This document shows, piece after piece, positions 1 to 56,805 of a stretch of DNA of 56,805 nucleotides (the first letter of the stretch is position 1; every line of letters starts with the position of its first letter). Both the position numbers and the translations under genes were made by a program. The notes under the pieces were generated by a model. That model was given only the letters and a program-made list of their open reading frames with translations, was not told where the DNA came from and did no database searches. The DNA is from Bacteroidota bacterium (GTDB lineage: Bacteria > Bacteroidota > Bacteroidia > Bacteroidales > VadinHA17), in NCBI GenBank assembly GCA_011374625.1, contig DRPN01000168.1, positions 1-56,805 on the forward strand. The letters run 5' to 3'.

Positions 1-1697
1 AACCTTCCCAGATCGTTCAGAGAAGATGACATGATAAACTCAAACTTTTCCCTGTTTTCGCTCCGGGCATAGCGAAGAAACACCTCTAAAGATTTCCGGA
101 ATCTCAACTCGCGGTTTGTATCCAGGAGAAGCAAATATCCCATAATAATATTTCCTGTCATTTCCACCAGACGGCGCGCATGGAAATCAATAAACTCTTT
201 ATTTTCCATTTCATGCACTTTCTCTGTGGCATTTTCAAATTCTTCTGTCATGGTAATCAGCACACGACGGTATGTATGAAGTTCAGGCTTGATCTTTGTC
301 TCTTCATATTCCCTGATCTGTTTCATCAGGGTACCTTTGGTAATACCGGTGATAGCAGCTACCACCTGCATCTGGGTAGTTCCTTCATAGATGGAAGTGA
401 TACGGGCATCCCGGTATATACGTTCAATAGGATAATCTTTCATGAAGCCCGAGCCTCCGTGGATTTGCAGGGCATCATAAGCAATGCGGTTGCATACCTC
501 AGAGGAAAGTCCTTTAACCAACGGGGTGTAGGCATCTGCCAGTTGCTGATATTTTTTCATCTCCAGCCTTTCTTCCTTCTCAAGTTGTCTCTCATTGGAG
601 ATATGAAACCAGGCTTTATAGAGATCAACAAAACGGGATGTTTCATACAGCAGGGAACGGCTGGCATCCAGCCTGGCTTTCATTAAAGAAAGCATTTCAT
701 ACACGGCCGGAAATTCGATGATCGGCTGTCCAAACTGCTTTCTTTCTTTGGCATAGGAAAGCGCTTCACGGTATGCTGCCTCAGCAATGCCCACCGACTG
801 CGCAGCAATACCCAGACGAGCCCCGTTCATCAGCGACATAACATACCTTATCAACCCCATACGGCGCGAACCTACCAACTCAGCCGGTGTATTACGATAA
901 ACCAGTTCGCAGGTAGGTGAGCCGATAATTCCCAGTTTATGTTCAATGCGTCTTACTTTTGTGGAATGGTATTTTTTATTATCATATATAAACATGGACA
1001 GGCCCCGGCCATCTTTTGTCCCTTCTTCCGAACGGGCCAGGACCAATGAAATATCCCCGTCCCCATTGGTAATAAATCGTTTAACACCATTCAGATACCA
1101 TTGATCTTTCTCCTTGTCATAAGTAGCTTTCAGCTGCACAGACTGCAAGTCCGAACCTGCATCAGGTTCTGTAAGAGCCATAGACCCTGTCTCTCCCTGA
1201 CAAAAACGTGGCAGATACCTGTCTTTCTGCTCCTCTGATGCAAACTCATGAATGGTTTCGGCACAATCCTGCAGTCCCCAGATATTTACAAAAGCTGCAT
1301 CTGCCCGGGAGACCATATCTGCTGCCATAGTATAAGGCACAATAGAAAAATTCAGCCCCCCGTATTTGCGGGGCAACGTGATCCCCATCAACCCTGCCTT
1401 ACGTATGGCTTCCAAATTGATCTCGGTGCCTTTGGCATATTTTACACGGTTACCCCTGACCTCAGGACCCTCAGTATCTATATCTTCCGCATTCGGGGCA
1501 ATAATATCTCCACAGATCTCCCCTACCACATCCAACACTCTCTCATAGCTGTCCATGGTATCTTCAAAATCCACAGGAGCATAATCATATTTATCCCTGT
1601 CAGCAAAATTGCGCTCCTTCAATGTAATGATCTTCTTCATTAAAGGATGATTCAAATGAAATTTCAGGTCAGGGTTATCTGTAAAAAAATTTGGCAT
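1..1697 (-). CDS. Acyl-CoA dehydrogenase (long, >=565 aa), 3' end runs off the window
   Basis: Absent from the ORF track because no stop lies in the window. Manual translation from ATG at 1697 gives MPNFFTDNPDLKFHL...ALTEPDAGSD...LNGVKRFITNG...RKQFG...LQIHGGSG...YRDARITSIYEGT, which are ACAD motifs. Directly downstream of etfA. Confidence 0.93.
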   Translation of the reverse strand, partial: MPNFFTDNPDLKFHLNHPLMKKIITLKERNFADRDKYDYAPVDFEDTMDSYERVLDVVGEICGDIIAPNAEDIDTEGPEVRGNRVKYAKGTEINLEAIRKAGLMGITLPRKYGGLNFSIVPYTMAADMVSRADAAFVNIWGLQDCAETIHEFASEEQKDRYLPRFCQGETGSMALTEPDAGSDLQSVQLKATYDKEKDQWYLNGVKRFITNGDGDISLVLARSEEGTKDGRGLSMFIYDNKKYHSTKVRRIEHKLGIIGSPTCELVYRNTPAELVGSRRMGLIRYVMSLMNGARLGIAAQSVGIAEAAYREALSYAKERKQFGQPIIEFPAVYEMLSLMKARLDASRSLLYETSRFVDLYKAWFHISNERQLEKEERLEMKKYQQLADAYTPLVKGLSSEVCNRIAYDALQIHGGSGFMKDYPIERIYRDARITSIYEGTTQMQVVAAITGITKGTLMKQIREYEETKIKPELHTYRRVLITMTEEFENATEKVHEMENKEFIDFHARRLVEMTGNIIMGYLLLLDTNRELRFRKSLEVFLRYARSENREKFEFIMSSSLNDLGR

Positions 1698-1735
1698 GGT
1701 TCTGTTTTTTTAATTATCTGGATCTTACAAGACAG

Positions 1736-2755
1736 TTATTTGGAATTCTCTTTATAATACTTGATCATTTTAGGAATTACATCTTCAACATTTCCCACAA
1801 TAGCATAATCTGCGATCTTATTGATTGGCGCTTCCGGATCATTGTTAACAGAGATAACCATGGCTGACTCCTGCATCCCCGCAATATGCTGCACCTGTCC
1901 GGAGATACCGCAGGCAATATAGAGCTTCGGGCGTACCGTCACGCCTGTCTGTCCGATCTGGCGATCGTGTTCTGCAAAGCCGGCATCCACGGCTGCCCGG
2001 GAAGCACCCACTTCAGCCCCAATTAGTTCTGCGAACCGGTAAAGCATTTCAAAGTTTTCCTTCGATCCAACCCCATATCCGCCGGCAACAATCACCGGCG
2101 CTCTTTTCAGGTTCACCCCCGATTCTTCCATGCGCCGTTCAATCACTTTCACTAAAAAATCTTCCGGTTTGACAAATTTGTCAACATCTATCTTTTTTAC
2201 TTCTCCGCTACGAGGCTCTTTGCATTTTTCCATTTTCATAACCCCTTCACGTACCGTAGCCATCTGGGGTTTGTTTTCCGGATTAATAATCGTAGCAATA
2301 ATATTTCCCCCAAAAGCAGGTCTTATTTGCAACAGCAGGTTTTTATAGGTTTTTCCGGCTCTTTTGTCGGTATGTTCCCCAATTTCCAGGGCGGTACAAT
2401 CAGCCGTAAGACCGCTATTTAATGCCGATGAAACACGAGGGCCGAGGTCTCGCCCGTAACTGGTAGCGCCTAACAAAGCCACCTGCGGTTTTTCCTGCCT
2501 GAACAGCTCTACGGCAATGCTGGTATAAGGCAAAGTGGTATAATGCTCCAAACGAGCATCGTCGGCCAACCAAACCACATCGGCCCCATAATCAAAAGCT
2601 TCTTTTTCCAATCCTTTAAGCTTGTATCCGATTATCAGTGCCTCCTGTTTACAGCCAAGCTGACCAGCCAGTTTCCGTCCTTTGGTCAGTAGTTCCAGGC
2701 TGATATCCGCTATCTTGCCGTTTTCCAGTTCACATATAACAAATAAATTATCCAC
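1736..2755 (-). CDS. etfA: Electron transfer flavoprotein alpha subunit
   Basis: RPAFGG, VGASRAAVD, QIGQTG, YIACGISGQVQH FAD-binding motifs. Confidence 0.95.
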   Translation of the reverse strand: MDNLFVICELENGKIADISLELLTKGRKLAGQLGCKQEALIIGYKLKGLEKEAFDYGADVVWLADDARLEHYTTLPYTSIAVELFRQEKPQVALLGATSYGRDLGPRVSSALNSGLTADCTALEIGEHTDKRAGKTYKNLLLQIRPAFGGNIIATIINPENKPQMATVREGVMKMEKCKEPRSGEVKKIDVDKFVKPEDFLVKVIERRMEESGVNLKRAPVIVAGGYGVGSKENFEMLYRFAELIGAEVGASRAAVDAGFAEHDRQIGQTGVTVRPKLYIACGISGQVQHIAGMQESAMVISVNNDPEAPINKIADYAIVGNVEDVIPKMIKYYKENSK

Positions 2756-2808
2756 TTTCTCCTGATTTTGAGGTTTGCAATTTTATGAACAGATAATTAA
2801 AAAATGTA

Positions 2809-3684
2809 TTATCCCAGGGTATGATTGCTGATCAGTTCTTTCATTAACCACTCAATACTTTGGTTGTCAGCTTCCAGCACCTTGGCTTCCTTCGCCTGGA
2901 ACACAACATTCTCAATTTTCTTTACTTTTGTAGGAGAACCCGACAGTCCCAACCTCTCCGGTTCGGCCTCTATATCTCCGACATTCCATTCCGGAAGATT
3001 CAGGAACGGCCGGTCATCATACATGAAAATATAATCTTCGGAAACATTCTCTCTTTCGCTGGTCGTAGTAGCATGTTTATATTTCATGATCAGTCTGGCA
3101 TTTCTCGGACGGCAGGCCGGTGCCGTTCCCGTGACCGTGATCAGGAGGGGAAAAGTGGATTCCACCGTTTCTACGCCTTTTTCGAGGCGTCTCTTGACCA
3201 CAATTTTGTTTTTCCTTATTTCCACAATCTCTTCCGCATAGGTTACCTGCGGAATTCCCAGCTTTTCGGCCACCTGCGGTCCCACTTGTGCCGTATCCCC
3301 GTCAATAGCCTGTCGTCCTGCCAGAATAAAATCAAAGTCACCTGTTTTCACAATTGCCCGCGAGAGGGCATAGGAAGTAGCCAGGGTATCCGAGCCCGCA
3401 AAAGCCCTGTCTGTCAGTAAGTATCCGTTATCAGCCCCACGGTACAAACCTTCCCGGATAATTTCCGCAGCACGCGGAGGCCCCATGGTCAAGAGAGTAA
3501 CCGTACTTCCGGGATACTTGTCTTTAAGACGCAATGCCTGCTCCAGTGCATTCAGATCTTCCGGATTGAAAATAGCCGGTAAAACCGCCCTGTTCACGGT
3601 CCCGTCTTCTTTCATGGCATCTTTCCCCACATTGCGTGTGTCCGGCACCTGTTTGGCCAATACAATGATTCTGAAATTCTTCAT
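2809..3684 (-). CDS. etfB: Electron transfer flavoprotein beta subunit (start moved from 3924 to 3684)
   Basis: Begins MKNFRIIVLAKQVPDT; contains NPEDLNALE, AFAGSDTLATS and GRQAIDGDTAQVG. A -7 promoter element at 3760-3767 supports the shorter start. Confidence 0.93.
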   Translation of the reverse strand: MKNFRIIVLAKQVPDTRNVGKDAMKEDGTVNRAVLPAIFNPEDLNALEQALRLKDKYPGSTVTLLTMGPPRAAEIIREGLYRGADNGYLLTDRAFAGSDTLATSYALSRAIVKTGDFDFILAGRQAIDGDTAQVGPQVAEKLGIPQVTYAEEIVEIRKNKIVVKRRLEKGVETVESTFPLLITVTGTAPACRPRNARLIMKYKHATTTSERENVSEDYIFMYDDRPFLNLPEWNVGDIEAEPERLGLSGSPTKVKKIENVVFQAKEAKVLEADNQSIEWLMKELISNHTLG

Positions 3685-3759
3685 ACAATTCTGTTTTTTT
3701 AAACCTCTTGATGGGAACCAGTCTATGTGTAAAAGGCCCATCAACTGTTTTTTGTCCCG

Positions 3760-3767
3760 CAAATATA
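3760..3767 (-). promoter_or_regulatory. Bacteroidota sigma-A -7 element (TATATTTG) for the etfB-etfA-acd operon
   Basis: Matches TAnnTTTG about 75 nt upstream of the etfB ATG. Confidence 0.55.
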
Positions 3768-3850
3768 GATTTTTTTCTGCATTGACAAAAACCTGTACCC
3801 TTGCCACATCATGACTCAAAACTTTACAATACAGGACAAAACCAAAGGAT

Positions 3851-4050
3851 ATTTTCTTGGAGGAAAGGTATAAACACATAGAGGTGCTGGGCCTCATCCC
3901 GACCCTGAGTAGTGCTTTTATCATCAGCTACCGGAAACCAGGTACCGGTACAGGATGGTTGCGCAAAGATATCGAATGGTTCTTTTTATCCTCTCTAATT
4001 TATTCCGTTGCCTTTATCTTGGTAAAAAAACACATTAAAAAACTCAACTC
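3851..4050 (+). pseudogene. Possible remnant of an EamA/DMT-family membrane transporter
   Basis: The frame reads IFLEERYKHIEVLGLIPTLSSAFIISY...EWFFLSSLIYSVAFILVKK, resembling the EamA fLkEr...lG pattern plus the next helix. It has no plausible N- or C-terminus. Confidence 0.3.
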
Positions 4051-4076
4051 AATAATCCTAACGATCAACAGACTGG

Positions 4077-5420
4077 TTATTTCATCCTTTTCACTTTCTC
4101 TATAAACTCATCCAGAACGCTTTCCAGGGTAGGATCCCCTATTTCCTGCAAATCATAATAAACCCTGGTGTTGGGTTTATTAATCTTGATGATCCTGTTC
4201 AGGTCGATCGGCGTTCCGATCACCACAGCGTCACACTTTGTGTTTTTAATGGTTTTCTCAAGGTCGTACAATTGTTCTTCTCCATAGCCCATGGCCGGAA
4301 GGAGTGTTCCTATGCCCGGATAGGTCTCGAAAGTCTGTTGCAGTTTACCTGCCAGAAAAGGACGGGGATCCACCGTTTCCATCGCACCGTATTTGCGGGC
4401 TGCGACCATACCGGCACCCTGTTTCATTCCCCCATGTGTCAGGGTGGGACCGTCTTCCACAACCAATACACTCTTTCCCCGTATCACTTCCGGATTGTCT
4501 ACACGTATCGGAGAAGCTGCATCAATAACCCTGGCCTGCGGGACCAGTTCCCTGATATTTTTTCTGACCAATTCAATATCTTCCGGTCTGGCGGTATCCA
4601 TTTTATTGATGATCACCACATCCGCCATGCGAAGGGTCACCTCTCCCGGATAATAAAAACGTTCATGACCTGCTCTGTGCGGATCTGTAACCGTAATGGT
4701 AAGATCAGGCCTGTAAAACGGAAAGTCATTGTTGCCTCCATCCCACAAGATCACATCGCAGCCGTCAGGATCATTCTCGGCAGCCCGCAAAATCGCTTCG
4801 TAATCCACCCCCGCATAGATCACATTGCCCCGTACAATGTGAGGTTCATATTCCTCCATCTCCTCAATGGTGCAATGATGTTTTTCCAGATCCTCCAAGC
4901 GGGCAAACCGCTGTACTTTTTGTGCTGCCAGATCGCCATAAGGCATCGGATGCCTTATGGCTACCACCTTTAATCCTTTGTTCATTAATATCTCAATCAC
5001 CCGCCGGGATGTCTGACTCTTTCCACATCCCGTACGTATGGCCCCTACCGCTATAACCGGTTTGGTGCTTCTTATCATGGTATCATCAGGCCCCAGCAAC
5101 CAGAAAGAAACCCCGTTTGCATTGACAATAGCACTTGTGGCCATAACCTTCTGATAAGGAACATCACTATAGGAAAATACACAATCCGTAATTTTCATCT
5201 CCTTTATCAAACTCGGAAGATCTTCTTCAGCATAGATAGGAATCCCTGCAGGATACAAAGATCCGGATAACTCAGGGGGATACATGCGCCCGTCAATATC
5301 CGGGATCTGTGCAGCCGTAAAAGCCATTACTTCATATTGTTCATTGTCACGGAAAAAGGTGTTAAAATTGTGAAAATCCCTTCCCGCTGCTCCGATGATG
5401 ATAACTCTTCTTTTTGCCAT
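4077..5420 (-). CDS. COG2403 P-loop enzyme (cyclic 2,3-diphosphoglycerate synthetase-like; probable arginine synthetase ArcE-type)
   Basis: MAKRRVIIIGAAGRDFHNFN, Walker A RTGCGKS, IRHPMPYG, EEYEPH, WDGGNNDFPF, VEDGPTLTHGGM. Start set at the ATG at 5420. Confidence 0.8.
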   Translation of the reverse strand: MAKRRVIIIGAAGRDFHNFNTFFRDNEQYEVMAFTAAQIPDIDGRMYPPELSGSLYPAGIPIYAEEDLPSLIKEMKITDCVFSYSDVPYQKVMATSAIVNANGVSFWLLGPDDTMIRSTKPVIAVGAIRTGCGKSQTSRRVIEILMNKGLKVVAIRHPMPYGDLAAQKVQRFARLEDLEKHHCTIEEMEEYEPHIVRGNVIYAGVDYEAILRAAENDPDGCDVILWDGGNNDFPFYRPDLTITVTDPHRAGHERFYYPGEVTLRMADVVIINKMDTARPEDIELVRKNIRELVPQARVIDAASPIRVDNPEVIRGKSVLVVEDGPTLTHGGMKQGAGMVAARKYGAMETVDPRPFLAGKLQQTFETYPGIGTLLPAMGYGEEQLYDLEKTIKNTKCDAVVIGTPIDLNRIIKINKPNTRVYYDLQEIGDPTLESVLDEFIEKVKRMK

Positions 5421-5648
5421 AATATTTAAAGGTTTAAGATAAATACAATATACAATAATCGTATAAATATACATCATAATAATAAATAATAAAAACCGTT
5501 TTGAAAGAAAGGTTTAACCGAGTCAGGAGTGATTATCGTTATGTTCTGTAAACAAATATTTTACAAGACAGATTGAAGAACAAATAATTTTTCTTATTAG
5601 CAACCATTTTGGCACAATTTTCGTCTTATTATTAAGAAACAATTTTAT

Positions 5649-6290
5649 ATGAATTATTTGGCCCATACCTTCTTATCCGGTGATTCTGATCAGGTCAGGA
5701 TAGGAAATTTTATTGGAGATTATATAAAGGGAAGTGATTTTAATTTTTATCCTGAAGGAATTAAAAAAGGGATCATTCTTCACCGTCATATTGATTATTT
5801 TACGGACAATCATCCGGTTGTTCAGGAGAGCAAATCCAGACTCGTCCCTTTTTATCATAAGTATGCAGGAGTTATCATTGATATTTTTTATGATCATTTT
5901 CTTTCAGCAAACTGGGAGTATATTTCATCCGTCCCTTTAAATGAGTTAGCTGAAATCACCTACCGGAACCTCCATGACAATTATGACACTCTCCCGGAAG
6001 CTATCAAGAGAGTTGTCCCTTTGTTCATTTTCAACCGGTGGCTTGAGGCTTATAATACCGTAGAAGGGATTGATTTGGTATTAAGAAAAATGAGTACGAT
6101 TACCACCTTACCTGATTTTACGGATGAGGCTATCAACACCATGATTTTGTATTACGATAAGTTCAGGGAAGAGTTTTTTGAGTTTTTTCCGGATATTGTC
6201 CATTACGTTTCCACTACGTTCGATGTCCATCTGTATCTTTCCGAGAATTTTATTTTAGAATTTTCCGAAGCCGAAAAGAAAAGAAGCTAA
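5649..6290 (+). CDS. acpH: Acyl carrier protein phosphodiesterase (DUF479)
   Basis: MNYLAH...GNFIGDYIKG...LHRHIDYFTDNHP...DIFYDHFL. Confidence 0.85.
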   Translation: MNYLAHTFLSGDSDQVRIGNFIGDYIKGSDFNFYPEGIKKGIILHRHIDYFTDNHPVVQESKSRLVPFYHKYAGVIIDIFYDHFLSANWEYISSVPLNELAEITYRNLHDNYDTLPEAIKRVVPLFIFNRWLEAYNTVEGIDLVLRKMSTITTLPDFTDEAINTMILYYDKFREEFFEFFPDIVHYVSTTFDVHLYLSENFILEFSEAEKKRS

Positions 6291-6343
6291 AAAGAAACGA
6301 TGACCGAAAAATCAACGGTTACTTTCCGGCACTTTTATCCTGA

Positions 6344-7771
6344 TTAAAAAGCGATTTCCATTCTGTCGGCGTCCATACGCAGAAATATAAACAACAGGAT
6401 GGTAAAAGCCCACATGGATGATCCTCCATAACTAAAAAATGGCAAAGGGATTCCGATCACCGGAAACAAACCAATAGTCATGCCTATATTGACCAGCATA
6501 TGAAGGCTTAGCAGTGAGAAAACGGAATAGCCATAAATACGATTAAAGGCCGATCGTTGTCGTTCTGCCAACATCAATATTCTCAACAGAAACAATACGT
6601 AAAAGGCAATGACAAGAAAAGTTCCGATGAAGCCCCATTCCTCCCCCACCGTACAAAAAATAAAGTCAGTGCTTTGTTCGGGCACAAAATTAAATTTTGT
6701 TTGTGTACCGTGTAAAAATCCTTTCCCTGTAAAACCTCCCGACCCGATAGCTATTTTCGATTGATTCACGTTATAGCCACTCCCGTACGGGTCTGATTCA
6801 ATGCCCAAAGCAATATTGATCCTTGTCCGTTGATGTTCTTCCAAAATATTATTAAAGACATAATTGACCGAAAAAGCAAAAAATACGGAACCAAGCAAAA
6901 CGGCATACAGGATAGCTGATTTTTTCAGTTTGTAAATATATATGAATGGAATAAATACAATCCCGGCGACAATCAATGAAACAAAAACAATACTATAAAC
7001 GGAAAAGTGTTTATGCATCAGTTTATATCCTGCCCAGACAACGATTCCGGTAAATAGGATCAGGGCGATCCCTTTCAGGGTATAGTTCACCTTCTTCTCA
7101 AGGAAAAGATGGATTACGATGATTAAAACAAGTAACCCCAGGATCACAATGGTTTTATCCAGAACAAGTGTCAGGATAAACAGCAGGACAAACAAAAAGC
7201 CTACAATCAATATACTGACAGGAAGACCTTCCCTGAACAACACCAAAATAAAAGCCATATAGACAAGGACCGAACCCATATCCGGCTGCAACATAATCAG
7301 GGCCGCCGGAGCAAAGACCATCAAACTGACGTTCAACAGTGTTTTGAATTGATCAAGGGACCGGTTATAATAACTAAGATACTTAGCCAAGGCCAGGGAG
7401 GTGGCTACCTTGGCAAATTCTGCAGGTTGAATACGAAAAGCACCTATCGGTATCCAGGACCTGGAGCCGTGAATTGTTGCCCCGACAACCAGTACTGCAA
7501 GCAGGGAAAGGAGAGACAGAAAATAAAGCGGATACGCAAAAAAGTAATAGAACCGCGTATTAATCATAAAACCCATAACAGCCAGGATAAATGCAGTCAC
7601 AATCCAGTAAAATTGTTTTCCGTAACGTTGCGAGAAATCCAAAATTCTGGAATGATCTTCACGAAAAGCCGAAGAATAGATATTGACAAAGCCGAAGATC
7701 ACCAATGCCAAATACATCAGCACGGTCAACCAGTCGATCCTGTCCGGTATTTTACTTCTCCTGTACTCCAT
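6344..7771 (-). CDS. rodA: Rod shape-determining protein RodA (SEDS glycosyltransferase)
   Basis: IQPAEFAK, LQPDMGS, PEQSTDFIF, GIPLPFFSYGGSS; follows mrdA. Confidence 0.95.
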   Translation of the reverse strand: MEYRRSKIPDRIDWLTVLMYLALVIFGFVNIYSSAFREDHSRILDFSQRYGKQFYWIVTAFILAVMGFMINTRFYYFFAYPLYFLSLLSLLAVLVVGATIHGSRSWIPIGAFRIQPAEFAKVATSLALAKYLSYYNRSLDQFKTLLNVSLMVFAPAALIMLQPDMGSVLVYMAFILVLFREGLPVSILIVGFLFVLLFILTLVLDKTIVILGLLVLIIVIHLFLEKKVNYTLKGIALILFTGIVVWAGYKLMHKHFSVYSIVFVSLIVAGIVFIPFIYIYKLKKSAILYAVLLGSVFFAFSVNYVFNNILEEHQRTRINIALGIESDPYGSGYNVNQSKIAIGSGGFTGKGFLHGTQTKFNFVPEQSTDFIFCTVGEEWGFIGTFLVIAFYVLFLLRILMLAERQRSAFNRIYGYSVFSLLSLHMLVNIGMTIGLFPVIGIPLPFFSYGGSSMWAFTILLFIFLRMDADRMEIAF

Positions 7772-9599
7772 GTATTAAGTCTGTATTGCGCATTCTGTTT
7801 TCCAGCCATTTTCTGTTTGTTTTCCCGCGTAAATATTTTTCAATCACCAAAGAAGCGATAGGTGCTGCATAGGTTGAGCCAAAACCGCCGTTTTCCACGT
7901 ACACCGAGATGGCAATTTCAGGATTATCCTTTGGAGCAAAAGCCATAAAAATAGAATGGTCTTTCCCGTGCGGGTTCTGGGCTGTCCCTGTTTTTCCGCA
8001 AACCCGTATTCCGTCAATATGAGCAATACGAGCAGTAGACCCTGAGCCGAGTTCTCCGTTGACCACCAGATCCATCCCGTCGACCACTATGGCAAAATTA
8101 GTAGAATCTATACCCACCTTATGTTTAATAAGATATTTTTTATCTATAGACGCAGCCCCTTCTATTTCTTTCACCATATGAGGAATATAAAAATAACCTC
8201 TGTTGGCAACTGTAGCTGCCAGATTGGCCATTTGCAATGGGGTCAACCCAAGCTCTCCCTGGCCTATAGCCATGGAGATCAGAGTCAGTGAACTCCAGCC
8301 GTTTTTATGATAATAACGGTCATAATAGGACGTGTCTGGTAAAAAACCGTTAAGCTCATTGGGAAGATCCACCCCCAGCTTATGACCAAAACCAAAACGC
8401 TCCAGATAATGTTTCCATACATCAAACGATTGATATATAGAAGGGTATTGAGGATTGTCCAGGATATTACGAAACACATGACAAAAATAAGCATTACAGG
8501 AGTTCTGGATAGCCCCTTCCAGGTTCAGGGGTGTACGGTGAATATGACATCCCACATACACTCCACGTGCATAATACCCCGGCGCACAGGAATAAGTCGA
8601 AAAAGGAAAGAGTACTCTTTCCTGCAAACCGATCAGAGCATTTACCACTTTGAAGGTAGACCCGGGTGGATAACTGGCCATAATAGCCCGATTAAATAAA
8701 GGTTTCAGGGTATCTTGCGTTAGTGCCGGGAAATATTTAGAGCGATTAAGGCCAACCAGCAAAGCCGGGTCATATCCCGGTGAAGATACCATGCATAACA
8801 CCTCTCCTGTTGCAGGTTCAATGGCAACAATACTCCCTACCTTGTTATGCATAAGGTACTCACCATATTTTTGCAAATCTGTATCAAAACTGGCTACCAG
8901 GTTTCTGCCTACCACTGCTGCCGTATCGTATCTTCCATTTTTATAGGATCCTTTAATACGGTTATGTACATCCACCAAGAAGATCTTTACACCTTTTTTT
9001 CCGCGTAGCTCTTTTTCATAGGATTTCTCTATCCCGCTGATCCCGATATAGTCTCCCATCTTATAATAGGGATCTTTTTTTATGATCCTTTCAGTAACTT
9101 CACCAACATATCCCAACATGTGGGCAGCAACCGGATAGTTATAATGACGTATTGGTCGGGATTGGACATAAAACCCCGGAAATTTAAACATCTTTTCCGA
9201 CAATTGTGCATAGGTTTGCGCAGAAAGTCGTTTGATTAAAACAGAAGCTTTTAACTGCGAATAATCGGCAGCTTTCAGGATGCCCTTTCTTACTTCTTCT
9301 ACCGGAACATCCAGGATCGAACAAAATTCTGCTGTATCAAATGCCGATACCTGCGATGGTATCACCATCAGGTCGTAAGCAGCTTCGTTGGAAACAATAA
9401 GTTTGTGATTCCTATCAAAGATCAATCCCCGGGCCGGATACTGGGGAATATAACGCAAAACATTGTTACTGGCACTTAATTGATAAGATTTGTCAACAAC
9501 CTGTATGACAAACAATTTGACAATAAGAATAAAAGCCAACAAAATCAATAATCCTCCAACAATATACTTCCGCCCCTCAAACTGATCAAAGCCTTTCAT
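7752..9599 (-). CDS. mrdA: Penicillin-binding protein 2
   Basis: SxxK (GSTFK), SxN (SCN) and KTG motifs; N-terminal TM helix; mre operon context. Confidence 0.95.
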   Translation of the reverse strand: MKGFDQFEGRKYIVGGLLILLAFILIVKLFVIQVVDKSYQLSASNNVLRYIPQYPARGLIFDRNHKLIVSNEAAYDLMVIPSQVSAFDTAEFCSILDVPVEEVRKGILKAADYSQLKASVLIKRLSAQTYAQLSEKMFKFPGFYVQSRPIRHYNYPVAAHMLGYVGEVTERIIKKDPYYKMGDYIGISGIEKSYEKELRGKKGVKIFLVDVHNRIKGSYKNGRYDTAAVVGRNLVASFDTDLQKYGEYLMHNKVGSIVAIEPATGEVLCMVSSPGYDPALLVGLNRSKYFPALTQDTLKPLFNRAIMASYPPGSTFKVVNALIGLQERVLFPFSTYSCAPGYYARGVYVGCHIHRTPLNLEGAIQNSCNAYFCHVFRNILDNPQYPSIYQSFDVWKHYLERFGFGHKLGVDLPNELNGFLPDTSYYDRYYHKNGWSSLTLISMAIGQGELGLTPLQMANLAATVANRGYFYIPHMVKEIEGAASIDKKYLIKHKVGIDSTNFAIVVDGMDLVVNGELGSGSTARIAHIDGIRVCGKTGTAQNPHGKDHSIFMAFAPKDNPEIAISVYVENGGFGSTYAAPIASLVIEKYLRGKTNRKWLENRMRNTDLIHGVQEK

Positions 9600-10120
9600 C
9601 CTCTGGCAAAACCTTTTGACTTATGAACCGAAAATTGACTTAAAATTATCAGAAAAACAGTAAATAATGCACTAATAATTACCCTGAACAAGGTAGTAAA
9701 AAAATGATGAAATGAGAAGACCTCAAAATAAAACAGGAAAGCATGATGGATAAAAACAAGAATTACGATATATTTCATAAACCAGGCAAAACCATAGTGG
9801 TGGATTCTCGGTTCACTGTTCGGAACATATCCGTCCTGGGGGATAATAAGTTTTAAAACGCCGGGGCGGAACCAGGCCATCAACACCGTAGCTGCCGTAT
9901 GAAACCCATAGGTATGTTGAAACAGGTCCATAACAAATCCGGTAAAAAAGGCCAGGATCAGTAGCAACCATCCGGGGGTTTCAAAAGGAAGCATCAATAT
10001 GAACAAGATATACAGAAAAGGCACAGCATAACTACTTATCTGCAGGTTATCCAATATCAACACCTGGACAAGCAACAGGATAATAAAAAACAATATGTTT
10101 CGGAACAGCCGATTAATCAT
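9596..10120 (-). CDS. mreD: Rod shape-determining protein MreD
   Basis: Hydrophobic 174-aa protein with GFVMDLF, located between mreC and mrdA. Confidence 0.88.
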   Translation of the reverse strand: MINRLFRNILFFIILLLVQVLILDNLQISSYAVPFLYILFILMLPFETPGWLLLILAFFTGFVMDLFQHTYGFHTAATVLMAWFRPGVLKLIIPQDGYVPNSEPRIHHYGFAWFMKYIVILVFIHHAFLFYFEVFSFHHFFTTLFRVIISALFTVFLIILSQFSVHKSKGFARG

Positions 10121-10931
10121 AGTTTTCCAGCTTTTTCCGCTCTTTTTTTTGCAGATTACTGATCACGTCCACATACACCAGACACTTAAAATCTGTTGAC
10201 AGTTTTACGACAATAGTATAAAAATTCCCATTCACTACTTTAGCCTTTTCCACAGTCCCGATCATGATCCCTTCCGGAAAAATGGCTGAGAAACCACTGG
10301 TTACAACGGTATCGCCCAATTCAATCGACACATGATAGGGAATATCATTCAGGATTGCCCTGCGGTAATCTTGTCCATCCCAAGACAAAGTGCCAAAATA
10401 ATCGTTTTTTTTCAGTTTGGCACTCACATGAAAGTTTATGTTCAAAAGCGAAATCACCGAAGAAAAGTTTTTGGTAACACCGGCTGTTATTCCCACTATA
10501 CCTTCCGGACAGATCACCCCCATTTCGGGACTTATTCCCTGCTTCCTTCCCTTATCTATAGTCAGATAGTTATGCATCCTATTGACACTATTGTTGATCA
10601 CTCGTGCCGAGGTGAAAAAATATTTCTGACGGTGCAGGGTGTCTTGTTCTCCGATGAAGAAAAGATCGTCTGATCGATAAACACGCTGTAATTGATTTTT
10701 TAAACGTGTATTCTCAAGAGACAATTTCCGGTTGGTTTCTACCAGCTGAAAGTAATCCGAGAAAGAACTAATCGTTTCGTTAAAAAATGCCGATATGTTT
10801 TCGGTCGCCGACACAAACCGGGCCCGTTGGTACAAGCTATATTGAATACCCATTGATACAGCAATCACTTCAAGAATGAGAAAAAACAGAAAAAAGTAAT
10901 ATTTATATAAAAATCTTAAAAGGTTTCTCAT
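10113..10931 (-). CDS. mreC: Rod shape-determining protein MreC
   Basis: TM helix, coiled coil, IDKG...GIVG and GDTVVTSG...FPEGIMIG. Confidence 0.93.
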   Translation of the reverse strand: MRNLLRFLYKYYFFLFFLILEVIAVSMGIQYSLYQRARFVSATENISAFFNETISSFSDYFQLVETNRKLSLENTRLKNQLQRVYRSDDLFFIGEQDTLHRQKYFFTSARVINNSVNRMHNYLTIDKGRKQGISPEMGVICPEGIVGITAGVTKNFSSVISLLNINFHVSAKLKKNDYFGTLSWDGQDYRRAILNDIPYHVSIELGDTVVTSGFSAIFPEGIMIGTVEKAKVVNGNFYTIVVKLSTDFKCLVYVDVISNLQKKERKKLENYD

Positions 10932-10953
10932 TCATCAAACAACTGTTTAGGAG

Positions 10954-11976
10954 TTATCGCATCAGAAATGAAAATTTATCTACATTCTTCAAAGCAATAC
11001 CGGTTCCTCTGGCCACCGCATGCAGTGGATTTTCAGCTATATGGAACGGAATATTAATTTTATCGGTTAATCTTTTGTCCAACCCCCGCAGTAATGCGCC
11101 ACCTCCGGCCAGATAGATCCCATGCGAGACAATATCAGCATACAGTTCTGGTGGAGTTTGTTCCAGAACCCCCAGAATAGCTGTTTCAATCTTGGATATA
11201 GATTTGTCCAGACAATGAGCGACCTCTTGGTAAGATACCGGTACTTCAATAGGCAGGGCTGTCATCAGGTTAGGCCCGCGAACTACATAATCCTGTGGTG
11301 GCTCGTCCAGGTCAGTCATAGCAGACCCAACATTGATCTTAATATCTTCTGCCGTACGTTCGCCGATTTTGATATTATGCTGGTATCTCATATAAGCCTG
11401 GATATCTGCCGTGAAGACATCTCCAGCCACCCGGATGGATTTATTGGTCACAATTCCTCCAAGGGCAATAACCGCTATTTCCGTCGTTCCTCCACCAATG
11501 TCAATGACCATACTCCCTTCTGGGGCCTCCACATCAATTCCAATACCAATTGCTGCTGCCATAGGCTCATAAATCATATATACATCCCTTCCGCCTGCAT
11601 GTTCTGAAGAATCCCGTACAGCCCTGATCTCCACCTCAGTACTACCCGAGGGGATACATACTACCATACGTAAGGCAGGATTAAACAAGCGAGTTTTGTT
11701 ATTAATCATATTGATCATCCCCCGTATCATCAACTCAGCCGCATCAAAATCAGCGATCACTCCATCGCGCAACGGACGAATGGTTTTTATATTCTCATGC
11801 GTTTTCCCCTGCATCTGCCTCGCCTTGTCACCAATGGCAATCAACTTTCCGGTACTTGTATCCATGGCTACAATGGAAGGCTGATCTACTACAATCTTAT
11901 CATCATGAATAATAAGGGTATTAGCAGTACCTAAATCAATCGCAATCTCCTGCATCAATAATGAAAATAGTCCCAT
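10954..11976 (-). CDS. mreB: Actin-like rod shape protein MreB
   Basis: IDLGTANT, IRPLRDGVIADF, EPMAAAIG, DIGGGTT, GGGALLRG. Confidence 0.97.
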   Translation of the reverse strand: MGLFSLLMQEIAIDLGTANTLIIHDDKIVVDQPSIVAMDTSTGKLIAIGDKARQMQGKTHENIKTIRPLRDGVIADFDAAELMIRGMINMINNKTRLFNPALRMVVCIPSGSTEVEIRAVRDSSEHAGGRDVYMIYEPMAAAIGIGIDVEAPEGSMVIDIGGGTTEIAVIALGGIVTNKSIRVAGDVFTADIQAYMRYQHNIKIGERTAEDIKINVGSAMTDLDEPPQDYVVRGPNLMTALPIEVPVSYQEVAHCLDKSISKIETAILGVLEQTPPELYADIVSHGIYLAGGGALLRGLDKRLTDKINIPFHIAENPLHAVARGTGIALKNVDKFSFLMR

Positions 11977-12002
11977 AAATCTTTTCGTATTTTATTTATT
12001 TT

Positions 12003-13523
12003 CTAATGTTTAAAGTGTCTAATCCCTGTAAAGACCATGGCTATATCATGGTCATTACAATAATCAATAGATTCCTGATCCCGGATAGATCCACCTGGTT
12101 GTACTACAGCACTGATACCTGCTTCGTGGGCTAGTTGCACCGAATCAGGAAACGGGAAAAAGGCATCGGAAGCCATTACTGCTCCTTTCAGATCAAAACC
12201 AAAACGTCTTGCTTTCTCCACAGCCTGTTTCATGGCGTCAATCCTGGAAGTCTGCCCGATACCATGACCCAGCAATTGTTTGTCTTTCACCAGCACTATT
12301 GCATTTGACTTGGAATGCTTTACCAAAATATTGGCAAACAACAGATCCTCTACTTCTGCTTCTGAAGGTTTCCGGTGTGTAACCGCTTTCAGATCCTCCG
12401 GCGTCTCTGTTTTATTATCCCGATCCTGCACCAATACCCCGTTGAGTGCCGTACGGAATATCTGCTTGGTAAATATAGCTTTTTTTCTCTTCAGAATAAT
12501 CCTTTTCTTCTTGGTTTTCAGTATCTTAAGCGCTTCCGGCATATAATCGGGAGCCATGATCACTTCAAAAAAAAGCTTGTTGATGTCTGCTGCCGTTTCT
12601 TCATCCACCACACTGTTGGTAGCCAGAATCCCTCCGAAAGCCGACACCGGATCTCCCGCCAAAGCATCCTTCCAAGCTTCAAACAAATTGCTTCGTATAG
12701 CAGCACCACAAGCATTGTTGTGTTTGAAAACGGCAAAAGCCGTATCGGAAAACTCAGCAATTAAACCCTCGGCAGCATCTATGTCAAGCAGGTTGTTATA
12801 AGAGATCTCTTTCCCATGGATCTGATCAAACCACGATTCAAAATCTCCAAAGAAATAAGCTTGTTGATGGGGATTCTCCCCATAACGCAATTTATTTCCA
12901 GAAGAAACACTCTGTTTGAATGATGGAATATTTTCGTCCCGGTTAAACCAATTAAATATCTGCGTATCATAATGAGAACTCACCTCGAAAGCCTGAGCGG
13001 CAAAGTGCCGGCGCTCTTTCGAGGTGGTAATCCCCTGCTTGTTTTCAAGAATCTCCAGCAGATCCTGATATTGACCTTTATGTGAAATTACCAACACATC
13101 CTTAAAGTTTTTTGCAGCAGCGCGGATCAGGGATATCCCTCCGATGTCAATTTTCTCAATCACGGAAGCCTCATCGGCTCCCGATTTCACGGTCTCCTCA
13201 AAAGGATAAAGATCAACCAGTACAAGGTCTATGGGAGGAATCTCATATTCCTTCATCTCCTGCCTGTCTCCGGAAAGTTCACGACGTGCCAATATCCCCC
13301 CGAAAATCTTGGGATGAAGAGTCTTTACCCGCCCTCCCAGGATAGAAGGATAGGCAGTAATTTCCTCCACCGGGGTTACAGAAATTCCCAGCTCACTGAT
13401 AAATTTCTGTGTACCACCGGTAGAATAGATCCGCACATTCATTTCATCCAACTTCCGGACAATATTTTCCAGACCCTCTTTACGAAAAACGGATATAAGC
13501 GCAGTCTCAATTTTTTTCTCCAT
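12003..13523 (-). CDS. purH: Bifunctional AICAR formyltransferase/IMP cyclohydrolase
   Basis: GRVKTLHP, IDIGG, LRYGENPHQ, KHNNACG, ASDAFFPF, RHFKH C-terminus. Confidence 0.97.
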   Translation of the reverse strand: MEKKIETALISVFRKEGLENIVRKLDEMNVRIYSTGGTQKFISELGISVTPVEEITAYPSILGGRVKTLHPKIFGGILARRELSGDRQEMKEYEIPPIDLVLVDLYPFEETVKSGADEASVIEKIDIGGISLIRAAAKNFKDVLVISHKGQYQDLLEILENKQGITTSKERRHFAAQAFEVSSHYDTQIFNWFNRDENIPSFKQSVSSGNKLRYGENPHQQAYFFGDFESWFDQIHGKEISYNNLLDIDAAEGLIAEFSDTAFAVFKHNNACGAAIRSNLFEAWKDALAGDPVSAFGGILATNSVVDEETAADINKLFFEVIMAPDYMPEALKILKTKKKRIILKRKKAIFTKQIFRTALNGVLVQDRDNKTETPEDLKAVTHRKPSEAEVEDLLFANILVKHSKSNAIVLVKDKQLLGHGIGQTSRIDAMKQAVEKARRFGFDLKGAVMASDAFFPFPDSVQLAHEAGISAVVQPGGSIRDQESIDYCNDHDIAMVFTGIRHFKH

Positions 13524-13709
13524 AATATCGTTATTGTTTTATCTTATTAAATATCTATTAGTTATAAAAATCTTGCTAATAATCATATTTTAGCTGTAAA
13601 ATTAGATAAATTTATTCAGATAGCCCTGCCTAATTATAATATTTTCAAGTAAAAAAGAGTTTTGTAGTATTGTAAGGTTTGTGTAATTTCCCTGCCAAAA
13701 TAAAATATC

Positions 13710-14960
13710 ATGATCTTTTTCCGTTTATTACGAGAAAGTTTTATTTTTTCGATGCAGGCCATCAGGGTAAATAAATTACGTACATTCCTGACACTATTAG
13801 GTATTACCATTGGAATTTTCGCCATTATTTCCGTCTTTACCGTGCTTGACTGGATGGAAAATTCCATCCGTACCAGCATTTCTTCTCTGGGCAATGATAT
13901 TATCTACGTTCAAAAATGGCCCTGGGTATTTAATCCTGATGTAAAATGGTGGGAGATTATGCGATGGCCTGTTCCGTCCCTGGAAGAATATCAAAAGCTG
14001 AAACGCCGTTCCAAATGTGCCGAAGGCATGTGTTTTATGGTATCCGCCAATGCAAATATCTCTTACCACAGTAATACAGCAAAGGACATTGCTTTTGTGA
14101 GCGCCACAAAAGACTTTGAAGATATACGCTCATTTGATATTGAAAAGGGTCGTTTTTTCTCCGATTTCGAAGACCAAAGCGGAAAAAACGGGGTCGTTCT
14201 TGGCCATGATATTGCAAAAAGCTTATTTGACAATATGGATCCCATCGGAAAAAGAGTGACGATAATGAGGAAAAAACTTATAGTCATTGGCGTTTTTAAG
14301 AAAGAGGGAGCCGGAGGTATCGGGGACCAGGGATTGGATAAGGTTGCCTTTGTTCCTATCAATTTTGGCCGTAATGTGGTCAACCTGCGCAGCGAATCGC
14401 TGAATCCGATTATTATGATCAAGGCCAAACCGGGTGTTTCCCTCCTTGAGCTGAAAGATGAGATCACCGGTATCCTGCGTAGTATCCGGAGGCTAAAACC
14501 TTCCGCCCCGGACAACTTTTCCATCAACCAGGCCAGTATGTTGTCCCAGGGAATGAAATCAATTTTTAGCATGGTTAATCTGGCAGGTTGGATCATCGGC
14601 AGCTTTTCCATACTGGTGGGTGGCTTCGGTATTGCCAACATCATGTTCGTCTCAGTCAAGGAACGTACACGTATCATCGGTATCCAGAAGTCCTTGGGAG
14701 CAAAAAACAGTTTTATTCTGCAGCAATTCCTGTATGAATCGGTTATTCTCTCCCTTATGGGGGGAATCCTTGGACTGCTGATCATCTACTTTGGCACTCT
14801 GATCATCAACCACTCCCAAGACCTCACCATCACCCTTACACTGAAGAATATCATTCTGGGGCTTTCAATCTCCGGAGCCATCGGCGTACTCTCCGGTTAT
14901 ACCCCCGCTTTCAGGGCCTCCCGGCTGAATCCCGTGGAAGCTATGGCGTCAACATTTTAG
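13710..14960 (+). CDS. ABC transporter permease, MacB/FtsX family
   Basis: NKLRTFLTLLGITIG, GGFGIANIMFVSVKERTRIIG, PAFRASRLNPVEA. Confidence 0.9.
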   Translation: MIFFRLLRESFIFSMQAIRVNKLRTFLTLLGITIGIFAIISVFTVLDWMENSIRTSISSLGNDIIYVQKWPWVFNPDVKWWEIMRWPVPSLEEYQKLKRRSKCAEGMCFMVSANANISYHSNTAKDIAFVSATKDFEDIRSFDIEKGRFFSDFEDQSGKNGVVLGHDIAKSLFDNMDPIGKRVTIMRKKLIVIGVFKKEGAGGIGDQGLDKVAFVPINFGRNVVNLRSESLNPIIMIKAKPGVSLLELKDEITGILRSIRRLKPSAPDNFSINQASMLSQGMKSIFSMVNLAGWIIGSFSILVGGFGIANIMFVSVKERTRIIGIQKSLGAKNSFILQQFLYESVILSLMGGILGLLIIYFGTLIINHSQDLTITLTLKNIILGLSISGAIGVLSGYTPAFRASRLNPVEAMASTF

Positions 14961-15091
14961 TTTAGAGTTTGGAGTTTGCTGTTCTGAGATGGTTTCAGTA
15001 AACATTCCTTTCGTGACAATCATTACAAACCCCGATAGGGATAAAGTACCCTCCTGAAGGAAGTCCAGTAGCGTAATCGGACATAATAATA

Positions 15092-15859
15092 TCAGTCATT
15101 CCTTTTTATCTTCTTGCACAATTCCACAAATTCTTCCACACTCAGTTGCTCGGCCCGGCGATTCAGCATATTCAAAGAAACCATATCATCCGGCAGAAAA
15201 CCTTTCAGCGCATTCCGTAGTGTTTTTCGCCGCTGGTTGAATGCTCTTTTCACCAAAGTAAAATAGGTTACTTCCGGACAAGACAGCTTCTTTCTTTCAT
15301 TTCGCACCAGCCGGATCACAGCCGATTTCACCCTGGGCCGCGGATAAAAGACCTGCTCGGGAACGGTAAACAAATATTCCGCATGATAAAAAGTCTGTAA
15401 TAATACACTCAGCAAGCCGAAAGTTTTGGATCCAGGCAGACTTACCAGCCGCTCAGCCACCTCTTTCTGTATCATAGCCACCACCTCCGAAACCCTATCC
15501 CTGAGTTCCAGAACTCTGTATAAAATCGGACTGGTAATATGATAAGGGAAGTTGCCGATGATGGCTATTTCTTCATCATTGCCGGGTGGTAATACAAATT
15601 TTAAAAAGTCTTCGGCAATGATCCTTTCCCGTATCTCCGGAAACCTTTCCCGCAGCCATGCCACCGAATCTTCATCAATTTCAATCAGAAAAAGTTTTTC
15701 TCCGAATTTTTCCACCAGAAACTCCGTAAGAATACCGTAACCCGGTCCTATTTCATAAACCCTACCAGCATTCCCGGCATTTAACACTCCGGCAATCTTA
15801 CGGGCTATATTCTTGTCTTGCAGATAATTCTGACTGAGTGACTTTCTGGGATGATACAT
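15092..15859 (-). CDS. rsmA: 16S rRNA m6,2A1518/1519 dimethyltransferase
   Basis: KSLSQNYL, EIGPGYG, GNFPYHIT, QKEVAER, FNQRRKTLRN. Confidence 0.95.
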   Translation of the reverse strand: MYHPRKSLSQNYLQDKNIARKIAGVLNAGNAGRVYEIGPGYGILTEFLVEKFGEKLFLIEIDEDSVAWLRERFPEIRERIIAEDFLKFVLPPGNDEEIAIIGNFPYHITSPILYRVLELRDRVSEVVAMIQKEVAERLVSLPGSKTFGLLSVLLQTFYHAEYLFTVPEQVFYPRPRVKSAVIRLVRNERKKLSCPEVTYFTLVKRAFNQRRKTLRNALKGFLPDDMVSLNMLNRRAEQLSVEEFVELCKKIKRND

Positions 15860-16060
15860 TGTTTCCCATTATTATTAAAACCGAAAAGTAACAATTTTCC
15901 CCCTGATTTGTTTGCAATGAATATATCTTTTAACGAAAAACATTCGCGTTTTCATCAAATACAGGTTGACATCCAGATAAATTTTTCTTTATATTATTTC
16001 TGGAATCGGTAATCCAGACCATGATTAATTTTTTCTTTTGATTTATGTGTTTTATTATAA

Positions 16061-16160
16061 TGAAGAAAATAAAAATTTTCTTCACCCATATAACCCGTTA
16101 CTCACAGTAAAACTGTTCGTGAGCCCGCTGTGCTCGGTTCACTCTCACAAGAATTTTTTG
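16061..16160. repeat. Dispersed 100-bp hairpin-containing repeat, copy A
   Basis: Its reverse complement matches 56221-56320 at 90/100 positions without gaps (manual alignment). Confidence 0.92.
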
Positions 16161-16538
16161 TAGCCTATTTTTAATCATTCCGTATTGTCTGACTACAAAA
16201 CTTACCGGTTTGACACAGCAGACACTACTGGCAACCGGAGGAAAAGCCAAAGGATCCGGGGGGATTGTAACCTTTACTGCAGAACACACCCAGGAAAGTC
16301 TTTCCGGAAATGGGAAGACCGTTCGGCAAAAGGTGTCCAGATCCCTTATGAGATCTATATGGTCGAAGGGAAAAAGGAATATCCCGGTAAGACGGTTTCT
16401 TTTTAAGGAAAAACAAACGAACCAATCAGGGGATTTGACTTCGTAAAGCTGCAGAAGGTAAACCTTGTACCTAAGTGCCTGGTTTTTAATTCCTGATTAA
16501 AGCTTTGGTAAAGGGGGATTATTTTTTACATATTTCAT

Positions 16539-16546
16539 TATCTTTG
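16539..16546 (+). promoter_or_regulatory. Bacteroidota -7 element (TATCTTTG) for malY-carA
   Basis: TAnnTTTG match ending 18 nt before the ATG at 16565. Confidence 0.6.
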
Positions 16547-16564
16547 CCGCAATAATTTAACGAT

Positions 16565-17752
16565 ATGAATAAACAGGATTTCGATTTTGACCGGCTGATT
16601 GACCGCAGAGATACTCATTCTTTTAAATATGACGGACTGCAGAAGGTGCTCGGAACAGACGAGGTTATACCCATGTGGATAGCAGACATGGACTTTGCCG
16701 TGCCTCCGGCCGTGAGTAAAGCCATCATTAAAAGAGCAGAACATCCTATTTATGGATACACTTTCCGGCCTGATTCTTACTATGAAAGTATCGTCCGGTG
16801 GATGGACAAACGGCACGGATGGAATATTGAAAAAGAATGGATTCAATACTGTCCGGGGGTTGTTCCTGCACTTAACATGGCGGTACAGGGCTTTACGGAA
16901 CCCGGTGAAGGGGTGATCCTACAGTCACCTATCTATCATCCTTTCTTTCATGCCATTAATCTGAATCATCGCAAGCTGCTCAACAACCAGTTAAAAGAAC
17001 TCGAAGACGGCACTTATATCATTGATTTTGACGACCTGGTTGAAAAAGCCAAAGAGGCTAGGCTATTACTTCTCAGCAATCCCCACAACCCTGTCGGCCG
17101 TTCCTGGGATGAAGACGAACTGCGCACCCTGGGCGAGATCTGTACAGCAAATAACCTGCTGGTCGTTTCCGATGAGATCCATGCTGACCTAACCCTCCCG
17201 GGACACCATCACATCCCATTGGCCAGCCTCTCGGAAGAGATTGCATCTCATACCATCACCTGCATATCCCCCAGTAAAACCTTCAACTTAGGCGGACTGA
17301 ACACTTCCTCAGTGATTATCAGTGATCCAGAGGTACGGAAACGTTTTGAAGAAGTAATAGAAAGCCTGCACCTTGGTATGGGCAACCTTTTCGGCATGGA
17401 AGCCTCTATCGCTGCATACAATCACGGAGAAAAATGGCTGGATGCCTTACTGAAATACATACAAGGAAACATTGATTTTGCCCGTTCCTTTCTCAAAGAA
17501 AAACTACCCGGGATTGGAATGTCTCCTATAGAGGCTACTTATCTGCTTTGGCTTGATTTCCGGAAAACAGGCATGAACAACGATGAACTACATAAGTTTA
17601 TGATCAATAAAGCCAAAGTGGGTAGCAATGACGGAACCATGTACGGACCGGGAGGAGAAGGATTTCAACGCCTTAATGTAGCCTGCCCTCACAGTATCGT
17701 TGAAGAAGCTTTTATCCGTATTTACAATGCTTTTAGCACTATATCAAAATGA
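16565..17752 (+). CDS. PLP-dependent C-S lyase, MalY/PatB family (cystathionine beta-lyase-like)
   Basis: PMWIADMDF, YGYT, NPHNPVGR, SDEIHAD, SPSKTFN with the PLP lysine. Confidence 0.92.
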   Translation: MNKQDFDFDRLIDRRDTHSFKYDGLQKVLGTDEVIPMWIADMDFAVPPAVSKAIIKRAEHPIYGYTFRPDSYYESIVRWMDKRHGWNIEKEWIQYCPGVVPALNMAVQGFTEPGEGVILQSPIYHPFFHAINLNHRKLLNNQLKELEDGTYIIDFDDLVEKAKEARLLLLSNPHNPVGRSWDEDELRTLGEICTANNLLVVSDEIHADLTLPGHHHIPLASLSEEIASHTITCISPSKTFNLGGLNTSSVIISDPEVRKRFEEVIESLHLGMGNLFGMEASIAAYNHGEKWLDALLKYIQGNIDFARSFLKEKLPGIGMSPIEATYLLWLDFRKTGMNNDELHKFMINKAKVGSNDGTMYGPGGEGFQRLNVACPHSIVEEAFIRIYNAFSTISK

Positions 17753-18840
17753 ATAGTCTCACTACCCGCAAAGCAAAACTGATACTGGAAGATGATACTA
17801 TCTTGGAAGGAAAATCTTTCGGTTATGAAAAATCCGTTTCCGGTGAGGTGGTCTTCAATACGGCCATGACCGGCTATCCTGAAAGTCTCACCGATCCTTC
17901 TTATAAAGGTCAAATTCTGGTCTTGACCTACCCGCTGATCGGAAATTACGGAGCACCTCATAAAGAGATGGAAAACGACCTGCTGAAGTTCCATGAGTCC
18001 AACCGCATCCACATCCAGGCACTTGTTGTATCGGATTATTCCTTCCGGTACAGTCATTGGAACGCCCAGGATAGTCTGGCTCAATGGCTGAAAGATAATA
18101 AGGTACCAGGAATCTTTGGCATTGATACCCGTGCCCTGACCAAAAAACTACGGGAAAAAGGTACTATGTTGGGAAAAATTGTTTTCGGCGAAGAAGAAGT
18201 GGATTTCTATGATCCGTCCCTAGAAAACCTGGTGGCACAGGTAAGCTGCACAAAAAAACATGTTTATGGAAAGGGAAAATACAAAATACTTTTAGTGGAC
18301 TGCGGGGTAAAATACAATATCATTCGCTATCTGCTGCAGCGTGATACTACGGTCATACGGGTACCCTGGAATCATCCTATCCACACGGAAGCTTATGACG
18401 GATTGTTCATCTCGAACGGCCCGGGAAACCCTAAACTTTGTCTGGACACTATTGATAACCTTAACAGAGCCATAAAGCAAGATACTCCAATTTTCGGTAT
18501 CTGTCTGGGTAACCAGCTTCTCTCGCTGGCATCCGGCGCAGATACCTACAAACTGAAATATGGCCACCGCAGCCACAACCAGCCGGTGCTGAAGGTAGGT
18601 ACAGACAAAGCATATATCACCGCTCAGAACCATGGCTATGCTGTAGATAATAACACCCTTCCCGGAGACTGGGAACCCTTGTTCATCAATATCAACGACA
18701 ACACCAACGAGGGCATGAGACACAAAACCAAACCTTTTTTTTCCACACAGTTTCATCCGGAAGCATCCGGCGGTCCTACCGATACGGCATATCTGTTCGA
18801 TGTGTTTGTGGATGCCATCGCAAAATACAAAGGGGATTAG
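17749..18840 (+). CDS. carA: Carbamoyl-phosphate synthase small (glutaminase) subunit
   Basis: GEVVFNTAMTGYPESLTDPSY, SNGPG, GICLG (catalytic Cys), QNHGY, QFHPE. Confidence 0.96.
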   Translation: MNSLTTRKAKLILEDDTILEGKSFGYEKSVSGEVVFNTAMTGYPESLTDPSYKGQILVLTYPLIGNYGAPHKEMENDLLKFHESNRIHIQALVVSDYSFRYSHWNAQDSLAQWLKDNKVPGIFGIDTRALTKKLREKGTMLGKIVFGEEEVDFYDPSLENLVAQVSCTKKHVYGKGKYKILLVDCGVKYNIIRYLLQRDTTVIRVPWNHPIHTEAYDGLFISNGPGNPKLCLDTIDNLNRAIKQDTPIFGICLGNQLLSLASGADTYKLKYGHRSHNQPVLKVGTDKAYITAQNHGYAVDNNTLPGDWEPLFININDNTNEGMRHKTKPFFSTQFHPEASGGPTDTAYLFDVFVDAIAKYKGD

Positions 18841-18920
18841 AACCCCAGACACAAAATTTTGAAACCCGATTATATTAAAATAAACATCTACAAAATACAT
18901 TATAAATAATGGTCATTCTT

Positions 18921-18948
18921 AGCTCCTACATAGGGGCATACGTAGGAA
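18921..18948. repeat. 28-bp palindrome (CTACGTA-type), copy A
   Basis: Its reverse complement matches 56396-56423 at 20/28; five of the eight mismatches fall in the central spacer. Confidence 0.55.
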
Positions 18949-19075
18949 GGATGTTCGGCAAACATTATTTGACGAACGGATATTTTATAAAACCATTAAC
19001 TATGTAACTATGAACCAAGAATCCATGCCCGCCAAAGTCATGCAAAAACGACAGCGGGACTAACACAAAACCAAA

Positions 19076-19666
19076 ATGTCCAAAAAACTCTGGAAACCCG
19101 GAAATATGCTCTATCCTCTTCCGGCAGTGATGGTCAGTTGCGGAACCCGGCCGGAAGATTACAACATCATCACCCTTTCCTGGACCGGCACGATCAACTC
19201 GGAACCACCGATGGTTTCCATTTCGGTACGGAAAGAACGTTACTCCTATCATATCATCAAAAACGCAGAGGAATTCGTAATCAATCTGACGACCCGTGAC
19301 ATGGCCCGTGCCACCGACTGGTGCGGGGTAAGATCGGGCCGGAACTACAATAAATTCAAAGAAACAGGATTAACCCCTGACTTTTCCGGCACTCTGAACA
19401 CCCCCCTGATCAGCGAATCACCTGTAAACATCGAATGCCAGGTAGCAAAAATCATCGAGCTGGGAAGTCACGATATGTTCCTGGCCAAAGTAGTTGCAAT
19501 CCATGTGGAAGAACAATATCTGGATAAAAAAACAGGAGCCTTCGACTTGCGTCAGACCAACCCTATCGTTTATCTTCATGGCAGCTACTATATTCTCGGA
19601 GAAAAGCTGGGCCGTTTCGGATTCTCAGTCAGGAAAAAAAGAAAAAAAACAAAACCCGATCTATAA
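19076..19666 (+). CDS. Flavin reductase-like (flavoredoxin) family protein
   Basis: LYPLPAVMVS, EFVINL, CGVRSG, ELGSHDMF. Confidence 0.88.
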   Translation: MSKKLWKPGNMLYPLPAVMVSCGTRPEDYNIITLSWTGTINSEPPMVSISVRKERYSYHIIKNAEEFVINLTTRDMARATDWCGVRSGRNYNKFKETGLTPDFSGTLNTPLISESPVNIECQVAKIIELGSHDMFLAKVVAIHVEEQYLDKKTGAFDLRQTNPIVYLHGSYYILGEKLGRFGFSVRKKRKKTKPDL

Positions 19667-19832
19667 TTTTATCCCGGAAACAAACCTGTCGGAATACCCC
19701 GGATGAAAAACAAAATATTATCACTAAATTTACCGGACTTATTTCGGTATTGATTTTTCTACCATATCGTATTATTATACATATACCAATTAGAACAACA
19801 TACGTTTAAAAAAATAATTAAAACCCGGAAAA

Positions 19833-21005
19833 ATGAAATTTAGCAGTAAATTAGGGATTATTGCTCTGACAGGATTGATGTTGGTTTCCTGCAGTAACAA
19901 AAAGGGATTCCGCATTGAAGGAACACTGGAGAATGGAGCAGATAAAAATGTGCAGATACTGGTAATAAATAAGAACCGGATGGTCCCTGCTGACTCGGCT
20001 CAATTGGATAAGAAAGAACATTTTGTCTTATCCGGAGAATTGGAACAACCTACTTTTGCCATATTCCAAACCCTGAAAAATCATTTCATCACCCTGATCC
20101 TGCATCCGGGGGATAAAATAACCATCGAAGGAAATTATGATGATATTGAAAACAACCATTCCGTCAAGGGATCGGAAGATACCCGGTTGTATGAGGAATT
20201 CTCGGCCAGGTTAAAAGAAAATATTGACAAGCTTCAGGAACTGAACAAAATCTACCGGAACAACTCTAAGAGTCCTAACTTTGACAGTATTCTGAATGAT
20301 TTAAACATCCGCTCCAAAGCTATTCTGGACACTCAAAAAGTATACACCCAACAGTTTGTTAAGAAACACCTGAATTCCATGGTAAGTTTGTTGGTCCTTT
20401 ATCAACAAATTGCGCCCGGCACTTACATTTTGGATCCGATGAAAGACTTCACCTATTATAAAATGGTGGATTCATCATTGATGAAATCATATCCACAATC
20501 TGATCCGGTAATCACCTTTCATGCACAGATGGCCCAGTTGCGGGCACGTCATGAACAGGAGGAAATAGCAAATCGGACACTGGGCATCGGGAAAGTTCCT
20601 CCCGACATTGCCCTCCCTACCCCCAAAGGCGACACACTACGCCTTTCTTCATTACATGGTAAAGTGGTATTACTCGATTTCTGGGCCTCCTGGTGTAGTC
20701 CCTGCCGAAGGGAAAATCCCAACATTGTAAAAACTTACAATCGTTTTCACCGGAAAGGATTCGATATCTTACAGGTCTCCCTCGACCGTACCAAAGAAGC
20801 CTGGCTCAACGGAATTAAACAAGATCATCTCGAACAATGGCATCATGTCAGCGACTTGGGATACTGGCAGTCTTCGGTGGTACAATTGTATCATATTCAA
20901 GGGATTCCGACAAACTATCTACTGAACAGGGATGGAAAGATCATCGCCAAAAACCTGCGGGGACAAGCCCTTGCCCAAAAACTGGAAGAGATTTTAGGAA
21001 AATAA
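19833..21005 (+). CDS. TlpA/AhpC-TSA thioredoxin-like lipoprotein with DUF4369-like N-terminus
   Basis: Lipobox LVSC; DFWASWCSPC; IQGIPT cis-Pro loop. Confidence 0.88.
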   Translation: MKFSSKLGIIALTGLMLVSCSNKKGFRIEGTLENGADKNVQILVINKNRMVPADSAQLDKKEHFVLSGELEQPTFAIFQTLKNHFITLILHPGDKITIEGNYDDIENNHSVKGSEDTRLYEEFSARLKENIDKLQELNKIYRNNSKSPNFDSILNDLNIRSKAILDTQKVYTQQFVKKHLNSMVSLLVLYQQIAPGTYILDPMKDFTYYKMVDSSLMKSYPQSDPVITFHAQMAQLRARHEQEEIANRTLGIGKVPPDIALPTPKGDTLRLSSLHGKVVLLDFWASWCSPCRRENPNIVKTYNRFHRKGFDILQVSLDRTKEAWLNGIKQDHLEQWHHVSDLGYWQSSVVQLYHIQGIPTNYLLNRDGKIIAKNLRGQALAQKLEEILGK

Positions 21006-21019
21006 TTTAATAATCAACC

Positions 21020-22213
21020 ATGAGGAGCTCTGAAAATTTTCCGGGGAAAGGCCTGAAAGTAACCTTGTTGTTGCTGACAACCTCTCTTTTTTTCATGTCA
21101 TGCCATCGTCATGAGACGGTCATTAGCGGTACGCTGCACGGAGTAGACAAAAAAATGGTCTACCTCGACGAGATGGACATAAACATCACAAAACCCCTGG
21201 ATTCGGTGCTAACCAACCGAAACGGAAAGTTCCGTTTCCGCTTACGCCTGACAGAGCCTTCTTTCCTGTTACTCAAGCGTTCCGAACAAAACTTTATCAC
21301 CCTGCTGGCCAAACCCGGTGAAAAGATACATGTCAAGGCTGACTCCCTCTTTCTTCAGGCAGGATACCATGTCACAGGCTCGGAAGAATCTTTGTTGATA
21401 AAACAACTGGATGATCATCTCAGGATCACCGTTCATAAAATGGATTCTATCGTACAGATATATCGGCAAATGATGGACAAACCGGGTTTTGATACCCTGA
21501 GACCCAGACTCGATAAAGCTTACAGCGACCTCCTCGCACAACAACGCAAATACAACATTGCTTTTATCCTGGATCACATGCAGTCATTGAGTGCCATCAA
21601 AGCGCTTTATCAGAAAGTTGACGACAATACATATGTGTTGAACAACATTAGAGATATTCAATACCTGAAGATCGTGGCAGATTCGCTGAAAGTTTATTAT
21701 CCCGATTCGAAGATGACCAAAGCCCTGCTGTCTGACCTGCAGAAAGAAATGGGAAAGTACAACCAACTGCAACTGACCAATCTGTTGAAAAATGCCAAAA
21801 GCGTTAAGCTCGACCTGGCTCTTCCGGATATCCAGGGAGATACGGTGTACCTCTCTTCCCTGAGAAAGAAAGGGTATTACGTATTGCTGACTTTCTGGGC
21901 CAGTTGGTGTCAGCAATGCATTTCCGAAAATCTGGAACTAAAAAGCCTTTATAATAAATATCATAAAAAAGGCTTGGAGATTTATGCAGTGTCTTTGGAT
22001 AACAATAAAGATATCTGGGTTAAAGAAGTTCATTTTGACGAACTACCATGGATCAATGTATCCGATCTTAGCTATCCCAATTCGGAGGCAGCACAAAAAT
22101 TCAACGTAAAAACCCCTCCTGTAAATTATCTTTTTGATCCTGAAGGAAATGTTATCGCCAAAGATCTGCATGGCCGGAATCTGCAGATTAAACTTAACCA
22201 ACTATTCGACTAA
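21020..22213 (+). CDS. Second TlpA/AhpC-TSA thioredoxin-like lipoprotein (tandem paralogue)
   Basis: Lipobox FMSC; TFWASWCQQC; same architecture as the upstream gene. Confidence 0.85.
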   Translation: MRSSENFPGKGLKVTLLLLTTSLFFMSCHRHETVISGTLHGVDKKMVYLDEMDINITKPLDSVLTNRNGKFRFRLRLTEPSFLLLKRSEQNFITLLAKPGEKIHVKADSLFLQAGYHVTGSEESLLIKQLDDHLRITVHKMDSIVQIYRQMMDKPGFDTLRPRLDKAYSDLLAQQRKYNIAFILDHMQSLSAIKALYQKVDDNTYVLNNIRDIQYLKIVADSLKVYYPDSKMTKALLSDLQKEMGKYNQLQLTNLLKNAKSVKLDLALPDIQGDTVYLSSLRKKGYYVLLTFWASWCQQCISENLELKSLYNKYHKKGLEIYAVSLDNNKDIWVKEVHFDELPWINVSDLSYPNSEAAQKFNVKTPPVNYLFDPEGNVIAKDLHGRNLQIKLNQLFD

Positions 22214-22225
22214 AAAAGATATAAT

Positions 22226-22978
22226 TTGGAAACAGTTCGGAAAGTATATTTTTTTTCTGATCTGCACTTGGGACTGCCAACAGATGTTCCGGCAGTTGAA
22301 CGGGAGAAACTCGTTGTCCGATGGCTGGATGAAATCAGCGATACTGTGGCCGAGCTTTTTGTAGTAGGGGATATCTTCGATTATTGGTTTGAATACAAGT
22401 ATGTCATCCCGAAAGGTTTTACCCGTTTTCTAGGGAAGATGGCTGCATTCACCGATCGCGGTATCCCGGTACATTTTTTCACCGGCAATCATGATGTCTG
22501 GATGTATGATTATTTTCCGGAAGAATTGGGAGTCACCGTACATACTAAACCATTCGTCTATGAAAATGCGGGAAAACGATTTTATATTGCTCACGGCGAT
22601 GGTCTGGGCCCCGGCGATCCGGGATATAAACTACTGAAGGGAATTTTCAACAACAAAGTGCTGCAATGGATGTACAAACGCTTACATCCCAATTTTGCCA
22701 CCTGGCTGGCCCATCGTTGGTCACAAGCCGACCGGGGGGATGAACCCTCCGAATTTTTGGGAGAAGAAAAAGAAGCTTTGTTCCAGCATTCCAAAAAAAT
22801 CCTGACCAACGAATCTATTGATTACTTCATTTACGGCCACCGGCACCTGGTACTGGATCATCCTCTCGGCAATACCGCCCGGATTATCTATCTGGGCGAC
22901 TGGATCACCCTTTTTTCCTATGCGGTTTTCGACGGAAATGACCTGAAATTAAAATATTATAAACCTCAGGACGGGTAA
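22226..22978 (+). CDS. lpxH: UDP-2,3-diacylglucosamine hydrolase (calcineurin-like metallophosphoesterase)
   Basis: SDLHLG, GDIFDYW, GNHD, AHGDG, GHRH, LGDW; TTG start. Confidence 0.88.
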   Translation: METVRKVYFFSDLHLGLPTDVPAVEREKLVVRWLDEISDTVAELFVVGDIFDYWFEYKYVIPKGFTRFLGKMAAFTDRGIPVHFFTGNHDVWMYDYFPEELGVTVHTKPFVYENAGKRFYIAHGDGLGPGDPGYKLLKGIFNNKVLQWMYKRLHPNFATWLAHRWSQADRGDEPSEFLGEEKEALFQHSKKILTNESIDYFIYGHRHLVLDHPLGNTARIIYLGDWITLFSYAVFDGNDLKLKYYKPQDG

Positions 22979-23106
22979 AAACATGCCGGATAAAGAAAGT
23001 CTTTCCGCACAGCTACAGGCAAGTCGGGAACACCGTCATTCTGACAAAGTATTTTTCGAAACACGCCTATAATATATAATGACAACTTAGAACCCCATCG
23101 CATGGC

Positions 23107-23141
23107 AATAAAAAAGGCTCCTTTCGGGAGCCTTTTTTATT
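23107..23141. terminator. Bidirectional intrinsic terminator
   Basis: AATAAAAAAGGCTCC-TTTCG-GGAGCCTTTTTTATT between convergent lpxH and hppA. Confidence 0.9.
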
Positions 23142-23168
23142 TTTTAACCGAATAATATTCTAGTAGTT

Positions 23169-25592
23169 CTATTCTTTTTCCTTTTTGATCCGCATTCCGT
23201 AAAATGATTTGTAAACAAAGATCAGTCCGAAGACCAGAAACAAAGCCCCGATCACTACGGTCCAGTCAAATGTACCGCTACTATGGGCATTCATCCGCAT
23301 GTGAACGGCGATTTCCACAGCCAGCAGTCCAAACAAGGTAGAAAATTTAATGATCGGGTTCATAGCTACAGAGGACGTATCTTTGTAAGGATCTCCCACA
23401 GTATCACCTATCACCGTAGCTTCATGCAATGGCGTACCTTTTTCATTGAGATCTACTTCCACAATTTTCTTGGCATTATCCCAGGATCCTCCCGCATTGG
23501 CCATATAAATGGCCTGGAAGAGACCGAAAACAGCCAGGGAAATCAGATAGGAAACAAAATAATTGGGGTCAAAGAAAGCAAAAGCCAGTGTCAATGAAAA
23601 GATTACCGCAAAGATATTCCACATCCCGTTCTGTGCATATTTGGTGCAGATCTTTACAACGGATTTCGAATCCTCTATGCTGGATTCCTGGAGATCCAGA
23701 TTAATATTTTTTTTGATAAAAGCCGTGGCACGATAAGCTCCTGTGGTAACCGCCTGCAGCGAAGCCCCCGTAAACCAGTAGATCACCACCCCCCCGGTAA
23801 TAAACCCGAGGATAACCTGCGGATCCAGCAATTCAAGCTGCAGAAGTCCCAGGTTTCTCAACAGTAGAATGATCGCAAAGATCAAAGTGGTAGCCCCGAT
23901 CACAGCCGTTCCGATCAAAACGGGCTTGGCGGTTGCCTTGAATGTATTCCCGGCCGAGTCGTTGGATTCAAGATAGTATTTCCCTTTTTCAAAATCAGGT
24001 TTGAATCCGAAATCTTCCTCAATTTCCCGTTCAATATTATCCAGTTTTTCGATCCGGGAAAGCTCGAATACCGATTGGGCATTGTCCGTCACCGGTCCGA
24101 AACTGTCTACTGCAATGGTCACCGGACCCATCCCCAGTAAACCAAAGGCTATCAGTCCGAAAGCAAATACTGTCGGATAAATCATAATAGCATTCAGGCC
24201 CAACGTACTAACAAAATAACCCAGAGCCATGAGAGCTACAATCGTAAGTCCTTCCCAAAAAGCTGAAAAATTTCCGGCCACAAGTCCCGAGAGGATCGTC
24301 AGGGAGGCGCCTCCTTCGCGTGAAGCAGTGACAATCTCCTTCACATGGCGTGAGTTGGGAGAAGTAAATACCTTGGTTAGTTCCGGTATCAGTGCAGCAG
24401 CCAGCGTGCCCACACTAATGATCGTGGAAAGTTTCCACCAGAGCCCTGTCAGAACCATTCCATTCTCAAGTCGGATATCGCCTCCGAGCATGAAATAGCT
24501 CACCAGATAAGTACTGAGAATGGAAATAAAGGAAGTGATCCATATCAGGGTGGTAAGTGGCGCTTCAAAGTTATAATCTTCGGCTTTTCCGTACTTGGCC
24601 TTTCCGAACATATCGTTGATCCAATAGGATAGAAGAGAAGTAATCACCATCATGATACGCATGACAAAGATCCAAACAATCAGATTGGCCTGGAAATCAG
24701 TACCTACAACAGCCAGTACAATAAAAGAAATCAGGGCTACGCCAGTAACGCCATAAGTCTCAAAACCATCAGCCGTAGGTCCAACACTATCGCCGGCATT
24801 ATCACCGGTACAATCGGCAATCACTCCCGGGTTCCTCGGATCATCTTCCGGAAGGTTAAATACGATTTTCATCAGGTCGGCTCCAATGTCTGCAATCTTG
24901 GTAAATATCCCTCCGGCTACACGCAGTGCACTGGCCCCCAGCGACTCACCGATCGCAAAACCTACAAAACAAGCGCCGGCACTGTCACGCGGAACAAACA
25001 AAAGGATAAAGATCATCATAAATAACTCTACCGTTACCAACAAGACTCCCACACTCATCCCTGACCGCAATGGTATAGAAGTAACCTCCCAGGGATGTTT
25101 TTTCAATGAAGCAAATGAGGTCCGGCTGTTGGCCAGGGTATTAATCCGGATGCCATACCAGGCTACTCCGTAAGAACCTGAAATACCAATAATGGTCCAA
25201 AGAATAACCATAAGAACCTTCGGAATGGGCATATGGCTCAAGCCGAAGAAATAATAGATAATAGCTATGGCTACAATCCCGAACAATATCATCAGGAACT
25301 TCCCTTGTTGCAATAAATAGGTCTTGCATGTTTCATAAATAATGCCAGAGACATGCAACATGGACTTGTGAGCCGGGATCTTTTTGATCTTGGCATAGGT
25401 CCATATCCCGAAGACCCATCCGAAGATCACAAAGATCAACCCATAAAACAACAGACTCCAGCCGTCAACACCCCCAAGTTTAGAAAATACACTCTCCCTC
25501 ATATCAGGGATATTCAGGTCAGCCTCACTAGCTATGGATAAAAAAGGAAAAAACAAAAAGAAAAGCAGGCCTGAAAAAACTTTCTTTTTCAT
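23169..25592 (-). CDS. hppA: Membrane-integral ion-translocating pyrophosphatase (divergent, K+-independent H+-PPase type)
   Basis: GGIFTKIADIGADLMK, EDDPRNPGVIADCTGDNAGD, DSFGPVTDNA, GNTFKA, GGSWDNAKK, GDTVGDPYKDT. Confidence 0.93.
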   Translation of the reverse strand: MKKKVFSGLLFFLFFPFLSIASEADLNIPDMRESVFSKLGGVDGWSLLFYGLIFVIFGWVFGIWTYAKIKKIPAHKSMLHVSGIIYETCKTYLLQQGKFLMILFGIVAIAIIYYFFGLSHMPIPKVLMVILWTIIGISGSYGVAWYGIRINTLANSRTSFASLKKHPWEVTSIPLRSGMSVGVLLVTVELFMMIFILLFVPRDSAGACFVGFAIGESLGASALRVAGGIFTKIADIGADLMKIVFNLPEDDPRNPGVIADCTGDNAGDSVGPTADGFETYGVTGVALISFIVLAVVGTDFQANLIVWIFVMRIMMVITSLLSYWINDMFGKAKYGKAEDYNFEAPLTTLIWITSFISILSTYLVSYFMLGGDIRLENGMVLTGLWWKLSTIISVGTLAAALIPELTKVFTSPNSRHVKEIVTASREGGASLTILSGLVAGNFSAFWEGLTIVALMALGYFVSTLGLNAIMIYPTVFAFGLIAFGLLGMGPVTIAVDSFGPVTDNAQSVFELSRIEKLDNIEREIEEDFGFKPDFEKGKYYLESNDSAGNTFKATAKPVLIGTAVIGATTLIFAIILLLRNLGLLQLELLDPQVILGFITGGVVIYWFTGASLQAVTTGAYRATAFIKKNINLDLQESSIEDSKSVVKICTKYAQNGMWNIFAVIFSLTLAFAFFDPNYFVSYLISLAVFGLFQAIYMANAGGSWDNAKKIVEVDLNEKGTPLHEATVIGDTVGDPYKDTSSVAMNPIIKFSTLFGLLAVEIAVHMRMNAHSSGTFDWTVVIGALFLVFGLIFVYKSFYGMRIKKEKE

Positions 25593-25656
25593 AATGATTA
25601 GATTTAATTGTTCATAACAAAAATTTCCTGATTCAATTTTATTTTAAAAATTGCCA

Positions 25657-25664
25657 CAAATATA
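25657..25664 (-). promoter_or_regulatory. Bacteroidota -7 element (TATATTTG) for hppA
   Basis: TAnnTTTG match about 65 nt upstream of the start. Confidence 0.5.
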
Positions 25665-25838
25665 AATTATATAAAATATGAAACGCCTTACTTGTACCAG
25701 AAATTTTAAAAAATCTTTTTCTTCTGAAAAACATAAGACAAAATATTTTGAACATTTAATGAAAAAAGTTATGATTATTCCTTATTTTTTTATTATCTTA
25801 AACAAATGATATTTGGAAAATAAACTCACAATAATAAT

Positions 25839-27134
25839 ATGAAAAGATACTCCATAACATGCAAAATGTTTTTCTTCATCCTATTGGTCACAATACAACA
25901 GGCAATATCTTACAGCAGGAACCTTTCTCCCTCAGAGCAAAACGATACAGTAACCTTCCTGAAACTGGCAGGAGAGGTCATCAATGCGAAGAACAAGCAA
26001 CCAATAATTTTTGCTTCTGTTTTTATAGAAGGAACCCATATCGGAACAGTAACAAATACGGAAGGTCGTTTTTTGCTTAAAGTTCCTACAGCATATGCAG
26101 ACCATAAAATAGGCTTCAGTTGCATGGGATACAAGCAGAAGTTCATGTCTGTTTCCTCATTAAAGGACAATTATAATACCATCCCTTTGGTTCCGGATAT
26201 TATTCCGATCCCTGCAGTCATTGTCCATAACCTGGATCCTGTGATGTTGCTAAAGCAGGCGATGAAAAATATATCTGCAAATTACAGTAATCATCCGGCT
26301 ATGATGACTGCTTTTTACCGGGAAACGGTTAAAAAAGGCTCTTTCAAATACCTGTCCGTAGGGGAAGCCGTGCTGGATATCTACAAAGCATCCTACACAA
26401 ACAATTTGGGTCTTGACAGGGTGTCAGTTTATAAAGGCAGAAAAGCAATTTATGTCAAGCGGGAAGATACTTTAATGGTTAAACTACAGGGAGGGCCTGT
26501 CACGGCATTTTATCTCGATCTGGCCAAGACCCCCGGGGACATCCTCTCTGCATACGTATTTGATTATTACGATTATTCCATAGGCGGTCAGGTAAAAATC
26601 GACGGCCGTACTACATATGCAATTCATTTTGATCAAAAAGATACGGTAACCATCCCCTTATACCGTGGTACCATATATCTGGACACCAGCTCATTGGCAA
26701 TTGTACAGGTAGAATATGAGATCAGTCCCAAACAAATTGACCAAGCTGCTAAATATCTGATCCTTAAAAAACCCGCCCGGTTGCATGTAGATGTGTTAAG
26801 CGCTGCTTATTTAGTAAAATACCGGTTCCTGGATGGTAAGTGGGTTTTGAATTACATGCGACTGGAAAACCGCTTTCGCACTAAGTGGACTAAGAAATTA
26901 TTCCGGTCACATTATACAATTCTTTCAGAAGCTGTAGTGACGGATATTGATTATAATAATGTAAAAAAGCCAAAATACCGAGAGAGTTTTAAATGGCATG
27001 ATATCTTTACCGAAGAAGTAAGTACTTTCGAAGATCCTGATTTCTGGGGTCCCAACAATGTGATCCAACCGGAAGAATCCATACAAACAGCCATTCAGAA
27101 AATCAGCCGGAAACTCAAAAGACATGAAGAATAA
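25839..27134 (+). CDS. Exported protein with a carboxypeptidase-regulatory-like N-terminal domain
   Basis: Signal-peptide-like N-terminus; G.V.NAKNKQPIIFASV...GTVTNTEGRF...SCMGY; AFYRE; DPDFWG..NVIQPE C-terminus typical of this Bacteroidota family. Confidence 0.75.
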   Translation: MKRYSITCKMFFFILLVTIQQAISYSRNLSPSEQNDTVTFLKLAGEVINAKNKQPIIFASVFIEGTHIGTVTNTEGRFLLKVPTAYADHKIGFSCMGYKQKFMSVSSLKDNYNTIPLVPDIIPIPAVIVHNLDPVMLLKQAMKNISANYSNHPAMMTAFYRETVKKGSFKYLSVGEAVLDIYKASYTNNLGLDRVSVYKGRKAIYVKREDTLMVKLQGGPVTAFYLDLAKTPGDILSAYVFDYYDYSIGGQVKIDGRTTYAIHFDQKDTVTIPLYRGTIYLDTSSLAIVQVEYEISPKQIDQAAKYLILKKPARLHVDVLSAAYLVKYRFLDGKWVLNYMRLENRFRTKWTKKLFRSHYTILSEAVVTDIDYNNVKKPKYRESFKWHDIFTEEVSTFEDPDFWGPNNVIQPEESIQTAIQKISRKLKRHEE

Positions 27135-27143
27135 ATTGTAAGC

Positions 27144-27171
27144 GTAGAGGCTCAAAACTTTAAGCCCCTAC
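27144..27171. repeat. GTAG-initiated 28-bp palindrome (REP-like)
   Basis: GTAGAGGCTCAAAACTTTAAGCCCCTAC between convergent genes; related to 50597-50624. Confidence 0.6.
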
Positions 27172-27233
27172 TTGTAAAACAATATCGTTCAACCTCAAAC
27201 AGCCAGTTGAACTCCGATAAACTTTATGTTGAT

Positions 27234-28745
27234 TCAGAAAGGTGTATTGTTCTCAAAGAATCCTTTTCCTCCATGGGTTTCCGGTTCATTGTTCATCCTT
27301 GAGCTGTAGGTCATTGTTTTGGGTGCATTTATTTCCGAATCCAGCATAGCCTCATAATCTTCCAGGTCGGTAAATCGTGCCAGTTTGTCTGCAAACCGCA
27401 AGCGCACGTCTCCAATAGGACCGTTTCGATGTTTGGCGAGAATGATCTCGGCCACGCCGATCGTAGAAGTACCATCCTCAAATTCCGTAATATTGTATTT
27501 CTCGGGCCGATGAATAAACAAAACCATATCGGCATCCTGTTCGATGGCGCCGGACTCACGCAGATCAGACAGTTGTGGTCGTTTATTTCCCGAGCGCATC
27601 TCCACAGACCTGTTTAGCTGGCTCAGGGCTATGATTGGCACATCCAGTTCTTTTGCCACTGTTTTCAGGGTACGGGATATAAAACTCACCTCTTGCTCAC
27701 GGCTTCCTTTATTGTCTGTAGGAGCAGTCATTAGCTGCAGGTAATCCACCACTACCAATTCGACACCATATTGCATTTTCAGACGGCGGCATTTAGCTCG
27801 GAATTCAAACAATGAGATAGCCGGAGTGTCATCAATGTAAATAGGGGCTTCGATCAGTTTCTTGATCCTGTCCTCCAGTATTTTCCATTCATCATCAGTG
27901 AGTTTTCCATTCCGTACTTTTTGTATGGGCAGCTCCGTCTCACTGACAATCAGGCGATTAACCAATTGAAGCGAAGACATTTCGAGAGAGAAAATCGCAA
28001 CCGGCCGTTCATGGTCAATGGCAATATTACGGGCCATGGAAAGAGCAAAAGCTGTTTTCCCCATGGAAGGCCGGGCGGCAATAATCACCAGATCGGATTT
28101 CTGCCAGCCAGAGGTCATGCGATCCAACTTGGTAAAGCCGGAGGGTATACCGCTGAGGTTATCTTCCCGCTTGGCTGCTTCCTGTATCTGTTCAATAGCC
28201 TTATGTACCAATACATTGATCTTGGAAGTCTCCCTCTTTATATATCCTTCGGCAATTTGAAACAACTCCTGCTCGGAAAAGTCCAGCAAGTCATCCACAT
28301 CAATACTTTCATCGAATGAACGACGCTGTATTTCTGAAGAAACTCTTATCAGCTCACGCTGTATAAACTTCTGAGCAATGATCCGCGCATGATACTCAAC
28401 ATGGGCAGAAGATACAATACGGCTTGTCAACTGAGACAGGTAATAAGCCCCTCCCACTTCTTCCAGCTCACCCCTTTTCTTCAACTCTTCCTTAACAGTA
28501 AGAATATCTATCGGTTTTTGCTGTTGTGACAATTCGACAATCGCCGCATAAATCTTCTGATGCGTCTCTTTGTAGAAACTCTCCGGAATCAGAATATCCA
28601 ATACCGAAAGGATTACATCTTTTTCCAACATAATGGCTCCTAATACAGCCTCTTCCAGTTCTACCGCCTGCGGGGGTATTTTCCCCATATCGTCCACTAA
28701 GGGTGGTTTTCCGATGTTTTTCTTTTTGATTTCCCTTCCTGCCAT
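27234..28745 (-). CDS. dnaB: Replicative DNA helicase
   Basis: AARPSMGKT, FSLEMS, VDYLQLM, LSQLNR, DLRESGAIEQDAD, KHRNGP; no intein apparent. Confidence 0.97.
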   Translation of the reverse strand: MAGREIKKKNIGKPPLVDDMGKIPPQAVELEEAVLGAIMLEKDVILSVLDILIPESFYKETHQKIYAAIVELSQQQKPIDILTVKEELKKRGELEEVGGAYYLSQLTSRIVSSAHVEYHARIIAQKFIQRELIRVSSEIQRRSFDESIDVDDLLDFSEQELFQIAEGYIKRETSKINVLVHKAIEQIQEAAKREDNLSGIPSGFTKLDRMTSGWQKSDLVIIAARPSMGKTAFALSMARNIAIDHERPVAIFSLEMSSLQLVNRLIVSETELPIQKVRNGKLTDDEWKILEDRIKKLIEAPIYIDDTPAISLFEFRAKCRRLKMQYGVELVVVDYLQLMTAPTDNKGSREQEVSFISRTLKTVAKELDVPIIALSQLNRSVEMRSGNKRPQLSDLRESGAIEQDADMVLFIHRPEKYNITEFEDGTSTIGVAEIILAKHRNGPIGDVRLRFADKLARFTDLEDYEAMLDSEINAPKTMTYSSRMNNEPETHGGKGFFENNTPF

Positions 28746-28765
28746 TGCATTGTTTTTGTACCAAT

Positions 28766-28773
28766 CAAAATTA
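28766..28773 (-). promoter_or_regulatory. Bacteroidota -7 element (TAATTTTG) for dnaB
   Basis: TAnnTTTG match 20 nt upstream of the ATG. Confidence 0.55.
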
Positions 28774-28922
28774 CGAAATGATCCTGACGTAACCTATCAC
28801 TTTTTACTTACTTTTACACACCAAATGTTAAAAAAAAAATTTTTCTGTTAATAAATTTCCCCATCCCGTACATAGTGCTCAATTCGGATATTCCTTTATC
28901 TTTATTCCTGAAAAATTCAATC

Positions 28923-29738
28923 ATGATTGTTTACCCCAACGCTAAAATAAATCTGGGTTTGCGTATTCTTAGCAAGCGTCCTGATGGGTTTCACGATATT
29001 GAGACTCTTTTTTATCCTGTTGGATGGAGTGACATTTTGGAGATTCTCCCCTCCGGTTTTTCCAGTGGCATCCGATTCAAGATAAGTGGTATTCCCCTGC
29101 CGGGATGTTCAAAAGATAATCTCATTTACAAAGCCGCTTCCCTTATGCAGGAACGGTATGACCTGCCTGGGATAAGGATCCATCTGCACAAGCAGATCCC
29201 TGTGGGGGCAGGACTGGGTGGTGGTTCTTCCGATGCTGCTTTTACCCTGAAAACAATTCAACGGTTATTTTCTCTCGACCTTTCTTTTCATGAATTACAT
29301 CAACTGGCAGCACAACTTGGTAGTGACTGCGCTTTTTTCCTGGTCAACAAGCCGGCACTGGCTTCCGGTAAAGGCGAGAAACTCACTCCTGTGTCTTTGG
29401 ATTTACACGGCATATATGTCCTGATCATTTTCCCGGGTTTTACATTGGATACAGGTCGTATGTATAATATAGCCCGGATCTCTACAAAAGGTATGTCACT
29501 GAAAGAGGCAATCACCAAACCCCGTAACGAATGGAAAAAATATCTCATTAACCATTTCGAAGAGCCTCTCTCGCGGGATTTTCCCGTAATTCAGAAATTA
29601 CTGAAACATTTGTATGCAAGTGGTGCATGGTTTGCTTCCGTTTCCGGTAGTGGTTCCTCCGTTTACGGTCTTTTTGACGCCCCTCCGAGGAACCTCTCAT
29701 TGCCCCAGAATTATCAAACCTGGTCAGAGCAGCTATAA
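28923..29738 (+). CDS. ispE: 4-diphosphocytidyl-2-C-methyl-D-erythritol kinase
   Basis: PNAKINLGL, DGFHDIET, KQIPVGAGLGGGSSDAA, GSDCAFF, SGSGSS. Start moved to the ATG at 28923. Confidence 0.94.
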   Translation: MIVYPNAKINLGLRILSKRPDGFHDIETLFYPVGWSDILEILPSGFSSGIRFKISGIPLPGCSKDNLIYKAASLMQERYDLPGIRIHLHKQIPVGAGLGGGSSDAAFTLKTIQRLFSLDLSFHELHQLAAQLGSDCAFFLVNKPALASGKGEKLTPVSLDLHGIYVLIIFPGFTLDTGRMYNIARISTKGMSLKEAITKPRNEWKKYLINHFEEPLSRDFPVIQKLLKHLYASGAWFASVSGSGSSVYGLFDAPPRNLSLPQNYQTWSEQL

Positions 29739-29739
29739 C

Positions 29740-30111
29740 CTATTTGTTATCCGGTTCGATCTTCAACAGAAGCTGATCTTTCCTTACATTTTCCCCTTCT
29801 TTAACATATATCCTTTTTACCTTTCCTGTCATAGGAGCCAACACACGGTTTTTCATCTTCATAGCTTCTAAAATTATTAGTTTATCCCCTTTTTTTATTT
29901 TTTGTCCTTCTTTCACGTTGACTTTCCGAATATTTCCGGCAATAAACGAACGAATCAGATCCAACTCGGGCAAATGGTATTTTATGCGTTTTTCAAAATC
30001 CTCCGGTAAAATGGTTTTATATTCCGTACCATCTATATTGAGAATGGCTTTGGGTTTTTTTTCTTTTTTCATTTCCATCTGGAAAAAATTTTTCTTGGGA
30101 GATAAAAGCAT
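29740..30111 (-). CDS. Biotin carboxyl carrier protein (true start may be 30078 or 30072)
   Basis: EAMKM biotinylation motif; directly downstream of the carboxyltransferase. Confidence 0.9.
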   Translation of the reverse strand: MLLSPKKNFFQMEMKKEKKPKAILNIDGTEYKTILPEDFEKRIKYHLPELDLIRSFIAGNIRKVNVKEGQKIKKGDKLIILEAMKMKNRVLAPMTGKVKRIYVKEGENVRKDQLLLKIEPDNK

Positions 30112-30118
30112 AAGTTAA

Positions 30119-31666
30119 TTAAAAAGGAGGTACGCCGTGTTTTTTCTTAGGAACAGAGATTTCCTTATTTTCTGATACCTCGAGTGCATGTAATAAGAGC
30201 TTTCTGGTTTCACACGGTTCGATCACCGAGTCCACATAACCTTTTGCAGCAGCCACATAAGGATTAGCAAATTTATCCTTGTATTCCTTAACTTTTTGTT
30301 TTCTCATTTTCTCTGGATCTTCCGCCTTACTGATTTCTTTGCGGAAGATGATATTGGCTGCCCCTTCGGGACCCATAACGGCAATTTCTGCCGAAGGCCA
30401 GGCAAACACAAAATCAGCTCTCAGATGTCTGGAACTCATGGCAATATAACCTCCGCCATACGCTTTACGTATAATCACCGTCATTTTGGGTACAGTAGCT
30501 TCACTGTAAGCATACAAAACCTTGGCACCATGGCGGATCACACCGGCATGTTCCTGATCCACTCCCGGCAAATAACCCGGAAGATCGACAAATGTTACGA
30601 TTGGAATATTGAAAGCATCACAATACCGGATAAAACGTGCCGCTTTATCGGAAGAATCCACATCCAGCACGCCAGCCAGGAATATTGGCTGGTTAGCTAC
30701 AAAACCGACAGTACGGCCTCCCATACGTCCGAAACCAATCACCAGATTAAGGGCCCATCCTTCCATAATCTCAAAGAAATCGGAATCATCCACTACTGCC
30801 TTTATTACATCCCTCACATCATAAGGAAGTTTCGGATCAGACGGGACAATATCTTCAATCTTATAATCCCTTTTTGGAGGCTTGGAAGCGATCTTCTGTG
30901 GTTTCTCTTCATTATTCCACGGGATAAAAGAAAACAGTTTCTGTATCTGACCAAAACACTCTTTTTCATTTTTTGCAAAGAAATGTGCATTTCCCGTGAT
31001 GGTACTATGAATGCGTGCTCCCCCAAGATCTTCCATGGAAATATCTTCGCCCAGCACCGTCTTGATCACACTGGGCCCGGTAATAAACATTTTGGAAATA
31101 TTGTCCACCACAAATACAAAATCAGTCAATGCGGGAGAATATACAGCACCTCCAGCACAGGGTCCTAATATCACGGATATCTGCGGAATCACTCCTGATG
31201 ATAAAGTGTTCCGGTAAAAGATCTCGCCGTATCCGGCCAAAGAGTTCACACCTTCCTGGATCCTGGCACCTCCCGAATCATTGATCCCGATCAAAGGCAT
31301 ACGCATTTTCAAAGCATGATCCATAATCTTGGTTATCTTCCGGCTATGCATAAGCCCGAGCGAACCTCCCGCAATGGTAAAATCCTGTGCAAAAATTGCT
31401 ACCGGCCTGCCATGAATTGTTCCGGTTCCTACGATCACCCCGTCACCATACAAGGTCTTCTTATCCATGTCAAAATCCCTGGCATCATGTTCAACAAACA
31501 TATCATACTCGTTAAAAGACCCCTTGTCCAACAAAGCAACAATACGTTCACGGGCAGTCAATTTTCCCATAGACACTTGCTTCTGTACCGCTTTCTCGCC
31601 ACCTCCCTGCAATACTTCCTCGCGACGCTTCTGTAATTCCTGAATTTTTCTTTTTAATGCCATCAC
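30119..31666 (-). CDS. Acyl-CoA carboxyltransferase subunit (PccB/MmdA family)
   Basis: GKLTARERI, DSGGARIQEG, GPCAGGAVY, RKAYGG, VMGPEGA, KKHGVPPF. Confidence 0.93.
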   Translation of the reverse strand: MMALKRKIQELQKRREEVLQGGGEKAVQKQVSMGKLTARERIVALLDKGSFNEYDMFVEHDARDFDMDKKTLYGDGVIVGTGTIHGRPVAIFAQDFTIAGGSLGLMHSRKITKIMDHALKMRMPLIGINDSGGARIQEGVNSLAGYGEIFYRNTLSSGVIPQISVILGPCAGGAVYSPALTDFVFVVDNISKMFITGPSVIKTVLGEDISMEDLGGARIHSTITGNAHFFAKNEKECFGQIQKLFSFIPWNNEEKPQKIASKPPKRDYKIEDIVPSDPKLPYDVRDVIKAVVDDSDFFEIMEGWALNLVIGFGRMGGRTVGFVANQPIFLAGVLDVDSSDKAARFIRYCDAFNIPIVTFVDLPGYLPGVDQEHAGVIRHGAKVLYAYSEATVPKMTVIIRKAYGGGYIAMSSRHLRADFVFAWPSAEIAVMGPEGAANIIFRKEISKAEDPEKMRKQKVKEYKDKFANPYVAAAKGYVDSVIEPCETRKLLLHALEVSENKEISVPKKKHGVPPF

Positions 31667-31832
31667 TTATTAAATTTAATATAAATATCAAAATGCTATA
31701 AAACATATTTACATAATGCAACGTTACAAAATCCCTATTATTAAAAAAAATATTCCAGGGAAAAATTACTACCAAACCAACCAAGATATCTGTCTCACAA
31801 CATATAACATAAAACAACAACCACAGTCTTAT

Positions 31833-32921
31833 TTATTTGGGTGTCATGAAAAACAAGATGGTTGCAATGACGGCAAAAATCATGCTGGGCAGCCAGGATG
31901 CCAGAAGGGGGTTCATATTCCCTCCTATGGCAAACTGAGAAGAAAACTGCATAAAAAGGATATAAGCAAAGCTAAGGGCGATGCCTGTACCGATCTGCAC
32001 CCCGATACCCCCTTTCAGTTTTCTGGATGACAGGGATAACCCGATCAGGGTTAGTATAAATGCCGAAAAAGGAAATGAAAAACGGTTATGTAGGGCTATC
32101 TCATACTCTTCAATATTTTCCGTGCCCTGCAATCGTTGATTTTTTACAAATTGTTTCAGTTCACCCAGATTAAGCGTCTCCGTTATATTTTTCCTGGTAG
32201 CCAGGTCGTCAGGGGTTAGGAAAAATGTCGTATCCATCCTGATACCCTTTTCTATTTTCTCATGAAGACTGTCGGAAATAATCCGGATATAATAATTATT
32301 TATTTTCCATTTATGAGTTGCCGTATCCCATCTCACATAATCGGCTAACAATTTACTTTTCAGCTTGCCTTGTTCATCAAACTTCTCGATCGAAAACTTT
32401 TGACCGCTCTTGCTGATAGGCGAATAACTCTGCATATATATATATAAGTTTGGTCTAACCTGTCTGTGAATATTATAGTTATTGGAACGGTAACGTTGCG
32501 TTCGTCCAACGTAAACCTCTTCAAAAGCCAATCTCCGGGCATTGGCATGAGGCAACAGAAAATTGGAAATCAGGAATGAACCCACTGCAATCACAAGTGC
32601 CGAGAACATATAGGGAACTAACAGCCGGTAAAAACTAACTCCGTTACTGATGATAGCAATGATCTCAGAATTGTAAGCCATCTTAGAGGTAAAATAAATT
32701 ACAGAAATGAAAACAAACAGCGAACTGAAAAGAATGGCAAAATATGGAATAAAATTCAAATAATAATCAAAAATCACCGCTTTGAAAGGAGCTTTATGAT
32801 CTATAAAATTATCCAGTTTTTCGCTCAGGTCAAATACTATGGCGATACCCAGGATCAGGACAATGGAAAAAATGAATGTCCCGAGAAATTTTTTAATAAT
32901 ATATTTATCCAGTTTTTTCAC
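31833..32921 (-). CDS. LPS export ABC transporter permease, LptF/LptG family
   Basis: LDKYIIKKFL, SEIIAIISNGVSFYRL, 3+3 TM helices around a periplasmic domain, WLP motif. Confidence 0.9.
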   Translation of the reverse strand: MKKLDKYIIKKFLGTFIFSIVLILGIAIVFDLSEKLDNFIDHKAPFKAVIFDYYLNFIPYFAILFSSLFVFISVIYFTSKMAYNSEIIAIISNGVSFYRLLVPYMFSALVIAVGSFLISNFLLPHANARRLAFEEVYVGRTQRYRSNNYNIHRQVRPNLYIYMQSYSPISKSGQKFSIEKFDEQGKLKSKLLADYVRWDTATHKWKINNYYIRIISDSLHEKIEKGIRMDTTFFLTPDDLATRKNITETLNLGELKQFVKNQRLQGTENIEEYEIALHNRFSFPFSAFILTLIGLSLSSRKLKGGIGVQIGTGIALSFAYILFMQFSSQFAIGGNMNPLLASWLPSMIFAVIATILFFMTPK

Positions 32922-34057
32922 GCCTGCGCCAACCTTTTTCCTATTTTTTCAATTATTTCCATTTTCCACTCTCCAAACTCTCCCTGCACTATTTTTTCCC
33001 TTGCCCGATTAATCAACCAAATATAAAAACTTAAATTGTGTATGGTAGCAATTTGTGCTCCGAGAATTTCTTTCGAGAGAATCAAATGTCGAAGATAAGC
33101 TTTGGTATAAGTTCTGCTATACAGTGACGGACCCAACGGATCGATGGGGGAAAAATCTTCTTTCCATTGCAGGTTTTTAATATTGATGATCCCTTGATGG
33201 GTAAAGATCATTCCGTTACGTGCATTACGTGTCGGCATGACACAATCAAACATATCCACTCCCCTGGCAATGGATTCCAGAATATTGACAGGTGTCCCCA
33301 CCCCCATTAAATACCGGGGTTTGCATTCAGGAAGAATATCACAAACCAGATCAACCATATTGTACATATCCTCCACGGGTTCACCTACAGACAAACCGCC
33401 TATGGCATACCCTTCCGCATCGTAGGAAGCAATTGTCCGGGCCGATGTTTCCCGCAGATCAGGATATACACTGCCCTGGACAATAGGGAAAAATACCTGA
33501 TCATGGCCATACAATGGCTTGCTTTCCAGAAAATGCTGCCAGCCCCGTTCCAACCAGCGATGTGTCAACGCCAGTGAATCTTTTGCATATTCATAAGTAC
33601 AGGGATAAGGCGTACACTCATCCAGCGCCATCATAATATCTGATCCAATCACACGCTGAATATCCACCACTTTTTCAGGTGAAAAAAGATGTTTGGAACC
33701 GTCAAAATGAGAACGGAACCAGACACCCTCTTCCGCAAGCTGACGAGTATTCGTCAGGGAAAATACCTGATACCCTCCGCTATCAGTCAGTATGGGATGT
33801 TTCCAATTCATAAAGCGGTGCAAGCCTCTGCTTTTTTCCAGCACCAGTAATCCGGGACGCAGATACAGATGGTAGGCATTACCCAAAATAATGGAAGCTT
33901 TCACCTCCTGCTCCAACTGTTGCTGCGACACGGCCTTCACGCTCCCTGCTGTCCCTACCGGCATAAATGCCGGTGTTCTGATCTCTCCGTGGTCCGTCCT
34001 GATGATCCCGGCACGTGCCTTTGTGGTCTTGTCCCTACTCGTTATTGTAAAAAACAT
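32918..34057 (-). CDS. tgt: tRNA-guanine transglycosylase
   Basis: TPAFMPVGT, LTDSGGYQV, GGLSVGE, PRYLMGVG, DMFDCVMPTR. Confidence 0.96.
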   Translation of the reverse strand: MFFTITSRDKTTKARAGIIRTDHGEIRTPAFMPVGTAGSVKAVSQQQLEQEVKASIILGNAYHLYLRPGLLVLEKSRGLHRFMNWKHPILTDSGGYQVFSLTNTRQLAEEGVWFRSHFDGSKHLFSPEKVVDIQRVIGSDIMMALDECTPYPCTYEYAKDSLALTHRWLERGWQHFLESKPLYGHDQVFFPIVQGSVYPDLRETSARTIASYDAEGYAIGGLSVGEPVEDMYNMVDLVCDILPECKPRYLMGVGTPVNILESIARGVDMFDCVMPTRNARNGMIFTHQGIINIKNLQWKEDFSPIDPLGPSLYSRTYTKAYLRHLILSKEILGAQIATIHNLSFYIWLINRAREKIVQGEFGEWKMEIIEKIGKRLAQA

Positions 34058-34073
34058 ATCCTGCCCTTTCGGG

Positions 34074-34081
34074 CAAACCTA
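34074..34081 (-). promoter_or_regulatory. Bacteroidota -7 element (TAGGTTTG) for tgt
   Basis: TAnnTTTG match 16 nt upstream of the ATG. Confidence 0.5.
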
Positions 34082-34192
34082 CATAAATTTTTTCATAATA
34101 TTCACGCACAATTTTTGTCGTTTTATAAAACTTCCTGTAAAAGATTTGCAAGCCATGGAAAACTTTGATAAACTTGCGATCAATTTTCCAAA

Positions 34193-35314
34193 ATGCTTTC
34201 ACGTTTACAACTTACTGATATTATTCTGATTATCAACGGAGTATCACTTGCCGTCCAGATCTTTTATTATCTCTGGTATTATTCAGCTGTGGGTTTTAAA
34301 CAGATCCCAAAGAAAAAAAATACGGATATTCCTGTTTCTGTTATCATATGCGCCAGAAATGAAGAAAATAATCTCAGACAGTTTCTTCCGCAAATCCTCA
34401 CACAAGATTATCCCAATTATGAAGTCATCGTCGTCAACGATGCCTCTACAGATAACACCGAATCTTTGTTGAAAAATTATTCCGATCAATACAAACATCT
34501 GAAATTCACCACGATTACCAAAGACAAAAGGTTCACACATAGCAAGAAACTGGCTGTACTGGTGGGTATCAAAGCTGCCAAAAACGAATGGCTATTGTTT
34601 ACGGATGCAGATTGTAAACCGGTTTCTGATCAGTGGATACGCCTTATGGCACGCAATTTCACCAAAAAGACCTCCATTGTCCTTGGGTATGGCGGGTTTA
34701 TCCCCCAAAAAGGATTATTGAACAATTTTGTCCGCTACGAAAGTTTTTTCATTGCTGTTCAATATCTGGGCTTCGCCTTGCGGGGCCGGCCATACATGGG
34801 TGTAGGCCGTAATATGGCATACCGCAAACCGCTGTATTATGAAATCTGCAAACACAATTATTTCGTCAAACTTGCTTCCGGTGATGATGACCTACTGGTA
34901 AACCATCTGGCCGGAAAAAACAATACCCGTGTGGAAACAGACCCCCGGACCAAAACCCTTTCAACACCACCCCAGTCGTGGCGACAATGGTTCTTAAATA
35001 AAAAAAGGCATATCACGACGGCACGTTATTATACAAAGATAAGTAAATGGCTTCTGGGAGGAGAAATGTTCTTCCGTATCCTCTTTTTTCTTTCTGTAGG
35101 TTTTCTTTTTTTTCTTCCCGTGTCCTGGTTTATTCCAGCCGGAGCTGTAATAGTCAGATGGATTATCATGGGTATTGTATTCGGATATGCTGAAAAACGT
35201 TTGGCAGAAAAGCAATTATTATTATCTTCGTTAATCTATGATATATTCATTCCTTTTATATATTTTATTATCTGGTTAACCAATCTTTCCCGAACGGCAA
35301 AAATATCATGGTAG
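34193..35314 (+). CDS. Membrane glycosyltransferase, family GT2
   Basis: VSVIICARNE, VVNDASTD, FTDAD, GDDD; N- and C-terminal TM helices. Confidence 0.9.
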   Translation: MLSRLQLTDIILIINGVSLAVQIFYYLWYYSAVGFKQIPKKKNTDIPVSVIICARNEENNLRQFLPQILTQDYPNYEVIVVNDASTDNTESLLKNYSDQYKHLKFTTITKDKRFTHSKKLAVLVGIKAAKNEWLLFTDADCKPVSDQWIRLMARNFTKKTSIVLGYGGFIPQKGLLNNFVRYESFFIAVQYLGFALRGRPYMGVGRNMAYRKPLYYEICKHNYFVKLASGDDDLLVNHLAGKNNTRVETDPRTKTLSTPPQSWRQWFLNKKRHITTARYYTKISKWLLGGEMFFRILFFLSVGFLFFLPVSWFIPAGAVIVRWIIMGIVFGYAEKRLAEKQLLLSSLIYDIFIPFIYFIIWLTNLSRTAKISW

Positions 35315-35919
35315 TAAACGTGGCAAATAACAATTTATCAGAAAAAGCCAAAAAAGACCTGGAGCTTGTCCACCGGGCTTTGTCAGGCGACCAGCAGGCT
35401 TATTCAAAACTCATGAGCCGTTACCGTGATGCCATTTATTACATGTTGCTGAAGATGGTAAACAACCCTACCGATGCGGAAGATCTAACCATTGAAACCT
35501 TCGGAAAAGCTTTTAAAAACCTGCATCAGTACGTTCCGGACTTTGCTTTCAGCACCTGGCTTTTTAGGATAGCTTCCAACAACTGTATTGATTTTATCCG
35601 AAAACAACGCACCCCTCTGATATCCATTGATCAGGACCACAGCAACAAGGACGGGATCCCTCTGACCATTCAGGAAAACTCTCCCGACCCGGAAGAAAAC
35701 ATGATCAAGAGTCAAAAAGCAGTATTAATGCATAACATTGTTGATCAATTAAAACCCCGGTACAAAGATCTGATCGTTTTAAGATATTTCAAGGAATATT
35801 CCTATGAAGAGATTGCCAATGAACTTAATCTTCCGCTTGGTACCATAAAAGCACAGTTGTTCCGTGCCAAAGAACTTCTTTACAATATTCTGAAAAAAAA
35901 CAACGATACCAAACCGTAG
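35308..35919 (+). CDS. ECF-type RNA polymerase sigma-70 factor
   Basis: DAEDLTIETF, FSTWLFRIA, SYEEIA..L..PLGTIKAQLFRA. Confidence 0.93.
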   Translation: MVVNVANNNLSEKAKKDLELVHRALSGDQQAYSKLMSRYRDAIYYMLLKMVNNPTDAEDLTIETFGKAFKNLHQYVPDFAFSTWLFRIASNNCIDFIRKQRTPLISIDQDHSNKDGIPLTIQENSPDPEENMIKSQKAVLMHNIVDQLKPRYKDLIVLRYFKEYSYEEIANELNLPLGTIKAQLFRAKELLYNILKKNNDTKP

Positions 35920-35922
35920 CCC

Positions 35923-36558
35923 ATGCATCCAGGTTTGAGCAGAATCCTCACTTATTTCCCCGAGCTGAGCGACAAACAAATATCCTTTTTCGAACAACTT
36001 GCCAAAGGGTATGCCTTTTGGAATGAACGTATTAATGTTATCTCCCGAAAAGACATAGTCAACCTTTACGAACATCACATTCTTTATTCCCTGGCCATTG
36101 CCAAATTCCGGTCTTTTCTTCCCGGTGAAAATATCCTCGATGTAGGCACGGGAGGCGGACTGCCCGGTCTGCCATTGGCTATTTTTTTTCCGGAATCCCA
36201 TTTCCATCTTATAGATAACATTGGGAAAAAGATTAAAGTTGTGGAAGCCCTGGCCAACAACCTGCACCTTAAAAATGTTACCTGTCAGAAAATCCGGGCA
36301 GAAGAACTGAAGGGCCAATACAATTATATTATAGGACGCGGAGTCAGTAAGTTTGGATTTTTCCGCCGCCAGACCCGTCATCTGCTCAAGAAATCTGCCC
36401 GGAGAGACAAATGCGGAATCATCTACCTGACAGGTGGCGACATTAACAATCACATTTTTCCGGGCGATAAAGATAAAAACATTACCGTAGTTCCCGTTTC
36501 CACTTATTTCCAAGAACCTTTTTTTGAAACAAAAAAAATACTTTTTTCCTCATCCTGA
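35923..36558 (+). CDS. rsmG: 16S rRNA m7G527 methyltransferase
   Basis: WNERINVISRKD, LYEHHIL, LDVGTGGGLPG, FFETKK. Confidence 0.9.
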   Translation: MHPGLSRILTYFPELSDKQISFFEQLAKGYAFWNERINVISRKDIVNLYEHHILYSLAIAKFRSFLPGENILDVGTGGGLPGLPLAIFFPESHFHLIDNIGKKIKVVEALANNLHLKNVTCQKIRAEELKGQYNYIIGRGVSKFGFFRRQTRHLLKKSARRDKCGIIYLTGGDINNHIFPGDKDKNITVVPVSTYFQEPFFETKKILFSSS

Positions 36559-36597
36559 AATATCTCAACAATTTTTTTGAGTATTATAAAAAAACAT

Positions 36598-36605
36598 TAA
36601 TTTTG
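36598..36605 (+). promoter_or_regulatory. Bacteroidota promoter for rpmH (-7 TAATTTTG; -33 TTTG at 36576-36579)
   Basis: Both consensus elements are present, 18 nt apart. Confidence 0.6.
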
Positions 36606-36666
36606 CAGCCTGTTTACATACTACTGCAGATAATTTTTCAGGTCAGGCAAATAAGAAATTACAAAT

Positions 36667-36825
36667 ATGAAACGGACATTTCAGCCATCACGGCGCAAGA
36701 GAAAAAATAAACACGGTTTCCGGGAACGCATGTCAACAGTCAATGGCCGGAAAGTTTTGGCACGCCGCCGCATTAAAGGACGGAAAAAACTTTCTGTTTC
36801 CGACGAACCGAAATACAAAGTATAA
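36667..36825 (+). CDS. rpmH: 50S ribosomal protein L34 (missing from the ORF track)
   Basis: Manual translation: [52 protein letters not shown]. Confidence 0.97.
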
Positions 36826-36985
36826 AGAATCCTTTCATACTTTTTATCCATACTTATTACATTTTTCATTTTTTACAAATCTGCGATTGATGGCATAGGC
36901 GTGTGATTAACAATAATCTGTAGCCTTGTTCAATAATCATCGATCGCATTTTATCGTTCCACTTGTCTTCCTATAATTTTATCTT

Positions 36986-36993
36986 TACTTTTG
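36986..36993 (+). promoter_or_regulatory. Bacteroidota -7 element (TACTTTTG) for the PASTA-T9SS-rluD operon
   Basis: TAnnTTTG match 38 nt upstream of the ATG. Confidence 0.55.
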
Positions 36994-37031
36994 CGTTCAA
37001 TTACTAATGAACCATTAATACTGCTGTCGGC

Positions 37032-37871
37032 ATGAGTTTGGGACGGTTTCTTATCAGCAAGACTTTCTTGAAAAATTTACTCTTTGCCCTTTTGATATCT
37101 ATATTTCTGATATTTCTTATATTGATCTGGTTAAAGTTGTATACCCGTCACGGGCAGAAAAAAGAAGTACCCGATTTCTATGGCCTGACGGTAAAGGAAT
37201 GCCAGTCACTGATCAAGAAAGGTCATTTCGTCCTGGTTGTTCAGGATTCGGTTTATACAAAAGAAGTTCCTGCCGGGGCCATCGTCGAACAGAATCCCAA
37301 AGCCGGTTCAATGGTAAAAAAAGGACGCAAGATATTTCTTATTATCAACGCTTTTCATCCCGAAGTGATACCAGTACCTTATGTGGTAGGTTATTCGTTA
37401 CGCCAGGCCAAGGCGCTTCTCGAATCGAACGGCTTTCAGGTAGGCAAACTGAAATATGTCCCTGACATTGCAATCAATAATGTTTTAAAAGAAATGTATG
37501 AAGAACGTGAACTACAACCCGGTGATTCTCTTGAGAAGGGGGTTTCCGTGGATCTCGTTCTCGGTAAGGGACTGAGCAACGAAAAAACACCATTGCCCGA
37601 TTTTACCGGAATGACTCTGGAAAAAGCCGAACAGGTAATTATCAGCACGGCTCTGAACAAGGGGGCCATCGTGTATGACTCCACAGTCCATGACGCCAAA
37701 GATTCCATGTCGGCATTTGTCTGGAAGCAAAGTCCTGCTTATAAAGAAAAAGAAGATCTGTTTGTTCCGGTAGGCTCATCCATATATCTGTGGTTTACAC
37801 TGGACTCAGCCCTTTTGCCTGTCCCTGACACATTAACCATCGAAGAACCTCCTGTACCGAATGAAAAATAA
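37032..37871 (+). CDS. PASTA-domain membrane protein
   Basis: TM helix, YTRHG, then three VP/LP..G PASTA repeats with the EQNP/KQSP motif. Confidence 0.88.
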   Translation: MSLGRFLISKTFLKNLLFALLISIFLIFLILIWLKLYTRHGQKKEVPDFYGLTVKECQSLIKKGHFVLVVQDSVYTKEVPAGAIVEQNPKAGSMVKKGRKIFLIINAFHPEVIPVPYVVGYSLRQAKALLESNGFQVGKLKYVPDIAINNVLKEMYEERELQPGDSLEKGVSVDLVLGKGLSNEKTPLPDFTGMTLEKAEQVIISTALNKGAIVYDSTVHDAKDSMSAFVWKQSPAYKEKEDLFVPVGSSIYLWFTLDSALLPVPDTLTIEEPPVPNEK

Positions 37872-39732
37872 GCTTTTGTGTATCCTTGTATTTATTATTA
37901 CAAACTTGGTGGTTACAGCACAGGAAAAGCTGGTGCCCTTGGTCGTCAATCCTACTGTCAGAAAAGCATATACCGGGATCCTGAAGCATACGGCCAAAAG
38001 CCTGCTGACACCGGATACCCTGTCCCTGCCGTTTTTAGATGATTTTTCCACGTTTCGTGTTTATCCTGATCCGGCCTTCTGGTCAGACCGGGATGTGTTT
38101 GTCAACCAGACTCTGGGAGTCTCTCCTCCCACCATAGGCGTCGCCACACTTGATGCCATTAACGAAAAAGGATCCCTTTATCCCGACGCTGAACCATTTC
38201 CTTTCATTGCCGACCATTTAACCAGTAAACCGCTGTACCTGAATTATTCTCCCGCAAGCAATATCTTTTTCAGTTTTTACTATCAACCACAAGGATTGGG
38301 CGACTTTCCCAATCAGGACGACTCCCTCTGCCTGGATTTCTATGCACCTCTTCAGCAGACATGGCATACGGTATGGAACATCCCGGGGGACTCCCTGGCG
38401 CCAGACACCATCACTCCTTTCCGCATGGTCATCCTGCCGGTGCAAGACACAGCTTTCCTGCATGCAGGGTTTCGTTTCCGCTTTCGCAATTATGCAAGTA
38501 TCTCTTATAACTCAAGTGATCCGGGCAGGGTCGGCAATTGCGACCAGTGGAATATTGATTACGTTTATCTGGACCGGGACCGTTTCAAAGACGATACGGT
38601 CATGCATGATGTTGCCATAACTTCCCCGTTAAAGTCGGTGCTGAAAACTTATGAGGCCATGCCCTGGCGGCATTTCAGGGAGACTTATCTGACGGAAATG
38701 GGTAGTTTCCTGCCAGTGACCTACCGCAATAACGACACCATCGTCCGCAATGTCACCAGGCAATTTGAGATCACCGACCTTTTCACAGGGCAGCAATCAC
38801 ATGCCTATACGGGAGGCGCCGTAAACATAGGACCCCTTACCACAGAAACCTACACCTCACCCCTCATCTATACCTTCAACTCTCCCGCACCCGATTCGGT
38901 TGTCTTTCGTGTGCGAAGCTATCTTATCACCGACAATTATGATCCCAAGATAAACGACACCGTCACTTATTACCAGGTTTTCAGGGACTATTTTGCTTAC
39001 GATGACGGGTCGGCCGAAGCAGGGTACGGTCTAAGCGGCAACGGTATGGACCGTGCTGCGGTGGCCATCCGTTTTCATGCCTATATACCCGACACCCTTC
39101 AGGCAATCAGAATCTACTTCAATGAATCCTGGAAAGATGCCAACAGTACAACATTCAATCTGATGGTATGGGCTGCAGACGGGGACAATCCCGGAGAAAA
39201 TATTTATCAGAAAATCAGTCAGTCTCCTGTTTTCCGGGACAGCCTGAATTGTTTTACCACCTATTTCTTCGACTCGGCAGTAGTGATACCCGAAGGAGAT
39301 TTTTACGTCGGATGGCAACAAAATTCATCAGTTTTTCTGAATGTCGGTTTTGACAGGAACCGTAACAACCAGGACAAGAACCAAATCTATGTCAGCGGCC
39401 AGTGGCTGCCTTCCACTATCCCGGGCTCAATCATGATACGGCCGGTCACTGGTCATAATCTGCTGGCTTCCGTCCCTTCCCACGAACCGGACAACAAAGA
39501 CTGGACGGTCTATCCCCAACCGGCAAAAGATCATTTGTATATTAAATACAATAACCGGGAAATACAAAACCCCGAGTATATCCTTCTCGACATGACCGGA
39601 AGGATCCTGTACCGACACAAAGGATTTACAAGAACGGTAAATATTTCCGGGCTTCACAACGGTTTCTACCTCCTGGTGGTCCGTCAGAATGACCGGCTCG
39701 TTTATCGCACCCGTTTTGTCATCTCCCGTTAA
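37861..39732 (+). CDS. Secreted protein with a T9SS type A C-terminal sorting domain
   Basis: Signal peptide; LPFLDDFS; YFAYDDGSAE; C-terminal VYPQPA...LDMTGR...GFYLL...RFVI. Confidence 0.85.
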   Translation: MKNKLLCILVFIITNLVVTAQEKLVPLVVNPTVRKAYTGILKHTAKSLLTPDTLSLPFLDDFSTFRVYPDPAFWSDRDVFVNQTLGVSPPTIGVATLDAINEKGSLYPDAEPFPFIADHLTSKPLYLNYSPASNIFFSFYYQPQGLGDFPNQDDSLCLDFYAPLQQTWHTVWNIPGDSLAPDTITPFRMVILPVQDTAFLHAGFRFRFRNYASISYNSSDPGRVGNCDQWNIDYVYLDRDRFKDDTVMHDVAITSPLKSVLKTYEAMPWRHFRETYLTEMGSFLPVTYRNNDTIVRNVTRQFEITDLFTGQQSHAYTGGAVNIGPLTTETYTSPLIYTFNSPAPDSVVFRVRSYLITDNYDPKINDTVTYYQVFRDYFAYDDGSAEAGYGLSGNGMDRAAVAIRFHAYIPDTLQAIRIYFNESWKDANSTTFNLMVWAADGDNPGENIYQKISQSPVFRDSLNCFTTYFFDSAVVIPEGDFYVGWQQNSSVFLNVGFDRNRNNQDKNQIYVSGQWLPSTIPGSIMIRPVTGHNLLASVPSHEPDNKDWTVYPQPAKDHLYIKYNNREIQNPEYILLDMTGRILYRHKGFTRTVNISGLHNGFYLLVVRQNDRLVYRTRFVISR

Positions 39733-39742
39733 TCTGCCAGGC

Positions 39743-40777
39743 ATGACCGACAAGGAAAATGATCAGCAGGAACTGTATGAACACTACCGTTTCATTGTAG
39801 ATGCGGGACAGAAACCGTTGCGCATAGACAAATACCTGATCAACAGACTGGAAAGTACCTCCCGTACCCGCATTCAGAATGCAGCGGTTGCCGGCAATAT
39901 CATGGTGGACAATCAGCCCGTCAAACCAAGTTACAAGGTTAAACCCGGAGAGACCATCACCATCGTCCTCCCGCATCCTCCCCGTGTAATTGAGATCGTC
40001 CCCCAGGACATTCCCCTGGATGTCCTTTATGAAGATAACGACCTGATGGTCATCAATAAACCTGCGGGCATGGTGGTACACCCCGGTTATGGTAACTATA
40101 CAGGCACCCTTGTCAATGCCCTGGCATGGCATCTGAAGGATGAGCCGGCTTTTCGTGAAGGAGACACCAGACCGTGGCTGGTGCATCGTATCGATAAAAA
40201 CACCACCGGCATCCTGGTGATTGCCAAGAATGAGATAGCCATGAATAAACTGGCCAAACAATTTTTTCTTCATACAGTAAAAAGAAGATACATAGCCCTC
40301 GTATGGGGCACACCTCCGGATCAGAAAGGAACCATAGAAGGACACATAGGCCGCAACCCCAGGGACCGGACAAAGATGTTTGTATTCCCCGACGGATCGC
40401 AGGGCAAGCCGGCCATCACCCATTACAGAGTGCTGGAAGACCTCGGCTACATCAGTAAGGTGGAGTGCCACCTTGAAACAGGACGCACTCACCAGATACG
40501 TGTGCATTTTCAGTATATCCGGCACCCTTTGTTCAACGACGCTGAGTACGGAGGCGATCGCATCCTGAAAGGAACCACCTTCAGTAAATACCAACAGTTC
40601 GTAATAAACTGCTTCAATATCCTGCCGCGACAGGCCCTTCACGCCAAATCGCTGGAATTTATCCACCCTTCCACCGGCAAAATCATGTCTTTCGATTCCC
40701 CACTGCCAGATGACATGGAACAGGTGATCCGGAAATGGAAAAAGTATATGGAAGGACGAACGACGAACAGCGACTGA
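39743..40777 (+). CDS. rluD: 23S rRNA pseudouridine synthase, RluA/RluD family
   Basis: S4 domain (RIDKYL), NKPAGMVVHP, HRIDKNTTG, LETGRTHQIRVH, QALHA. Start moved to the ATG at 39743. Confidence 0.93.
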   Translation: MTDKENDQQELYEHYRFIVDAGQKPLRIDKYLINRLESTSRTRIQNAAVAGNIMVDNQPVKPSYKVKPGETITIVLPHPPRVIEIVPQDIPLDVLYEDNDLMVINKPAGMVVHPGYGNYTGTLVNALAWHLKDEPAFREGDTRPWLVHRIDKNTTGILVIAKNEIAMNKLAKQFFLHTVKRRYIALVWGTPPDQKGTIEGHIGRNPRDRTKMFVFPDGSQGKPAITHYRVLEDLGYISKVECHLETGRTHQIRVHFQYIRHPLFNDAEYGGDRILKGTTFSKYQQFVINCFNILPRQALHAKSLEFIHPSTGKIMSFDSPLPDDMEQVIRKWKKYMEGRTTNSD

Positions 40778-40850
40778 AAAACAGAGAGATATTCTCCATT
40801 CCCTTAACTACGTTCATTTCTAGCTTTCCCATTTGTCTTTTAAAGATTAT

Positions 40851-40921
40851 ATATGTAATTTTATCTTCTAATTTATATGTATTTAAATATTTATTTTAAT
40901 ATGTATTTAAATATTTATTTT
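40851..40921 (+). repeat. 24-bp-period tandem repeat upstream of the AbrB-like gene
   Basis: ATATGTATTTAAATATTTATTTT is exact at 40875 and 40899; a degenerate third unit (ATATGTAATT...) starts at 40851. Confidence 0.85.
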
Positions 40922-40946
40922 CCCCACTACTTAAAAAATTCACATT

Positions 40947-41138
40947 ATGGCACGCAGAAAACTTTCCAAAAAACACATCCGCACCTTACAAAAACTGGGT
41001 GGGGGAGCCAGTTATGCGGTAACGCTTCCCATGGATGATATTGCAGAGCTGGGCTGGAAAGCCAGGCAGAAACTGGAAGTAGTCAGGTATGGAGACGGGT
41101 TTCTTATCCGTGATTGGAAGAAAGAATCCAAAGATTAG
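40947..41138 (+). CDS. AbrB/MazE/SpoVT-type swapped-hairpin DNA-binding protein (63 aa)
   Basis: RTLQKLGGGASYAVTLP....ELGW....LEVV..GDGFLI fits the looped-hinge-helix pattern. Confidence 0.75.
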   Translation: MARRKLSKKHIRTLQKLGGGASYAVTLPMDDIAELGWKARQKLEVVRYGDGFLIRDWKKESKD

Positions 41139-41176
41139 CAATACAGACAAGCTGCCGGCAACAATTGACGAAGTAT

Positions 41177-42160
41177 ATGGAAAACAAAATCAAAAATATT
41201 GCCATACTGGCCGGGGGGTATTCGTCCGAATATGAAATCTCCCTGAAAAGTGCAAAGCAGGTAATGAATCACCTGAAAAAAAAGTATTACAAAACGTATC
41301 TTATTCTGATCACCCGGGAAGGATGGTTTTGGGAGACGCCTCAGGGCGACATGGTTTCGGTGGACAAAAATGCTTTTACACTTCCGGTAGACGGAGAAAC
41401 CGTTCATTTTGACGGAGCATTTATTGTCATCCACGGCAGTCCGGGAGAGGACGGAAAGTTGCAGTCATATTTCGAAATGATCGGGCTCCCTTATGCCGGG
41501 TGTAACAGCTTTACCTCCTCGTTGACTTTCAACAAATTTGCCTGTAAGCTGTTTCTGGAGAAGTACAATATCCCCACAGCCTCTTCCGTTCTGGTACGCA
41601 AGAACGCAGGATGGACACCTCCTGATCTGGGAGAGATGAGATATCCCTTGTTTGTCAAACCCAATGCCAGCGGATCCAGTTTTGGCGTATCCAAAGTATC
41701 CAGACCTTCGGAAGTAGGCCCTGCCATCCGGAAAGCTTTTGAGGAAAGTGATGAGGCGATCATCGAAGAATTTATTGAGGGAACCGAAGTCTCCTGCGGC
41801 GTATTAAAGACCTCTACGCGCGATATAATCTTCCCCCCGACGGAGATCGTCAGTCACAATGAGTTTTTTGATTATCAGGCTAAATATTCGGAAGGTCTGG
41901 CCGAGGAAATCACGCCCGCCCGTTTGCCGGAAGACAAAATTACCCTGATTCAGGAAACCGCATCTTACATCTATTCTGTGCTGGGCTGCCGGGGTATAAC
42001 ACGCATTGATTTTATCCTGAAAAGGAACATTCTTTATTTTCTGGAGATCAACACCATCCCTGGTCTCAGCAAAGAGAGCATTATTCCTCGTCAGGCCCGT
42101 GCTTTCGGGATCAGCATGGAAGCGCTTACGGATATGATCACGGACGATCTGTTCAACTAA
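41177..42160 (+). CDS. ddl: D-alanine--D-alanine ligase
   Basis: GGYSSEYEISLKS, HGSPGEDG, FVKPN..GSSFG, FDYQAKY, EINTIPG. Start moved to the ATG at 41177. Confidence 0.95.
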   Translation: MENKIKNIAILAGGYSSEYEISLKSAKQVMNHLKKKYYKTYLILITREGWFWETPQGDMVSVDKNAFTLPVDGETVHFDGAFIVIHGSPGEDGKLQSYFEMIGLPYAGCNSFTSSLTFNKFACKLFLEKYNIPTASSVLVRKNAGWTPPDLGEMRYPLFVKPNASGSSFGVSKVSRPSEVGPAIRKAFEESDEAIIEEFIEGTEVSCGVLKTSTRDIIFPPTEIVSHNEFFDYQAKYSEGLAEEITPARLPEDKITLIQETASYIYSVLGCRGITRIDFILKRNILYFLEINTIPGLSKESIIPRQARAFGISMEALTDMITDDLFN

Positions 42161-45036
42161 CTTTTTTCTTCGGCCGGGAAATGCTCCAATCCCTCTACCG
42201 AGCACATCAGATGCCGGTCACCCCAGGCATCATCCACCCGGTTTGCCGCCGGCCAGAATTTATTCTCCGAAATCCAGGGCAAAGGAAAGACAGCCTTTGT
42301 GCGTGTATAAGGGTGAGTCCACTCATCTGCCAGGGCTTCCTCCTGTGTATGGGGGGCATTTTTCAGAACATTATCCTGAGGATCAATTTTCCCCTCCTGT
42401 ACCTCCATGATCTCATCATAGATATTTTTCATCGTCTCCACAAAACGGTCCAGTTCGGCTTTAGATTCGCTCTCGGTAGGCTCAACCATAAGGGTTCCGT
42501 GCACCGGAAAAGAAAGCGTAGGTGCATGAAAACCGTAGTCCATCAGTCTTTTGGCGATATCTGTTTCGGTAACGCCTGACACATGTTTGAACTCTCTGCA
42601 GTCGAGGATCATCTCATGACCCACATAGCCGGTTTCACCGGTATATAAGGTTTTAAACTGATCTTTCAGGGCCCTGGAAAGGTAGTTGGCATTGAGTATT
42701 GCCACTTCGGAGGCTTTTTTCAGGCCTTCACTTCCCATCAGTCGCATATAGGCATGTGAGATTACCAGGATATGGGCACTGCCGTAAGGTGCCGCAGCGA
42801 CGGTGATCTTTCCTTTTGATCCACCCACAGGCACCAGCGGATGTTCCGGCAAATATTCTTTCAGATGCTCCGCCACAGCTACCGGTCCCACGCCGGGACC
42901 GCCACCACCGTGGGGGATGGCAAAGGTCTTGTGCAAATTCAGGTGACATACGTCGGCTCCGATCATCATTGGGCTGGTAAGCCCCACCTGTGCGTTCATG
43001 TTGGCGCCGTCCATATATACCAGTCCCCCAAAAGAGTGAATGATCCCGGTCATTTCTTTTATCCGGCTTTCAAAAACACCGTGCGTAGAAGGATACGTAA
43101 CCATAAATGCAGCCAGACGGTCTTTATGCTCTTCAGCCAGGCGGCGCAGCGAGTCCACTTTGATATTGCCCAGCTCATCGCAATCCACCACTACCACTTT
43201 CATCCCCGCCATGACAGCGCTGGCCGGATTGGTGCCATGCGCCGACGATGGGATCAGCACCACATTTCTTTCACTTTGTCCTTTATCTTCCAGATACCGG
43301 CGAATGATAGAGAGGCCGGTATATTCCCCTGCAGCTCCCGAATTGGGTTGAAAAGTGATATCGGCAAATCCGGTTACTTTTAACATATCTTCTTTCAGAT
43401 CGTCGATTATCCGGCTATAGCCCGCCGCCTGTTCGGCAGGCACAAAAGGATGAATTGTCCCGAACTCCATCCAGGAAACGGCCAGCATTTCTACCGCAGA
43501 ATTCAGTTTCATGGTACAGGAACCGAGAGAGATCATCGAATGCGTCAGGGATATATCCTTCCGCTCCAGCTTTTTGATATACCGCATCATCTCTGTTTCG
43601 GACCGGTATTTATTAAATACGGCATTCTGCAGGAAAGGCGTTTCCCGCAGGAATTTCCGGTCCAGATATAATTTTTCCGTCAGTACGTTTACCGGAAACG
43701 TCTTCTTTCCGGCAGCCTCGGCAAAGAGGTCAACCAGGTCCTGCACGTCCCTTTCATGTACTGTCTCATCCAGGCTTATTTTCACATATCCGGGCTCGAA
43801 ATAATTCAGATTGATTTCTTTTTGCAGGGCCAGTTTTCGTATTTTCTCCTTTTTTTGTTCATCAGGTACATTTATCTTCAGGGTATCAAAAAAGTTATCA
43901 TTTACCTGGTCATATCCAAGGGTTTTCAAGCTTTCATTCAACGTTCCGGTCATAGCATGGATATTCCCGGCAATTTTTTTCAGACCTTCCGGTCCGTGGT
44001 ACACGGCATACATCCCGGCCATCGTAGCCAGCAGGGCCTGTGCTGTACATATATTAGAGGTAGCTCTTTCTCTTTTAATATGTTGTTCCCGTGTCTGCAA
44101 GGCCATGCGCAATGCCGGCTTCCCGTGTGTATCGCGGCTTACCCCGATAATCCGGCCGGGCATATGTCGTTTATACACTTCCTTGGCAGCCATATACCCT
44201 GCATGAGGCCCTCCGTAGCTTAACGGTAGTCCGAGGCGTTGCACCGATCCCACTGCGACGTCGGCACCCCACTCTCCCGGAGGACGCAGCAATGCCAGGC
44301 TCAGGATATCTGCCACCACAACCAGCGGCACATTGTTTTCATGGAGTTTCCCTGTCCAGGCTTCGTAATCACACACCTGCCCCCCTGCATTGGGATACTG
44401 CACCAGTGCCCCGAAAAAATCCTCAGCCGGTATCGTTTTCTCCCACGACCCTTTCACCAGTTCGATTTTTCTGGCTTCAGCACGGGTTTTGAGGATACTC
44501 CATGTCTGTGGAAAGATATTGTCATCCACAAAGAAACGATTGACATTTGCTTTCACAGCATCCCGCGAACGGGCATTGTAAAGCATGAGCATGGCCTCGG
44601 CAGCGGCAGTGCTTTCATCCAGCAACGAAGAGTTGGCCAGAGGTAAAGCGGTCAGATCGATAAGCACCGTCTGAAAATTCAACAAAGCTTCCAGCCTGCC
44701 CTGCGAAATCTCAGCCTGATAGGGAGTGTACGAGGTGTACCAGGAAGGGTTCTCCAGGATATTTCTTTGGATCACGGCCGGAAAGACCGTATTGTAATAT
44801 CCCATACCGATGTAGGAACGGAAGATCTTGTTTTCCGATGCAATTTTCTTGATGTATTTCAGGTATTCATCTTCCGACATGGCCGGAATTTCGAAATCTT
44901 CATCCAGACGTATATCAGAAGGGATTACCTTTTCAATCAGCGAGTCCAGAGATTTTTCCCCAACCACTTCCAGCATCTGTCGGATATCGTTATCACGCGG
45001 ACCGATATGGCGATCGGCAAAAGTATAAGGTGTCAT
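42157..45036 (-). CDS. gcvP: Glycine dehydrogenase (decarboxylating), single-chain P protein
   Basis: RHIGP, YTPYQAEISQGRLE, ATSNICTAQ, LGSCTMKLN, HLNLHKTF (PLP lysine), PHGGGGPG. Confidence 0.97.
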   Translation of the reverse strand: MTPYTFADRHIGPRDNDIRQMLEVVGEKSLDSLIEKVIPSDIRLDEDFEIPAMSEDEYLKYIKKIASENKIFRSYIGMGYYNTVFPAVIQRNILENPSWYTSYTPYQAEISQGRLEALLNFQTVLIDLTALPLANSSLLDESTAAAEAMLMLYNARSRDAVKANVNRFFVDDNIFPQTWSILKTRAEARKIELVKGSWEKTIPAEDFFGALVQYPNAGGQVCDYEAWTGKLHENNVPLVVVADILSLALLRPPGEWGADVAVGSVQRLGLPLSYGGPHAGYMAAKEVYKRHMPGRIIGVSRDTHGKPALRMALQTREQHIKRERATSNICTAQALLATMAGMYAVYHGPEGLKKIAGNIHAMTGTLNESLKTLGYDQVNDNFFDTLKINVPDEQKKEKIRKLALQKEINLNYFEPGYVKISLDETVHERDVQDLVDLFAEAAGKKTFPVNVLTEKLYLDRKFLRETPFLQNAVFNKYRSETEMMRYIKKLERKDISLTHSMISLGSCTMKLNSAVEMLAVSWMEFGTIHPFVPAEQAAGYSRIIDDLKEDMLKVTGFADITFQPNSGAAGEYTGLSIIRRYLEDKGQSERNVVLIPSSAHGTNPASAVMAGMKVVVVDCDELGNIKVDSLRRLAEEHKDRLAAFMVTYPSTHGVFESRIKEMTGIIHSFGGLVYMDGANMNAQVGLTSPMMIGADVCHLNLHKTFAIPHGGGGPGVGPVAVAEHLKEYLPEHPLVPVGGSKGKITVAAAPYGSAHILVISHAYMRLMGSEGLKKASEVAILNANYLSRALKDQFKTLYTGETGYVGHEMILDCREFKHVSGVTETDIAKRLMDYGFHAPTLSFPVHGTLMVEPTESESKAELDRFVETMKNIYDEIMEVQEGKIDPQDNVLKNAPHTQEEALADEWTHPYTRTKAVFPLPWISENKFWPAANRVDDAWGDRHLMCSVEGLEHFPAEEKS

Positions 45037-45208
45037 GAAAACATGTTTTACGTTAGTAAATAATTCAGGTTAAAAATAGAAAAAGGGATGAGTAAAACAA
45101 ACTACAAAAATCATGTGACGAAATAAATTTTCAATTCGAAAATACAGGTTTCGTCCTCGATAACTCCCCCGGGGTAACCCGTCCGCCATAGCGGAATGCA
45201 AAGGCGAA

Positions 45209-45856
45209 TTAAAAATCCAGAAACGGGTTGCTGAGTGCTTCATAGCCAACGGTAGTCTCCGGGCCATGCCCCGGAAACACCCTGACCTCATCATCCATTT
45301 TTTCCAAAATCTCTGTTTTAATACTGTTTTTAAGGAGGTTATAGTCCCCTCCCATCAGGTCGGTACGACCTATGCTTCCCCTGAACAGAACGTCTCCGGA
45401 AAAGAGCAGGCCATATGCCCGGTCATAATAGGCTGTCCCGCCGGGTGTATGCCCCGGCATATGGATCACTTCCAGGGTTACATCTCCAAACGCCAGGGGT
45501 TCCATGACCAGTTTTTCCGCATCAGGCATATCTGCCACTGGGAAAGAAAACATCTCTCCCTGCATTTTTACGGTCCGGTATAAAGAGAGATCATCCGGAT
45601 GAATTTTGGGGCTGAGTCCGAATTTTTCAAAAAAGAAAGGAGCTCCACATACGTGATCCAGATGACCATGTGTCAACAAAATGTGCATAGGCCGTAAATG
45701 CTGATCCCTGATAAAGGAAAGAATCTCTTCCTCTTCTTCCGGGGAGTTGTTTCCGGGATCAATAATCACGCATGCACCTTCCGGCTCATATAACACATAG
45801 GTGTTTTCCTGAAAAGGATTGAAAACAAATTTTTTTACTCCCGGTTTTTGTCTCAT
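45209..45856 (-). CDS. MBL-fold metallo-hydrolase (GloB/YcbL-like)
   Basis: NPFQENTY, THGHLDH, PGHTPG, SGDVLF, GRTDL, PGHG. Start probably 45856; the ORF is open to 45937. Confidence 0.9.
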   Translation of the reverse strand: MRQKPGVKKFVFNPFQENTYVLYEPEGACVIIDPGNNSPEEEEEILSFIRDQHLRPMHILLTHGHLDHVCGAPFFFEKFGLSPKIHPDDLSLYRTVKMQGEMFSFPVADMPDAEKLVMEPLAFGDVTLEVIHMPGHTPGGTAYYDRAYGLLFSGDVLFRGSIGRTDLMGGDYNLLKNSIKTEILEKMDDEVRVFPGHGPETTVGYEALSNPFLDF

Positions 45857-45908
45857 GGTTTTTTTCTTTGATTTCTTTCTGCTAATCCCGGTAAGATCGG
45901 GTATTTGA

Positions 45909-46589
45909 TTATTTGTCGGATGTTCCGTTATTGCCATTGGTTCCTTTCATCATGGGAACAAAGACAAAGTAACCGTGTTTGGTCATCTCAACATCGTCGC
46001 GACTATGTTTTATCACGCGTGTCATTTCCTGTGTCTCTCCGCCTACCGGTGCAACGAGAATTCCGTTGTTCTTTAATTGCCGGATCAGGGTGACGGGGAT
46101 CTCGGGGGCAGCTGCCGTGATCAGGATCTTATCAAAAGGGGCAAAAGCAGGTAATCCTTTATAGCCGTCGCCGTAAAAAAATCTCGGATGATAACCCAGA
46201 CGGGTGAGTAAGGCCTGTGAGTTAAGAAACAATTCTTTCTGCCGTTCTATGGTAAACACACGTGCTCCCATCTCCAGCAATACGGCAGTCTGGTATCCAG
46301 AGCCCGTACCAATCTCCAGTATCTTTTCTCCTTTATGGATATCCAGTAATTCGGTTTGAAAGGCTACCGTATAAGGCTGCGAAATTGTCTGTCCGGCGCC
46401 GATTGGGAAAGCCTGGTCTTTATATGCATAATTCAAAAAGCTTGTGTCCATAAATAAATGACGCGGCACTTTATTAATGGCATCCAGTACAGCCTCCGAC
46501 TTGATCCCCTTATTTCGAAGTTCTTCCAATAGTTTTTTCCGCAATCCTTTATGCAGATAATTGTCTTCCAGGTTCTTTTGTTTCATCAT
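45909..46589 (-). CDS. pcm: Protein-L-isoaspartate O-methyltransferase
   Basis: VPRHLF, GQTISQP, LEIGTGSGY, PFDKILITAA, FVPM. Confidence 0.95.
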   Translation of the reverse strand: MMKQKNLEDNYLHKGLRKKLLEELRNKGIKSEAVLDAINKVPRHLFMDTSFLNYAYKDQAFPIGAGQTISQPYTVAFQTELLDIHKGEKILEIGTGSGYQTAVLLEMGARVFTIERQKELFLNSQALLTRLGYHPRFFYGDGYKGLPAFAPFDKILITAAAPEIPVTLIRQLKNNGILVAPVGGETQEMTRVIKHSRDDVEMTKHGYFVFVPMMKGTNGNNGTSDK

Positions 46590-46738
46590 TTACAATTACT
46601 ATAATATTACGGTATAATTCAATCATATTTTACATATTCCATATCAGTTAATTTATCTGGCTATCTCCCATATACTTATCAACATCAGCCCGTTAATAAC
46701 TTGCCCTGAAAACCAGGAAATCTTCCCGGTAAAAATTA

Positions 46739-46746
46739 TATGTTTG
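46739..46746 (+). promoter_or_regulatory. Bacteroidota -7 element (TATGTTTG)
   Basis: TAnnTTTG match 19 nt upstream of the ATG at 46766. Confidence 0.55.
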
Positions 46747-46765
46747 CAAAAATTGCTACAAAAAT

Positions 46766-47701
46766 ATGATAAAAATCGGGGTTTTCGGTCTTTCCGGAAA
46801 AGCAATCGATCTGATCCGGAAAATACAGCGGAAGACAAAGAATACGCAGATATTGTTTTTTACCCATGGCATGCCGTCTGACTACTCCCCCCAGGAACAC
46901 AATCTTTTCTCTTCCACTGATCCTGTTGATCTGATTTCCCGTTCCGACAGAGTGATTTTTTCTGATCCTTCTTCCGGCGATATGCCTTTCATCAGGCATG
47001 CCCTTTGTGAGTCAACGCCTCTTTTTTTCATAAATACCGGCAACCTGACACCTGAAAATATGAACGAAATCGTCAGACTATCCGGAGAAGCAGAAACACC
47101 TGCGGTTTGTTTTAATCCGATATGGACTCATTTTACCTCCGGTAAAATTCCTGTCGTTGTTTCAAACCCTTTTTACGCCGAAATGATTTACTCTTTGCCA
47201 CCTTTGCAGTTCAAAACGGAAAAAGCCCTTGATCATTTGTTATTTTCCCTTGAATCCATTCTACGCATTTTCCATGCTTTCCCGAAAAAACCGGTTGTCA
47301 ATATATATTCTTCAAGCCTGGTCCGGACAGATATGATCCATGTACGCCTTGATTTTGATAATCGTGCAATGGCTTTGTTCAGATACGAAGGGTTATCGCA
47401 ATCCCGGGAATATTACTTCCGGTTGATACAATCCGGTCATCTGATAAAATATGATTTCAAGGCCGGGGAGGTTCATCACTCGCTGATAAAACCCGAAGGA
47501 TTATACGATGCCGGCTCCGCCTTGTTGCCTGATAACAATCATTCCCTTTTCCGAAGCTGGCAATTTTTACTGTCAGAAGAAAAGGAAAAAAACATTTTTA
47601 TGGAAGATCGGCTTACTACCACACGGATCCAGCAATATATCCGGGATAAGGTGCGTCATAATTCCCTTATGCCCCGACATGCTGTAAAAAATCTGCAATA
47701 A
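46766..47701 (+). CDS. Degenerate Gfo/Idh/MocA-like protein
   Basis: MIKIGVFG Rossmann-like start, DLISRSDRV and D.IHVRLDFDN segments; the GxGxxG and EKP motifs are missing. Confidence 0.5.
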   Translation: MIKIGVFGLSGKAIDLIRKIQRKTKNTQILFFTHGMPSDYSPQEHNLFSSTDPVDLISRSDRVIFSDPSSGDMPFIRHALCESTPLFFINTGNLTPENMNEIVRLSGEAETPAVCFNPIWTHFTSGKIPVVVSNPFYAEMIYSLPPLQFKTEKALDHLLFSLESILRIFHAFPKKPVVNIYSSSLVRTDMIHVRLDFDNRAMALFRYEGLSQSREYYFRLIQSGHLIKYDFKAGEVHHSLIKPEGLYDAGSALLPDNNHSLFRSWQFLLSEEKEKNIFMEDRLTTTRIQQYIRDKVRHNSLMPRHAVKNLQ

Positions 47702-47768
47702 TTCCTGTTTTCAAAAATATTCTTCCTGTTTTTACGTTAAAAATCCGGATGTACCATGTTACCCTCTA

Positions 47769-49187
47769 ATGAACCCGAAAAAACAGGTCCTGAAATACCT
47801 AATATCGGACTACCTTGCCTCAGTGACCACGTGGGTCTTATTTTTTACATACCGCAAGATTTATATTGAATCGACCAAATTTGGGTATTCCGTTCCTTTT
47901 CAAGCAGATAAGAATTTCATCCTGGGCCTTTTTTTTATACCCATTGGGTGGGTGTTTCTGCATTATCTTTCCGGTTATTACCGGAACATATACCGGAAAT
48001 CCAGGCTTCAGGAACTGGCACAAACCTTTGTGGTAACCCTGGTAGGGGTGATAGTTCTTTTTTTCATGATCATCCTGAACGATGTCATCGTCTCCTATAA
48101 AAATTACTATCATTCTGTTGTGGTATTGTTCGCCTTGCAGTTCATATTCACCTATCTTCCACGTCTTTTAATCACCTCCGTCACCAATTACCGGATTCAT
48201 ACCGGCAAGATTGTCTTCAATACCGTAATCATAGGCAATAACCTGAAAGCTCTGAATATTTATAAACGTCTCAAAGAAAATAATGGCAAGGCAGGGTATA
48301 AATTCACCGGTTTTGTGTCGTTAAACCCGGAAGGAAAAGGTCCCCTGGAGAATCATCTTCCGTACCTTGGCAATCTGAAAAAAGCAAGAAAGATCCTTTC
48401 AGACGGCAAGCAGGTGCAGGAGATCATCCTGGCCATTGAAGAATCTGAGAAAAAAGAGATTGGATACATTCTCAACCAGCTTTTCAACGCACCGGCACAC
48501 CTCCAGGCTATCCCCGAGCTGTATGACATACTGGCCGGCAGGGTACGAATGACTTCTTTTCTGGGCACACCACTCATTGAGATCACCCACGAGCTGATGC
48601 CAGCCTGGCAGATAGTGGTCAAAACACTTATAGATTACACAGCAGCCCTGACCCTGTTGATTTTATCTGTCCCCTCAATATTGATCATTACTATCGCTAT
48701 CAAGCTCACTTCGGAGGGCCCGGTATTTTTCAGACAAGAACGGGTTGGACGCCACGGAAAACCATTTATGATCTACAAGTTCAGGACCATGTACAAAGAT
48801 GCGGAAAAAGAAGGGCCTGCCCTCTCTTCCAGAAACGATCCCAGGATTACTTCTGTGGGTCGCTTTCTGCGACGTACCCGTATGGATGAAATACCCAATT
48901 TTATCAATGTTCTGAAAGGAGAAATGTCACTGGTGGGACCCCGTCCCGAGAGGAAACATTTTGTGGATCAGATCCTGGATAAAGTCCCTCATTATATCCA
49001 CCTGCAAAAAGTAAAACCCGGTATCACTTCGTGGGGACAAGTGAAATACGGCTATGCCGAAAATGTGGAGGAGATGATCGAGCGCATGCAATACGACCTT
49101 ATCTATATCGAGAACATGTCCCTGTATGTAGATATGAAAATCCTGTTACATACCCTGATAACCGTACTGAAAGGAAAAGGAAAGTAA
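47769..49187 (+). CDS. Polyprenyl-phosphate sugar-1-phosphate transferase (WcaJ/WbaP-like)
   Basis: Four TM helices, Rossmann-like middle domain, IYKFRTM, DPRIT, RMDEIP, GEMSLVGPRP, KPGITSWGQV. Confidence 0.92.
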   Translation: MNPKKQVLKYLISDYLASVTTWVLFFTYRKIYIESTKFGYSVPFQADKNFILGLFFIPIGWVFLHYLSGYYRNIYRKSRLQELAQTFVVTLVGVIVLFFMIILNDVIVSYKNYYHSVVVLFALQFIFTYLPRLLITSVTNYRIHTGKIVFNTVIIGNNLKALNIYKRLKENNGKAGYKFTGFVSLNPEGKGPLENHLPYLGNLKKARKILSDGKQVQEIILAIEESEKKEIGYILNQLFNAPAHLQAIPELYDILAGRVRMTSFLGTPLIEITHELMPAWQIVVKTLIDYTAALTLLILSVPSILIITIAIKLTSEGPVFFRQERVGRHGKPFMIYKFRTMYKDAEKEGPALSSRNDPRITSVGRFLRRTRMDEIPNFINVLKGEMSLVGPRPERKHFVDQILDKVPHYIHLQKVKPGITSWGQVKYGYAENVEEMIERMQYDLIYIENMSLYVDMKILLHTLITVLKGKGK

Positions 49188-49253
49188 TAAAAAGTGTCGG
49201 AAATCAGATTTTTTCCGCCCGGCCAAAGCGGATCCTATCTGACGGGAGGTTTA

Positions 49254-49273
49254 CCTGCCTTCAGGTAGGCAGG
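49254..49273. repeat. REP-like palindrome CCTGCCT-N6-AGGCAGG
   Basis: 7-bp perfect stem between convergent genes. Confidence 0.55.
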
Positions 49274-49292
49274 CGAACGGGGACGTATTCGC

Positions 49293-49850
49293 TCATTCCA
49301 ATATATACCTGTGCAACACATGGTACTCCGGTCCCCCGGGTTTCAGGATGCTCTCATAGAGATACAGTTCCTGTATGGTCAGCCTGGCGATTTCTTTTTC
49401 CCGGTATTCTCCGAGGATTCGCACAAAACGCTGCCGGTTTTCGAGCCACCTGATGCGACCGATGGTCAGATGGGGTGAGAAAGGCTTGTCGGGTAAATCA
49501 AAATCCCCTTTTATCAGCACCTCCTCCACTGCATTGACCAGTTCGTTCAACGCTTCCGAAGGAGTAACCCTAAACCATAACACCCGGGGTCTGTGCACCC
49601 CGGGGAAAACACCTGCACCATTGAAAACCAGATCGAAGCCTGTAAGATCTTTCATACGAACAGAAAGCAGGCTGTTCAGCCTTCCGATATCCTCCTCTCC
49701 CGTGTCCCCGAAAAAATGAAGGGTCAGATGCAGATTCTCCGGTTTTACCCATTTAATTTTTTCTTCTTGCAGCATATCCCGGATTTTCTTATAGTAATGG
49801 ATCAGTTTGTCATCCTGCCCCACCGGGATGGCTAAAAATATGCGTTTCAT
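49293..49850 (-). CDS. thpR: RNA 2',3'-cyclic phosphodiesterase (2H family)
   Basis: RIFLAI, HLTL and PHLTI 2H motifs, LYESIL..GGPEY. Confidence 0.92.
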   Translation of the reverse strand: MKRIFLAIPVGQDDKLIHYYKKIRDMLQEEKIKWVKPENLHLTLHFFGDTGEEDIGRLNSLLSVRMKDLTGFDLVFNGAGVFPGVHRPRVLWFRVTPSEALNELVNAVEEVLIKGDFDLPDKPFSPHLTIGRIRWLENRQRFVRILGEYREKEIARLTIQELYLYESILKPGGPEYHVLHRYILE

Positions 49851-49910
49851 AAATAAAACAAGAACGAAAATTTACTAACTTTATAAACCCAAAACATAAA
49901 CTATTCAGCC

Positions 49911-50570
49911 ATGGAAGGTAAGAAAAAATTTGCAATAATTTTAGCCGGAAGTGGGGTCATGGACGGTTCAGAGATCCATGAAGCCACGATGGCCATGTAT
50001 GCCGTTGTAAAGAACGGTGGCGTTTACGAAATTTTCGCACCGGATATTCCCCAGTATCATGTGATCAACCACCTGACGGGTGAGGAGATGAATGAAACAC
50101 GCAATGTGTTGGTTGAGGCGGCACGTATTGCGCGGGGGAAAATACGTCCGTTGAGTGAATTCAATGCAAAAGATTTTGATGCTTTGCTCATGCCGGGAGG
50201 ATATGGCGCAGCCAAAAACCTGAGTGATTTTGCTTTCAAGGGGACCGGATGCACGGTCCATGAAGAGGTGGCCGAAGCAATCAAAACGATGGTGCAGACA
50301 GGCAAGCCTGTTGGGGCTTTGTGCATCTCACCGGCGATCATTGCTTGTGTGCTGCGAGACGTGGAGGTGACCATCGGAAAGGACAAAGCCACGGCCGAAG
50401 CCATAGAAGCCATGGGTGCACATCATGTGGAGACCAGCCACGGAGAGGTTGCGGTAGACAAGAAATATAAAGTGGTCACGTCCCCCTGTTACATGCTTGA
50501 TGCCACCATTGCAGATATTGCCAACGATGCCGATATTACGGTTAAAACGATGATGGGAATGATCGGATAA
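49911..50570 (+). CDS. elbB: ElbB glyoxalase (DJ-1/PfpI superfamily)
   Basis: DGSEIHEA, RNVLVEAARIARG, PGGYGAAKNL, LCISP. Confidence 0.92.
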   Translation: MEGKKKFAIILAGSGVMDGSEIHEATMAMYAVVKNGGVYEIFAPDIPQYHVINHLTGEEMNETRNVLVEAARIARGKIRPLSEFNAKDFDALLMPGGYGAAKNLSDFAFKGTGCTVHEEVAEAIKTMVQTGKPVGALCISPAIIACVLRDVEVTIGKDKATAEAIEAMGAHHVETSHGEVAVDKKYKVVTSPCYMLDATIADIANDADITVKTMMGMIG

Positions 50571-50594
50571 AAAGGGATCTGTTTTGATAAAAAA

Positions 50595-50626
50595 ATGGAG
50601 AAGTTCAAGATTTTGAACTTCTCCAT
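50595..50626. repeat. 14-bp-stem palindrome (REP-like, possibly also a terminator)
   Basis: ATGGAGAAGTTCAA-GATT-TTGAACTTCTCCAT between convergent elbB and GH29 genes. Confidence 0.75.
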
Positions 50627-50640
50627 ATACCATTAAATTT

Positions 50641-52422
50641 CTACAACGCCCTGTGCAGCACCCATTCATTCAAGACGGGTCTGTCACCATCGGGACCAGT
50701 CATTAGTAGACGGAAATACTGACCTGTTACCGGTTCAAAGGATTCGGAATGACCGGAACCTTCGGTAGTTCCTTTCACAACCGTCATCCATTTATCTCCT
50801 TTTTTCACCTGCAGTTCAAACTTCTGGTATTTATGGTTCCAAGGATGCCAGGGCTCCACAATGGAAAAATGTCCGATGGCAATGGGTTCACCCAAATCAA
50901 CCTCTATCCAGGGGTTCTTGTCCCCTGCTGCAGGCATCCATTTGTCTTTCGGATTACCATTAAAGAGATTCTCTACTTTGGTCATATCATCCACCGAAGA
51001 AGCTTTTCCCTCTTTTCCGGCTGAAGGCAACGGCAAAACATCCAGAGTACCTTCAAACTCAAGGGTCACAATGGATATTACCGAATCCGGGGCTTCGGCA
51101 GGAACAGATATTTCCACATGCTCTTTATTGCTTTCTACCTTGAGTTGATTTTCAGGATCTACCAACAAATATGCTTTATTAACTTTGTTTCTCAATGGAA
51201 GTTTTAACATTCCGTCCCGAGGCCAGTCATACACATGCAGATACAATTTATTTCCTTTAAGCGTAGCTCTTCCCCATGGTAGCCAAGAAAAAGGATTGGC
51301 AGTGGTGCCATAAATGGCCTCACTGTTTTTCTTCATCCATCTGCCAACATACCTCAGCCGGTCAATACTGGCCTGCGGAATAAGTCCTTCTGATGTCGGA
51401 CCTACATTCAGCAGAAAATTTCCTCCTTTGGAAACGATCTCTGAAAGCTTCAGCAGCAAGTCTTTTCCTGATTTCCAATTATGATCCCAGGATTTATAGC
51501 CCCAAGTGTCATTCATGGTCATGCACACCTCCCAGTTACGGCCGGGAAAGCCGGTAGCCGGGATGTACTGTTCCGGCGTTTCAAGGTCCCCCTTTATACC
51601 CCCACCCAGCCGGTTATTAGTGATCAGTTTCGGATATTTTGCAATAATCGGCAAAAACTTTTTTGCCCGTTCAGGAGTCATATTTTTCGGGGTGTCCCAC
51701 CACAGAATATCTATCGGACCATAGTTGGAAAGGATCTCCTTTACCTGAGGGACGGCGATTTTGTCGAGGTATTCGTCGAAACTGCCTAATTGGGCAGGAT
51801 CCCAGTGACCATCATGCTCAGCCGTATATTTGTCAATGCGAGCAGAATCCGGGTTCTCCCAGCCGGCACGGGCAAGGACCCTAGAGGCAGCTCCTCCGGG
51901 ATGATTCCAGTCCTGGGCCTGAGAATAATAAAAACCAATATGCATACCCTGTTTTCGGCATGCTTTTACCAGTGGAGCCAATACATCCTTTTGATAAGGC
52001 GTAGCATCGACAATATCCCAGTCCGTTACTTTCGAGTCGAACATACCAAAACCGTCATGATGCTTGGAGGTAATCACCATATACTTCATCCCGGCTTCTT
52101 TGGCCAGTTTCACCCAGGCTTCCGGGTCGTATTTCACCGGGTTAAAGGATTTGGCATATTCCCTGTATTCGGCTACGGGGATCTTGCCCCTGTTCATGAT
52201 CCACTCACCGATTCCTTTGACCTTATGGCCTTTATACACACCGGCTGGCACAGAATATACGCCCCAGTGGATAAACATGCCGAACTTGGCATCTTTCCAC
52301 CATTGCATCTTATCCGCAGGTTGTGAGGTGTTTTGTTTCGTCATCTCTTTTTTCCCGGCGTTTTTACATGCGGGAGTTAGAAGGAAAGCTGTTGTCAACA
52401 AGGCAAACATAAATTTTTTCAT
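50641..52422 (-). CDS. Alpha-L-fucosidase GH29 with a C-terminal F5/8-type (CBM32-like) domain, lipoprotein
   Basis: KFGMFIHWG, TSKHHDGF, LWWD nucleophile, WEVCMTMNDTWGY, GGNFLLNVGP; lipobox TPAC. Confidence 0.93.
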   Translation of the reverse strand: MKKFMFALLTTAFLLTPACKNAGKKEMTKQNTSQPADKMQWWKDAKFGMFIHWGVYSVPAGVYKGHKVKGIGEWIMNRGKIPVAEYREYAKSFNPVKYDPEAWVKLAKEAGMKYMVITSKHHDGFGMFDSKVTDWDIVDATPYQKDVLAPLVKACRKQGMHIGFYYSQAQDWNHPGGAASRVLARAGWENPDSARIDKYTAEHDGHWDPAQLGSFDEYLDKIAVPQVKEILSNYGPIDILWWDTPKNMTPERAKKFLPIIAKYPKLITNNRLGGGIKGDLETPEQYIPATGFPGRNWEVCMTMNDTWGYKSWDHNWKSGKDLLLKLSEIVSKGGNFLLNVGPTSEGLIPQASIDRLRYVGRWMKKNSEAIYGTTANPFSWLPWGRATLKGNKLYLHVYDWPRDGMLKLPLRNKVNKAYLLVDPENQLKVESNKEHVEISVPAEAPDSVISIVTLEFEGTLDVLPLPSAGKEGKASSVDDMTKVENLFNGNPKDKWMPAAGDKNPWIEVDLGEPIAIGHFSIVEPWHPWNHKYQKFELQVKKGDKWMTVVKGTTEGSGHSESFEPVTGQYFRLLMTGPDGDRPVLNEWVLHRAL

Positions 52423-52468
52423 AGTTTATTATTTTGGGGTTTTTATTTTGAATTATTGATATCATTTG

Positions 52469-54013
52469 TCATTTTGTACTCCCTGCCAGACCGGGGAAGA
52501 ACCTTCCCAGATCAAGTGTATCTTTCATTTCTTTCTGCAGTTCTTCCAGTTCGTTAAACAGTTCTTTCACTTTCCCGCGGTATTCTGCTTTCCCGGCCAG
52601 ATCATTGACCTCATCAGGATCTTTTTTCAGATCATACAACAGGACGACCGGTACCTGCGGGTAAACAATCAGCTTATACCCGTCTTTCCGGATCATCCTC
52701 TGATAGTTCAGATAAGCTCCATAGATTGCCGGGTAATAGCTGGTCTTTCGCTCACCTTTAATAATTGGCAGAATACTATGAAAGAATACAAAGTCCGGTT
52801 TCTGCATCCCTGCCAGATCCAAGGCAGTAGCCATCACATCCTGCAGATAGATATCAGTATGTATTTTCTTGTTTTGAGGGACTTCCGGTCCAACTACAAT
52901 GAAAGGCACCCGGATGCTGATATCATACAGATTTTGTTTCCCGGACAGTCCGTGTGCTCCTACGGATAAACCATGATCAGCGGTGAAAAAGATGTAAGTA
53001 TTATCCATTTTCCCTGTCTCTTTCAGGGCTTCCAGAATTCTTCCGATCTGTACATCCATATGCGTGGTGATAGCATTGTACTCCAGCCGGTTTACTTTTA
53101 CAGCATAAGGGGTTCTGGGAAAAGGCATCAGGCGTTCGTCGCGCAGTTTTCTCCCGGAACCGATTTTTTCCCCATAAGGATATTCCGGCAGAAAACTCTT
53201 CGGCAGGGATATCCGGTCCACATCATACATCTCCACAAATTTCCGTGGCGACTGGCGTGGGTCATGCGAAGCATTAAAGGCCAGATACATAAAGAACGGT
53301 TTATCTTTTTGAGCAGCTTCTTGCAGGAAATGAACGGCATCATCGCCCAGCACCTCACTCCAGTGCTTTCCACCTTTCCAGTACCCGCCATAAATAGTAT
53401 GCCACGGCTCCCATACTGTATCCTGCGGACTTTTGGGACGGTTATATCCCTGGGGCGTCTGATTGGGCATCCCGGGTCGCTCATGAATCACATGGTCAAA
53501 AACCAGCTGAGGTTTTACCTTTACATGCCATTTCCCCGTCATATATGTCTCATACCCTGCCTTTTTCATCATCTTTGCCCATAATTCACCCTCTTCAGCC
53601 AATTTTTTTTCCTGCGGCACCATCTTATGAGCTTCCCACAATGACCGGCCTGTATTCAACATCCCACGGCTGGCAACACAAACAGCAGGTGACCATGATC
53701 CCATATTATAAGCATTGGTAATGGATACACCCTCTTGCACCAGCTTATCCAGATTGGGCGTTATGATCTCCGGATTGCCCAGCGCATGTATCATGTCATA
53801 ATTCAGATCATCGGCAAAAATGAAAACGATGTTCGGTTTTTTTACCGATTTCTCCGCGGTTTTCGGGTGACATGAGGAAAAAGTAAAAAAAACAATGATC
53901 AAAACAATCCCCCATACGACAAATAGCAAGTCGAATGAAAAAAATCTTTCTCTATTCATTTTTTTATTAATAATTTCGTTTAAAGATAAAGAATAAAACG
54001 ATTCTTTCAACAA
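52469..54013 (-). CDS. Formylglycine-dependent sulfatase (S1 family); start uncertain (53959 possible)
   Basis: PNIVFIFADD, CVASR..LNTG, GYETYMTGKWH, TADHG, GKQNLYD, LYDLKKDPDE. Confidence 0.92.
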   Translation of the reverse strand: MLKESFYSLSLNEIINKKMNRERFFSFDLLFVVWGIVLIIVFFTFSSCHPKTAEKSVKKPNIVFIFADDLNYDMIHALGNPEIITPNLDKLVQEGVSITNAYNMGSWSPAVCVASRGMLNTGRSLWEAHKMVPQEKKLAEEGELWAKMMKKAGYETYMTGKWHVKVKPQLVFDHVIHERPGMPNQTPQGYNRPKSPQDTVWEPWHTIYGGYWKGGKHWSEVLGDDAVHFLQEAAQKDKPFFMYLAFNASHDPRQSPRKFVEMYDVDRISLPKSFLPEYPYGEKIGSGRKLRDERLMPFPRTPYAVKVNRLEYNAITTHMDVQIGRILEALKETGKMDNTYIFFTADHGLSVGAHGLSGKQNLYDISIRVPFIVVGPEVPQNKKIHTDIYLQDVMATALDLAGMQKPDFVFFHSILPIIKGERKTSYYPAIYGAYLNYQRMIRKDGYKLIVYPQVPVVLLYDLKKDPDEVNDLAGKAEYRGKVKELFNELEELQKEMKDTLDLGRFFPGLAGSTK

Positions 54014-54074
54014 TAGATAATCAGTTACTTTAATTACAAAAATTACAAACTACGCTTTTCGGCACTTCTTCCTT

Positions 54075-55979
54075 TTACCATACTTCCAGCCTTACTTTCC
54101 CCGTTGTAATATCTTCAAAAGGTCCCGGAGTCGGATTCTTATCATTTCTCATATTATCGAAATAGTCGGTATCAATCTGCAACGATGTTGCGTCCGGATT
54201 TTCAAAAGGCAACCGGGAAATTTTTGTCCTTCCCAGAAACGCTGTAGTAATAAACGGATTTTCCATATTTTTCAATGAGTCCGGTAAAGTTAAACTTAAA
54301 TATACATGTTCCCCCTTATCCTCTATATTTATCTCAGGATCAAAACCCGATTCTGCCAGATAAGCGGGTTCCAACCTGTATGGTTTCGTTCCGTTCAGGT
54401 ATACATTCCCGGCCAGCATCATTTTATGGGAAGATAAATCGTACACTGCCAGACCCCATGCGAACCACATGTAATGCCTGTTGTCGGAAATTTTAAAAGA
54501 TTTACGTGCGGCAGGTATCATAAAAATATTATTGTAGTACCTCTGCTGACCGTCATGTATATTCCGTAATCCGGCCACCTGGGTCGAATGAGCAAACATA
54601 TAGGGGGTATACCGGTTTCTCTCTTCATACACCTCCAGATATCCGGCCATCAGGTTATGGACAAAGGCTGCTCCTTCACTCCAATTTCTCAGACTTTTAG
54701 GAGAAAAAAATAGGTTGTTATCCACAAGAAAAGGTCCGTGATCCACTTCCACGAAAAGGTCTTCTTCGGTATTGTCATAAAGCAGGTTTCCTGAAACACG
54801 TGTTCCCTGGGCCATCCAGTCGAGCCAGATGCCCCTTCCCGTATTGTGGATACGGTTGTGCCTGATCAGCACATCTATGGCAGCATGTATCTTGATCCCG
54901 GCAATTTCGGCTCCTGAGAATAGTCTTTTTGTCCAGATATTATAAATATGATTGTCATAGACCTGACTGAAAACAGCTCCAAGACTCCCGACGATCCCTG
55001 CCTGTTCGCAGTTGAAAATAACATTGTTCCGGACAATATGGGATCCGATCTTTTCTTTCGACCAACCTTCTTTCAGTGCCTTAAAGATTACTTCATTATA
55101 GTGAGTAGCGCCATCTATACAGGGATTCTTCGACCAGACATTCTGACCACTTTTCCGATCCTTCCCAAGGGTGATCCCTGCACATTTGGAATCACTTATC
55201 ACATTATCCTCAATGATCCAGCCTTTGCTCCAGTGCGTCCCTAGTAAACCGATCTGTTCGGCCGTAGGGGGCGCCCAGGGAGTAGCAGCCTGTTGCATGA
55301 TAAAACCTTTCACCGTGATATAATTCACACCGGATTTATCAGGATAGAAACATGCCCGGCGCACATTGATTTCCACATTTTCCCTGTTGGGATTGAATCC
55401 ATGGAAGCAGGCATAGATGTATGTGTTATTCTTATCTGTTTCACAATACCATGGGTAAAGTTTTTTCCCATTTACTTCCAACGTTTTTGCCTTGAACAGA
55501 TTTTCCAGGGTAGCCGATTCGTACAGTGATTTTCCGTTGAGATAAACTTCTCCGGAGTGATGAACCCTGCCATGATCATAAAACCAGTCACCATGCAGGA
55601 TCTCTTTGTACGGATTAAAATCCCCGAAAAAAGTATTCGGAAGGATCACTTTCCATACATCGCCCTTGAACTTTTTCCATCCTTTGATCACTTCCGACCC
55701 TTTGATCACCACTTTCTCCCGGTCGCCGGCCCGGTAAACAATCCTTTTTTCATCGGACTCTCCGCCGCGTGGCGGTTTAACCCATTCGCGGTACACCCCC
55801 TCATGTACAACAATCACATCGCCGGCCATAGCCTCCCGGGCAGCATGTGAGATCGTACGGAATGGAGCTGCAATGGTTCCGTTATTCGTGTCGTTTCCAT
55901 GCACAGAAACATGGTATTCCCTCGCAAAAGCAAAAGATACTGCCAGGAAAACAAACAATACGGAAAAAATTTTTTTCAT
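54075..55979 (-). CDS. Secreted right-handed beta-helix glycoside hydrolase, GH120 (beta-xylosidase-like)
   Basis: Signal peptide, DUF1565-like start, WAPPTAEQIGLLGTHWSKGWIIEDN, AEIAGIKIH, IWLDW.AQG, FVEVDHGP. Confidence 0.8.
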   Translation of the reverse strand: MKKIFSVLFVFLAVSFAFAREYHVSVHGNDTNNGTIAAPFRTISHAAREAMAGDVIVVHEGVYREWVKPPRGGESDEKRIVYRAGDREKVVIKGSEVIKGWKKFKGDVWKVILPNTFFGDFNPYKEILHGDWFYDHGRVHHSGEVYLNGKSLYESATLENLFKAKTLEVNGKKLYPWYCETDKNNTYIYACFHGFNPNRENVEINVRRACFYPDKSGVNYITVKGFIMQQAATPWAPPTAEQIGLLGTHWSKGWIIEDNVISDSKCAGITLGKDRKSGQNVWSKNPCIDGATHYNEVIFKALKEGWSKEKIGSHIVRNNVIFNCEQAGIVGSLGAVFSQVYDNHIYNIWTKRLFSGAEIAGIKIHAAIDVLIRHNRIHNTGRGIWLDWMAQGTRVSGNLLYDNTEEDLFVEVDHGPFLVDNNLFFSPKSLRNWSEGAAFVHNLMAGYLEVYEERNRYTPYMFAHSTQVAGLRNIHDGQQRYYNNIFMIPAARKSFKISDNRHYMWFAWGLAVYDLSSHKMMLAGNVYLNGTKPYRLEPAYLAESGFDPEINIEDKGEHVYLSLTLPDSLKNMENPFITTAFLGRTKISRLPFENPDATSLQIDTDYFDNMRNDKNPTPGPFEDITTGKVRLEVW

Positions 55980-56118
55980 AATTATTATGGCATTATAAAT
56001 TTCTAAAATACAAAATCATCTGTAAACTAACAAAAAAAGAACATGAAATAAACATGAATTTTTTTAATTCGCCAAAAGGCAGACAATCCGTCAGGTGACG
56101 GACAAAGTAGGGGTGAAT

Positions 56119-56140
56119 TTTACGCCGCTAGCGGCGTAAA
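56119..56140. repeat. Perfect 22-bp palindrome
   Basis: TTTACGCCGCTAGCGGCGTAAA is its own reverse complement. Confidence 0.9.
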
Positions 56141-56220
56141 TATTATTAACAATCCCATAATGATACCCTGACTCCTTGCAGTGGGGAGATTCATTCAAAA
56201 ATTTTCACAGGAAATTGAGT

Positions 56221-56320
56221 GAAAAAATTCCTGTGAGAGTGAACCGAGCACAGCGAGCTCACGAACAGTTTCACTGTGAGTAACCGTCTACATGTGTGAA
56301 GAAAATCTTTATTTTCTTCA
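56221..56320. repeat. Dispersed 100-bp hairpin-containing repeat, copy B
   Basis: Inverted 90/100 match to 16061-16160. Confidence 0.92.
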
Positions 56321-56395
56321 TTTTATAAAAAAAATTTTATAATCACATGAAAAAAAAATTCATCATAAACTTCACCGGGAAAGATATTTATAAAG

Positions 56396-56423
56396 TTTCT
56401 ACGTAGAATACTACGTAGGTGCT
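56396..56423. repeat. 28-bp palindrome (CTACGTA-type), copy B
   Basis: TTTCTACGTAGAATACTACGTAGGTGCT; related to 18921-18948. Confidence 0.55.
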
Positions 56424-56660
56424 CAAAAATCAAAGCATTGCTCAAAGCAATACTTTTACTGAAATTCCTGTTTCTTAACAGAAGTGAAAAACAGTGATAT
56501 TCATAAGTTCTGATCTCAAACCAAAACCATATTTATATGAAACAAACATTTCTTAACCACCTCCTTTCAAGCGGGTTTTTTTGACTTCTTTTTCAGCCCC
56601 AAATCGCCCTTGGCACAATGTGTTCCATGACAGAATCAGCATTATTCACATTGTGTCTAA

Positions 56661-56805
56661 TCAATCAGTTTTTTTCTTTTGTTTTTTCAGGCGGCCGTTT
56701 TTCCTCAGTGCCTGGTCAATGATCCACTCTATTTGACCGTTGATGCTCCGGAACTCGTCAGCTGCCCATTTCTCGAGGGCTTCCATTTTTTCCGGATCAA
56801 TCCGC
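56661..56805 (-). CDS. Small Arc/ribbon-helix-helix DNA-binding protein, 5' end outside the window
   Basis: Manual translation: ...RIDPEKMEALEKWAADEFRSINGQIEWIIDQALRKNGRLKKQKKKTD*. Confidence 0.8.
   Translation of the reverse strand, partial: RIDPEKMEALEKWAADEFRSINGQIEWIIDQALRKNGRLKKQKKKTD

Follow-up and report, generated by a model that had tools for sequence, protein, structure and literature searches.

Two intergenic regions of the window, by which we mean the whole 56,805-nt stretch of DNA analysed here, carry copies of one repeat in opposite orientations. Copy 1 lies between an rRNA adenine dimethylase gene and a class I/II aminotransferase gene, and copy 2 lies next to a gene of glycoside hydrolase family 120 (GH120). 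The features to which we refer below are the following.

15092..15859, minus strand: rRNA adenine dimethylase gene, flanking copy 1 on the left, outside the element
16030..16190 (approximate), plus strand: copy 1, decayed and truncated, delimited by comparison with other copies
16061..16084, plus strand: left-end hairpin of copy 1, 10-bp stem and 4-nt loop, from the sequence and the centroid fold of a sister copy
16097..16136, plus strand: internal module of copy 1, about 40 nt, genus-specific, absent from the element in other genera
16565..17752, plus strand: class I/II aminotransferase gene, flanking copy 1 on the right, outside the element
54075..55979, minus strand: GH120 gene (beta-helix), flanking, downstream of copy 2, outside the element
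56043..56346, minus strand: copy 2, complete by both end motifs, 304 nt including its own terminal TTTCAT (56043-56048)
56043..56068, minus strand: 3' arm of the right-end hairpin of copy 2 and the terminal stretch up to TTTCAT
56069..56195, minus strand: module B, a nested 127-nt mini-element with GC-rich REP-like hairpins, delimited by copies with and without it
56245..56284, minus strand: internal module of copy 2, genus-specific, from the comparison of copies
56297..56320, minus strand: left-end hairpin of copy 2, from the sequence
56347..56352, minus strand: TTTCAT target motif at the left end of copy 2, from the sequence

The original prediction described a structured element of 100 bp, present as an inverted pair, and a repeat search of the window bears the pair out: its arms (16050-16159 and 56222-56331) measure 110 nt and are 89% complementary, and the next-longest inverted pair of the window measures 34 nt at 71%. 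The longest exact run common to both copies is 24 nt. Both contain the first of the two stems that had been described, with 10 bp and a 4-nt loop (16061-16084 and 56297-56320), and the second, ACAGT/ACTGT, was found at 16104-16116 as claimed, within the internal module of copy 1, which also contains a GTGAGC...GCTC motif. A check of the neighbouring genes and their families agrees that no transposase lies next to either copy.

The left junction of copy 1 is degenerate, with no intact TTTCAT, and neither the left-end nor the right-end motif was found in it. It carries an 11-nt insertion at 16160-16170 and has neither the 3' arm of the right-end hairpin nor the terminal TTTCAT. The left TTTCAT of copy 2 is not a gene start (the ORF from there has 19 aa). 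On the other side, 64 nt separate the right end of copy 2 from the start of the GH120-family gene downstream (55979). The two copies had been described as ending in different hairpins; they do, and the difference is explained by copy 1 being cut at about 16190 and copy 2 reaching the conserved right end. Contigs from four metagenome assemblies enter copy 2 from either side and break within the repeat; none in these four DNA metagenomes skips the element, and all break inside it.

When empty sites for the two window copies were sought in sister genomes, the surroundings of neither copy proved syntenic. The dimethylase and aminotransferase genes (15092-17752) are divergent in the window; in the two most distant sister genomes (G005 and G007) the dimethylase is upstream in the same direction, and in closer sisters other genes are upstream. 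This neighbourhood has been rearranged. Between copy 1 and the aminotransferase gene, a stretch of about 360 nt (16200-16560) contains a pair of overlapping ORFs (73 and 78 aa), neither of which matches Pfam.

Copies, junctions and size classes

Although the element had been reported as present twice, BLAST of its own genome (2.72 Mb in 205 contigs, 43% G+C) finds element sequence at 35 places. Four public metagenome assemblies that contain this stretch show a summed contig depth of 154-757 over the core versus 3-17 over the flanks. When all copies are aligned together with their flanks, the similarity extends well past the original 100 nt on both sides. Complete copies begin immediately 3' of a TTTCAT, and their last six bases are a second TTTCAT. 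The left-junction motif is intact in 21 copies and both ends are intact in 15, the latter ranging in length from 134 to 379 nt in this genome; lengths of 86-160 nt are seen in other genera. The element has no gene and, as read by eye, no terminal inverted repeats. The flanks have nothing in common beyond T-rich bases ahead of TTTCAT; the conserved target is on the left side only, as (T)TTTTCAT, and the right flank is unconserved. Orientation relative to the asymmetric TTTCAT is identical in every copy read, both in this genome and in other genera.

Three sources of the size classes are seen. The 5' arm of stem 1 is deleted in 13-15 of the 38 aligned copies (from this genome and the sister species), module B is an optional insert of 127 nt that interrupts the right-end hairpin loop, and a further insert of about 200-260 nt is carried by a single locus that was probably assembled twice. 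This last insert is found within the main element on contigs C27 (about 26,800-27,150) and C163 (about 1-360), where it lies directly 3' of TTTTTTTAATC and terminates in GGGTTAATC; C163 looks like the C27 locus assembled a second time. On C58 (about 3,790-3,900), a copy is cut off by a long microsatellite of the CTCTCAC/CTCATTT type. Several contigs of these genomes terminate inside the element.

Insertion sites and gene starts

Direct evidence of movement comes from orthologous loci. At dapB, the element is found at position -1 in this genome, and the same site is empty in 9 of 10 sister genomes, with the tenth not located by the search pattern. The empty sites have matching upstream sequence and a single ATGAAA or ATGAAG, with no element. 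From the other side, 3 of 6 element loci in the sister genome G002 are empty here, with one TTTCAT (TTCAT in one of them), 2 are filled in both genomes, and 1 could not be assigned as filled or empty. Since orthologous sites are empty in both directions, the element moves, and from these comparisons a filled site equals the empty site plus an element that ends in TTTCAT. In tandem arrays neighbouring units share one TTTCAT, as expected if each element end re-creates a target. The original prediction had proposed a non-autonomous mobile element with hairpins but without terminal inverted repeats or a transposase, to be checked by copy number and empty sites; 35 places and empty orthologous sites in sister genomes support it, and we regard it as very likely that this is a gene-less mobile element with TTTCAT as its target.

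A TTTCAT on both sides of the element, found once in empty sites, also has the formal look of a 6-bp target duplication, as would be left by a classic cut-and-paste DDE MITE at a strongly preferred site. On sequence alone, a duplication of fixed sequence would be indistinguishable from one motif beside the element plus another inside it. We nevertheless consider a DDE MITE very improbable. Terminal inverted repeats are absent by eye, the element takes a single orientation with respect to an asymmetric target, and the sequence of the "duplication" never varies, with the right-hand TTTCAT mutating independently of the left one (TTTTAT, TTTCCT and GTTAT are seen). Correia/NEMIS elements of Neisseria and co-transcribed MITEs have terminal inverted repeats, a TA duplication and insertions in either orientation. 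The element resembles them in being small, multicopy, hairpin-forming, tolerated near genes and probably co-transcribed, but it has neither the terminal inverted repeats nor the TA duplication, nor is its orientation two-way.

TTTCAT is the reverse complement of ATGAAA (Met-Lys), and because the target mirrors this sequence many surviving insertions lie exactly at start codons. For 12 of 21 copies, the left TTTCAT is, read on the opposite strand, the start of an ORF of 238 aa or more; 2 of the 21 (C27 and C163) look like one locus assembled twice. All four tagged genes that were checked with Pfam (DapB, a pyridine-nucleotide disulphide oxidoreductase and two epimerases) begin at true N-termini, the profile match starting from residues 1-8. 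In other genera the element is likewise found at gene starts, including those of hisI-like, mscL-like, SDR and signal-peptide genes, names that come from reading the translations and not from a family search. The genome contains 4493 ATGAAA sites, of which 2806 are inside long ORFs, 501 are start-like and 1186 are other. Thus 57% of copies are at starts, versus 11% of all ATGAAA sites and 30-37% expected outside genes. The enrichment has p = 0.004 if 30% is the expectation for non-intragenic sites and p = 0.026 if it is 37%; both values were computed on 13/22 and are slightly too small for the true count of 12/21. The enrichment is modest, and it is compatible with "start-codon targeting" being the product of a TTTCAT target and the loss of intragenic insertions, not of gene sensing.

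The tagged gene keeps its ATGAAA, which is now supplied by the element, and the old start codon heads a short upstream ORF. This ORF reads MKRT-stop in 68 of 72 unique right ends, a proportion biased by the retrieval of the sample through the terminus itself. A second, overlapping mini-ORF of 2-36 codons is unconserved in length.

A separate, highly conserved motif of about 23 nt, (C)TGAAAAAATTTATGTAGGTTTGTA, occurs in this genome at 19 sites, 15-45 nt upstream of ATG starts (for example C7:6502, C24:10328, C27, C30:13301, C36 and C45). It contains a TAnnTTTG box, which we take to resemble the Bacteroidota -7 promoter element. Several copies of the main element are inserted beside this motif.

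Spread of the family and conservation of its hairpins

Matches along the whole length are confined, in a set of 41 relatives, to this genome and G002, and other genera of the family give many matches to the two ends alone. The elements of those genera are shorter, at about 145-190 nt as read there, with the same junctions. In five of them GTAACCnC runs straight into TTCGCTCTC, with no module of about 40 nt. The approximately 40 nt at the centre of the feature first described are a genus-specific internal insertion; this internal module is related to hairpin modules in other repeats.

The 16-nt right terminus is found in at least 121 stretches when one genome per species is searched. By reading, about 60 of 80 loci with the exact terminus are elements, and about 19 are chance matches in unrelated DNA. 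These approximately 60 elements come from Prolixibacteraceae, Marinilabiliaceae, Marinifilaceae, Paludibacter, Tannerella, Dysgonomonadaceae and Lentimicrobiaceae, and include some from Flavobacteriaceae and Saprospiraceae. Two isolates have 31 (Geofilum) and 44 (Puteibacter) exact termini, where the reversed control pattern gives 0. In the Geofilum isolate (G041), 31 of 31 termini belong to units of 86-105 nt; many of these units are joined head-to-tail in arrays that comprise two subfamilies, have one TTTCAT per joint and start at the ATG of a gene. At loci L270-L300 of this isolate, arrays of up to four units, each of 86-100 nt, stand directly at gene starts. The near-identity of its units between loci suggests recent activity. 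In an even sample of the phylum, the 16-mer is found in 3 of 400 other genomes, once in each. The family is wide and patchy.

Outside chromosomes, a plasmid collection returned 8 weak, low-complexity matches, all from Zymomonas, a phage collection returned no match, and viral contigs returned 16 exact 16-mers, none of which (0 of 16) is element-like. In open-access text we found no publication that contains the 14-nt end motifs, and no description of a start-codon/TTTCAT mobile element of this kind.

A short-form copy folds into three hairpins on either strand, with z = -6.7 for the DNA fold and z = -5.4 for the RNA fold, and 0 of 200 shuffles are as stable. The two stems of the original prediction, described as perfect, are present in the window copies but are not perfect across the family. 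In the alignment of 38 copies, beside the loss of the stem 1 arm in the fraction given above, ACAGT/ACTGT shows a one-sided change in about 11 copies with none compensated, by reading of the alignment. Within the genus, these stems decay without compensation.

The hairpins at the two ends were assessed across genera. In the left stem, the junction (the CAT of the target and the first five bases of the element) has as its partner the 5-nt stretch that precedes an ATG inside the element. Among the 48 of 85 unique elements that have this anchor, 3.29 of 5 positions form Watson-Crick pairs versus 2.20 ± 0.12 with shuffled partners; the shuffle maximum is 2.54, and 0 of 1000 reach 3.29. The right hairpin is long and finishes about 10 nt before the terminal TTTCAT. 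Its arms are paired at 11.8 of 14 positions versus 10.0 ± 0.16 after arms are swapped between elements, with a swap maximum of 10.5 and 0 of 300 reaching 11.8. This test used 47 of 75 sequences, from which chance matches, nested inserts and near duplicates had been dropped. Both end hairpins covary across genera. The left and right hairpins differ in sequence except for a common TGAA/TTCA foot. For right ends aligned with MAFFT, RNAalifold predicted no pairs, as that alignment mixes two hairpin registers.

Covariation of both hairpins across genera, and a strong fold on the strand of the gene as well (RNA z = -5.4), would also fit a host regulatory RNA, that is, a multicopy ncRNA or a shared 5' leader kept primarily for its structure. 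The element lies in the 5' leader of many genes, and the predicted left stem would occlude the ATG that insertion restores. Sister species differ, however, in whether an orthologous site holds the element, the tagged genes are unrelated to one another, tandem arrays form, the stems decay within the genus, and the lengths of the upstream mini-ORFs are unconserved. Rfam, the search of which had been put forward as a check, likewise matched no family. At gathering score the window has 0 matches and the 20 loci taken from other genera yield only a tRNA; in scans by E-value, three copies reached 16-27 bits at best, against cut-offs of 42-55. The empty sites contradict a primary regulatory-RNA identity, which we rate as hardly credible, and the multicopy ncRNA offered by the original prediction is not supported either, given presence and absence between sister species, unrelated downstream genes, uncompensated stem decay and the Rfam blank. 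Individual genes may still experience a secondary regulatory effect. One candidate, Flavo-1, was rejected when its 16-bit match was not reproduced on a flavobacterial copy.

Candidate routes of mobilisation

IS200/IS605 elements and PATEs are marked by a short, one-sided target with the same motif at the right end, by a fixed orientation, by hairpins in place of inverted repeats, and by tandem re-insertion. Several of these traits are found in the element. It inserts 3' of a motif that occurs once in the empty site and has its like at the right end, it has no terminal inverted repeats, and it carries sub-terminal hairpins at both ends in a fixed orientation. Our preferred reading, to which we give slightly less than an even chance, is a Y1-type mechanism. 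An unlinked transposase would move the element in trans; it would be a single-strand "peel-and-paste" Y1/HUH enzyme of the IS200/IS605 kind, which would use guides associated with the hairpins to read a short motif next to the left end and its counterpart of the same sequence at the right end. The original prediction of an HUH/Y1 element end was apt as regards IS200/IS605-like behaviour and misplaced as regards position, as its 100 nt are the middle of the element and the true ends lie outside them.

Module B shows that enzymes of this class have been at work in the genome. It is about 127 nt long and has 26 places in the genome, in copy 2 of the window and on contigs C33, C66, C53, C98, C74, C43, C12, C45, C50 and C30; at 13 places it is nested in the main element and at the other 13 it stands apart from it. 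Within copy 2 it interrupts the right-end hairpin loop, 3' of a TTTAATC carried by the other strand, and it is always 3' of TTTAATC, whichever strand of the palindrome of the main element carries that motif. An IS200-like element of contig C30 resembles it at the right end, with 72% identity over 86 nt. Since module B is related to this resident element, Y1-type transposition has operated here. Its nesting within a hairpin loop indicates that layered elements of single-strand type use each other as landing pads.

REP/BIME sequences are short intergenic hairpin repeats that are spread by a separately encoded single-strand Y1 enzyme, RAYT; REPs measure 20-40 nt, are GC-rich and flank the RAYT gene. 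The element, by comparison, is AT-rich, spans 86-380 nt and has defined TTTCAT junctions, and the RAYT-like genes seen are flanked by other repeats. A RAYT-dependent REP/BIME identity was rejected, as the element is not a GC-rich palindrome of 20-40 nt flanking a RAYT gene.

RAYT-like Y1 genes lie between their own GC-rich REP-like hairpin repeats at L250 and L254 (G041 and G043) and at L150:2216-2614, and these repeats are unrelated to the main element. In this genome, an IS200-type Y1 gene (C99:4705-5064) lies just downstream of what by eye is a putative group II intron reverse transcriptase.

Searches for the partner enzyme were directed at several classes of gene. Y1 genes are found in 8 of 10 element-bearing genomes tested, which says little because Y1 genes are common regardless of the element, occurring in 31 of 41 relatives whether it is present or not. 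In the genomes searched, none of the Y1 genes carries such ends or is enclosed by a pair of them, and G018 (94% completeness) has near-identical copies yet no Y1 match. The search for an autonomous copy, which covered 80 loci with 3-kb flanks and all 31 termini of one isolate, found a gene inside none of the approximately 60 elements of other genomes and none of the 31 in the isolate. When three IS110 and three Y1 proteins were run against all loci by tblastn, the one match was a RAYT-like gene that merely neighbours an element. A search for the TnpB zinc ribbon found no gene with matching ends. The RRXRR (IscB-type) profile gave no match even in control genomes, so that its result is uninformative.

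IS608 and ISDra2 show a strong lagging-strand bias. For the element, GC skew (±20 kb) places 12 versus 14 copies on the two strands and hence gives no replication-strand bias, in a test of 26 copies with at least 15 kb of context for which draft contigs are a rough proxy. The element works like a PATE. Membership is unproven, because a transposase link and a strand bias were looked for and neither was found.

ISGst5 of Geobacillus (IS605 family) has TTCAT 5' of its left end and is accompanied there by gene-less PATE copies (PMC10055086). The PATEs/ISGst5 of Geobacillus stearothermophilus resemble the element in being gene-less and numerous, with hairpin ends, no inverted repeats and a short motif ahead of the left end that has its match at the right end, and they are mobilised in trans, as we infer for the element (PMC10055086). 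Set against that description, no cognate TnpA/TnpB with these ends was found for the element, nor a strand bias; its left stem includes the junction, and start codons are reached and rebuilt systematically. The hosts in that account are Bacillota, whereas those of the element are Bacteroidota.

The absence of a strand bias would fit movement as double-stranded DNA. The element may be a miniature of IS110/IS1111 type, lacking a transposase, carrying a guide like a bridge or seek RNA, and moved by a DEDD recombinase. We think this unlikely, and the same holds for its corollary that TTTCAT, or part of it, would be the core shared by donor and target. In its favour, a segment inside the element can pair with the left junction, covaries with that junction and could be a guide for target and donor; insertion is orientation-specific without inverted repeats, and the same motif stands at both junctions. 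Bridge-RNA targeting, however, reads both sides of the core, and the right flank of the target is unconserved here. Of 10 genomes that bear the element, 7 gave no match to PF01548, the IS110 transposase domain, the isolates with 31 and 44 termini among them; in the other 3 the ends of the IS110 genes are unrelated to those of the element. None of the elements read has an IS110 gene within 3 kb. The sole IS110-type gene of this genome has a stop codon and no such ends, and the ends of the copies in sister species are unrelated. That gene, the only IS110-type transposase gene here (C46:6125-6556), has an in-frame TAG and partial similarity to a sister-species copy, and is probably a pseudogene.

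An IS110 element can mobilise a gene-less module, which lends this rival a precedent (PMC12288879). That module, MITEPpu9 (the ssr9 module of ISPpu9, IS110 family, Pseudomonas putida), is gene-less, with its transposase elsewhere, and is site-specific and orientation-specific without inverted repeats, all of which it shares with the element (PMC12288879). ISPpu9 targets REP sequences, and the genome of MITEPpu9 has an IS110 transposase (PMC12288879). The target of the element, by contrast, is one-sided and 6-7 nt long, and 7 of the 10 genomes mentioned above yielded no IS110 transposase.

The targeted partner searches for Y1, IS110 and TnpB found none, and the spread is patchy (about 60 of 80 terminus loci are real, versus 3 of 400 phylum genomes). 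Both observations leave room for an enzyme of another or unknown kind, such as a tyrosine or serine recombinase of Bacteroidota or a new nuclease. We hold this to be unlikely, as we do the role of recognition sites that the hairpins would then have. The argument is a negative one throughout, and MAGs are often without repeated or plasmid-borne genes.

The element might, more speculatively, be moved by neither a Y1 nor an IS110 transposase, or guide itself through the segment that pairs with the junction, and be a mobile translational leader; we consider this quite unlikely. If true, the leader would consist of the old start as a short upstream ORF, a long hairpin and a start-sequestering stem. 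To our knowledge, Bacteroidota lack Shine-Dalgarno-led initiation.

Whatever the enzyme, the element explains an assembly-breaking repeat and inflated "intergenic gaps" in these genomes, and it should be masked, not annotated as a riboswitch or sRNA. Its target is the mirror image of the commonest Bacteroidota gene start, which is rebuilt on insertion. Insertion at -1 of essential genes such as dapB is possible without killing, and 5' leaders are rewritten. Cultured carriers, with 31 and 44 exact termini, make both the transposase and the effect on translation testable at the bench. If the element is indeed a mobile translational leader, some hosts may use it to retune the expression of housekeeping genes.
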